From Bdellovibrionales bacterium (GTDB lineage: Bacteria > Bdellovibrionota > Bdellovibrionia > Bdellovibrionales > UBA1609): 64,000 nucleotides of DNA. Below, one piece after another: positions 1 through 64,000 of this stretch (position 1 is the stretch's first letter; every line of letters begins with the position of its first letter). The position numbers and the translations under genes are program-made. The stretch is taken from positions 128,001 to 192,000 of the forward strand of contig CBDHDF010000006.1 of NCBI GenBank assembly GCA_965261545.1. Direction: 5' to 3'. The notes under the pieces were generated by a model. It worked only from the letters and a program-made list of their open reading frames with translations, had not been told where the DNA came from and ran no database searches.

Positions 1-14472: not shown

Positions 14473-16911
14473 CTAAAGTTTATTGATCAAAACAGGGCGG
14501 GGCTTGCTTCCTTGAGCGCGACCAACAACACCTTCTTTTTCAAAAATCTCAATCATACGGGCGGCCCGTGGATAGCCCAATCTAAACTTTCTTTGCAGCA
14601 GTGAAGCGCTGATTTCTTTAAGGTTGGCGATCTCGGCCAGTATTTCATCATATCTTTCATCAAATTCATTTTCTTCTTCAGCGTCTTCTTCCCAGGGCTC
14701 GTTCGTATTCTCGCCATTTAAATCAAAGCCACCCCCTGAACCATTGAGTATTTTCATGGCCAATTCATCAAATTTTGGTTCTCCTTGGGCTCGCCAGTAA
14801 CTTGTAAGGCCATCAATTTCTGAATCACTTAGCCAGGGGCCATGGTGCCTGAGAGGCTTGGGAATTCCAGGTGCTACAAACAACATATCCCCACGGGTGA
14901 GCAATCTTTCGGCCCCACTTTCATCGAGAATAATCCTCGAATCCATTTTACTGGCGACTTTAAAACTAATGCGGCCGGGAATATTGGTTTTGATAAGACC
15001 TGTGACAACATCCCTGCGAGGGCTTTGCATGGCCAATACAAGGTGGATTCCACAAGCACGAGCCATTTGTGCGAGTCTGACCACGGCTTGTTCCACATTG
15101 GATTTGTCCACCGCCATCAAGTCACCAAACTCTTCAACGACCACAATGATATAAGGTTGGACCGTGTAGTAGTAAGTTTGCCCCTTCTTTGTGGTTTCAC
15201 ATGTCTCGTTGTACTCTTCGTGTTCAGCAATCTCCTCACTGCTTAGGTCTTCGATTTTCTCATTAAAAGATTCAAGTCCCCTGGATCCAAATTTGGACAT
15301 AGATCGGTAGCGTTTATCCATCTCCTTAATGGCCCACTTAAGAGCACTCACAGCTTTTTTAGCGTCGCGAATAGGGGGCATCAACAGGTGAGGTATGCCA
15401 TTAAAAGCCGCTAAATCAACTTGCTTAGGATCCACGAGAATCATTCTCAAAGTTTGTGGTGAGTGTTTAAATAAGAGTCCTGATAACATGGAAACTGTAA
15501 ATACAGATTTTCCTGAACCTGTAGAGCCCGCCACCAACAAGTGGGGCATTTTTCTTAAATCGACAACTTTGGCTCTTCCATTAACTTCGCTACCAAGGGC
15601 AATGGGCAGTTTCATTTGCTCAGACCAAAAGGTATCACTTAATAAAATATTTTTCAGATAAACAGTTTCTCGGATTTTATTTGACGTTTCAACCCCCACA
15701 ACGCCTCGCCCTGGTATGGGAGCAATAATTCGTACGGACTCACTGCTTAGCGCTAAAGATAAGTCATCAGCAAGGTCCGTAATTTTACTGATTTTCACAT
15801 CCACATTTGGTTTAAATTCAAACATAGTGACTGCGGGGCCGGGAAGAATTTCTTCAATTTTTCCTCGTACGGAAAATTGCTCAAGCTTATTTAATAAAAG
15901 ATGGGCTTTGTCTTGTATTTCTTTCTCGCTCACCTTTTCACGAATGATGGGAGGGTCTTCCAGTAACGAGAGATTGGGTAATTCCCAGTTTGTAATGCTT
16001 TCTTGGCCTCTATGTCTTCCTATGGATTTGATCCAAAAATTTCTTTGGGATGTGTCTTTCTCAAGGGAAGTATTTTTTAAACTCTTTTCTGACCCACTTG
16101 CCCCCCCACCCATATGAAAAAGCTTTAATTCTCGGTTTTTTTTCTTATCCCCTATTAAAAAGTTTGTCGCGAAACCCTTGGGATTTGATGGGGAGGCCAC
16201 AGGGAAAGAAGAGAGTTTTTTCTCTTCCGACATTGAGTTCCAAGAGCCTACCAAAATTTTCTCTGGAAAAGTCAAAAATTTTTCCCAAAGCCACTGCACG
16301 CCATCTTTGATCTCTGTCCCCAAGGAACTTGCTTTGCGAATGAAGAGGCTTGATATAAAATGGGCCCATAGGCAGCAAAAGATCCGGTGTGGACCATGCA
16401 GGATATCCATCACTGATCTTTTTGTCAAAAAGACCACAAACAATAAAGATAAAGTCCAAAGTACAATAGAGGCACCTATGGGGTTAAAAAGGTGGATCAT
16501 ATAACTTGTCACAAGTTCACCCACAACCCCCCCTAAACTCATTTGCCCCTCAAAGAGCTTAAACTCAGGCCAGTAAAGCACTCCTAAAAAAGAAGCCATA
16601 AGGATCAAAGAAATAAGCCATATCCCATTGATATATTGAGTTTCGGTTTTTCCTCTTATGAAGCTCGCTCCGATGAGAATCGTTCCTAAAATCAAGGCCC
16701 AAGCTCCCAGTCCAAAGAACTGACAAAGGAGGTCGGCTGCAAATGAACCTATGTATCCACAATAATTCTGAACATTTAGACCTCTTCCTGTGGAATTAAA
16801 GGAGGGATCTGAAGGGTAGTAACTCACAAAGGCGAGGGTCATAAAGATTCCCATGGACAACCAAGTCAGTCCGATGATATCTTTGCGAAACTGAAAAAAT
16901 AACTGTTTCAT
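14473..16911 (-). CDS. ftsK: DNA translocase FtsK
   Basis: 4TM N-terminus, HLLVAGSTGSGKS Walker A, RLAQMARACGIHL, gamma domain SASLLQRKFRLGYPRAAR. Confidence 0.96.
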   Translation of the reverse strand: MKQLFFQFRKDIIGLTWLSMGIFMTLAFVSYYPSDPSFNSTGRGLNVQNYCGYIGSFAADLLCQFFGLGAWALILGTILIGASFIRGKTETQYINGIWLISLILMASFLGVLYWPEFKLFEGQMSLGGVVGELVTSYMIHLFNPIGASIVLWTLSLLFVVFLTKRSVMDILHGPHRIFCCLWAHFISSLFIRKASSLGTEIKDGVQWLWEKFLTFPEKILVGSWNSMSEEKKLSSFPVASPSNPKGFATNFLIGDKKKNRELKLFHMGGGASGSEKSLKNTSLEKDTSQRNFWIKSIGRHRGQESITNWELPNLSLLEDPPIIREKVSEKEIQDKAHLLLNKLEQFSVRGKIEEILPGPAVTMFEFKPNVDVKISKITDLADDLSLALSSESVRIIAPIPGRGVVGVETSNKIRETVYLKNILLSDTFWSEQMKLPIALGSEVNGRAKVVDLRKMPHLLVAGSTGSGKSVFTVSMLSGLLFKHSPQTLRMILVDPKQVDLAAFNGIPHLLMPPIRDAKKAVSALKWAIKEMDKRYRSMSKFGSRGLESFNEKIEDLSSEEIAEHEEYNETCETTKKGQTYYYTVQPYIIVVVEEFGDLMAVDKSNVEQAVVRLAQMARACGIHLVLAMQSPRRDVVTGLIKTNIPGRISFKVASKMDSRIILDESGAERLLTRGDMLFVAPGIPKPLRHHGPWLSDSEIDGLTSYWRAQGEPKFDELAMKILNGSGGGFDLNGENTNEPWEEDAEEENEFDERYDEILAEIANLKEISASLLQRKFRLGYPRAARMIEIFEKEGVVGRAQGSKPRPVLINKL

Positions 16912-17028
16912 TACAATAGTTTATGTAAATTCCTCTCCAGAGAGTAGGCTATAAAAGTCCAGTTTTCCAGAAGAGCCTCTCCAACTCCTCGGTGGGTGGA
17001 AGTGTTATGGAAATGTTAAAAATAGTGG

Positions 17029-17685
17029 ATGGAAATGCTAAAAATTAATGAAATTTTTTTTAGTATTCAAGGTGAGTCAAGCTGGGCAGGTGTTCCCACT
17101 GTCTTTGTTCGAACATCGGGTTGCCACCTGCGCTGCCATTATTGCGATACAACATACGCCTACTATGACGGCAAGAAAATGACAGTGGTTGAGATTATTC
17201 AACACATCAAAACATATTCTACGGATTACATTTGTGTGACTGGCGGGGAGCCCCTGCTTCAAAAAAAGAGCCTCACCTTAATGCGTCAACTTTGTGATGA
17301 GGGTTTTCATGTCTCTCTGGAAACCAGTGGGGACCTCAGCTGCATTCATGTTGACCCTAGGGTCAAAAAGATCATCGACATAAAAACTCCCCACAGTGGC
17401 GCTGCTGGACGTTTTCACAATGATAATTTACCACTTCCTCAGGGGCAAAGTGATTCCAACACAGAGTTTAAGTTTGTTATATGCACGGAAGATGATTTTG
17501 TGTGGAGCGAAAAATTTTGCCAAAAGCACAATCTTTTTGATTATAATATTATTTTATATAGTCCATCATTTGAAAGCATCCATGAAAGTTGGCTCGCTGA
17601 ACAAATCCTTAGTAAAAAATCAAAAGCACGGTTGCAATTACAATTACATAAGTATATTTGGTCTAAGGAGCAGCGTGGAGTTTAG
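17029..17685 (+). CDS. queE: 7-carboxy-7-deazaguanine synthase (radical SAM)
   Basis: EIFFSIQGE, CHLRCHYCDT, TGGEP, QLQLHKYIW. Confidence 0.92.
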   Translation: MEMLKINEIFFSIQGESSWAGVPTVFVRTSGCHLRCHYCDTTYAYYDGKKMTVVEIIQHIKTYSTDYICVTGGEPLLQKKSLTLMRQLCDEGFHVSLETSGDLSCIHVDPRVKKIIDIKTPHSGAAGRFHNDNLPLPQGQSDSNTEFKFVICTEDDFVWSEKFCQKHNLFDYNIILYSPSFESIHESWLAEQILSKKSKARLQLQLHKYIWSKEQRGV

Positions 17686-17760
17686 AAACACTGTGACTGC
17701 TGCCATCTCTTGCTTTGCAACAAAGCCAAGTTGAGACATAAGAATAAAGAGGAGGGGGAA

Positions 17761-18078
17761 GTGCACAGTGCAGATTTTAGCCAATCAGACCACCTTATGG
17801 TTGCAAATTTAAGATTAGTGAGTTTAGAGAAATTAGTTCAAAGCAAGCTGAAGGTTTTTTTCCGTCAACAGAGGGAAGCCCAGGTTGAATTGAGTGATTT
17901 GTACAATATTATTATTGAGCAGGTTGAAAAGCCTCTCATAGAGCTTTCCTTAGAAGCCCAAAGTGGAAACCAAGTTAAAACCGCAAAAATGCTCGGTATG
18001 AATCGAAATACATTAAAAAAGAAAATAGATACCCATAAAATTAAAATTAATAATAACAACAAAAATAAGAAGAAATGA
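17761..18078 (+). CDS. fis: Fis-family HTH DNA-binding protein
   Basis: LYNIIIEQVEKPLI, GNQVKTAKMLGMNRNTLKKK; GTG 17761 follows GAGGAGG (alternative ATG 17797). Confidence 0.85.
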   Translation: MHSADFSQSDHLMVANLRLVSLEKLVQSKLKVFFRQQREAQVELSDLYNIIIEQVEKPLIELSLEAQSGNQVKTAKMLGMNRNTLKKKIDTHKIKINNNNKNKKK

Positions 18079-18118
18079 GAAGAGATAAAAAGATTTTATA
18101 GAGTCATTGTAGAAAAAA

Positions 18119-19618
18119 ATGAATCGTATACCACCACAAAATTTAGCTGCAGAAAAATCTATCCTTGGGGGCTTGATGCTTGCGCCTGAGGCATGGGATG
18201 AAATATCCGACCTTCTTGAAGCTGAGGACTTCTATAGTCCTGCACATAAGTTGATTTATGCTTCTATTTCAATCCTTGGTCAGAAGGGGCAGCCCAGTGA
18301 TCTTATCACTATTTCCAACCATCTTGTGGAGCAAAAGAAACTTGATTCCGTTGGAGGCCCAAGCTACCTAGCAGAAATTTTGGATGAAACACCATCAACG
18401 GTGAATATTCTTGCCTACGCTAAGATTGTGAGAGAAAAATCTCTCTTGCGTCGAGTTATTCACGCCGGTCAGGGCTTTGTGGAAAAAGCTTTTTCCCAAG
18501 ACTTTGAAAGTTTGGATGGCTTTTTAGATGAGTGCGAATCAAAAATATTTGCTGTGGCAGAGCAACAGTCCACAGGGGTTCTGACACCATCTAGTGAAAT
18601 TATCAAAAAAAGTATCGAGAAATTAGAAGCCCTCTATGCTCTCAAGGGCGACCTGACAGGCATTCCATCTGGCTTCTTAGAGCTCGACCAAATGTCTGCA
18701 GGATTTCAAGCAGGTGAACTTGTCATTGTCGCAGCTAGACCCTCCATGGGAAAGACCGCATTTAGCCTCAATATTCTCCTCCATACAGCCCTAAAAGCTA
18801 AGAAGAAAATTGCTTACTTTTCTGTGGAGATGTCCAAGGAGGCGGTAATGACGCGTCTTCTAGGCAATGAGGCTCAAATACCGCTCTCCCATATGAGGAC
18901 AGGGCAAATCAGAGATTATGATTGGCCTCGACTCATCAATGCCGCCGCCACCATCAGTGAGGGTTCTATTTTCATCGATGATAGTGCGGATCTCAGCCCT
19001 TTTGATGTTCGAGCCAAAGCTCGGCGGATGAAATCCAAACATGGGTTGGACATGATTATCATCGACTACCTTCAACTCATGGCCCTTAAAACAAAGGTAG
19101 AAAGCCGTGAGCGAGAGGTCTCGGAAATTTCGAGAACCCTTAAGGCCATTTCTAAAGAGCTACAGATTCCCGTCATAGCATTGGCCCAGTTGAATCGCGG
19201 TGTAGAGGGGCGCTCCAATAGGCGTCCCATGCTATCTGATCTCCGTGAGTCTGGCTCCATTGAGCAAGATGCCGATGTGATTATGATGCTCTATCGGGAA
19301 GACTACTACGATCGGGATAATCCAGAAATTCAGGGGATGGCAGAAGTCATTATTGGAAAGCAGCGAAATGGCCCCACCGGCACTGTCAAGCTACAGTGGG
19401 TTCCCGAACTGGGACTTTTTCTCAATAATATAGAAAATCAAGCTCCTCTTCCTGATGTGTCCCCGCCTAATAATGTACCACCTCCGCTTTCGGAGCCACT
19501 GAATGGTGGCCCTCCTTCTCCTGCTGATATACCCCCATCTTCAGGAAATCGTAAATCTCTTAAAAATTTTGCTCTTCCCGCTGGAGCCGAGCGCCCGTCC
19601 GTTGGTCCTGAAACTTGA
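18119..19618 (+). CDS. dnaB: replicative DNA helicase with Pro-rich C-terminal tail
   Basis: AARPSMGKT, IIDYLQLM, SDLRESGSIEQDAD, KQRNGPTG. Confidence 0.97.
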   Translation: MNRIPPQNLAAEKSILGGLMLAPEAWDEISDLLEAEDFYSPAHKLIYASISILGQKGQPSDLITISNHLVEQKKLDSVGGPSYLAEILDETPSTVNILAYAKIVREKSLLRRVIHAGQGFVEKAFSQDFESLDGFLDECESKIFAVAEQQSTGVLTPSSEIIKKSIEKLEALYALKGDLTGIPSGFLELDQMSAGFQAGELVIVAARPSMGKTAFSLNILLHTALKAKKKIAYFSVEMSKEAVMTRLLGNEAQIPLSHMRTGQIRDYDWPRLINAAATISEGSIFIDDSADLSPFDVRAKARRMKSKHGLDMIIIDYLQLMALKTKVESREREVSEISRTLKAISKELQIPVIALAQLNRGVEGRSNRRPMLSDLRESGSIEQDADVIMMLYREDYYDRDNPEIQGMAEVIIGKQRNGPTGTVKLQWVPELGLFLNNIENQAPLPDVSPPNNVPPPLSEPLNGGPPSPADIPPSSGNRKSLKNFALPAGAERPSVGPET

Positions 19619-19696
19619 ATATCCTTATTTACATTACCAAAAGCTGTGATTTAATAGAGCTGAGTCATATTTGTATATCCATGGAGGGAGAACAAA

Positions 19697-19930
19697 ATGG
19701 AATCAGCATCAGAAGATTTACTAGAGTCACTGGTGAATGGAACGGGGCTTCCGCCAGAGCCCATAAAAAGGGAGTTAAACCAACTGATTGACAGGCTTGG
19801 GATGAAAAAAGATGAGCTTAGTCTAGAACAGATTCGCCAACTCGTCACACTATACTTGAAAGATGTTATGCTTCGAGTCCCCTCATCACATCTTGAGCCT
19901 GCATTTACGCCTCAAGAGAGGCTGAATTAG
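19697..19930 (+). CDS. small hypothetical protein
   Basis: 77-aa ORF with GGAGG RBS, TGLP motif, converging on rplI. Confidence 0.6.
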   Translation: MESASEDLLESLVNGTGLPPEPIKRELNQLIDRLGMKKDELSLEQIRQLVTLYLKDVMLRVPSSHLEPAFTPQERLN

Positions 19931-20367
19931 GTGGCTTTTTCCACAGACACGGTGACCTTCGCTTCCAACTCTCCCACTTTGATGAGGGCTTGAAATTCAC
20001 CTAGCATTTTTAAAGGTTCCACATGGATGTCCTTTTTGTCGATTTCGTGCCCCTGTTGAGCGAGTTTCTTAGAAATATCTTGAGTTGTCACCGATCCAAA
20101 TAGAGTCCCTGTATCACTGGCTTGGGCTTGAAAGGAAAGTCTGGTGCCATCTACTTTTTCAAGCACAGTTTGCCTTTCTTGGTGAGCCTTTTTCTTTTGA
20201 ATCTCAGCTATTTTCTGTAAGTGAGTCCATTCTTTCATGCGTTTTTCTGTGGCCTCAACGGCAAGTTTTCGTGGAAACAGCAAATTTCTTGCAAAACCAG
20301 GGGTGACACTGACAACTTCACCCACTTTTCCCAAATCTATAACATCTTTTTTTAAAATAACTTTCAT
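19927..20367 (-). CDS. rplI: 50S ribosomal protein L9
   Basis: MKVILKKDV.DLGK.G..V.V.PGFARN.LFP, GTLFGSVT. Confidence 0.97.
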   Translation of the reverse strand: MKVILKKDVIDLGKVGEVVSVTPGFARNLLFPRKLAVEATEKRMKEWTHLQKIAEIQKKKAHQERQTVLEKVDGTRLSFQAQASDTGTLFGSVTTQDISKKLAQQGHEIDKKDIHVEPLKMLGEFQALIKVGELEAKVTVSVEKAT

Positions 20368-21263
20368 GGTCCTCTCCGTTTGTCGATTTGAATAAATCTT
20401 TTTATAAAATCTCCTCTAAAGTGAATCCAATAATCAAGCACCCCAATAAGGCTCAGTAAAAAAGGGAGGTAGAGAATCAATAGGAGGGTGATAGTCACTC
20501 TCCAGAAGATTGAGAGGCGAAACACATGAAAATATTTCAAGATAACAGCTAAGCCTTGAAAAAAATAGGCCAGTGTTGAAACATACAAGACATTTACTGA
20601 AATTTTCCATACCAAAGGAGCATTTTCCTTCATGAAGGATCCCAACAAGGAGAAAATAAAGAACCAGATGACAAACTCTGGAACTTGAAAGCCAATGAGA
20701 GATCTTCTAAATGGGATCCTTACATGCATCCAGTTGGACACTTTTTTTTCAAAAAGAAGAGATACCACCAAAGATAAAATCGATAAGAAAATAACCATGG
20801 ATGGGACATAGATTAAAATATCCGTCTGATTTAACATCTTCAAAGTTTCTTGGGGCCACTGGACCTGTTGAATCCCCTTATCCAAATAAATCTGGACTTT
20901 GTCCACAAAGGAAAAGCCAGAGTAGAGGGCCCATAACCAAGTGCTAAGAAAAGACAAGCTCAAACAAGAGCCAACAGCAAAAGTTATGGCAGTGAAATAA
21001 GTGTGGCCATAGAGCAAAGCTTCATTGTTGAGTCCTACCATAAGACTGAGAATGGCAAAAACAAAACCAAGTTCAACAAAGCCCAGTTGAATAATAACGA
21101 GAGCGGTAAGCATGTAGCATAAATAATACAGCCCCCCCCCAAGTGTCTGCCGAGAAATATGCATGGGCACAGCTCCCAATACAATGGTGATAGCACCTGC
21201 TGTTAGAAGTACAGACCAAAGAATGCAAAGAAACTCTTTAATCAGTTTTGTCACTTTTATCAC
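20364..21263 (-). CDS. DUF2232 (YybS-like) membrane protein
   Basis: Polytopic hydrophobic protein with YFFQGLAV and IGVLDYWIHFR, in its usual position before rplI. Confidence 0.8.
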   Translation of the reverse strand: MIKVTKLIKEFLCILWSVLLTAGAITIVLGAVPMHISRQTLGGGLYYLCYMLTALVIIQLGFVELGFVFAILSLMVGLNNEALLYGHTYFTAITFAVGSCLSLSFLSTWLWALYSGFSFVDKVQIYLDKGIQQVQWPQETLKMLNQTDILIYVPSMVIFLSILSLVVSLLFEKKVSNWMHVRIPFRRSLIGFQVPEFVIWFFIFSLLGSFMKENAPLVWKISVNVLYVSTLAYFFQGLAVILKYFHVFRLSIFWRVTITLLLILYLPFLLSLIGVLDYWIHFRGDFIKRFIQIDKRRGP

Positions 21264-22035
21264 TCATGGCTTGGCCACTCTGGCCACCGGCATCGTTATC
21301 CTTTGAATCACTCACGGCTTTATCGCTTTGGTCACCCCCAGTTTTGTCAGGGGAGCCGGGGATATGATCTCTAGTTTTGGCTTTGTGAACAAGACCTTTG
21401 TCCACGGTGGACCTATCATTGGAGTCTCTTCTTGGCTTATCATCGGAAGTTCTTCTTGGCCTATCATCGGAAGTTCTGCTTGGCTTATCATCGGAAGTTC
21501 TGCTTGGCTTATCATCGGAAGTTCTTCTTGGCCTATCATCGGAATCTCTTCTTGGATTATCAGCGGCTCCCTTTTGGTGAAAAGATCCTCGGTCTCGGCG
21601 AAAGGGCTTTGATCCTTTGGCTTGATTCTTGCGAGCCTGAGCCTTAGCCTCTCTCTCTTGATCTCGAATTCGGGAGGTCTCAATAACTTCTCTATATTTC
21701 TCTAAGTGCTCCCCGACGCTTTTTCGAGTATCCAATCGTTGGTGAAAAAAGCGCAATACCTGATCGCTGATACGCATCGTTCTTTCCAGCTCTTGTATGC
21801 ACTCTGCCTTTGCAGTAAAGGTGCAGTGAAAATAAATACCCATTTTCACCTTATCAATGGGGTTGCCAAGTCGGCGTTTTCCCCAAGTATCAATGTGGTT
21901 GATTTCACCTAAGAACTTCTGGATGATTTCTTTGTTTTTTCTAAATAAATTCCTTTGGCCGTCCTCACTGGTGTCAGGGTGCATAATAACAACTGACTCA
22001 TAATTGCGAACGGGTCTTTCAACATTAAGTTCCAT
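21238..22035 (-). CDS. rpsF: 30S ribosomal protein S6 with long charged repetitive C-terminal extension
   Basis: RNYESVVIMHPD, DTWGKRRLGNPI.K, ELERTMRISDQVLRF; ATG at 22035 with AAAGGA RBS. Confidence 0.93.
   Translation of the reverse strand: MELNVERPVRNYESVVIMHPDTSEDGQRNLFRKNKEIIQKFLGEINHIDTWGKRRLGNPIDKVKMGIYFHCTFTAKAECIQELERTMRISDQVLRFFHQRLDTRKSVGEHLEKYREVIETSRIRDQEREAKAQARKNQAKGSKPFRRDRGSFHQKGAADNPRRDSDDRPRRTSDDKPSRTSDDKPSRTSDDRPRRTSDDKPRRDSNDRSTVDKGLVHKAKTRDHIPGSPDKTGGDQSDKAVSDSKDNDAGGQSGQAMSDKSDKTD
21412..21566 (-). repeat. in-frame 24-bp tandem repeat x6.5 in rpsF, encoding (P-R/S-R-T/D-S-D/N-D-R/K)n
   Basis: Units C(C/T)TATCATCGGAAGTTCT(T/G)CTTGG start at 21412, 21436, 21460, 21484, 21508, 21532, partial 21556. 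Confidence 0.95.
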
Positions 22036-22037
22036 AT

Positions 22038-22108
22038 GATTCCTTTCGGTTTTTAGCCCCCTATGGCCTGGCTCATACATGGCCTACCTACACAAGGAGC
22101 AAGGATGT
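22038..22108 (-). promoter_or_regulatory. putative S6:S18 ribosomal protein leader RNA
   Basis: Minus strand reads TCCTTGCTC...GAGCCAGGCC...GCTAAAACCGAAAGGA: 5' TCCTT can pair with the SD AAGGA and a CCG sits just 5' of the SD. Confidence 0.6.
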
Positions 22109-22192
22109 TAACTTCCTGATCTAACATGCCGCGCCCCTAGGCTCAAGCCCTAGGAACCGTCTTTTTTATCTTTTTCAATTCTTATCTAAAAT

Positions 22193-22951
22193 TTGATACA
22201 CTATGTGATAAGTATGAATGTCACTCCCTATCTCTATATTATCGCAGGCCCCCTGAAAGGCTCAAAAATTCGCCTACGACCTAGTCTAACCCTGGGAAGA
22301 AAGAAGGCCAATATCAATCTTAAGGACTCCAAAGTTTCCAGCCTTCATGCTCAGATTTCAAGGGATACTGAGGGGCAATGGTGCATTGAAGATATGGGTT
22401 CACGCAATGGAATCTACCAAAATGGAATTCGCTACAAAAAAGTGATTCTCAAAGAAAAAAAACCAATTTTTATTGGAGATAACCTTTTTGTTCTAAAGTA
22501 CAAACCAACAAAAAAAGAAGACCATAATAAGAGGGAGGCCAAAGGCGAAAAATCTCTCCAGGTCCCTCAGCAAGCACCATGGGAAAAGAGGCTGCTAAAA
22601 TTTTGCAATGATTTGAGACTCAATGCAAAAAATATTCCTTGCTCAATACATCCCTTTCATCCGGCAATAATGCTAAGCATTATCAGCGGGATTCAAGCAG
22701 AGACGCAGTGGTATATAGGGTATGGTCCTCGAGTGTTAGGAGCCCGCTCCTTGGATTTTAAGCTTTTTGAACCGAACCTGCCAGATTATAGTTTTAAACT
22801 TAGCTCTAAAAAGCAGAAGGCTGTATTTAAGACTGAACAGCCCCATATTGTTAAACTCAATGGATACTCTATTTCTTCGGCCTCCTTAAGTCATGGAGAT
22901 ATTATCTCCATTAGCGAGACAAGAATCCAAGTGAGCTTCTTAAGTGTCTAA
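22193..22951 (+). CDS. FHA domain-containing protein (second degenerate FHA-like domain at C-terminus)
   Basis: TLGR, VSSLHAQI, IEDMGSRNGIY; C-terminal VKLNG...LSHGDIISI. Confidence 0.85.
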   Translation: MIHYVISMNVTPYLYIIAGPLKGSKIRLRPSLTLGRKKANINLKDSKVSSLHAQISRDTEGQWCIEDMGSRNGIYQNGIRYKKVILKEKKPIFIGDNLFVLKYKPTKKEDHNKREAKGEKSLQVPQQAPWEKRLLKFCNDLRLNAKNIPCSIHPFHPAIMLSIISGIQAETQWYIGYGPRVLGARSLDFKLFEPNLPDYSFKLSSKKQKAVFKTEQPHIVKLNGYSISSASLSHGDIISISETRIQVSFLSV

Positions 22952-23152
22952 TTTTTTTGTCATAATTACAAAGTTCTTTTAAAACTCCATCTTTAAATTG
23001 ACATATTTCACAGGCATTGTTACCGGGTATTCCTAGTTCAAGGTTCAAGTCTAAGTCAGTTTCTGTTTTAGGACAAAATGCATGAGTGAGATATTGCAGC
23101 CCAGCATGAGCCGCTATAGTTCAAGCAAGTGGAGAAACTAAGGAGAAAATCA

Positions 23153-26100
23153 ATGAAAACAATGAAAATAAAGTTTTTATCCTTAAAGTTAGTAATTATC
23201 ATTACAACCATTATAACAACGACAACGACTCGTATTGTTTGGGCTGATACAGCCGATACGTCCAATATCGACATCGTTGATTTATCCTCCTACCCCCTCT
23301 ACCCATTGAGAAAAGACTTGGGTGAAAACTTAATTGCTGGCGAGAAAGAAAGTGTCGAACGCTCTGTTAAAGCGACAGATATCCTCATAAAAAAAAGATG
23401 GCAAGAAGATGGTTTTGCAGGACGAGGAGACCACAGTAAGTCCCATGGATGTTATCCATCGAAGTTTAAAGTACTGCCCAATCTACCTGAGGAATATAGG
23501 GCTGGAATTGGTAAAAAAGAGAACCAAGGAAAAGTATTTTTTTCAGTGGCACGTCTTTCTAATCAAACAACTCCCGATGTGCCTGACATAAGGGCTCCCT
23601 CTTTAGGATTTGTCTTAAAAGTATTTCTAGACAAGGACGAGAAGGACCCCACATTGCTACCAATACATTTTTCGGAGGAAATCAAAACACAGGATTTTCT
23701 CACTGGTTCCAGTCAAACTTTCATGATGCCCAATATCAACGCCTATGCAAACCTTTTTGTAAATCGTTCCAAAGGTATTTTGGGAAAGATTTTAATCGCA
23801 CTGAGACATCCCATCATTGTCTATGAGAGAAAAATAAAACCAATGTTTTTTGATCATACAAACTCCCTCGTTGCTCTTGAGAGAACATTTTGGTCTCCAG
23901 CCCCCTATGCTTGGGGGGATCGGGCTGCAAAATATAGGTTCACCCCCTGTCATGACTTTAATAGGAGTGAATTGGGAGAAGACCATGTAGATAAACCCAA
24001 CTACCAACAAGATAGCATCAAAAAATTTCTTTCTGAAAAAAGCATCTGCTATAACTTAGAGGTTCAACTGAGACCTGCGAGTCACACGGATTCTGTACAC
24101 CATGATAAAAATTTTCCTATCGAAGATGCTTCTATCTTTTGGCCCACAGATCAAGCTAAATATCACGCTGTGGCTCAACTTACTATTCAAAAGGAAACTT
24201 TACCCCTTTTAGATGAAGAATGTGAGTCCTTGTCCTACAACCCATGGCACGGGTTGAAGGCCCATCAACCTCTAGGAAATCTCAATAGAGGTCGACTGTC
24301 TGTGTATAAACAAAGTTTTCTCTCCAGAAAGAAACTTTATAGCGAGCGTTTAAACTATGATGGCAGCTATGATATCTTTAAGAAGTATGTCTTGAGTTTT
24401 CCATTGTTTAACAAATATGGAGACCTCATCATGCAAATATCTAAAGAGCGTGAAGATCTCATGAAGAAAAATTTATTTGATACAGGATTAGACACAAACA
24501 ATGGTGAGATTGACTGCGATAAGGTGATGGCTCAACCCCATAGAACCGCTGAGGGAGTGTGTTATTTTCACGGCCTTCAAGTTGACGTAGGGTATGGGGA
24601 ATCAAAAAATACCACTTATGTGGGAAGCAATAAGGCTCGTATCGGGCGGAATATGCGCCCGCCTAAAGATGAAGAATTAAAATCTATGGAAGAAAATCTT
24701 CTTTCGCCCAATCCTCGACAAATTAGTAAAGAGCTTTTTACTCGCAAAGAGGGGTTCATTCCAGCAACAACCATCAATCTTTTGGCTGCAGCTTGGCTTC
24801 AAGCACAGAATCATGATTGGTTTTCCCACGGAAAAAATGTCGCCACTCGTCCTTCAAAAAAAAATGGAGGGAATCAATTATCTGAAGAGCAAAAAAAGAT
24901 GTTTGATCCTATTTTGGTTCCTCCCGTTCCTGGAGACGATTTATTTCCCCATGGAATGTTAGCTCCTCGCACGCGCCCCGATTTTAGTCAAACTCCTCAG
25001 CCGGGGTATTTTTCCACAGTTCCCCGTAAGTATAGTAAGCATTACGATAATGACTATAAGCGTGAATACCCTCGAACTTTTCGCAATGTTGTCACTCACT
25101 GGTGGGATGCTTCCCAGATCTATGGCAGTGATGCTCAAACGATTTTAAAGGTTCGCACCAATCCGCTTACTGGAGAGCTTTTGCCAAATGGTCAAATTGC
25201 CGTGGATAAAGTTCACCGCCGCCTCTATTACGATAAAAACAATCGTCCTATTACAGGCTTTTCAGATAACTGGTGGGTGGGTCTTGAACTGTTTCACTCC
25301 TTATTTGCCATGGAACATAATGCGGTGACAGACAGGCTTTCTAAAGCCTATCCAGACATGACTGATGAGTCTTTATTCAATACAGCTCGTCTTGTTGTAT
25401 CCGCATTGATTGCAAAGATTCACACTATTGAGTGGACACCGGCTCTTTTGGACAATCGAGCCTTACATGTTGGAATGCGAGCCAACTGGTATGGCTTGGG
25501 AGAGCCCATCAAATTTTTGAACAAAGAATGGCTTGAACGGGTTGTCAGAAATCTATCTGATAGATTTGGACATGCCATTTATGGAGCTACAGGAGAAGGC
25601 TCTCTACATCTTTATGATATTCCCTTTTCGTTGACAGAGGAGTTTGTCGCTGTTTATCGAATGCATCCTTTGATTCCCGATGATTTTATTATTTATGACC
25701 ATAATGATGGTCAAGAAGCAGGCCGAATTCCCATCAATGACACTCGCGATGAAAAGGCTAAGGAATTGAGCTATGAATCTTCATCATCTCCCCTCTCCCT
25801 TTTGTACTCCCTAGGTGTAAATCACCCAGGGGCGCTGACGCTACACAATTTTCCCAAATTCATGCAAAACATCAGTGTTTCAAATAACACTGAAAATAAG
25901 CCTACAGTGAGCTTTGATCTTGCGGCTCTTGATGTTCTCAGAGATCGTGAGCGACTTGTGCCACGCTACAACGAGTTCCGCAGACAGCTTCGTTTAAAGC
26001 CTATCCAAACATTCTCTGATTTAACAAATAATAAGGAAGACGTTGCTTTGTTGGAGAAGATTTATGGGGGAGATGTAGAAAAATTGGATTTATTGGTGGG

Positions 26101-26395
26101 TTCTCTTGCAGAAAATGATCGTTATGAAAGGTTTGCCTTTGGAAATACTCCTTTTTACATCTTTGCTCTTATGGCATCTCGCCGTTTGATGGCAGACCCT
26201 TTCTACTCGGATTATTTTACACCAGAGTTTTACACCCAGGTGGGCTATGATTGGGTTCAGAGTGAAACAATGATAAATGTGATTGTGAGGCACTATCCTG
26301 AACTTGAGGAAGCCTTCCAAGGAGTTGCCAATGCCTTCTATCCTTGGTCACAGCCACACACTGAAGAGTTACCAACTTCGCCATCTGAAAAGTAA
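23153..26395 (+). CDS. secreted fusion: catalase-related hemoprotein domain plus alpha-dioxygenase-like heme peroxidase domain
   Basis: Signal peptide ending IVWA; RGDHSKSHGC, ARLSN, HQPLGNLNRGRLSVY (catalase-like); WLQAQNHDW, THWWDASQIYG, IAKIHTIEWTP, EEFVAVYRMHPL, RDRER.VPRYNEFRR, ASRRLMADPF (alpha-DOX-like); AGGAG RBS before ATG 23153. Confidence 0.85.
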   Translation: MKTMKIKFLSLKLVIIITTIITTTTTRIVWADTADTSNIDIVDLSSYPLYPLRKDLGENLIAGEKESVERSVKATDILIKKRWQEDGFAGRGDHSKSHGCYPSKFKVLPNLPEEYRAGIGKKENQGKVFFSVARLSNQTTPDVPDIRAPSLGFVLKVFLDKDEKDPTLLPIHFSEEIKTQDFLTGSSQTFMMPNINAYANLFVNRSKGILGKILIALRHPIIVYERKIKPMFFDHTNSLVALERTFWSPAPYAWGDRAAKYRFTPCHDFNRSELGEDHVDKPNYQQDSIKKFLSEKSICYNLEVQLRPASHTDSVHHDKNFPIEDASIFWPTDQAKYHAVAQLTIQKETLPLLDEECESLSYNPWHGLKAHQPLGNLNRGRLSVYKQSFLSRKKLYSERLNYDGSYDIFKKYVLSFPLFNKYGDLIMQISKEREDLMKKNLFDTGLDTNNGEIDCDKVMAQPHRTAEGVCYFHGLQVDVGYGESKNTTYVGSNKARIGRNMRPPKDEELKSMEENLLSPNPRQISKELFTRKEGFIPATTINLLAAAWLQAQNHDWFSHGKNVATRPSKKNGGNQLSEEQKKMFDPILVPPVPGDDLFPHGMLAPRTRPDFSQTPQPGYFSTVPRKYSKHYDNDYKREYPRTFRNVVTHWWDASQIYGSDAQTILKVRTNPLTGELLPNGQIAVDKVHRRLYYDKNNRPITGFSDNWWVGLELFHSLFAMEHNAVTDRLSKAYPDMTDESLFNTARLVVSALIAKIHTIEWTPALLDNRALHVGMRANWYGLGEPIKFLNKEWLERVVRNLSDRFGHAIYGATGEGSLHLYDIPFSLTEEFVAVYRMHPLIPDDFIIYDHNDGQEAGRIPINDTRDEKAKELSYESSSSPLSLLYSLGVNHPGALTLHNFPKFMQNISVSNNTENKPTVSFDLAALDVLRDRERLVPRYNEFRRQLRLKPIQTFSDLTNNKEDVALLEKIYGGDVEKLDLLVGSLAENDRYERFAFGNTPFYIFALMASRRLMADPFYSDYFTPEFYTQVGYDWVQSETMINVIVRHYPELEEAFQGVANAFYPWSQPHTEELPTSPSEK

Positions 26396-26466
26396 AAGTA
26401 GCCGACCATGGTCGTATTGGGTCATAAGTAAACGACACCAAGGAGCGGTTTGTCATTTTGCTCATC

Positions 26467-27144
26467 TTATGCCACCTCCTTGATATTTTCCTGTCGTACT
26501 AATTTGAAAAACTCTTTAAGTTTTAGTTCAAGTCCCCTCTTTAGCTCAAAGGGGTTGAGTTCAGCTTTACGCCTCCTCAGTGCTTCATCCTCCTCATGGT
26601 TTAATACCCCACTTTCAATAACTCTCTGATAGGGAGTCTTAGGGGTGCCATACTTTTTCTTGATTCTGGCTCCCACTCGTACCTTTTCCTGAAGTTTAAA
26701 TGTGGGGAGAAAGAAGTTCTGGAGGGGACTCCAGTGGTTTTTATAAATGTCATTCATTAAAGGAACTAGCCTTGGATCTTCAAACCTCTCATAGCCAAAC
26801 AATTCTCTGACGTGGGTGAAGTTTTTTTGCTCAATGTAGCAGTTGTCATTCTTTTTGTAGGGGCGAGAACGAGTGAACTTGATGTTAGATAATTGGGTGA
26901 ATTGAAGGACAGGCTTGTTTAAGAACTCACTTCCTGAGTCTGAGTTCATGGCCAGTAGTTTAAAAGGTATAGCTCGGTTAATGTTGTTGATTTGCCTTCT
27001 CACCTCCGTCCCTTTCTTGGTAAACATAGCCCGACACTCTGTCCATGTGGTGTTAATGTCGGTCACTGTAAGAGAGCTGATAAAAGGGCCTTGGGCACTC
27101 GTTCCACAGTGAGCAACCGTATCTGTTTGTATATAACCAGGCCT
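26467..27144 (-). pseudogene. C-terminal half of element A transposase
   Basis: RPGYIQTDTVAHCG, NSDSGSEF, FTRSRPYKKNDNCYIEQKN; joins in frame to 32346-32841. Confidence 0.9.
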
Positions 27145-27248
27145 CAATGCCGTTTCCTTAAGAAAAATCTCTTGAAATCATTAGATAAATCGACAAGAAT
27201 AAGACTTGTTTTATTTTACACCCAACCCTCAACCAAGGAGTAAGTCAC

Positions 27249-27740
27249 ATGCAATCCAATATTGATCTCGAAAGCCCCCAAATGACGAGTTCGCGTCACA
27301 GATGACCATTTTATTCTACCAAAACTTGATTCTTCCTTCAAGCCAGAGCACCTTGTCGATCCAGAAAAACAAAAAAGGAATCGAAAATTTAATCCTCAAA
27401 TTTTCTTTTTTACCATTATCTATCTTATTTCCGGAACAAATTACGAAGGCTACCAAATCGCTCTTAAGACGGTATGGACTCATTTTGGTGACCTGCTTCT
27501 CATGCCAGTCAAAAGCAGTCTCAGCAAGATACGTCAAAGTATTTCTTACCTATTTTTCAAAGATATCTTTGAATCTCTGATTACAGACTACGAACCATTG
27601 AGAAAAACGTTTCATGGTTTTTATATCTATGCCATAGATGGCGACCAATTAGCACTTTCTCGCTCTAAAGATCTTTTAAAGGAGGGTTATTGTGGGTACC
27701 CTTGCCCAAATGAGATGGAAACTCATTTCTTACGTATGTA
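27249..27740 (+). pseudogene. N-terminal part of IS4 transposase B (frameshifted near 27284-27302, interrupted at 27740)
   Basis: AAGGAG RBS plus ATG 27249; downstream frame KRNRKF...KSSLSKIRQ...YAIDGD. Confidence 0.8.
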
Positions 27741-27870
27741 CCTGAATTCTACAAAAATGGTAACAAGGTTTAGGTCTAAAGTCTAGAATCTGACTTCAGA
27801 ACAAATATAACGCGGTTTCAGACCTCTTTTGAATTGAAAGAATTCAAAATCCTTGTTACCATTGGTAACA

Positions 27871-28651
27871 ATGTCTTATTTACATGAGCAAAAGAGAAAC
27901 GGTAAAGTTTACGTTTATGAGATACACGGCTATTGGGACTCAAAGAAAAAACAATCTCGCCAAAAAAGAACCTATTTAGGGCGTAAAGATGAGGTCAGCG
28001 GTGAGATTAAAACTAAAAAGAAAAAAGTCCCTATAGGCTCCTATACTGTTGGATCTTTATATTTTCTGAAAGAAATTTGTAAACAATCCAAACTACTTAA
28101 AGTTGTCAAACAAGTTTTTCCTGAGGAATATGAAAAGATTCTTCATTTGTCATGTTTTAAGATTATAAAGAAAGAGCCTTATTATTTTTATAAGTCTTGG
28201 TGTGAAGAGTCTTACGTTTCCAAAGAAATTTCTATGGGATCGACCAAAACTAGTAGACTTTTACACTCTATTGGTCAAGACGAGAAAAAAATAGATATTT
28301 TTTTTACAAATTGGATAAAAGAGCTTAAATCTACTGGCTCTATCCTATTTGATATTACATCTATTTCTTCTTATGGGTCCAAAAATGAATTTTTGGAACG
28401 AGGTTACAATAGAGATGGCGAAAATTTAGAACAAGTAAATTTGGGTTTGATTGCACGAGCTTCCAGCACTAATTCAATAGGCTTACCTTTAGCTTACAGG
28501 GTATACCCTGGCAGTATTACGGATGTAACGACACTGAGGAATGTAACAGATCTTGTGGGTAGATATAAGTTAAATCTTGATATTTTAGTGATGGACAAAG
28601 GGTTTTATAGTCAAGAAAACATAAAGAATATGAACAAACAAGGCTTGAGCT
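27871..28651 (+). pseudogene. N-terminal half of IS1634 transposase C
   Basis: YVYE..YWD..KQSRQKRTYLG, LFDITSISSY, GYNRDGENLEQVNLG, VMDKGFYS. Confidence 0.9.
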
Positions 28652-28678
28652 CATAGGTGTTCGTGGTTTTTTATTCTT

Positions 28679-29923
28679 TCATAGCAAGACCTTTTTAGCC
28701 ATATTCATTGATGTTTTTCGCCGTCGGTAGTTTGTGTCATAAATTTCATGGGAGAATATCTTGATCTTCTCTATCAAAATATTTAAATACTTTTGAGATG
28801 AGCTTAGGAGATATTTGATAAAATCAGAGGCTAATAAGACGGTAACCTTAGCAACTCTTTGAAACGATGTGGAGTCATTTTGTTCCTTATTGAGTTTAGT
28901 TCTTCCTATCCTCAAAACAACACTTGATGTGAGGTGAGCCGCTAATGAAGCAAGAAGAAGACTCTCTATGATATTTTGATCGTTTGAGGTGATCTGATTT
29001 GCATTCAAAGAATTCTTACAAGATTTGAAAATAAGTTCACATTGCCAACGTAAACGATAAATTGGATATATGGACTCCGCTGCCACATCTAAATTCGTGC
29101 AATACCAATGATAGCGTTTTTCGGAGGAATTCCAGAAGCCTACAATTCTCAAACTTACCCATTTACCATTGGACAAGACACTGCCTATAAATTCAACAAC
29201 ATCGTTTTTTTTCTTGAGTTTAATATCAGAGAACTCTTTTCCAACATAGTAATCTGGCAAACCTTCAACAACAGCATCAATAAGAATAGAGGCATTTGAC
29301 TTTACTCTAGACAAGAAAAATCCTTTAGCTTCATGAATAGATGACAATAAGCCATAGTCCCAATATCCCAAATCAAAGATGACTAATTTTCCAACGAGTT
29401 CCTTTATATCAGGAAAGCACTTCCTATCGTTAGTGGAAGACGGAGTTAATTCGAACCAAGTCATTATACCACTGAATAAACTGAAACAAGCGTGCCATTT
29501 AATTCCTGCGTTTGTTCTTGTCCCTGGAAAATTCTCAGATGCTCCATCCCAAAGGCTTATTGTGCTTGAGTCAACAAGAAGAACGTCTGAGACTCCCAGT
29601 TGTAATAATATGGCTTTGCTCCCATGAAAAGCTCCATGAGATAGCTTTATCATGAGCATTTCAACCAGTTTACTCAGAAGCTCTTTTAATCTTTTTCTAG
29701 AGAGTCTTTCCCAGAAGCTGTGTCTTTCAATTCTTAATCCTAAATGACTTATCATAAACCTCCTAATTCCCTCTATTGAATATGTCTTAGAGTCTCCCTG
29801 GAATGACAAGACAAGAGCCACAATAAACTCAAGAGGTGGAATGGTTGCCCGAGAGTCCTTTTCAGGAATAACTTTCTTGAAACATTTTTTGATCGTTTTA
29901 AGTGTTTGAGCTTCCGTGCTCAT
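28679..29923 (-). CDS. IS4-family transposase of element D
   Basis: LLVDSSTI, IFDLGY, YRLRWQCELIFK (YREK motif). Confidence 0.93.
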   Translation of the reverse strand: MSTEAQTLKTIKKCFKKVIPEKDSRATIPPLEFIVALVLSFQGDSKTYSIEGIRRFMISHLGLRIERHSFWERLSRKRLKELLSKLVEMLMIKLSHGAFHGSKAILLQLGVSDVLLVDSSTISLWDGASENFPGTRTNAGIKWHACFSLFSGIMTWFELTPSSTNDRKCFPDIKELVGKLVIFDLGYWDYGLLSSIHEAKGFFLSRVKSNASILIDAVVEGLPDYYVGKEFSDIKLKKKNDVVEFIGSVLSNGKWVSLRIVGFWNSSEKRYHWYCTNLDVAAESIYPIYRLRWQCELIFKSCKNSLNANQITSNDQNIIESLLLASLAAHLTSSVVLRIGRTKLNKEQNDSTSFQRVAKVTVLLASDFIKYLLSSSQKYLNILIEKIKIFSHEIYDTNYRRRKTSMNMAKKVLL

Positions 29924-30067
29924 ATTTGCCCCCTGCGTTTAAAAAATAAAAATTTCCTCCAATTAATCTTGACCTATTAAGATACTAACGCGAGAATCAT
30001 TAAGTCTGTAGATAACTCACTTGTATCTATGCGGATTCATTGTATTCGACAGGAGCAAAAAATAGCA

Positions 30068-30493
30068 ATGATTTTTGGACTTTTAATATTACTTTCTTTG
30101 GGATCCTTTATATCTCTTCTTATTTCCTTATTGGTATTTGGATTTGGTTATTTACTGGCACTCATCCTCCCATTAACTCAGATGCAAGCATCTTCTTTGT
30201 TTTTTGCTTCACTCACACTTTTGGTTCTTACATGTATTTTTATGATGCTCATATCTCAATTTAAAAATCGTTACTTTCACCAGAATCTAGGAGATATTCT
30301 TTTTGATAATTTGGATGAGGATTTGGAAGATGAAAAGCAAAAAAAAATTGTAACTGAAGATATGTCTGCATCACAGCAGAAAAATGACCAAAGCGAAAAA
30401 ATTGGAAGAAATCAATCCTGTCCATGCGGAAGTGGAAAGAAATTTAAATTCTGTTGTTCCCAAAAGTCCACAGTTCTTTCGTTACACAATTAA
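30068..30493 (+). CDS. passenger membrane protein with C-terminal SEC-C zinc motif
   Basis: Hydrophobic N-terminus, acidic linker, KIGRNQSCPCGSGKKFKFCC; ORF opens at 30029, AGGAG precedes ATG 30068. Confidence 0.8.
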   Translation: MIFGLLILLSLGSFISLLISLLVFGFGYLLALILPLTQMQASSLFFASLTLLVLTCIFMMLISQFKNRYFHQNLGDILFDNLDEDLEDEKQKKIVTEDMSASQQKNDQSEKIGRNQSCPCGSGKKFKFCCSQKSTVLSLHN

Positions 30494-30669
30494 GTCTCTT
30501 AAAACACATGGCTTGTCGTGGATATCAAATGTCAATCTGCGTCCATTTCTCAAAATACCATCTATAAATATTTATAAATCGCCCACTTCCCTCTATGTAA
30601 AAAAGGAGGCTTGAAAAGTATTTCCATTAATTCGGAATTAAAATTAGAAAAAAACCACGAACACCTATG

Positions 30670-31482
30670 GGCTTGAGCTATATAGTTCCTATGAGCTTCA
30701 GCACTCAGAAATCTAAAGAAATTTTATTTGACTTGCATGACAAGTTATTATCTCCTGGATCATTATTTGCTTTCTATGAGCAAGTATACTCCTACTCTAA
30801 GAAAGAAATAGAAATTGGAAGTGAAAGTTGTATGGCTCATGTTTTTTTAGAAGGTAAGAGGCGGTCTGATCAGGAGTCTATTTTTATAAGAAAGATATCA
30901 GATTTAGAAAATCTTTTTTTAGAAAAAAATTTTTCAAGTAAGGATGATGCATCTCTTTATTTGAAAGAGACATTAAAAACTAAGAAAAATTTTTTTTTCA
31001 TTGAAGAATCCGAGAATAAATTTGTAATTGAGAGAAACCTCAATGTTTTTCGAGATGAGATGATAAAGATGGGCTGCTTGATTCTCATCACTAATAACAT
31101 TCAAATGGATCGGGATGAAATTTTAAGATTATATAGAAGAAAAGATTGTGTAGAAAAGGTTTTTCGTGCTTTTAAGCATGACATAGATGAGAAAAGAAAT
31201 AGGACACATTCGTTGATCGCAATGAGAGGAAGTATTTTCATTAATTTTATCTCTTTAATTTTGATTACATGGGTTGATCATGTGATGAAGAAAAATGAGC
31301 TATACAAAAAAATGACAAAAGCCGAACTTTATAAGATATTAGACCGTCTCAAGTTGTATGAGCTAGCCACAGGCACTCCCATACTTGGTGAAGTGTCAAA
31401 AAAGCAAAAAGATATTTTGAAGGCGTTCAATGTAAGTACAAATATTAATCCCAGCCGTCGCTTCACAATGTCAGGACCTTAG
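30670..31482 (+). pseudogene. C-terminal half of IS1634 transposase C
   Basis: LITN, LYRRKDCVEKVFRAFK, GSIFINFISL; in frame with 27871-28651 (527 aa rejoined). Confidence 0.9.
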
Positions 31483-31518
31483 GCCAGAATCCTTGTTACC
31501 ATTTTTGTAGAATTCAGG

Positions 31519-32332
31519 TATGTATCTATCTCATGCTTATGACGTTTTATCGGGTGTGACAAAGAATCTTTGCTATTCTCCCGCTCTCAACGAAATCGCC
31601 AATGCTATTCAAATGATAGGTAGTTTTGAGAGTAATAGCATAACTCTCTACGATAGGCTTTATTTATCTACAGAGATTATTAAGGCCCATGCTCAAGCCA
31701 GTAACTTCTTTATTGCGCGTTGTAAGCGAGGCTCTACTTTTATCCCCATCGTAAATTTATTTAATGGCCCAGGTTGGTATTCACAAATGGTTATTGAGGG
31801 GGTGGTCATTCATCTCTATAAGTATAAAAACCCAAAGACTGGGGAGTTCTCTGTTTTGGCCACTAATCTTCCGCATGGCTCCTTGGACAAGAAGGATATG
31901 GTTGCTCTTTACTCTCGTCGTTGGGAAATAGAAACGACATTTCGTGATTTTACATCGACAATGAAAATGGAGCAGTGGCACTCAACAAGCCTTAATGGAA
32001 TATTGCAAGAGCTGTATTCTTATTTTTGGCTCTTCAATTATACAAAGATTCAAATGAGCATAAATGAGGATGAAGACAGTGTGAATCAGTTGGTAAAAAA
32101 TGACTACAAAAAACCTAACTTTAAACTGATTCTTGATTTCATAATGGATAGCATCCCCCTTTTTGTTGCGGGGCTCTATCAGAAATTTAGGAAGCAGATA
32201 AAGTTGCTGATGAAGATTTCAATGGAGAAGAGGAGGCACTTCAAAAGAAGCTATGAAAGGTCTATCAAAAGGGCTGGGAGTTCTTTTAAAAGAAATAGCT
32301 TAACGCAGAGGCAGAGGGGTGTGGTGGCTTAA
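31519..32332 (+). pseudogene. C-terminal part of IS4 transposase B
   Basis: LYDRLY, LATNL, YSRRWEIETTFR; stop lies within right IR. Confidence 0.9.
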
Positions 32333-32345
32333 GGAAACGGCATTG

Positions 32346-32841
32346 AACCAGGCCTTGTGACCTTGGAGTCCAGTGTATTGATGGGAACCTTATTTTTCAT
32401 ATATTGGGCAGGACAGGTTGTGGACAATCCCTTAGAGACCACTGAAGCCAAGCGAATTTCCTTCAGATAACGCTTCAAGGTGCTGGCACTCATTTTTTCT
32501 AACTGAAGCTTTAAGTGGGGAGGACACGACTCATAATTGGGGAGCCAATCCGGTAGAGCGGCTTTTATTCGTACAGCCGAGATTTTTTCCATTTGTTCCC
32601 ACAAATATTTGATGTGGGGTCGTAACTCCTCTTGAGAATAAGCCAGAGGCCTCCCTGACCGCTTGAGTGGCACAGAGCCATTATTTTGTTGAATCTCGTT
32701 TAATCTCCTTATGAGTCGCTTCCTAGAGAGGTTTGTGACCAGTTCCGCATGATCTAGCAACTCCCCTTTTTTAGCCTTAGAACTTTGTTGATATAAGCCT
32801 GAAATTGCAGTTAAGTAAGCATTAACAGCCGACTCCCTCAC
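32346..32841 (-). pseudogene. N-terminal half of element A transposase
   Basis: GTG at 32841 after GAGGGGG; Y..SSK..KG..LD....T.LSRKRLIR.L and MSASTLKRYL; 387 aa when rejoined. Confidence 0.85.
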
Positions 32842-33188
32842 TGAAGACCCCCTCGTTGATTGTTTGTTTCCAAAGATCAATCTTACTGAGAGGATCAACA
32901 GAGGGGTAGCTCGGCTGATCTGTTTTAGAAGGCGTAACAACCGGTGTCTTATTGAGTGAGGGAGTCTCCTCAACGCACATTTTTGACTCAAAAAGAGAAA
33001 AGTGGGAACTCGGTGTCGGAATAATGAGCCAGCCAGGTGGAGGACCATAACCCGGGCACCACGAAGGTGTTTTAATGTGATGCGTCTTGGTGTCGTTATT
33101 TTTGACCCAATTCGGTGCTTGGTGCTATGCAGGGTTTTTCCACCTATGTCATATGCCATGCCCATGAATCTATGCTATAGTTTGCACT

Positions 33189-34103
33189 ATGAAGATGATT
33201 CGTAAAGAAACAGGGTATGTGAAAAGTTTTGACGGAACTTCCATTTACTATGAGGTGAGGGGTGAGGGAGCCCCCCTCGTCTTTATGTATGGTATTGGAT
33301 GTGTCATGAATCACTGGGCGCCTCAGATAAAATATTTTTCCCAATCCTTTCAAACCATCACCATGGACTATAGGGGACATCACAAATCAGCCCCTCCCGA
33401 AGACCCTAGTCAGCTATCCATAGCCTGCCTTGTAAAAGACCTTCAAATACTCCTCCAGCACCTAGACATCCCTAAAGCCTCTTTTTGGGGGCACAGTTTT
33501 GGTGCCCAAGTCTTAACTGCTGCCTATGAAAAACAACCTGAAGCCTTTGAAAACATAATCTTCGTCAATGGCTTCGTTAAGAATCCAATTCAAGGTATGT
33601 TTGGCAGCCAATGGCCCCATAAAATTTTTCATAGGATAAGGTCAGCCCACGAAGTCTTCCCAGACACACTTGGGTATCTGTGGAAAAAAATCATCAACCA
33701 GCGAATTTCTATATATTTGAGTTCTCTTTTAGGAGGGTTTAACCTCCAGTTGACCCATTTGAAAGATATTGAAATTTACATTCGTGGGGTGGCTTCCGTG
33801 GACCTTGAGTGCTTTCTCGCTCTCTTTGAGGATATGATGCATTATGATGGAAGCCACGTGCTGAATCAAATTGAATGCCCAGCCCTTATTATTGCCGGAG
33901 AAAAGGATAGCGTCACTCCCTTCAAGCACCAGGAAGAAATTCACCAGGGAATAGTCCATAGTGAACTTCTCATTGTTCCAGTGGGCTCCCACTGCTCGCA
34001 ACTCGATATGTCTGACCTCATTAACCTGCGTGCTGAAAAGTTTTTGGTGTCATCCGGTCAAATGTCACCTGGTCAAGATCTTAAAACCGAAGGCAAGAAG
34101 TAG
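33189..34103 (+). CDS. alpha/beta fold hydrolase
   Basis: DYRGH, WGHSFG nucleophile elbow, GEKD, GSH. Confidence 0.9.
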   Translation: MKMIRKETGYVKSFDGTSIYYEVRGEGAPLVFMYGIGCVMNHWAPQIKYFSQSFQTITMDYRGHHKSAPPEDPSQLSIACLVKDLQILLQHLDIPKASFWGHSFGAQVLTAAYEKQPEAFENIIFVNGFVKNPIQGMFGSQWPHKIFHRIRSAHEVFPDTLGYLWKKIINQRISIYLSSLLGGFNLQLTHLKDIEIYIRGVASVDLECFLALFEDMMHYDGSHVLNQIECPALIIAGEKDSVTPFKHQEEIHQGIVHSELLIVPVGSHCSQLDMSDLINLRAEKFLVSSGQMSPGQDLKTEGKK

Positions 34104-34135
34104 GTGCCTGTGGATAATGATGTGGAAAAGTAAGT

Positions 34136-36048
34136 CCCGAGTTTGACAGCAGCATCTGCGTCAAACGAATGATATTAAAGGATTAACGCATATAGTTGTA
34201 TTTTGTTTATCCACACTTGTGGGCATTAAGGATTCTGGGAGGGATGGGGACGCCTGCGGCTTTAAATAAGGAGTTGGCATTGCCAGTGATATCTGTGCGG
34301 GTCCAAATGACTTGATCACGAATTTTAACAGGGATAGCCCTAACTTCCTTGAGTTCCCTCATGGCCTCTACAACAGTTAAAGGTCGCTCTTTAACATGAC
34401 CAATGCCTATGGCTGGGCTTTTTAGGTTCATCTTCTTATCTCTTAAACATTTTGTAAGGTGGGCCTCACAAAGATAAGTTAAAAAGCATAGAGTTAAATG
34501 TCCAATAATCCTCTGGTCTGTCCAATGGAAAACAGGACGTGTTTTCAAAGTCCCTTTTAACTCACCAAAAGCATCTTCAATTTTCCACAATTCTTTGTAG
34601 TTGATAATAATCTCATCTGCCGTCAAGTCTTTGACATTTGTAAGGACGGCAAAAAAACCATCAATTTTTTCATCTAATTCTATTTGTTCTGCATTTAATT
34701 CAGGTTTTTTATTTTTGTCGTCAGCCATCTTTACATATTTCTTATAACCTTTATTGGAAACAAAAGTACTAGACTGAACACCTTTAGAAGATAGTTTTCC
34801 TTCGATCTTTTCAAGAAGGGATTCTCTAGATTTTTTATCTCTCTCTGCTCTTTTCCTAGACCAAGTCACAATACATCTATGCCCCCCATGGTCTGTTTCG
34901 TAAACAGCAAGCTCATTCTCATATACCCAGCTAAAACGATTTAAATCATAGACCTCTTGTTTCTTTTCTTTTTTTAAAGATCCAAGCTTCATACCAACAA
35001 TAAACTCGCTTTGATCCTCACTGAGTTTGTCAGTATTAGCCTTTGATAAAAGCCCCCTATCAGCCACAAAAATGAAACGGCGTACATTAAACTTTTTTCT
35101 CATTTTATCAACAATATCTGAAAGCGTCTTGCCTTCAAAAGTATTACCAGGGAAAACCTCAAAACCTAAAGGGATGCCATCCCGATTCACCAACAAACCA
35201 AAGACAACTTGGGTGCAGTCTGATCGTCTCTCTTTACTATAGCCAAATTGACGAAGTTTCCCTAAGTCTGTTCTTGTACTCTCGAAGCGTAAGGTTGTTA
35301 AATCATACAACACAATGTCTACTTGGAAATTAAATAAATCTCGCCCCACCCAATAAAGCGAGTTCTCTATTTCATCCTTATGGGAGGCAAGTAAGTCCAT
35401 AGACCGATAAATATGCTGGAGACTCAAATCACCCTTAATCATGTCTGGGTAAAAAGATTTTTGCCAATACTCAAAAACCTTTAACTTGGAACTAGGAGCA
35501 ATAAATCGGGTGGCAACTAAGGTAAAAATCACCTTACATAAATCAAATTGAACTTTCTCATGAGAATCTTTTATGTCTTTGAGGGTCTTATTGATACCCA
35601 GTTGATCAAACAACTTTTGTAAAATCAGCAAGGGACCCAAAATGAAAGTCTCTTCGATGTAAAGCTCCTTAGCCAATTGACTCACAGTGAGAAGCTCTCG
35701 GTGGCGGGATACGGCCTGCGCCAAACTATTAATCTTATCCTCTCCTCCTTCTCCAGCCTTACCTAAGGACATGAGCATGCGTTTTTTGGATTTGCCTTTT
35801 TCTCTGTAGGACTCCACAAGGTGGTAGTAGCACTGACCTTTTGAGTTTTTAGTCGTTTGGATGTACATGAGGATATTTTCTACATATTTCTATGATATAT
35901 CAATATTTAAAACGATAAAATCCTATTTTGTTTTCTACACTTTTTTTGCGTCAATTTTAATTTTTCCAGCAGCTACCATTATATTTCAGTACAACCCCAA
36001 TTTCTGGAAATTTCGCATTTTAACGCAGATGCTGCTGTCAAACTCGGG
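34136..36048 (-). mobile_element. IS1634-family element, copy 1 (1913 bp), with 37-bp flanking direct repeat
   Basis: 26-bp IR CCCGAGTTTGACAGCAGCATCTGCGT; DR AGTAGGTGCCTGTGGATAATGATGTGGAAAAGTAAGT at 34099-34135 and 36049-36085. Confidence 0.96.
34207..35868 (-). CDS. IS1634-family transposase
   Basis: LYDLTTLRFE, FGYSKERRSD, FVADRGL, YKELWKIEDAFGELK, RPVFHW. Confidence 0.95.
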   Translation of the reverse strand: MYIQTTKNSKGQCYYHLVESYREKGKSKKRMLMSLGKAGEGGEDKINSLAQAVSRHRELLTVSQLAKELYIEETFILGPLLILQKLFDQLGINKTLKDIKDSHEKVQFDLCKVIFTLVATRFIAPSSKLKVFEYWQKSFYPDMIKGDLSLQHIYRSMDLLASHKDEIENSLYWVGRDLFNFQVDIVLYDLTTLRFESTRTDLGKLRQFGYSKERRSDCTQVVFGLLVNRDGIPLGFEVFPGNTFEGKTLSDIVDKMRKKFNVRRFIFVADRGLLSKANTDKLSEDQSEFIVGMKLGSLKKEKKQEVYDLNRFSWVYENELAVYETDHGGHRCIVTWSRKRAERDKKSRESLLEKIEGKLSSKGVQSSTFVSNKGYKKYVKMADDKNKKPELNAEQIELDEKIDGFFAVLTNVKDLTADEIIINYKELWKIEDAFGELKGTLKTRPVFHWTDQRIIGHLTLCFLTYLCEAHLTKCLRDKKMNLKSPAIGIGHVKERPLTVVEAMRELKEVRAIPVKIRDQVIWTRTDITGNANSLFKAAGVPIPPRILNAHKCG

Positions 36049-36106
36049 AGTAGGTGCCTGTGGATAATGATGTGGAAAAGTAAGTTATTTGTGGATAAGT
36101 CGTGAA

Positions 36107-36195
36107 AAATGTAACATTTCTTTATGCTAAGTGTAAACATTTCTTTATGTTAAATGTAAGTATTTCTTTATGTTAAATGTAAGTATTTTTTTATT
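36107..36195. repeat. AT-rich 22-23-bp tandem repeat x4
   Basis: AAATGTAA(G)(C/T)ATTTCTTTATG(C/T)T units at 36107, 36129, 36152, 36175. Confidence 0.9.
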
Positions 36196-36970
36196 AAGAG
36201 CCTCTCTTTTTAAAAGATGACAACAAGTACTCTCGGTTTAAGATGGCAATGTTCTCTAAGCTGATCTCCTTGGGGCAAGCGGCAGAGCAGGCTCCCGTGT
36301 TGGTACAAGCCCCGAATCCCTCATTGTCCATTTGAGCGACCATACTTGTGACCCTTTGAATCCGTTCAGGCTCTCCCTGGGGGAGTAAAGACAAGTGAGC
36401 CACCTTGGCTGACACAAAAAGATTGGCCGAGGCATTCTTGCATGCCGCCACACAAGCTCCACAGCCAATGCATTCGGCAGCTTCAAAAGCTTGATCTGAT
36501 TTTTCTTTGCCTACGGGCAAGTTGTTTGCATCTTGGGCATTGCCTGTATTCACAGAGACAAAGCCACCGGCTTGGATGATTCGATCTAGAGAAGAGCGGT
36601 CGACAACCAAATCTTTAATCACGGGAAAAGCCTTTGCCCTGAAGGGTTCAATATAAATTGTATCACCATTGCTAAAGCTTCTCATGTGAAGTTGACAAGA
36701 TGTCGTCGCTTTTTGGGGACCATGGGCATTTCCATTGATGACCAAAGAGCAGGTTCCACAAATTCCCTCTCGACAATCGTGGTCAAACTCCACAGGTGTC
36801 TTTCCTTCCTTCACAAGATCTTCATTCATTACATCCATCATCTCTAGAAAGGACATATTGATAGAGACCTCCTTGGCTTCGTAGTCCATAAAAGAACCGC
36901 TTTTACTGGGGCCTTCTTGTCGCCAGACTTTAAGTTTTAAATTTAATTTTGTATCCGATGAACCGGCCAT
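36194..36970 (-). CDS. sdhB: succinate dehydrogenase/fumarate reductase iron-sulfur subunit
   Basis: [33 protein letters not shown]. Confidence 0.95.
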
Positions 36971-37032
36971 ATTCCATATCCTTTAGGTCTTAATAGTTAT
37001 TTATAACTCTTGTTATTTATGGTTTCACATTG

Positions 37033-38946
37033 TTACTTATAGCTCCGTGTTGCTAATTTTACATAATCAAATTTCAAAGACTCTTTGTGAAGCTTCCATG
37101 TATCTTCTTTCTTTTCCCAGGTAGAGACATGACAAAAGCGATCATCATTTCTAAGAGCTTCATTCTCAGGGGTTTGATGTTCTTCTCTAAAGTGTCCTCC
37201 ACAGGATTCCTCGCGAACCAAAGCATCACGGGCCATCAACTCCCCAAGTTCTAGAAAATCAGACACACGCCCCACCTTCTCTAGCTCAGCATTCATATTG
37301 TTTTTATCTCCAGGAATTTTCACACTTTGCCAAAATTCCTCACGCAATTTGGGAATTTCAGTCAAAGCCTTTTCCAAACTCTCCTTACTCCGAGACATTC
37401 CCACGTTTTCCCACATGGTATGTCCTAGTTTTCGGTGAATATCATCCACAGGCAAGGAACCATTGATTTTAAAGAAACTATCAATGCGCTTTTGGCAAGC
37501 CGCGGCACTCTCTTTGAAAGCGGAGTGATGGATATCCACAGCCTCCAGCTTATGGGAGGCGATAAAGTGCCCCAAGGTGTAGGGAATGACAAAGTATCCA
37601 TCGGCAAGGCCCTGCATAAGAGCAGAAGCTCCTAGGCGGTTGGCACCATGGTCGGAGAAATTGGCCTCACCAAGAATATGAAGGCCAGGAATGGTGCTTT
37701 GGAGATTGTAGTCCACCCACAGCCCCCCCATGGTATAGTGCACCGCAGGAAAGATTCTCATGGGTGTTTTATAGGGGTTTTCCCCTGTGATTTTTTCGTA
37801 CATCTGAAACAAATTGCCATAGCGGTCTCCGATGGCGGCCTCTCCCAAGCGGCCAATGGCACTTTGAAAATCCAAATAAACAGCCACACCAGTGGGGCCA
37901 ACCCCACGCCCCTCATCCACTCTGAATTTAGCCTGTCGTGAAGCCACATCACGAGGGACGAGGTTTCCAAAACTTGGATAAATTCTCTCTAGGTAGTAAT
38001 CCCGATCGCCTTCGGATATTTCACTGGGGGCACGGCTGTCTCCCTTGTTCTTGGGGACCCAAACCCTGCCATCATTTCTCAAAGACTCAGACATTAAAGT
38101 TAGTTTGGATTGATAACCTCCTGAAACGGGAATACAGGTGGGGTGAATTTGAGTAAAACATGGGTTGGCAAAAAAAGCTCCCTTGCGGTGGCAACGCCAA
38201 GCCGCAGTGACATTGGAGTTCATTGCATTGGTGGAAAGATAAAATACATTTCCATAGCCACCTGTGGCCAAAATAACAGCTTCAGCGGTATGAGACTCAA
38301 TCTCTCCCGTTTGAAGATTGCGGGTGGTGATGCCCCTTGCTTTTCCGTCGATGATGACGAGGTCTAGCATTTCCTGGCGAACATAGAGCTGCACTTGTTT
38401 GCGCGCCACTTGCCTCATCATCGCTGAGTAGGCACCTAAAAGAAGTTGCTGCCCCGTTTGTCCGCGGGCATAAAAAGTTCGTGAAACTTGGGCGCCACCA
38501 AAAGAGCGATTGGCCAGGGTTCCAGCATATTCTCTGGCAAAGGGAACTCCCTGGGCCACACATTGGTCAATAATGTTGTTGGATATTTGTGCAAGCCTGT
38601 AAACATTGGGTTCACGAGAGCGAAAATCTCCCCCTTTGACGGTGTCATAAAAGAGTCGATAAATAGAATCACCGTCGTTGGGGTAATTCTTAGCGGCATT
38701 GATTCCCCCTTGGGCAGCGATGGAGTGCGCTCGACGAGCGGAGTCTTGGATACAAAAGCTTTTTACATTGTAGCCCAATTCCGCAAGGCTTGCAGCCGCT
38801 GAAGCTCCAGCAAGGCCCGTCCCTACCACAATGATATTAAACTTCCTTTTGTTGGCAGGGTTGACCAGCTTCATTTCCACTCGGTACTGGTCCCATTGGT
38901 TGTGAATATCACCTGAGGGACATTTTGAATCTAAAATTTCTGACAT
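37033..38946 (-). CDS. sdhA: succinate dehydrogenase/fumarate reductase flavoprotein subunit
   Basis: [36 protein letters not shown]. Confidence 0.96.
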
Positions 38947-39017
38947 GCAATCATCTCCCCAATTCTCTCCATCCTAACTATTCTTTCTGCTCTCTCTCTA
39001 TTCTAAACTAAACTAAA

Positions 39018-39716
39018 CTATTCTAAAATACTTAAATGGATGGGTTCACTCCAAAGAAAAAAGATGTAAACAGGTGTGGAAATAAAGCCCAAACAAACAA
39101 CAATGGCGTAAACATGCCCTACTTTTTCAATGAGGGGAGTGTATTTAGGGTGATGGAGACCCAAAGTCTGAAGTGTCGAACTTACCCCATGGCCCAAGTG
39201 CATCCCCAAAATGAGGAGACAAAAAATATACCAAAGCACATAAAGTGGATTTTTAAAGACCTCCACCATGAGACGAAAAAGGTCCCTGATAGGACCCGAT
39301 CCATAGTTGACCACATGGTGCTCACCAAATTTAAAAGTGATGAGGTGGTAGACGACAAAAACTAAGATAATAATCCCTTGGTGCCACATGGTTTTTGTGA
39401 TGAAACTTGTCCCCTTATCTCCACTGGAACTGACTTGATACTTATGGGGGCGAGCCTCTGAGTTCTTTTTGGTAAGGATCAGGGCTAAAACAAGATGAAT
39501 GAGGAAAATTCCTAAAAGCCCCATCTCAATGAAGTAGATGAACTTGCTGTTGACCAGTGCATGGCCATATTCGTTGTAGGCTTGGGGGCTTACAAAAACA
39601 AGGAGGTTGCCCATCATGTGGCCAAGCACAAAAAGGCTTAGACCCAAGCCCATGAGACCCACAATTTGCTTACGGCCAACAGTTGTGAATGGATAACAAT
39701 ATTGACAAGTCGACAT
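39018..39716 (-). CDS. sdhC: succinate dehydrogenase cytochrome b subunit (b558 family)
   Basis: Five TM segments with four heme-ligand His; first gene of sdhCAB. Confidence 0.9.
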   Translation of the reverse strand: MSTCQYCYPFTTVGRKQIVGLMGLGLSLFVLGHMMGNLLVFVSPQAYNEYGHALVNSKFIYFIEMGLLGIFLIHLVLALILTKKNSEARPHKYQVSSSGDKGTSFITKTMWHQGIIILVFVVYHLITFKFGEHHVVNYGSGPIRDLFRLMVEVFKNPLYVLWYIFCLLILGMHLGHGVSSTLQTLGLHHPKYTPLIEKVGHVYAIVVCLGFISTPVYIFFLWSEPIHLSILE

Positions 39717-39988
39717 CTCTTTCGTCCCTCTCCGTCCTAACTTTTGTCCTTAGATTTTCTTTTTTCTTTCATCTTTATCTTTACTTTAAAATATACCTTG
39801 AAAACAAAAGGGTTTCACCCAAAACATGATGGAAAAGATTCTTCTGAAATCAAAAGTCTCGACACCTTTATGGAGGCCATTAGCAAAGATTATGCGTTGC
39901 TCCGTAGAGCTTATTTGACGAAGAATTCATTTATCGCTATGAGGGAATTGTTACGAGGGAACGGTTATGGAAATAAGGAGTTGCACCC

Positions 39989-40843
39989 ATGAAGATTTTT
40001 GTTTGCATCAAGCAAGTGCCTGACACAGAAACCAAAATTAAACTGAAAAGCGATGGCTCTCATATTGACGATATAGGGGTGAAGTGGATCATCAATCCCT
40101 ATGATGAATTTGCAGTGGAAGAGGCTTTAAGACTCAAGGAAGCGACCCAGGGGGACAGTCGAGTGATTCTTGTGAGTTTGGGGCCTAAGGATCGCATCAT
40201 GGAGGCCCTTCGCACGGGGCTAGCCATGGGGGGAGATGAGGCCCTTTTGGTAGATACCTCAAAAAGAGTAGATACTTCAACTTCAGAAAAAATAGATACT
40301 TCAGAAAGAATAGATGCTCATTCCACGGCCAAGGCTTTGGCCCAAGTCATTGTAGGGGAGGGGGGGGCCGATATCATTTTCGCTGGCAAACTCTCCATTG
40401 ATGACAATACCTCCAGCGTGAGCCAAATGCTCGCAGAGCACCTCAACATGCCTCACACCACGGTGGTTTCAAAGTTTTCTCAAGGTGATAACACAACAGG
40501 TAACATAGAAGGCACAGCAGAGAACATATTTAACCTTGAAAGGGAGATTGAAGGTGGGGCGAGGGAAGTTGTACAACTCACAGGGCCTTCTGTGATCGGA
40601 GTTAACAAAGGTCTCAATACGCCGAGATATGCAAGCCTACCTGGGATTATGAAGGCGAAGAAAAAACCTGTGAAAACCATAAATATTGAAGACTTGAATC
40701 TTTCAGATGGGGACAAAAAGATATCTTTCAGTGATTTTGAATTCCCACCCAAAAAGCCCTCTATCAAAATGGTGGAAGGCGATGTGTCCCAACAGTGCAC
40801 ACAGTTGGTTCGACTTCTTCGGGAAGAGGCAAAGGTTCTATAA
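39989..40843 (+). CDS. etfB: electron transfer flavoprotein beta subunit
   Basis: MKIFVCIKQVPDT, NPYDEFAVEEA, NTPRYASLPGIMKAKKK. Confidence 0.95.
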   Translation: MKIFVCIKQVPDTETKIKLKSDGSHIDDIGVKWIINPYDEFAVEEALRLKEATQGDSRVILVSLGPKDRIMEALRTGLAMGGDEALLVDTSKRVDTSTSEKIDTSERIDAHSTAKALAQVIVGEGGADIIFAGKLSIDDNTSSVSQMLAEHLNMPHTTVVSKFSQGDNTTGNIEGTAENIFNLEREIEGGAREVVQLTGPSVIGVNKGLNTPRYASLPGIMKAKKKPVKTINIEDLNLSDGDKKISFSDFEFPPKKPSIKMVEGDVSQQCTQLVRLLREEAKVL

Positions 40844-41805
40844 TGACAAAAATTCTAGTGTTTTGTGAAACGAAGGAAAGCAAAATTAAAACAGGCTCTT
40901 TGGAGTTGCTTTCAATAGCTAAAAATTCTGGGGCTCAGGTAATTGCGGTTTTTTTGGGGAGTGAGGCTTCCAAAACCGCTCCTATGGCCGCCTTCTATGG
41001 GGCTTCTCAAATTCACATTTGCAATGAAGCCGATTTAGACAACTACAATCCTGAGCTTTTCACAGCCACTCTATCCCCTTTATTCCAAGAGATAGCACCT
41101 CAGATCATTTTGGCTTCATCCACTGTCTTGGCAAGAGATTTATTTCCTCGTCTTGGGGCGCGGCTTGACACGGGGGTGATCAGTGATGTGACAGACCTGC
41201 AAATTGAAGGAAACTCTGTGTCTGTCCGAAGGCCCATGTACGCAGGCAAGTGCTCAGCCTCTGTCCACTTTTTAAATAGCCACATAAAGATGATATTGAT
41301 GAGACCCAATCAACTTCCCATCAATGAACCAGACACCTCGTCCACAGCCGAAATGACAGACTTTTCCATGGCTCAAGTGGATTCCAAGACCCATATTAAA
41401 GAAGTGGTCAAGGGAACCTCTGAAAAGGTGGACTTGACGGAAGCCAACGTTATCATTTCAGGGGGGCGTGGCATGAAGGGGCCTGAAAACTTTAAGTTAC
41501 TCGATGAGCTTGCTGAAGTTATCAATGGCACCGTAGGAGCGTCTCGAGCGGTCTGTGATGCAGGTTGGGTGCCCCATAGTATGCAAGTGGGACAAACGGG
41601 GAAAACTGTCGCCCCAAGTCTGTATATTGCTTGTGGCATCTCTGGAGCTATTCAGCACTTAGCTGGAATGAGTGGAAGCAAAGTTATTGTTGCCATTAAC
41701 AAAGACCCCGAGGCCCCCATTTTTCAAAAAGCCACATACGGTATTGTGGGTGATGTCTTTGAAGTTCTTCCCACGCTTACCAAGGAATTCAAGGCTTTGT
41801 TATAG
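40843..41805 (+). CDS. etfA: electron transfer flavoprotein alpha subunit
   Basis: [39 protein letters not shown] coupling to etfB. Confidence 0.95.
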
Positions 41806-41961
41806 GAGTGCAAGGTTCTTTTTTATGATGCTCTACATTTTTATATTTTTATCGTGCGCTTCTTGTGCCAAGGAGCTAAGGAGTTTAGCCCCTTCGTCGT
41901 TATCTAAGTTGTTTACCTTTGTCACCAATATTATCTTCCTTTTCCTTTAAGGGGTGGTCTC

Positions 41962-42156
41962 TTAGAGGTGGTCGATGGGTATGTCTCTGGCCATTACAGT
42001 TTTACGACCCTCGGCTTTTGCTTTTTCAATTCCCAGCTCACAAAGTCTTTCAACCGCTCGGCTTAAAGTTTCTACAGTTTCGCCTGAAGTATTGCAGTCT
42101 CCAGAGTCTTTGATATATTTTTTTACTTTACTTGTCACAATAAGCACTTCTGCCAT
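41962..42156 (-). CDS. bacterial histone-fold protein, Bd0055/HBb homolog
   Basis: 64 aa MAEVLIVTSKVKK...NTS.ET..LS.AVE.LC..G...AKA.GRKTVMARDI.IDHL; histone RKTV..RD signature; GGAGG RBS. Confidence 0.92.
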   Translation of the reverse strand: MAEVLIVTSKVKKYIKDSGDCNTSGETVETLSRAVERLCELGIEKAKAEGRKTVMARDIPIDHL

Positions 42157-42354
42157 TTTTTTTCCTCCATGTCCTCTTTTTATGTTTATAACTCATTTTC
42201 ATGACTCGTTTCCATGATTTTTCCTCATAGTTCTTGAACAGGTCGATGACCTGTTCAAGTATTTTCGAGCAACACAAAGCCATTAGCAACGATTTTTACT
42301 AAAGCAAAAGCAATTTTATAAATACAAGCACAAATTTAACGCATCGAGCATAAT

Positions 42355-43872
42355 TTATTGGGGAATCTTCTTTTTTGTAAGGGGCTGGGATTCACCTACC
42401 AAAGCTTTGGGAAAAACATCATGCCCATGACCATCTTCAAAGCGAAGCAGACTGGCCACTCTGTGGGAAGTTTTTTCCCCAGGCTGAATCCACACATAGG
42501 TTTTTTGATCGATAGGTTTTTTGCACTCCACATCTTCAAAAGCTGGAGACCAAGTGCCAGAATTGAGGTGCTCCACAGGGCCTATCATTTCATGTCGTAC
42601 CGTATGGGTGTGACCATAAACAATACGATTTACATTTGTAATGGACCTTTGCACACTCAGTATATCTTCACGTGGCTCTTTGTAGTCCATAATATTTGAT
42701 CCCAGAATATTACCCATAATATTGGAGTAAAAAATAAAAAAGGGCAAGAATACTATTAAAGGAACCAGTAGCCAAAACAATGATATAGCATAGGCACTTT
42801 TTAAAAAAAGAAAGAATTGAATGCTCACAGCAATGATAATTAATATTAAAAAGGCACGATCGAGCCATAGTTCCTTTAGTAACAAAAAAGGCTTGCTGGA
42901 AGCCGGGGCCACAAACAACTGTAAGAGTTCTCTGACCATTCTTGGAGTTGCATTGGATTTCTTTGCAATATACTCCACTCGATCTTCAACACTGAGGGGG
43001 TCACGAATGGGAGGCGCCAAGCGATTGATGAAAGCAACCCAAAGAGTGATGGTGGCACTCCAAAACCAAGTCCACATCAATAGAGGTTGAGCCAAAACCA
43101 CATAGCGAAAAAAGAACCTTGCGTACTCTCCTGCCGTCATAATAAAATTGGTATCAACGTGGGGATTAAAAAATCCCATACCATTGACCATATATCTTGT
43201 GGCAAGGTTTCCAAATGGAATTTTTACTTCCACCTTATTAAACCGTCGAACAAAAGGGTGAATGGGGTCAATGGCCACACAGTAAGGGTCGTATTGATTT
43301 CCATGTTCAATCAATGTATCTTCATTACTTATATAAAACCACTCTGTGAATCGTAAGTTGCCTTGAAGTTCACTTGGCAAATCCAACTGTGAACAGATAG
43401 CCTCTTGGACTTCAGAGTAATGAAGTTCTAAGTCATGATTTCCAGTAATAAAGATCGCCTTATGGTTTTGACAAATAAACCATCGTAGAGCTTGAATCCA
43501 TTCCTTGTGGTCATTCAATATTTTTTCAATTTTGTACAATGATTTTGAGCTTTCAGGATTGAGGCCACGAGCTTTTTCAAGCCAGGAGATTCTATAAGAG
43601 GCATGCTTAGGGATACTGGTCACACTATCAAAATCAAAAATATCTCCATTGAGAACAAGTTCTACGGGATGACCATCTGCTTTCTTATGAGCCATATGTA
43701 AGAAGTCATTGAATTGGTCATCGAAGAAGAATTGCTTTGTCTTGTATTTCTTCCAGAGGGGAAACTTGGCATTGACAGGTTCTTCCTCACAAAGGTGCAG
43801 ATCGCTAACAACCACTGTGTAATCAGATTTTTTAAAATCCTTGATTTCACTTTGGATATTTTGCAAGTACAT
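42355..43872 (-). CDS. calcineurin-like metallophosphoesterase with membrane segments
   Basis: VSDLH, NGDIFD, GNHD, EHGNQYD, GHTH, NSGTW. Confidence 0.85.
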   Translation of the reverse strand: MYLQNIQSEIKDFKKSDYTVVVSDLHLCEEEPVNAKFPLWKKYKTKQFFFDDQFNDFLHMAHKKADGHPVELVLNGDIFDFDSVTSIPKHASYRISWLEKARGLNPESSKSLYKIEKILNDHKEWIQALRWFICQNHKAIFITGNHDLELHYSEVQEAICSQLDLPSELQGNLRFTEWFYISNEDTLIEHGNQYDPYCVAIDPIHPFVRRFNKVEVKIPFGNLATRYMVNGMGFFNPHVDTNFIMTAGEYARFFFRYVVLAQPLLMWTWFWSATITLWVAFINRLAPPIRDPLSVEDRVEYIAKKSNATPRMVRELLQLFVAPASSKPFLLLKELWLDRAFLILIIIAVSIQFFLFLKSAYAISLFWLLVPLIVFLPFFIFYSNIMGNILGSNIMDYKEPREDILSVQRSITNVNRIVYGHTHTVRHEMIGPVEHLNSGTWSPAFEDVECKKPIDQKTYVWIQPGEKTSHRVASLLRFEDGHGHDVFPKALVGESQPLTKKKIPQ

Positions 43873-43946
43873 ACCTCAGCTCCATACTTTACGCTTCACG
43901 CCAACTCACATTCGACTTTTCACGCTCACACCACTCACTTCACACT

Positions 43947-44363
43947 CTACTCTTTTTGAGCTTCAAACTTCAAATAACGACCATCTTTGTTGTCAACTTT
44001 GAGGGAGGCCGATTTTACCGTTCTTAATAGCTGTTTTTGAAAAGGTTTATCCAAGGGCCTAGACCTATCAGAGAATCTATCAGGGCGTCTATCCAAGGAA
44101 CTAAAGGACCTATCACTAGGAGCAGGAGATTCTATTTGACCATTGAGTGTCTTTTCAACGCTTTGGGAGATACTGGCCCAGATATCTCTGATAAAGGTAG
44201 CACCTCCAGCAACAACTCTATGTAGAGGGCGAGTTATAGAGGAGGTTTCAATCCACGTCATAGCACGGTCTTCTATGGTTCGCCCTCCCACTCTCACTTG
44301 CAGTAAGATGACAAGAAAAATAGTGAGTAAAAAACTTTTCATAATAAAGAAAATATCTCCCAT
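43947..44363 (-). CDS. hypothetical membrane-anchored protein
   Basis: N-terminal TM then LLQVRVGGRTIEDR; directly downstream of response regulator. Confidence 0.6.
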   Translation of the reverse strand: MGDIFFIMKSFLLTIFLVILLQVRVGGRTIEDRAMTWIETSSITRPLHRVVAGGATFIRDIWASISQSVEKTLNGQIESPAPSDRSFSSLDRRPDRFSDRSRPLDKPFQKQLLRTVKSASLKVDNKDGRYLKFEAQKE

Positions 44364-44366
44364 AGC

Positions 44367-44732
44367 TCACGCTCCTACGACTTGGTAAACATGATTGAGT
44401 AAGTCTTCTCTTGTAAATGGCTTTAATATATACGAACAACACCCTGCGTCCTTAGCTTTGGTACGAATCCATGGTTCATCCAATGTGGAGCAGGCAATAA
44501 CCTTTATGCTTGGGTACTCTCTGCCGATGGCAAAGGCTGCATCCACTCCATTCATATGTGGTAACACCATGTCCATAAGCACCACGTGGGGCTGGGTGTG
44601 TTTGACAACCTCAATGGCTTCCTCTCCCTCAGTGGCTTCTCCCACAACTTCCATCTGAGCGCGTTCTAAAAGAATCCTCATAATTTCCCTAATAAATGGT
44701 GCGTCATCTACAATTACTAATTTAATTGCCAT
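44367..44732 (-). CDS. single-domain response regulator (CheY-like)
   Basis: VIVDDAPFIR, VVLMD, CST, YILKPF. Confidence 0.92.
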   Translation of the reverse strand: MAIKLVIVDDAPFIREIMRILLERAQMEVVGEATEGEEAIEVVKHTQPHVVLMDMVLPHMNGVDAAFAIGREYPSIKVIACSTLDEPWIRTKAKDAGCCSYILKPFTREDLLNHVYQVVGA

Positions 44733-44778
44733 ATTAGATATTATACTGTGTTTCTAATTATACCTAAAGCCATTGTGA

Positions 44779-45435
44779 GTGACCGTGGAACCAACAGGAC
44801 TTTCTTCTAAGATTTTTATATGCTTAGGCTCTAAAGCGAGCTTAATTTCTTGTCTGTCTGGATTTTCAGGTCTTGCTGCCTATGGTGTCATTTTAGGGGT
44901 TCTGTTTTTATGTGGCTTCGGCATCCCCATACCTGAGGATATCATTCTCATTGCGGCGGGCATTTTAGCCGCTTTGGGCAAAATTTCTCTTATAGGAGCT
45001 ATGCTAGCTGGACTTTTTGGTGTCCTTGTTGGAGATACTTTCTGTTTTTGTCTTGGTCGTTATATGGGGCAGGATGTTTTTAAGCTTCCTCTTTTAAAAA
45101 AACTGATGCCTGCCCATAGAGTCAAAAAAGCTGAAAAAAAAATTCAAGAAAACTCTAAGTTTATTTGTTTTATAGCTCGCTTTCTCCCAGGACTTCGTTC
45201 CCCCATTTTTATCACTTCTGGTGTGATGGGAGTGAAACCCCTTATTTTTATTGCTCTCGATGGAGCCGCAGCCCTTATCAGTGTTCCCCTGTGGGTTTAT
45301 GTGGGTTGGTGGATTGGAGAGGAGTGGGATCAAAACCTAAAGCTCGTCAAGAGAATGCATATTTATTTGTTCATAGCTATTGCCATTATTTTTGTTGGTT
45401 ATTTCATCATAAGAAGATATCAAAGAAAATTTTAA
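44779..45435 (+). CDS. dedA: DedA family membrane protein
   Basis: GIPIPEDI, GVLVGD...GR, ARFLPGLR. Confidence 0.9.
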   Translation: MTVEPTGLSSKIFICLGSKASLISCLSGFSGLAAYGVILGVLFLCGFGIPIPEDIILIAAGILAALGKISLIGAMLAGLFGVLVGDTFCFCLGRYMGQDVFKLPLLKKLMPAHRVKKAEKKIQENSKFICFIARFLPGLRSPIFITSGVMGVKPLIFIALDGAAALISVPLWVYVGWWIGEEWDQNLKLVKRMHIYLFIAIAIIFVGYFIIRRYQRKF

Positions 45436-45448
45436 TCTGAAGGTTATT

Positions 45449-47361
45449 CCCGAGTTTGACAGCAGCATCTGCGTCAAACGAATGATATTAAAGGATTAAC
45501 GCATATAGTTGTATTTTGTTTATCCACACTTGTGGGCATTAAGGATTCTGGGAGGGATGGGGACGCCTGCGGCTTTAAATAAGGAGTTGGCATTGCCAGT
45601 GATATCTGTGCGGGTCCAAATGACTTGATCACGAATTTTAACAGGGATAGCCCTAACTTCCTTGAGTTCCCTCATGGCCTCTACAACAGTTAAAGGTCGC
45701 TCTTTAACATGACCAATGCCTATGGCTGGGCTTTTTAGGTTCATCTTCTTATCTCTTAAACATTTTGTAAGGTGGGCCTCACAAAGATAAGTTAAAAAGC
45801 ATAGAGTTAAATGTCCAATAATCCTCTGGTCTGTCCAATGGAAAACAGGACGTGTTTTCAAAGTCCCTTTTAACTCACCAAAAGCATCTTCAATTTTCCA
45901 CAATTCTTTGTAGTTGATAATAATCTCATCTGCCGTCAAGTCTTTGACATTTGTAAGGACGGCAAAAAAACCATCAATTTTTTCATCTAATTCTATTTGT
46001 TCTGCATTTAATTCATGTTTTTTATTTTTGTCGTCAGCCATCTTTACATATTTCTTATAACCTTTATTGGAAACAAAAGTACTAGACTGAACACCTTTAG
46101 AAGATAGTTTTCCTTCGATCTTTTCAAGAAGGGATTCTCTAGATTTTTTATCTCTCTCTGCTCTTTTCCTAGACCAAGTCACAATACATCTATGCCCCCC
46201 ATGGTCTGTTTCGTAAACAGCAAGCTCATTCTCATATACCCAGCTAAAACGATTTAAATCATAGACCTCTTGTTTCTTTTCTTTTTTTAAAGATCCAAGC
46301 TTCATACCAACAATAAACTCGCTTTGATCCTCACTGAGTTTGTCAGTATTAGCCTTTGATAAAAGCCCCCTATCAGCCACAAAAATGAAACGGCGTACAT
46401 TAAACTTTTTTCTCATTTTATCAACAATATCTGAAAGCGTCTTGCCTTCAAAAGTATTACCAGGGAAAACCTCAAAACCTAAAGGGATGCCATCCCGATT
46501 CACCAACAAACCAAAGACAACTTGGGTGCAGTCTGATCGTCTCTCTTTACTATAGCCAAATTGACGAAGTTTCCCTAAGTCTGTTCTTGTACTCTCGAAG
46601 CGTAAGGTTGTTAAATCATACAACACAATGTCTACTTGGAAATTAAATAAATCTCGCCCCACCCAATAAAGCGAGTTCTCTATTTCATCCTTATGGGAGG
46701 CAAGTAAGTCCATAGACCGATAAATATGCTGGAGACTCAAATCACCCTTAATCATGTCTGGGTAAAAAGATTTTTGCCAATACTCAAAAACCTTTAACTT
46801 GGAACTAGGAGCAATAAATCGGGTGGCAACTAAGGTAAAAATCACCTTACATAAATCAAATTGAACTTTCTCATGAGAATCTTTTATGTCTTTGAGGGTC
46901 TTATTGATACCCAGTTGATCAAACAACTTTTGTAAAATCAGCAAGGGACCCAAAATGAAAGTCTCTTCGATGTAAAGCTCCTTAGCCAATTGACTCACAG
47001 TGAGAAGCTCTCGGTGGCGGGATACGGCCTGCGCCAAACTATTAATCTTATCCTCTCCTCCTTCTCCAGCCTTACCTAAGGACATGAGCATGCGTTTTTT
47101 GGATTTGCCTTTTTCTCTGTAGGACTCCACAAGGTGGTAGTAGCACTGACCTTTTGAGTTTTTAGTCGTTTGGATGTACATGAGGATATTTTCTACATAT
47201 TTCTATGATATATCAATATTTAAAACGATAAAATCCTATTTTGTTTTCTACACTTTTTTTACGTCAATTTTAATTTTTCCAGCAGCTACCATTATATTTC
47301 AGTACAACCCCAATTTCTGGAAATTTCGCATTTTAACGCAGATGCTGCTGTCAAACTCGGG
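45449..47361 (-). mobile_element. IS1634-family element, copy 2 (1913 bp), 8-bp flanking direct repeat
   Basis: Same 26-bp IRs as copy 1; DR AGGTTATT at 45441-45448 and 47362-47369. Confidence 0.96.
45520..47181 (-). CDS. IS1634-family transposase
   Basis: Same as 34207-35868 except KPEL to KHEL. Confidence 0.95.
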   Translation of the reverse strand: MYIQTTKNSKGQCYYHLVESYREKGKSKKRMLMSLGKAGEGGEDKINSLAQAVSRHRELLTVSQLAKELYIEETFILGPLLILQKLFDQLGINKTLKDIKDSHEKVQFDLCKVIFTLVATRFIAPSSKLKVFEYWQKSFYPDMIKGDLSLQHIYRSMDLLASHKDEIENSLYWVGRDLFNFQVDIVLYDLTTLRFESTRTDLGKLRQFGYSKERRSDCTQVVFGLLVNRDGIPLGFEVFPGNTFEGKTLSDIVDKMRKKFNVRRFIFVADRGLLSKANTDKLSEDQSEFIVGMKLGSLKKEKKQEVYDLNRFSWVYENELAVYETDHGGHRCIVTWSRKRAERDKKSRESLLEKIEGKLSSKGVQSSTFVSNKGYKKYVKMADDKNKKHELNAEQIELDEKIDGFFAVLTNVKDLTADEIIINYKELWKIEDAFGELKGTLKTRPVFHWTDQRIIGHLTLCFLTYLCEAHLTKCLRDKKMNLKSPAIGIGHVKERPLTVVEAMRELKEVRAIPVKIRDQVIWTRTDITGNANSLFKAAGVPIPPRILNAHKCG

Positions 47362-47473
47362 AGGTTATTTTTCTCGTCATCGGAATTATTAAATCAAGCT
47401 TAAGAAAGTTCTCAACCTATAGATGATAGATAGTCAAGATCAGTGGGATGGATAAATTTGGGGTAAATTATTG

Positions 47474-47502
47474 AAAAAAGCCTCGACTTTCGCCGAGGCT
47501 TT
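47474..47502 (-). terminator. rho-independent terminator downstream of groEL
   Basis: AAAAAAGCCTCG-ACTTTCGC-CGAGGCTTT; T-run follows hairpin on minus strand. Confidence 0.8.
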
Positions 47503-47568
47503 GTATGTCTCACCTGAGTGGGATATTTTATTTGATCGGAGATGGATGATCCGATCTCTGGGAGGAAA

Positions 47569-49236
<1,668 letters not shown>

Positions 49237-49278
49237 TTAAGTTATTACTTAGAACCTAAGAGCCCAGCTCATAGGATA

Positions 49279-49581
49279 TTAGTTTAAGACTCCTAAAACG
49301 TCTTCTTCACGCATCATTAAAAATTCGTCACTTCCCAGTTTAAGTTCAGTGCCGGAGTATTTACCAAAGAGAATCTTATCACCAACTCGAACCTCTAGGG
49401 CTAAAGTCTTGCCATCTTCGGTCATGCGGCCATTTCCTGTAGCCACCACTTCCCCGCGTTGGGGCTTTTCTTTTGCGGAATCAGGTATGATAATACCTCC
49501 CGTTGTTTTGTCGTCTTCTAACATACGTCGGACGAGAATTCTGTCGTGCAAGGGGCGCACTTTTACTTCTATATTTGCCAT
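49279..49581 (-). CDS. groS: co-chaperonin GroES
   Basis: RPLHDRILV, GGIIIPDSAKEKP, GKYSGTE. Confidence 0.98.
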   Translation of the reverse strand: MANIEVKVRPLHDRILVRRMLEDDKTTGGIIIPDSAKEKPQRGEVVATGNGRMTEDGKTLALEVRVGDKILFGKYSGTELKLGSDEFLMMREEDVLGVLN

Positions 49582-49731
49582 TGAAAACCTCCTATATACA
49601 GGTTAATGGTTATGGGTTTACTGGTTACTTTGGTTATTGTTTTAGTTACTTATGCTATTTGTTTGCGCTTGATGAATAAGCGCATGTATGTGGCACCTTC
49701 AAAATAATGATCTGGAGCTTCAACGCCCTCA

Positions 49732-49759
49732 ATATGTAAGGGAATTTTCTCTTGTCAAG
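49732..49759 (-). promoter_or_regulatory. putative sigma32-type heat-shock promoter of groESL
   Basis: Minus strand CTTGAC, 13 nt, CTTACATAT resembles CTTGAA-N13-17-CCCCATNT. Confidence 0.4.
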
Positions 49760-50009
49760 CAAGAGGCTAAAAAATAAATCATTGCACCCATGGATAATGC
49801 TTATAGATATTGACTCGACGCAACACACCATCTTTGGTTAAGAAAATAGACACCATCATGACAGGTGACTAAGTTTTAATCAAATACGAGGCCAGATGAA
49901 TGGAGAAGAGAATCTAAAATACCAGCGATATCAATAGATTAGATTATTTTCTTTTCTTACCCTGTTGGTACGATACTTGGATAGTAACAGATATGAGAGA
50001 GGGGGAAAC

Positions 50010-51272
50010 ATGTCCAGGAATTTTAAGTATCACTATAGAACTATATATAAGAGTTTACATAGGAATCTACATAGGAATTTTAAGCTTCTATGCCAAAAAA
50101 TCCTATGTCAAAAAGCAAGCTTCGCTGAATTTCGCTTCAAACATTGGATTATACCCTTAATGGGTGTTACCCTTTATGCTGCATGCTCAGATGTGAAATT
50201 TGACCATAAACCCAGTGAAACCTGCAATGAGTTCAATGGAGCTTTTGGGGAAGGAACTTGCACGGTCAATCCTCAGGGAGTTAATGAGTATAACTACTCC
50301 ATAAGAGTGGGGCCTGTGGGTATCATTGTTGTCATTGACCCCTCCGAGTCCATGGTGCCAGAGCAGGAAAAAATGGTGTCGAATTTCCATAACCTTGTCA
50401 ATAATATTTCACATTTAGACTGGAGAATGTCTGTGACAACCACAGATGTAGCCAATGAGCGTGGGAAATTCCTGCAATTTCCCAATGGAAAAGACATGAT
50501 CTCTGTGAATACATCCCATGCCAAAGAAGAATTTCGAGGTATGATTAAACAAATTCAAGATATTCAAGAAGCCAGAAGAAGCGCTTGTCGTAAGTCTTCA
50601 AATTATAAGAAGTGTCCATCGGGTGACGAAAGAGCTATTTACGCCGTCAATCTTGGCCTTGATCGTGGGCACGCAGAGCTTTTTGGCCATGGTCACTTGG
50701 CGATCATTATTCTCTCCGATGAAAACGAGAGGTCCAATGGAGGGAAATATGCAGGGGATCCCCTTGAGGAGTATGACCTTCCAGAGACACTTGTAAGCAA
50801 AGTTAAGCACCAGTTGGGGCCTCGACAAACCATAAGTGTGCACCCCATTGTGATTCGCAGCCTTAGAAAAAATGCAGATGGAAAAGTCGTTTCTCGACCC
50901 GATGTGAGTTGCTTTAATAAGCAAAATAAGCAAGAGGTCAGCCATTACGGCACGATGTATGAAGAGCTTGCTTTCCCCGACAACGAGCTAAAAGCCTTAG
51001 GGGGCATTGTCGAGGGGCATACGGGATCCATCTGTGCTGCGGACTACGGTGCTGAGTTGGGAGCGATGGCTTCAAAAATTGTGACCAATTCACAAATTGA
51101 GAAATTGCCTTGTAACCCTGAGAATCCTGAAGACCTTCAAGTGACTTTTTCACCAGAACCAGAATCTCCTGTGGAACTCACCATTGATGAGAATAACTTC
51201 TTGAGAATGACTCCCGCTGTTTCTGCGGGGACCATCGTATCGGTGAAGGTGAGATGCTCTATCACTCAATAG
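50010..51272 (+). CDS. lipoprotein with vWA-like domain (start uncertain)
   Basis: Lipobox YAAC; IIVVIDPSESM (MIDAS DxSxS), VTTTD, IIILSDENE, GSIC. Confidence 0.7.
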   Translation: MSRNFKYHYRTIYKSLHRNLHRNFKLLCQKILCQKASFAEFRFKHWIIPLMGVTLYAACSDVKFDHKPSETCNEFNGAFGEGTCTVNPQGVNEYNYSIRVGPVGIIVVIDPSESMVPEQEKMVSNFHNLVNNISHLDWRMSVTTTDVANERGKFLQFPNGKDMISVNTSHAKEEFRGMIKQIQDIQEARRSACRKSSNYKKCPSGDERAIYAVNLGLDRGHAELFGHGHLAIIILSDENERSNGGKYAGDPLEEYDLPETLVSKVKHQLGPRQTISVHPIVIRSLRKNADGKVVSRPDVSCFNKQNKQEVSHYGTMYEELAFPDNELKALGGIVEGHTGSICAADYGAELGAMASKIVTNSQIEKLPCNPENPEDLQVTFSPEPESPVELTIDENNFLRMTPAVSAGTIVSVKVRCSITQ

Positions 51273-51302
51273 AGGGTATGTCAGATATTCGTCACTTCGT
51301 CA

Positions 51303-52001
51303 TTACAACTGCCTCGGTGTGTGAGCAATGGTCCAAACAGAGAAGGAGGGTGGGAGTCCAAGCCTCTCATAGGCGGCTAAGGCTGTTGAACCTGTTGTGA
51401 CCACATCATCCACAAAAATATAGTCCGAGGTTCGAGGGGGAGGTGGGAGGTATCGACTCAGTTGAATTCCCTTTCTTTCCTTTTGGTTGAGTCGTTTTTG
51501 AGAATCTGTGGATTTACGATATAGTCCATTCCAATACGGACTTCCTCCCCATATGGCCGACAAAGATTGGGCCATCTTGGTGGCATGATCCTCCGTAAGC
51601 GTAGCTTTAGGTGGAGCAGGAATAAAAACGGGTTTTTTGCGGGTTTTGAGCCCCATGGTTCTCCATATGAGAAAAGAAAGGTCATTGAAAACAGAGGTAT
51701 ATTTTCCTCCTTTAATTTTGCAAATGAGGTGGTAAACCCTCTCTTGCTCCATACTGCCCAGTGAGTAGGTTTTAAGGGGCAGTCCCTTGACTTCCCTCCA
51801 TTCTAGTAAACCCATCAATTTATGGAGACACACTCTACAGTAGAGGTCGTGGGAGATCATCAGTGCCCTTCCACACCAGGAACAGGCCCGAAGGTGTCTC
51901 AAGGGATTCATAGAATTCATAGGACTCAAAGCATTTATAGGATAGGCCATAACATAGGAGATAAGCATTTTTCGTGCCAACTTTCCCACGGCCACCTCCA
52001 C
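51303..52001 (-). CDS. comF: ComF-family phosphoribosyltransferase-like protein
   Basis: CxxC...CxxC N-terminus, SQK.LN..ER, FVDDVVTTGST. Confidence 0.8.
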   Translation of the reverse strand: MEVAVGKLARKMLISYVMAYPINALSPMNSMNPLRHLRACSWCGRALMISHDLYCRVCLHKLMGLLEWREVKGLPLKTYSLGSMEQERVYHLICKIKGGKYTSVFNDLSFLIWRTMGLKTRKKPVFIPAPPKATLTEDHATKMAQSLSAIWGGSPYWNGLYRKSTDSQKRLNQKERKGIQLSRYLPPPPRTSDYIFVDDVVTTGSTALAAYERLGLPPSFSVWTIAHTPRQL

Positions 52002-52038
52002 CCCATTTCATTCGCCTCCACGGACACTTCATTTGAAA

Positions 52039-53169
52039 CTAGGGTGAGACTTGAAGCTTTTCATGGAGGCTTCGAGCGGCAGCGAGGTGTCCTATGATGC
52101 CATTTCTTTTTTGAGAGAGGACAGATGAGGGCAAGAAATTTTTCAACCGAGTGGTTTGGAGGTTCAATGCTATGTAACCATGACTGTCGGGCTCAACAAT
52201 AATTTTTTCTTCCAAGGTCCCTTCAAACCACTTGGGAAAGGGTTTTTTGAGTTGTCTTTTCATATACCTTAGCTGTGAGCCTAGGGACTCAGGATTTTCA
52301 GCAATCTCATCGGGAATCAAACTTTGCCAAACGGAGAGGTGAGAGTGGGGCCCCAAAAAAAATCGGCCCACAAAAGGCTCATGTTCTTTGCCTCCGGAAA
52401 AAAAGTAAAGTTTATGATGGAGTTCTTCCTGATGCATCTCTTTGTGTTTGAAAGTCAGAAGAAGACTTGTCATGGTGGTGGCTTTGGTGATCTTTTGGTG
52501 CCAAGATGGAGATATGAGGTCCCTAGGGAGCAGATTGGGAAGAGCCTTGGGGGAGTCGCAATAGAGATAGGTGGAGGCATGTAGTTTCTGATTGCCATTT
52601 ATAACAATAGCCGTGACAGATTCTCCTGCTCTGTTGCACTCAATACCGGTCAACTCCGCCTGATGAAAATGAGTTCCTGTAAAGTTCTCCACCATTTTTT
52701 GCTTCCACCACTTCATGGGCTGAATTAGATTAAGGGCTGAAGGAACACGGAGTTGACTTAAATAATCCACCGAAGAGGACTTTGTTTCGCCAAATCCTGT
52801 AAAGGGAAGCCATTGGCCCCTCTCCCAAATGGAAAATTGAGGATGGACAACAGAGTCCTCAAAGGTTTTTTCGTTGATAAGCTTTGAGAGCCATTGAAGA
52901 GATTCCCTTGTGGTCTTTTCGTCGGGATAAAATTCTATTTCTTGTGGCCAATGGGCAGAAGACTCTGAAGCCTCTACCTTGGCTGAACTCCAGAGATTGG
53001 GTGAACTTACAATCGCCACCTTGTGAGATTCTTTTGAAAGGACCATGCTCAGAGACCAGCCAGCCCAGTTGTCGCCTATAATAATAAAATCAAAGAATTC
53101 CTCATTTTCTTTTTTCTTTTTTGCTGTTGCCATAGCAAGTACCATTCCAGACAGGGGACAAAATTTCAA
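52039..53169 (-). CDS. hypothetical protein with degenerate FAD-dependent oxidoreductase fold
   Basis: FDFIIIGDNWAG (degenerate GxGxxG); start may be MATAKKKK. Confidence 0.55.
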   Translation of the reverse strand: MKFCPLSGMVLAMATAKKKKENEEFFDFIIIGDNWAGWSLSMVLSKESHKVAIVSSPNLWSSAKVEASESSAHWPQEIEFYPDEKTTRESLQWLSKLINEKTFEDSVVHPQFSIWERGQWLPFTGFGETKSSSVDYLSQLRVPSALNLIQPMKWWKQKMVENFTGTHFHQAELTGIECNRAGESVTAIVINGNQKLHASTYLYCDSPKALPNLLPRDLISPSWHQKITKATTMTSLLLTFKHKEMHQEELHHKLYFFSGGKEHEPFVGRFFLGPHSHLSVWQSLIPDEIAENPESLGSQLRYMKRQLKKPFPKWFEGTLEEKIIVEPDSHGYIALNLQTTRLKNFLPSSVLSQKRNGIIGHLAAARSLHEKLQVSP

Positions 53170-53325
53170 ACTCTTTTATAGAGTGAGTCGTATTGCCTCA
53201 TAAATAAGCGACCCAAAACGCATCGCAATAATTTGCAAGTTATCACTATAAAATCGAGTGAAGGTTTCACACTCACTTTCTTGGCGCCCCAAAACGGCCA
53301 TTTATGGCGATTTGGCAAGGAGGTC

Positions 53326-54105
53326 TCACCCAAAACGCCCATGGATATAGTCTGCTGTTTTTTGTTGAGAGGGATGCTCAAAAAGCTTTTTTGTCAAACC
53401 TACTTCCACAAGGTGGCCAGCGTAAAAAAAAGCCGTTTCTTGGGAAACGCGGAGAGCTTGCTGCATATTATGTGTAACAATAATCACCGTGTAGTTTTTG
53501 CCTAATTGATGTATTAGCTCCTCCACTTTGTCCATAGACATGGGATCAAGGGCCGAACAAGGCTCATCCATAAGAATGATATCTGGATTCATAGCGAGAC
53601 TCCTTGCAATACACAGCCTCTGCTGCTGCCCTCCCGATAAAGTCAACGCCGATTCATGAAGGCGATTTTTTACTTGATCCCAAAGCCCTGCCATCCTCAG
53701 ATTTTGTTCCACAAATTCATCATAATTGCACTTGAAGCCATTCACCCTAGGTCCCCAAATTATATTCTTATAAATCGACTTGGGAAAAGGATTCGGTTTT
53801 TGAAAAACCATACCTATACGACGCCGAAGGTTCACAACGTCTGCCTTGGGATCAATAATATTCTCGCCATGAAAGGTAATTTCCCCCTGCACTTTTGTGT
53901 GAGACAAAAGGTCGTACATGCGATTCATACACCGTAACATAGTGCTCTTACCACATCCGCTGGGGCCAATGACCGCCGTGACACCACCTTTTTTAATCTT
54001 CATATTAACATCAAATAGGGCCTGCCTCCCCCCATAAAAGAAAGACAGATTCTTCGTCTCTATGGCATAGTCTTCTCCATAATCCATAGCCTCTCCCGGT
54101 CCCAT
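53326..54105 (-). CDS. pstB: phosphate ABC transporter ATP-binding protein
   Basis: GPSGCGKST, GMVFQKPNPFPKSIY, LSGGQQQRLCIAR, DYIHGRFG. Confidence 0.95.
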   Translation of the reverse strand: MGPGEAMDYGEDYAIETKNLSFFYGGRQALFDVNMKIKKGGVTAVIGPSGCGKSTMLRCMNRMYDLLSHTKVQGEITFHGENIIDPKADVVNLRRRIGMVFQKPNPFPKSIYKNIIWGPRVNGFKCNYDEFVEQNLRMAGLWDQVKNRLHESALTLSGGQQQRLCIARSLAMNPDIILMDEPCSALDPMSMDKVEELIHQLGKNYTVIIVTHNMQQALRVSQETAFFYAGHLVEVGLTKKLFEHPSQQKTADYIHGRFG

Positions 54106-54117
54106 TGTTATATGTCC

Positions 54118-55278
54118 TTATCTTGCAGAAGACGTAAATTGACGATGGGCTCTCACCACACTGTGATCAAACAACGGCCCCAGACCTGGAACCCCTTTCG
54201 GCATGGATTTATAAGATGACAGCCAAGTCTCTGGAGACTCCATACATAAGAATATATTCCAATCCTTATCATGGGACTTAAATAAATCAAGAACATAGCG
54301 AAACATCTCTTGTCGTAGATTTTGATCATAACGAAGCTTGCCATCACGACTCCTAAACATCTCTGACGAATTGACAAAGCTCTTCATTCCAAAACGCTCT
54401 CTCATCATATCCTTTTGCTCTGGAGAAAATCTTAAGGCTCCCATGGAGAGAATTTTCAATTCCTTTGGAGAAAACCGGGAAGTGATCTCTCCCACAAGGG
54501 TTTTGTAGCTCTGCTTCCAAAGGGGGTGCCAAATCATGGGGTCTATGTGAAAAGCCACAGAAAAGTTCCTATCAACACACTTTCGAGCCGCCATAAACCG
54601 CTCCTCAAGGCTGGCTGTGCCCCTCTCCTCGTGTTCAATCACAGTTTGTGGATTCACAGACCAACTGACGATAATATTTCCACAGTGGGGTTCATCTATG
54701 AATTGATCCACAAAGTGAGACTTTGTTTTAAACTCTAGCTGCCAAAGAGGAAATTCACGAAAAAGTCCAATAAGTTTTTTTGAATACTCCGTTATAGGAT
54801 CTAAAGAAAGACTGTCGATCACCTCCCCCGTGCCAATGCGAAATTTTTGCTGGGAACAGCTTTGTGCCAACTCTCGAAGCTCATCCATCGCCGCATCAAT
54901 ATTGGCATAAATTGTCAAAACAGGGGTATTTATAAAGCTCTGCAAGTAACAATAAGAGCAGTCCATATCGCACTGAAGGCCAAGGTTGAGAACAAAGTAA
55001 TTACAACAGACAAGACCTGGGCGCGCTCCTGGGCACCTCTTAAAGAAATGGCCCTTAAAGTTTTCCACATAAAGATGACGCTTGCTCCGATCGAATTCCC
55101 TAGCAGATAAGAGTCCTTGGGCACCTGAGAAAGGCCGCTGAGTCACCATTTGGATATTATCCCCAGGGAAAAGACTCTGAATTCGACGGCTCAACTCACT
55201 ATGCCAGCAATCTTTATGGATAAAAATTTGGTCAAATTTCTGGCCAAACTTTTGGTCAAACTTGCTTACCTCTACCAT
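54118..55278 (-). CDS. spore photoproduct lyase-like radical SAM protein
   Basis: CDMDCSYCYLQ, GTGEVIDSL, LEFKTKS, SWSVNP, FHIDPMI, DGKLRY, LCME. Confidence 0.85.
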   Translation of the reverse strand: MVEVSKFDQKFGQKFDQIFIHKDCWHSELSRRIQSLFPGDNIQMVTQRPFSGAQGLLSAREFDRSKRHLYVENFKGHFFKRCPGARPGLVCCNYFVLNLGLQCDMDCSYCYLQSFINTPVLTIYANIDAAMDELRELAQSCSQQKFRIGTGEVIDSLSLDPITEYSKKLIGLFREFPLWQLEFKTKSHFVDQFIDEPHCGNIIVSWSVNPQTVIEHEERGTASLEERFMAARKCVDRNFSVAFHIDPMIWHPLWKQSYKTLVGEITSRFSPKELKILSMGALRFSPEQKDMMRERFGMKSFVNSSEMFRSRDGKLRYDQNLRQEMFRYVLDLFKSHDKDWNIFLCMESPETWLSSYKSMPKGVPGLGPLFDHSVVRAHRQFTSSAR

Positions 55279-55504
55279 TCGAATCCTATCGAATCTTATT
55301 GAGTTTTTCTAACAAAGTAAGTTTTTTGATACAAACAAATTGTATTGTATAGAGGCTTTTAAATCCACACAGACCCCTCTATTCTATAAATCTATTCTAT
55401 AAAATCAGCGGGGCGTGGGTGGGGAAGCAAGGCGCCCCCATGAATGTTACCGCAGTTGCAGTATAGTCGTATAGCAGTATAATACAAGAGGATTCGAGGT
55501 AAGT

Positions 55505-56407
55505 ATGAAAAATATAATCCAACAACGGCTATGGTTATGGCTCTTAGCCACTGGAGTTCTTCTGTTTTTTTTAGCCTGTCAGCTTTCATTCAATAATGAC
55601 AGGGAGAGGGCTGCCTCATCCATTCACTCTAACAAACAAGCCTTTGAGCTAGACCCAGTTCTTCACCCCATTGGAGGTCGTATTGTATTTAACCGAAAGT
55701 GTGCAGACGAAACTCTTGACCATGTTCAAGCATACGCTAAAATGGGTTCCCAAGATGGCCGGGCACAAACAGTTGTCGCTGTCAACGTTGGGTACCGTAC
55801 CTCAAGCCAAGGACAGGGAGTCCATGTGCGTGTGGATTTAGAAAGACTGAAGCTGAATGCGAGAAAGGGTTGGGAAAGTGTGAACTATACAGTCCAGCTC
55901 AAAGGGCGCCACAAACAAAGAGCTTGGAAAAGTCAGGCACTGGATAGCTATCTCGGTGGTAAGGAAGGAGACATGCCCGGTAAGATAAGATTTAGCACTA
56001 AAAAAATGGGAGTCGACGACTGGATCACATTCGTGGAGAACGAGGACAGAGTTGAAGATTCAAACCACTTCTTCAATTTACCGCCAGATCTGTATCTCAG
56101 GACTTCAGACATGGAAGTGAAGAGCCCCCAAGACAAATTTGATCTGGAGTTGGTGCTTCAAAACAAATCCAACGGACAAGTCCTTGAGCTACAAGGGCCA
56201 CGGATTCGTATACCAAAGCGGATTTGGGCTATGAATCCTCCTGTTCCTTGTGCTACCTGCGGGCCTCGCAAGCTCGGATTGTTAGAAACGCTGAATCCAT
56301 TCCAAAAAGGTGGATTATTCCATGTATTGGCAAGGGCATTAAAATATGATAAATGCATCCAAGAGCGAAAGGCAGCCAAGAGATCTCTTGGCCCATATAT
56401 AGATTAG
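55505..56407 (+). CDS. hypothetical lipoprotein
   Basis: Signal peptide with FLAC lipobox; GAGGT RBS. Confidence 0.65.
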   Translation: MKNIIQQRLWLWLLATGVLLFFLACQLSFNNDRERAASSIHSNKQAFELDPVLHPIGGRIVFNRKCADETLDHVQAYAKMGSQDGRAQTVVAVNVGYRTSSQGQGVHVRVDLERLKLNARKGWESVNYTVQLKGRHKQRAWKSQALDSYLGGKEGDMPGKIRFSTKKMGVDDWITFVENEDRVEDSNHFFNLPPDLYLRTSDMEVKSPQDKFDLELVLQNKSNGQVLELQGPRIRIPKRIWAMNPPVPCATCGPRKLGLLETLNPFQKGGLFHVLARALKYDKCIQERKAAKRSLGPYID

Positions 56408-56605
56408 GCTACAAATGAGGCTATAAAAAAAATTAAGATGAGTAGATGGAAGAAAATAGACGTAGCCAATAGAAGAAAACAAAAGTAATAGATAGAAGAA
56501 AACAAAAAAAAAAGTAATAATAATAATATAGAGAAGATGCAGAAGCCATTAGATAAAAGCAATCAAAATATAAGAACATTAAGAATATCAAGAAAGGTTT
56601 AAAGC

Positions 56606-58720
56606 ATGGTTCACAAAAACTGGGAATTAGAAAACGTCAGAAATATTGGAATTTCTGCACATATTGACTCAGGCAAGACAACATTGACCGAACGCATCTT
56701 ATACTACACAGGAGAAATTCACGCTATTCACGATGTACGTGGCAAGGATGGTGTAGGAGCTAAGATGGACTCCATGGAGCTTGAAAAGGAGCGAGGGATT
56801 ACCATTCAGTCCGCAGCCACCAACGTACAGTGGAAAGACTTGGAGATCAATATTATCGATACGCCCGGTCATGTCGACTTCACCATTGAAGTGGAAAGGG
56901 CCCTTCGAGTGCTTGATGGAGCCATCCTCGTTCTTTGTGGAGTTGCAGGGGTTCAATCCCAGTCCATCACAGTGGATCGCCAGATGCGCCGCTACAGTGT
57001 CCCTCGACTTGCCTTTGTCAATAAGCTCGATCGTTCGGGGGCCAATCCCTTTCGAGTGAGAGATTCCCTTCGAGAAAAGCTTAAGCTCAATGCTGTGATG
57101 GTACAAATTCCTATTGGTCTTGAGGAGAACCACCAAGGAGCTGTCGATCTTGTCTCCATGAGAGCCTATATCTTTTCTGGAGACAATGGTGAAAAAATAA
57201 CAGAAAGCGAAATTCCTGAAGAACTTATGGAAGAGGCAAAAAAGTATCGAGCTGAACTCATCGGGGCCGCCGCAGATTTTGATGATGAACTCGGCGAAAA
57301 GTTCATCATGGAAGAAGAGCCCACCGAAGAGGAACTCCACAGAGCTATTCGCAATGGAGTCTTATCTTTGAAGATGGTCCCTGTTTTTTGTGGCTCCGCT
57401 TACAAGAACAAGGGGGTTCAACTCCTCCTCGACGCCGTGGACAGATACCTGCCCAACCCTAAAGAAATACGCAACGAGGCTCTCAACCAAGATGACAAAG
57501 AGGCCAAGGTTACTTTGAGTACAGACTCCGAGGCTCCTCTTGTGGCGCTGGCCTTTAAACTTGAGGATGGTCGCTTCGGCCAACTCACTTACATGAGAAT
57601 TTATCAAGGAACCATGAGGAAAGGTAATTTTATCTACAATGTTTCAGACAATAAAAAGAAAGTCAAAGTGCCTCGATTGGTGCGAATGAGTTCTGACGAC
57701 ATGGAAGACATCGAAATTGCCCATGCAGGTGATATTGTGGCCCTCTTTGGCGTTCACTGCGCCTCAGGAGATACATTTACAGATGGCAAGGTCAACTACA
57801 CTATGACTTCTATGTTTGTCCCCGACCCTGTGATCTCCCTTGCCATCGTCCCCAAGGAGAAGTCTCAAGCAGATAATTTTTCTAAAGCCTTGCAAAAGTT
57901 TCGACGTGAGGATCCCACCTTTAGGGTTCACCGCGATGAGGAGTCCAATGAAACAATTATCTCAGGTATGGGTGAACTCCACCTCGAAGTTTATGTGGAG
58001 CGCATGAAGCGGGAGTTCAAATGTGACGTGGCGACAGGACAGCCTCAAGTGGCTTACCGCGAAACCATTGGTCAAGCTGCCGACTACGACTACACCCATA
58101 AGAAGCAAACAGGTGGTGCGGGTCAGTTTGCGAAAATTGTTGGTAGGATTGAGCCCATCCCCGTGGAAATTGAAGAAACCTATCAATTTGAAAACAATAT
58201 TAAGGGTGGAAATATTCCCCGTGAATACATCCCGGCCTGTGAAAAAGGTTTTAAAGAACAAATGGCCAAAGGCACATTGATTGGTTATCCCATTGTCAAC
58301 GTCAAGGTCTACCTCGATGATGGAGCCTATCACGATGTAGATTCCAGTGAAATGGCCTTTCGTATTTGCTCCATGGCAGCTTTTCGACAAGCCTATGAAA
58401 AGGCACGCCCCACAGCTCTTGAGCCATTGATGAAGCTTGAAGTGTCGGCTCCTGAAGAATTCCAGGGAAACATAATGGGTCAAGTGAATCAACGACGGGG
58501 AATTATTTCTGGCACCCAAACCGTTGAAGGATTTGTCACTGTGGAGGCCGAGGTCCCCTTATCTGAAATGTTTGGCTATGCCACAGACCTGCGCTCAGCT
58601 ACTCAAGGCAAAGGTGAATTTACCATGGAGTTTTCCCGCTACAATGCCACTCCTAGAAATATTCAAGGCGATCTCGCCAAGGAGTTTCAGAAAAAGAAAG
58701 AAGAAGAGGCAAAGAAATGA
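56606..58720 (+). CDS. fusA: elongation factor G (stand-alone copy outside str operon)
   Basis: [41 protein letters not shown]. Confidence 0.97.
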
Positions 58721-58802
58721 GACTTCTCCACTGGCTAGAGAATTTCAAATTAAAGAAGTTCAGAAAAAAGAAAGGGGAAGAGAGAAAGAAGGAGACAGCC
58801 CA

Positions 58803-59363
58803 GTGATACTCTCCGACCAGACCATCAAAGAAATGATTGATTTAGACACTCTCCAAGTAAGCCCCCTTCAGGAGGAATCTATTCAGTCCTCTTCTTTAGA
58901 CTGTCATTTGGGCTCTCATTACCTTGTCATCGAAGATCGCAACATGACAGCCATAGATATGAACTCTGAAATTATATACAGAACCATTGAAGATAAAAAA
59001 ATCACCATTCCTCCCCACTCTTTTCTTCTGGCTACTACGGAAGAGTACATTAAGCTTCCCAACCACCTGACAGCTTTTGTAGAGGGGCGCAGTTCTATTG
59101 GACGCATGGGTCTTTTTATCCAAAATGCAGGTTGGGTCGACCCTGGTTTTGAAGGTCGAATCACCCTAGAACTTTACAACGCCAATTCGCTGCCCATTCT
59201 ATTGGAGTCGGGAAGACGAATTTGTCAGTTGGTTTTTTGCCAAATGGATAAACCCAGTCTTCACCCCTACCGGGGGAAATACCAAGGGCAAAGTGTGACA
59301 ACAGGGAGTCGAGCCTTTGAGGATAGGGAGTCCTCTTATAAGCAAAAGAAAGCTTCCCAGTGA
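58803..59363 (+). CDS. dcd: dCTP deaminase
   Basis: ILSD, EGRSSIGRMGL, AGWVDPGFEGRITLE, YRGKYQGQ; GTG start after AAGGAG. Confidence 0.93.
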   Translation: MILSDQTIKEMIDLDTLQVSPLQEESIQSSSLDCHLGSHYLVIEDRNMTAIDMNSEIIYRTIEDKKITIPPHSFLLATTEEYIKLPNHLTAFVEGRSSIGRMGLFIQNAGWVDPGFEGRITLELYNANSLPILLESGRRICQLVFCQMDKPSLHPYRGKYQGQSVTTGSRAFEDRESSYKQKKASQ

Positions 59364-59414
59364 AGTTTACCAAATGGTCATGGCTCACCCCGTTTATAGG
59401 GTGGCAAATCTCCA

Positions 59415-59453
59415 ACTCCCCCATTGAGGCATTGGGAGGCTCAATGGGGGAGT
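59415..59453. terminator. strong hairpin downstream of dcd
   Basis: 14-bp perfect stem ACTCCCCCATTGAG / CTCAATGGGGGAGT; no clear U-tract. Confidence 0.5.
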
Positions 59454-60042
59454 GTCAGAGAACAAAAAATGGGCCTTTCTGGATAGGAACTAGCTAGTTC
59501 CTGTCCAGGGAAGAAAGTTAAGTAGTTTTAAGTATTTACATGCCTTCCCTTTAGATTTTATGCTTTAAAATGGAGTCCATCAAACATAATCCGTGTAAAT
59601 TCAGTTACTTACATAAAACGGAAAAATAAAATAAGTTCCCCCCCCTCTCTTGACGAACCTTTCACAGCCCCTCCCTTTCAGTGACTTATGTGGCTATCAA
59701 CTGGTTACTTGATATGAGAGGAAGAGTTGGATCAACCTGTGTTTCCACCGTGGTGATTTCAAACCTCCTTCAGGGAAATAACATTACGTTGCGCATCAAC
59801 TTCAAAAAATACTTGACGTGTTTTTTCAGAGAAATAATTTTTGATATTTTATTCTTCATTTATTTTTTATGTAGGTTTTAGGAGGCGTGGGAACCTCTCT
59901 ATGAGGTAGAATTCTTATCCATGTTCTCCGAGAACCTCTCTGATTTTTTTCTTCTTAAAAGACATCCTTGCTCACTTTTTTCCCTCAAAAAAACGTATGT
60001 TAATATAAAAATTAAAGAGAAACTTTCACCAAAGGGGGGACT

Positions 60043-60359
60043 ATGCGCCATTTGAAGAAGACACAGTTGGGACTCTTTTCCCAATATCCTAACCACCAAC
60101 TCAGTACAGAATTGCAGCAAATTAATAACATCATTGATCGCCATCCAGAGTTTGCCCATATGGTTCATGAAGACCTTGTTAAAGAAAAGAAAGATTCTGG
60201 TGATATTGGTATGACATCGGAGCAAGTTCTCAAGGTGGCTATTCTTAAATCCATAAGAGGTCTTTCCTATCGTGCGTTAGCCTTTAATCTTGTCGATTCA
60301 GTATCCACCAGAGCTTTTCTGGGCCTTGAATTGGAAGAAAATTACGCTCACTCCACCTC
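60043..60359 (+). pseudogene. N-terminus of ISNCY-family (ISDol1-like) transposase, interrupted by IS21
   Basis: ELQQINNIID, GMTSEQVLK.AILK..GLSY..LAFNL.DS.S.RAF; GGGGG RBS. Confidence 0.75.
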
Positions 60360-60789
60360 TGTTAGGCGCCAATTAAAATTGGCCATTTTTAGAAGCCGTC
60401 GCCAATGAAAAACGGCCAGTTGATGATGTACTGATTTAGTTATTCTTCGTTCAGAGTTTAGTCAAGTGTCTTTATTTTGCTCATCATTTAACTCGGACTA
60501 TGCCACAAGATTCTGAGGAATGATTTTCTGCCCACCACTTTTGGCATGAACCCAAATGCATCCTTCAGCCCTATGGCAGAGGTAAATGGAGTATTTTTCA
60601 GGATTCCTTGGCGCAGCTAATGTCTAAAGCTCCGCGAGAGTGACGAGCAAATAGTACGGTAAAAGCCAGTTATCCATAAATTTATCCATGGCGACACTGC
60701 GGCTGTGACCCCGATGTCTAGCAACGCAGTGCTGCTGTGGATAAATTTTGTGGATAACTGGCGAGTTCCTTCCCCAAAAGTGGGGATCT

Positions 60790-61573
60790 CTAATGAACTT
60801 CTTTGGTTGAACTTTCCTCTTTGCTCTGTTTAGACTTGGCTTTTGCCGATTCGGTTCTCCAACTTTCTTTTCCTTCAATGTTGAGGGTTTCACAGTTGTG
60901 AATGATTCGATCAACAGCAGCAGCGGTGGTAATAGGGTTAAGAAACACCTTATCCCATTCAGAGTATGTTAAGTTTGTAGTGATCATGAGACTTTTCCTT
61001 TCATATCGCTGAGATATGAATTGAAAGAAAAGATCTGCCCCCTCTGTGCAGGAAGCTGTATAGCCAAGTTCATCACAAGCAATTAAGATCAAAACGGTCT
61101 AATTTCTTAAAAAGAGCATTCAATGAGAGTTCTTTCTTGCTTTCACGCATTGTTTCAATAAGTTCATGAGTGGTGACCCATAAACATCGATAGCCTTGTT
61201 CACAGAGTGAACGAACTAGGGACATGGCCAAATGACTTTTCCCCATTCCAAAGCTTCCGTAAAACACAACATTACAGGCTTTTCTGACCCACTCTCCCTC
61301 TGCCATCCAATTAATTTGCTGAGCTGTCACTCCCGTTCTTTTCTGGAAGTTATAAGTTTGGAGTGATTTAAGTTGAGGAAGCTTGGCCCCCTTAAGCAAT
61401 CTTTTCACTCTCTGGGAATGCTTGTCAGCAAGCTCATTTTGAACGAGTATACCTAAATACTGTTCATACGTCTTTTTTGTTTTTTCGGCAACTCTAGCCG
61501 TTGCAACATATTCATCCGCCATCGCTGGAAGTCGGAGTTTTTTAAGAGAACCTATAAGTTCTTCGTGATTCAT
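60790..61573 (-). pseudogene. istB: IS21 helper ATPase IstB, frameshifted near 61085
   Basis: GSFGMGKSHLA Walker A in one frame; CDELGY, ITTN, AVDRIIH, ESWR in the next. Confidence 0.88.
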
Positions 61574-63039
61574 TAAGAACCTCCTATGTTTGGAACAAGA
61601 CTGTCATATTGAGACAATCTAGGTTGAAGTGGTTTTTGTTGGTCATTCAAATTAATTTTGGTGGGATTGCCTAAGAGCAAATCTTTTATGGATTTAAAGT
61701 CGAAAATCTCACGACTTTCTAATTGAAGCTCCATGGCTGTAGATAAGTCCTGCCAACTCACATGCTGAATCAAGTTGATAACTCTTAAATATTCATGCTC
61801 GGCACGGCTTGAATCTTGTTGCTTGAGGTATTGATAAAAATTTTCAAACACATTTGTTGGAAAAAGAATGGATCGGTGAGCCCATCTTACCATGGCTTGC
61901 GGCTTACGAACTAAAGAGGGAAGGATATGTTCAAGAAGAAGACTATGCTCCCCATCAGGTTTTCTTTGATGGCGAGCGACAATTTCTTGCTTCCCTCCTG
62001 CACGATAGATCGTGACATGATAGGGACCCTGTACGGTTTTACAGGGAGATTGGATCACCTCATCAGGTATGGAATATGTGGTTTTACCTATTCTCAAAGT
62101 CCCATAACCATTACTTTGACAAATATTCACCTTACAGAGAATATCTTCATCTCGTGGAGGCAAAGGCTTAAGAACTTTGGCCTCCTCCTCAAAGCGAGAT
62201 TTGGTGGAGTCACTCTGATGCTGATCCATATAAGACTCTAAAAACTGATTCAAATGATCCCAGTCTTTAAAAACAATTCCTTTGTTTCTAACAATATTTT
62301 TTATCCGAGAACTGAAGGTTCGAATATCACGCTCCACATCTCCCTTGTCAGAGCCCTTCCCTGCGCGGCAGGGAAGAACCTTAAATCCATAGTATTGGAT
62401 GGCTCGATCAAAAGATTGGGTGTAAATTCGCTGATTTCCTTTAAGAACTTTCTTCACACAGGGAGATAAATTATCAATACGGATGTTCGCACTCATCCCA
62501 CCTATCTTTTCAAAAAAAGCATGCACCCCATCGATGAAACACTCATAGACAAGAAAGGGGTAGGCACGAACCCAACAGGTGCCACTACAAGGCAATGTTC
62601 CAAAATGGAGATGAACGATCTGAACACCATCGGCAAATGGTAAAGCAACCTTCTCCTTAAAATCAAACTGAGCCTGTTCTCCAGGATCATATCTTTGGCT
62701 GAAAAAACGCTCCTTGGGGCGAGAACCAAGAATCTCACAAACTCTTCTCTGAACCGTTCTCTCACTCCCACGATAACCCTCCTCAACTAATAGCTCATAT
62801 ATTTCACGGGCGGTGTTACTTGGGTTCAACTTCAAAAAGTACTTCACCCGATCCATATATCCATTAAGGGGATCTGGGCGAGTTCTTTTGGACCTCGCCT
62901 TGTACTTCGGTGGGGTGTTGGACTTACAGTACTTGCGCACCGTCTTACGATTGATCCCTAATTCACGAGATATTTCTGTCTTATTTTTACCACTGTGACT
63001 CAGGTCACGAATGCGGCCGAAAGTGTATTGACTAATCAT
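61573..63039 (-). CDS. istA: IS21 transposase IstA
   Basis: HTH ISRELGINRKTVRKY, PGEQAQFDF, IRIDN, DKGDVE; ATG 63039 after AGGAGGA. Confidence 0.92.
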   Translation of the reverse strand: MISQYTFGRIRDLSHSGKNKTEISRELGINRKTVRKYCKSNTPPKYKARSKRTRPDPLNGYMDRVKYFLKLNPSNTAREIYELLVEEGYRGSERTVQRRVCEILGSRPKERFFSQRYDPGEQAQFDFKEKVALPFADGVQIVHLHFGTLPCSGTCWVRAYPFLVYECFIDGVHAFFEKIGGMSANIRIDNLSPCVKKVLKGNQRIYTQSFDRAIQYYGFKVLPCRAGKGSDKGDVERDIRTFSSRIKNIVRNKGIVFKDWDHLNQFLESYMDQHQSDSTKSRFEEEAKVLKPLPPRDEDILCKVNICQSNGYGTLRIGKTTYSIPDEVIQSPCKTVQGPYHVTIYRAGGKQEIVARHQRKPDGEHSLLLEHILPSLVRKPQAMVRWAHRSILFPTNVFENFYQYLKQQDSSRAEHEYLRVINLIQHVSWQDLSTAMELQLESREIFDFKSIKDLLLGNPTKINLNDQQKPLQPRLSQYDSLVPNIGGS

Positions 63040-63164
63040 AAGATCCTCCTCATTGCTAACCTTTTGAGTTGCAAGAGGGAGGGACTCTGTGAGCTTAGTA
63101 TCTATATCAGAAGAAGAGACTTCATTGTCTAGTATTTGAACACTCCCTGAAGATTGGTCACTTT

Positions 63165-63539
63165 TCATTGGCGACAACCTCCATATTGAAAGTGGGACAT
63201 TTTAATTGGCGACGGCTTTAAGGGAAGCCTGTCTTTAGAAAGAAATTCCATGAAAATTGAGGCAAATGTTGGAATCTTGTGGAATTTAAATACTTTAGAA
63301 AATGGGCACAGCCTAAACAGGCTTTTCTTGACTATATATTTAACCTCATTGAAATCCAGAAACAGTCTACAAATGACAAATATGGAACCTGAATAGGCTG
63401 TCATGGAAGGACTCTCCAACACGGAGCCCCTTTCCAGGTCGACAAGAACCCAAAAGGAGTTCTTATCAGCTCGGAGCCTTTTTATGAGTAATATCAATTG
63501 ATTATATGCGTCTCGGTTGACAATGCCAAAAATCACCAT
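63165..63539 (-). CDS. hypothetical passenger ORF inside IS21 left end
   Basis: 124-aa ORF with AGAGGAGG RBS; no recognisable motif. Confidence 0.45.
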   Translation of the reverse strand: MVIFGIVNRDAYNQLILLIKRLRADKNSFWVLVDLERGSVLESPSMTAYSGSIFVICRLFLDFNEVKYIVKKSLFRLCPFSKVFKFHKIPTFASIFMEFLSKDRLPLKPSPIKMSHFQYGGCRQ

Positions 63540-63610
63540 AGGTCCTCCTCTGAAAAGTGGCCACTTTTCATTGGCGACGGTGGGGCATTTTAATTGTCAG
63601 CTAACAACCT

Positions 63611-64000
63611 CCCGAGTTTGACAGCAGCATCTGCGTTAAAATGCGAAATTTCCAGAAATTGGGGTTGTACTGAAATATAATGGTAGCTGCTGGAAAAATT
63701 AAAATTGACGTAAAAAAAGTGTAGAAAACAAAATAGGATTTTATCGTTTTAAATATTGATATATCATAGAAATATGTAGAAAATATCCTCATGTACATCC
63801 AAACGACTAAAAACTCAAAAGGTCAGTGCTACTACCACCTTGTGGAGTCCTACAGAGAAAAAGGCAAATCCAAAAAACGCATGCTCATGTCCTTAGGTAA
63901 GGCTGGAGAAGGAGGAGAGGATAAGATTAATAGTTTGGCGCAGGCCGTATCCCGCCACCGAGAGCTTCTCACTGTGAGTCAATTGGCTAAGGAGCTTTAC
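63611..64000 (+). mobile_element. IS1634-family element, copy 3 (partial; transposase starts 63791)
   Basis: CCCGAGTTTGACAGCAGCATCTGCGTTAAAATGCG left end; MYIQTTKNSKGQ start matches copies 1 and 2. Confidence 0.95.

Follow-up and report, generated by a model that had tools for sequence, protein, structure and literature searches.

To our knowledge, all known bacterial alpha-dioxygenases (alpha-DOX) are single enzymes, employed for aldehyde making. The plant and cyanobacterial representatives (rice, 4KVJ/4KVK; Arabidopsis, 4HHR; CsDOX, CalDOX, LepDOX) are single-domain proteins and are not described as exported. Truncated catalase folds with non-catalatic chemistry are represented by MAP2744c (3E4W), which has peroxidase activity, and by Fusarium Fg-cat, which acts on a lipoxygenase product. 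In the Plexaura cAOS-8R-LOX protein (1U5U/3DY5), as in other coral and cyanobacterial fusions of an allene oxide synthase (AOS) or hydroperoxide lyase (HPL) with a lipoxygenase, an N-terminal small catalase fold precedes a C-terminal fatty-acid dioxygenase, here a non-heme enzyme. Fungal DOX-CYP proteins follow a similar make-and-convert logic with two hemes, using a P450 and mid-chain oxygenation instead. In Nostoc punctiforme, a linoleate 10S-dioxygenase of the peroxidase-cyclooxygenase family acts with a catalase-related 10S-hydroperoxide lyase (PMC13049297, PMC9579011, PMC11719350); the dioxygenase is COX-like, 542 aa long and oxygenates C10, and it is presented as the product of a separate gene (PMC13049297) or as a fusion protein (PMC11719350). 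A functional analogue is found in Arabidopsis, where alpha-DOX1 is coupled to the caleosin CLO3, and this heme protein converts the labile 2-hydroperoxide to the 2-hydroxy acid (PMC6914826).

The locus described here lies in a window of 64,000 nucleotides (the whole stretch of DNA that was analysed), for which an origin in the Bdellovibrionota is supported. On its forward strand, a single intact open reading frame of 1080 amino acids (23153-26395) encodes a predicted signal peptide, a catalase-related heme domain and an alpha-dioxygenase-like domain, in line with the initial annotation, whose quoted motifs were all found: RGDHSKSHGC (His94), NRGRLSVY (Tyr385), Q-x-x-x-HDW (His554), AKIHT (His757), YRMH (Tyr835, His838) and SRRL (Arg1011). 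The ATG at 23153 is preferred as start codon over the GTG at 23129 because a ribosome-binding site (AGGAG, 23141-23145, +) sits 7 nt upstream of it; a scan for promoters and terminators was uninformative (3 and 2 sites versus 8.1 and 3.6 expected). An assembly artefact or two separate genes could be rejected, since there are eight full-length homologues of the fusion protein at 50-58% identity, and the domain junction is covered without an indel by contigs from three of four public runs, all of which come from a single sample that may be the source sample. Record P0122, tried as a natural split form, was discarded: it is identical at 458 of 462 positions and then loses its frame in a run of C within the DOX domain, and no contig examined from the public runs has this frameshift.

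The predicted Sec signal peptide (residues 1-31; 23153-23245, +) has a basic n-region, a hydrophobic stretch at residues 13-22 and a V-W-A cleavage motif. By the hydropathy heuristic on which this prediction rests, the N-terminus is hydrophobic in 10 of 10 proteins of the close clade, as opposed to 8 of 28 other fusions, and no hydrophobic 19-mer above 1.3 occurs beyond the N-terminus of the protein. From the heuristic and the homologue comparison we infer export through Sec, in keeping with the earlier claim of an exported protein. Unfused members of the Bdellovibrionota DOX clade are mostly lipoprotein-like, 40 of 65 having a lipobox-like N-terminus.

The C-terminal domain (residues about 421-1069; 24413-26359, +) is of the alpha-DOX/peroxidase-cyclooxygenase type that had been proposed for it. 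It matches PF03098 (E 1.5e-88) and rice alpha-DOX 4KVJ (E 1.8e-93; COX, E 2e-15), alpha-DOX structures occupy Foldseek ranks 1-4, and fold as well as catalytic, heme and carboxylate-binding residues are those of the plant and cyanobacterial enzymes, from which the protein differs by its predicted signal peptide and the fused catalase-related domain. In the 4KVJ alignment (Arabidopsis 4HHR was aligned as well), rice H157, H311, W315, T316, A331, F375, Y379, H382, F549, F552, A556 and R559 all meet identical residues, among them Trp761 and Phe1001, and M325 and I553 are replaced by Leu771 and Ala1005. With roles assigned as in the rice enzyme (PMC8720084), distal His157, proximal His382, radical Tyr379 and Phe375/Phe552 correspond to His554, His838, Tyr835 and Phe831/Phe1004, Tyr835 and His838 being part of the YRMH motif (25655-25666, +); His311, Thr316 and Arg559, which position the carboxylate and the alpha-carbon, correspond to His757, Thr762 and Arg1011. 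Throughout 143 related domains these residues hardly vary (His554 in 143, His757 in 141, Tyr835 in 143, His838 in 142, Arg1011 in 141), and the protein belongs to the Bdellovibrionota clade with a WLQAxNHDW distal helix. Three cyanobacterial relatives are proven alpha-DOX. Because the positioning residues are conserved, we infer C2 regiochemistry; free fatty acids are the likely substrates of the domain and 2-hydroperoxy acids its likely products. Judged by its likeness to alpha-DOX in these comparisons, the domain falls outside the COX-like subfamily to which the Nostoc 10S-DOX belongs.

For the N-terminal domain (residues about 42-399; 23276-24349, +), searches with the single sequence gave no match in Pfam, NCBIfam or the PDB; a profile of 69 sequences matched MAP2744c (3E4W, 4e-13), cAOS (1U5U, 4e-5) and catalases, and the ESM Atlas returned 'catalase family' clusters only (0.96). 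Its AF2 model (pLDDT 93) matches the catalase fold with Z-scores of 24.5 for coral AOS-LOX, 23.8 for MAP2744c and 21.9 for catalase, the first two lying within one unit and thus being tied; the catalase core aligns with 3E4W, 1U5U and 3DY5 (Z 23.8-24.5) over about 280-290 residues at an rmsd of 3.8-4.0. Sequence alignment identifies Arg91, Arg134, distal His94, Arg381, proximal Tyr385 (24305-24307, +; aligned with the region around the proximal Tyr in 3E4W and 1U5U) and Arg392 as heme residues. Among 55 sequences with Asp-His, the RGDH subfamily, Arg91/Arg134 and His94 are present in 55 and Arg381/Tyr385/Arg392 in 54. A catalase-fold heme domain, as first annotated, is thereby supported, and judging from their residues both domains of the fusion protein would carry heme.

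The distal pocket sets this subfamily apart. Asp93 directly precedes the distal His (codons 23429-23434, +) where coral AOS has Thr66, and the position of the distal Asn (Asn137 in cAOS) is taken by Gly185, followed by Ser186, with Gly in 52 of the 55 RGDH sequences. Relative to KatE-type catalases, the distal His is thus kept and the Asn replaced; the domain has about 360 aa versus 475-510 aa for catalases, and it gave no hit above the cut-off of PF00199 (KatE-type, about 480-750 aa). The two substitutions, Asp next to the distal His and Gly in place of the distal Asn, thus deprive it of the sequence hallmarks both of catalase and of allene oxide synthase. To the Plexaura enzyme, with which heme Arg, distal His and proximal Tyr are shared, identity is 16%, and to MAP2744c 15-16%.

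The top structural match, coral AOS-LOX, fits the chemistry initially suggested, an N-domain that works in the manner of coral AOS/HPL or the Nostoc lyase and rearranges or cleaves its hydroperoxide substrate, either by catalysed decarboxylative cleavage of the 2-hydroperoxide to an aldehyde or, if the position of oxygenation were shifted, by AOS/HPL chemistry on a mid-chain hydroperoxide. The Nostoc pairing of a 10S-DOX with a catalase-related lyase and the dispensability of Asn137 in cAOS (PMC5617202) point the same way. On the other hand, Thr66 is replaced by Asp, the C-domain retains the residues positioning the alpha-carbon, and it is far closer to alpha-DOX than to COX (1e-93 versus 1e-15). 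Moreover, AOS/HPL chemistry requires an allylic hydroperoxide. Common fatty acids oxygenated at C2 do not yield one, and the 2-hydroperoxide predicted here lacks a neighbouring double bond. This chemistry is therefore not borne out and appears improbable.

The reading we favour, at about even chances, is that the C-domain makes a 2-hydroperoxy fatty acid which the N-domain consumes as a hydroperoxide-dependent peroxidase. It builds on the intact reading frame, both folds, the conserved heme and catalytic residues, the repeated pairing of the domains and the insertion into a conserved gene pair (see below). After export through Sec with both domains on one polypeptide, the C-domain would convert free fatty acid and O2 to the 2-hydroperoxide, and the N-domain would turn this into the 2-hydroxy fatty acid rather than a chain-shortened aldehyde, by analogy, and would protect the dioxygenase against its own peroxide. 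The analogy is with alpha-DOX1 and CLO3, although the latter has an unrelated fold and is a separate protein on oil bodies; Fg-cat, for its part, is described in PMC11719350 as a catalase that shows peroxidase activity towards a 13S-hydroperoxide. What speaks against a peroxidase of this kind is that the N-domain lacks the Thr-His mark of catalases reacting with fatty-acid hydroperoxides, including cAOS with its Thr66 (PMC5617202). The full-length model has no confident domain arrangement (pTM 0.55), so channelling between the domains is unsupported.

In the literature searched, we found no description of a catalase-related enzyme acting on 2-hydroperoxy fatty acids, and the predicted exported one-gene form would allow a direct test of such an action. 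If the proposed peroxidase function is true, it would extend the catalase-related oxylipin enzymes of corals and cyanobacteria to alpha-oxidation and define a new type of distal pocket, with Asp-His but no Asn. Many fusions listed in RefSeq as 'peroxidase family protein' (Rhizobium, Nostoc, Scytonema) would then gain a function, and 2-hydroxy fatty acids might become accessible by a self-sufficient route.

Very improbable, in our view, is that the N-domain oxidises a non-lipid substrate with hydroperoxide or O2, like the biosynthetic catalase EasC, or is a decayed heme-binding appendage, or that the substrates of the C-domain are not free fatty acids. The chanoclavine synthase EasC is a fold match (Z 22.2), the N-domain diverges faster than the C-domain (46-55% versus 59-68% identity), P0009 has a Tyr at the distal His position, and the 99%-identical record has a frameshift beyond residue 462. 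Nevertheless, the heme ligands hardly vary within the RGDH subfamily, no biosynthetic genes flank the locus, and the frameshift falls in a run of C and occurs in none of the contigs examined.

Fusions of catalase-like and alpha-DOX domains occur in both orders in cyanobacteria (Nostoc, Anabaena, Scytonema), rhizobial plasmids, mycobacteria (Mycolicibacter) and other Bdellovibrionota, 16 plasmid records included. The architecture is thus widespread, and its rarity is not supported; no characterisation of such fusions was found in the literature searched, which did not cover key Brash-lab papers. Distinctive here are the predicted export and the N-domain of the RGDH subfamily. Proteins of the same domain order from Rhizobium phaseoli (WP_199287286.1), Nostoc sp. 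LEGE 12450 (WP_193948568.1) and Anabaena minutissima (MBD2365344.1), annotated as 'peroxidase family protein', are 30-34% identical over 90-97% of the length, are of separate origin, mostly lack a signal peptide and have an RxxHAK/DFLxTN-type N-domain as opposed to RGDH/DFLxG.

The fusions are of several origins. Linkage to a catalase-like gene requires eight changes on the DOX tree, at least five of them being forced by starred branches, and neither domain is compatible with a single origin of the fusions (p-AU 3e-43 and 2e-43); the trees were built under LG+G4 without mixture, midpoint-rooted, from hand-picked subsets of 45, 52, 39 and 37 rows, the full sets comprising 143 DOX and 206 catalase-like domains. 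The family of the source genome itself contains both gene orders as well as operons (an operon in G280, a reverse fusion in G286). In seven of 12 soil loci, all of one lineage, an RGDH gene lies directly behind an unrelated, 30%-identical alpha-DOX gene in an operon, and the seven long RGDH proteins found in a weak search are all DOX fusions. This repeated independent fusion or adjacency supports the functional coupling of the two domains that had been postulated. Other alpha-DOX-like proteins are fused to a P450 (P0261) or to a caleosin-like domain (P0319, just below the Pfam cut-off). Proteins with a C-terminal extension of the Marinobacter type, for which hhalign gave a probability of 6.6% and 0.6% for likeness to catalase, were not included among the fusions.

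The partnership is nonetheless optional. The closest DOX, P0010 (71%), lacks the N-domain and is nested in the fused clade (genome G063, considered as its source, encodes the 45%-identical P0044 instead), and in a set of 250 genomes of the class, 27 bear a DOX but only two of these showed a linked catalase-like gene. For a second RGDH branch (seven loci, L166-L172, plus L008), the DNA examined contains no DOX, and genome G261 yielded no DOX match. A DOX-family gene lies within the locus in five of 80 more distant catalase-like loci.

This second branch, with an RGDH gene that in L008 adjoins a GMC-type oxidoreductase ORF, would suit an N-domain acting as a general extracytoplasmic scavenger of H2O2 or small organic peroxides, tied to the DOX to hold peroxide at an activating, non-destructive level or to protect the envelope, the product then being a fatty aldehyde formed by spontaneous decarboxylation. 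In the 96.8% complete genome there was no match to catalase PF00199, KatG PF00141, Mn-catalase PF05067, CcP PF03150 or PF10417, so the N-domain is the only catalase-fold domain found; the tie of MAP2744c for best fold points in the same direction, and loss of the distal Asn slows the rate but need not abolish the chemistry (PMC5617202). However, lack of catalase is normal in the family (any PF00199 match in 12 of 80 genomes, a strong full-length one in seven), the near-constant Gly and the small size depart from catalases, and some DOX-linked catalase-like domains have no distal His at all (RFNQG type; P0009). Nor would a general scavenger need repeated recruitment to alpha-DOX. We regard this role as unlikely. 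A search for lipoxygenase PF00305 matched nothing in the genome, and nothing in the control.

Returning to the peroxidase reading, a wider and rather doubtful proposal is that RGDH proteins form an undescribed exported catalase-fold class dedicated to 2-hydroperoxy fatty acids. Alpha-DOX with a catalase-like partner would then be a widespread, repeatedly re-invented bacterial pathway leading, outside the cell, to 2-hydroxy fatty acids or further signals derived from C2. In the present case it would be housed on one secreted polypeptide that a Bdellovibrionota lineage may have acquired for prey or host lipids. For the role towards prey or host raised in the initial annotation, no support was found either way.

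As to the genomic surroundings, the left flank is an FHA-domain gene (PF00498; 22193-22951, +), a core gene outside the enzyme system present in 54 of 60 family genomes, and the right flank an alpha/beta hydrolase gene (33189-34103, +). The gap between them is filled by the fusion gene and nested insertion sequences (26412-33188), an integrase-type IS split by DDE transposases, which begin 17 bases past the stop codon and confirm the proximity to an IS hotspot. Because the hydrolase gene directly follows the FHA gene in all 19 relatives examined, the fusion gene is an insertion, and its proposed accessory origin is supported. Among long ORFs, its GC3 of 0.37 ranks at the 27th percentile, and its composition gives no sign of recent foreign origin.

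The gene at 23153-26395 (+) is open through all of its 1080 codons, with AGGAG placed 7 nt 5' of the start codon, and is single-copy in the genome. Contigs of three out of four public runs, all from one single sample that is possibly the source sample of this genome, cross the domain junction without an indel. Eight full-length homologues (P0002-P0009; 50-58% identity) confirm the fusion independently of the present assembly. The single continuous ORF of about 1080 residues described in the initial annotation is thereby borne out; the gene is real, intact and accessory. A near-identical record, P0122, runs out of frame past residue 462, at a C-run, which we interpret as either misassembly or a break at the strain level. 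Just 5' of the ribosome-binding site (23042-23140), one contig of run X2 carries 16 other bases instead of 97, a strain difference that lies in the probable promoter and also deletes the alternative GTG start.

Searched as a single sequence against Pfam, NCBIfam and the PDB, the N-domain gave no match. A profile built from 69 relatives matches MAP2744c (a small catalase-related protein), coral allene oxide synthase (cAOS) and catalases. The AF2 model (pLDDT 93) resembles coral AOS-LOX with Z 24.5 (rmsd 3.8, 287 residues), followed by MAP2744c (Z 23.8), the biosynthetic catalase EasC (Z 22.2) and catalase (Z 21.9), the top three rows of the ranking being tied; profile and model together substantiate the catalase-fold heme domain proposed earlier. 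In the N-domain tree, the window's domain falls in a long-branched clade with support 100/100, the subfamily called RGDH after the motif at its distal His. Of the 206 catalase-like domains aligned, 55 have Asp-His at the distal position, and three of these belong to the window's protein or its near copy; 52 of the 55 carry Gly where the distal Asn would be, and 54-55 retain the heme arginines as well as the proximal Tyr. The corresponding residues of coral AOS are Thr66, His67, Asn137 and Tyr353 (PMC5617202). Because Asp-His and Gly replace the Thr-His and Asn positions while the heme residues are kept, the N-domain conforms by sequence neither to KatE catalases nor to cAOS but retains the heme site, and its distal pocket is, judged by sequence, distinctive. 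Another catalase-like branch has Gln at the distal-His position (RFNQ; L021, L023, L043, L045, L081, P0109 and P0115); DOX is fused or adjacent in 4/7.

The C-domain matches PF03098 (E 1.5e-88) and rice and Arabidopsis alpha-dioxygenase (alpha-DOX; E about 1e-93), whereas COX or lactoperoxidase reach only 1e-15 to 1e-16; Foldseek gave the same assignment. Counted along one sequence alignment, the rice residues His157, His311, Trp315, Thr316, Ala331, Phe375, Tyr379, His382, Phe549, Phe552, Ala556 and Arg559 are identical in His554, His757, Trp761, Thr762, Ala777, Phe831, Tyr835, His838, Phe1001, Phe1004, Ala1008 and Arg1011, respectively, with Met325 replaced by Leu771 and Ile553 by Ala1005. 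Their roles are taken from PMC8720084, according to which cyanobacterial relatives are active alpha-DOX. Since the rice catalytic residues are kept and relatives are active, oxygenation at C2 is likely, and the original assignment of this domain holds. In that survey sequences >1000 aa were thrown out, and the word "catalase" is absent from its accessible text.

Two fates are described for the alpha-DOX product, spontaneous decarboxylation, which yields the C(n-1) aldehyde, and reduction, which yields the 2-hydroxy acid (PMC9305512, PMC6914826). Two precedents exist for a heme partner: in Arabidopsis the caleosin CLO3 is coupled with alpha-DOX1 to give the 2-hydroxy acid (PMC6914826), and a fungal catalase is a fatty-acid hydroperoxide peroxidase (PMC11719350). 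By analogy with both, the C-domain would form a 2-hydroperoxy fatty acid that the N-domain would use up as a peroxidase or peroxygenase, a proposal to which we give an even chance. AOS and lyase reactions require an allylic hydroperoxide, so that conversion of this type, raised in the initial annotation, fits the alpha-DOX product poorly and is unlikely in spite of the structural resemblance to cAOS. A general peroxide scavenger is a somewhat better, still doubtful candidate; in its favour, searches of the genome for catalase, KatG, Mn-catalase, CcP and PF10417 came back empty, but catalase is missing from most genomes of the family as well. Other roles are the least probable. For the proposed peroxidase or peroxygenase step, "in cis" would mean tethering on one chain, short of channelling, because the full-length model (pLDDT 70, pTM 0.55) folds both domains but fixes no mutual arrangement. 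Ferrochelatase is encoded in the genome.

Export was judged by a hydropathy heuristic, which finds a hydrophobic N-terminus in 10/10 close-clade proteins, in 62 of the 65 DOX of that clade that are unfused (lipobox-like motif in 40), in 36 of 41 stand-alone RGDH proteins (lipobox-like motif in 24) and in only 8 of 28 other fusions. As most of their members have such N-termini, both parent families look extracytoplasmic.

The initial annotation knew of no such exported fusion in a Bdellovibrionota and left its novelty unverified. The pairing is widespread in several bacterial groups, though apparently uncharacterised, and the window's fusion is a separately arisen and apparently exported member. 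A first search gave 121 proteins including the query; in 28 the catalase-like domain preceded DOX, in two it followed, and in 91 DOX was present and no catalase-like domain was detected. For the 150 best representatives clustered at 50% identity, retrieved with a query profile biased toward fusions, the corresponding numbers were 25, 7 and 118. Among the named carriers are Anabaena minutissima, Nostoc, Scytonema and Mycolicibacter, several Mycolicibacter records giving the catalase part as a separate entry. Of 90 matching plasmid records, 16, mostly Rhizobium, extend over 80% or more of the protein; on Rhizobium phaseoli pRetR611c (L189, 6860-13376) the fusion is the first of four co-directional genes, the second annotated as cytochrome c. 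For P0135 and P0002 the same longest contig of 86625 bases is given, so a partial stand-alone RGDH copy may share its contig with a full fusion. Our literature search, which covered subscription journals thinly and broad topics by top results, found no study of alpha-DOX/catalase-like fusions and none linking Bdellovibrio with such enzymes. A "catalase-heme dioxygenase fusion protein" is the term that PMC11719350 uses for the cyanobacterial 10S-dioxygenase system, contrary to PMC13049297, where the lyase partner is a separate gene.

Forcing all fusions into a single clade is rejected, with p-AU 3e-43 for the DOX domains and 2e-43 for the N-domains, and linkage on the 39-row tree takes eight changes, five forced by starred branches; the fusions therefore have several origins. 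No second RGDH fusion was found among 108 other genomes of the family, of which G280 carries an operon with DOX ahead of a catalase-like gene and G286 a reverse fusion ended by the contig edge, both with a catalase-like type other than the window's, and G008 and G063 DOX alone. Across 250 genomes of the class, 25 have a catalase-like match, 27 a DOX match and five both, linked in two. In soil metagenomes one RGDH lineage comprises 12 loci (83-99% identical where compared). In seven of these its gene lies directly 3' of an alpha-DOX that looks like a lipoprotein and shares only 30% identity with the window's; two loci keep a short DOX remnant and three have none within 215-675 upstream bases. 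For another RGDH branch (seven loci, plus L008) no DOX was found within the loci, and the sister protein P0010 has, by the tree, lost its N-domain. With repeated fusions and operons alongside unlinked DOX and RGDH loci, the coupling is recurrent yet optional. P0083, which its source labels Bdellovibrionota, is encoded by G250, of the same order as the window's genome; among named organisms, Bacteriovoracaceae and Halobacteriovorax have the closest unfused DOX. In family f10 (e.g. G071, G077, G098, G120, G141), 23/118 genomes, several complete, encode an alpha-DOX-like protein whose N-terminus in most cases resembles that of a lipoprotein; no linked catalase-like gene was seen, and the literature search turned up no publication on it.

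Among 40 long relatives scanned for extra domains, alpha-DOX-like sequences were joined to a P450 (P0261), a caleosin-like domain under the cut-off (P0319) and weak lipoxygenase matches (P0208, P0220, P0234, P0235, P0236, P0325). Alpha-DOX-like proteins of about 915 aa from Marinobacter, Oleiphilus and Litoribrevibacter (P0100, P0098, P0113 and relatives) carry a conserved 300-aa C-terminal domain outside any Pfam family; its motifs are faintly catalase-like, and profile comparison gave no confirmation.

In 19/19 family loci examined the FHA gene (here 22193-22951, +) is directly followed by the alpha/beta hydrolase gene, which here lies 10 kb off, at 33189. The fusion gene and the nested IS elements are therefore an insertion, in keeping with the accessory origin beside an IS hotspot suggested earlier. 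Nested IS elements extend over 26412-36000, with high copy numbers in the genome, about 117 hits for 27000-27600 and 31500-32400, about 37 for 34200-35900 and about 11 for an integrase-type element in two pieces (26412-27147 and 32329-33165); a burst of this size may reflect recent host association. A DDE transposase together with a small SEC-C-motif membrane protein (30029-30493), a passenger gene within the mobile element, spans 28679-30493 and occurs about 30 times in the genome. Upstream, ribosomal protein S6 (21238-22080, -) is about 280 aa long and ends in an extended C-terminal tail built from near-tandem repeats, and no ORF of at least 90 aa that could be S18 separates it from DUF2232. 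A complete rRNA operon occupies 3507-8958 (16S 3507-5018, tRNA 5245-5318, 23S 5594-8580, 5S 8842-8958).
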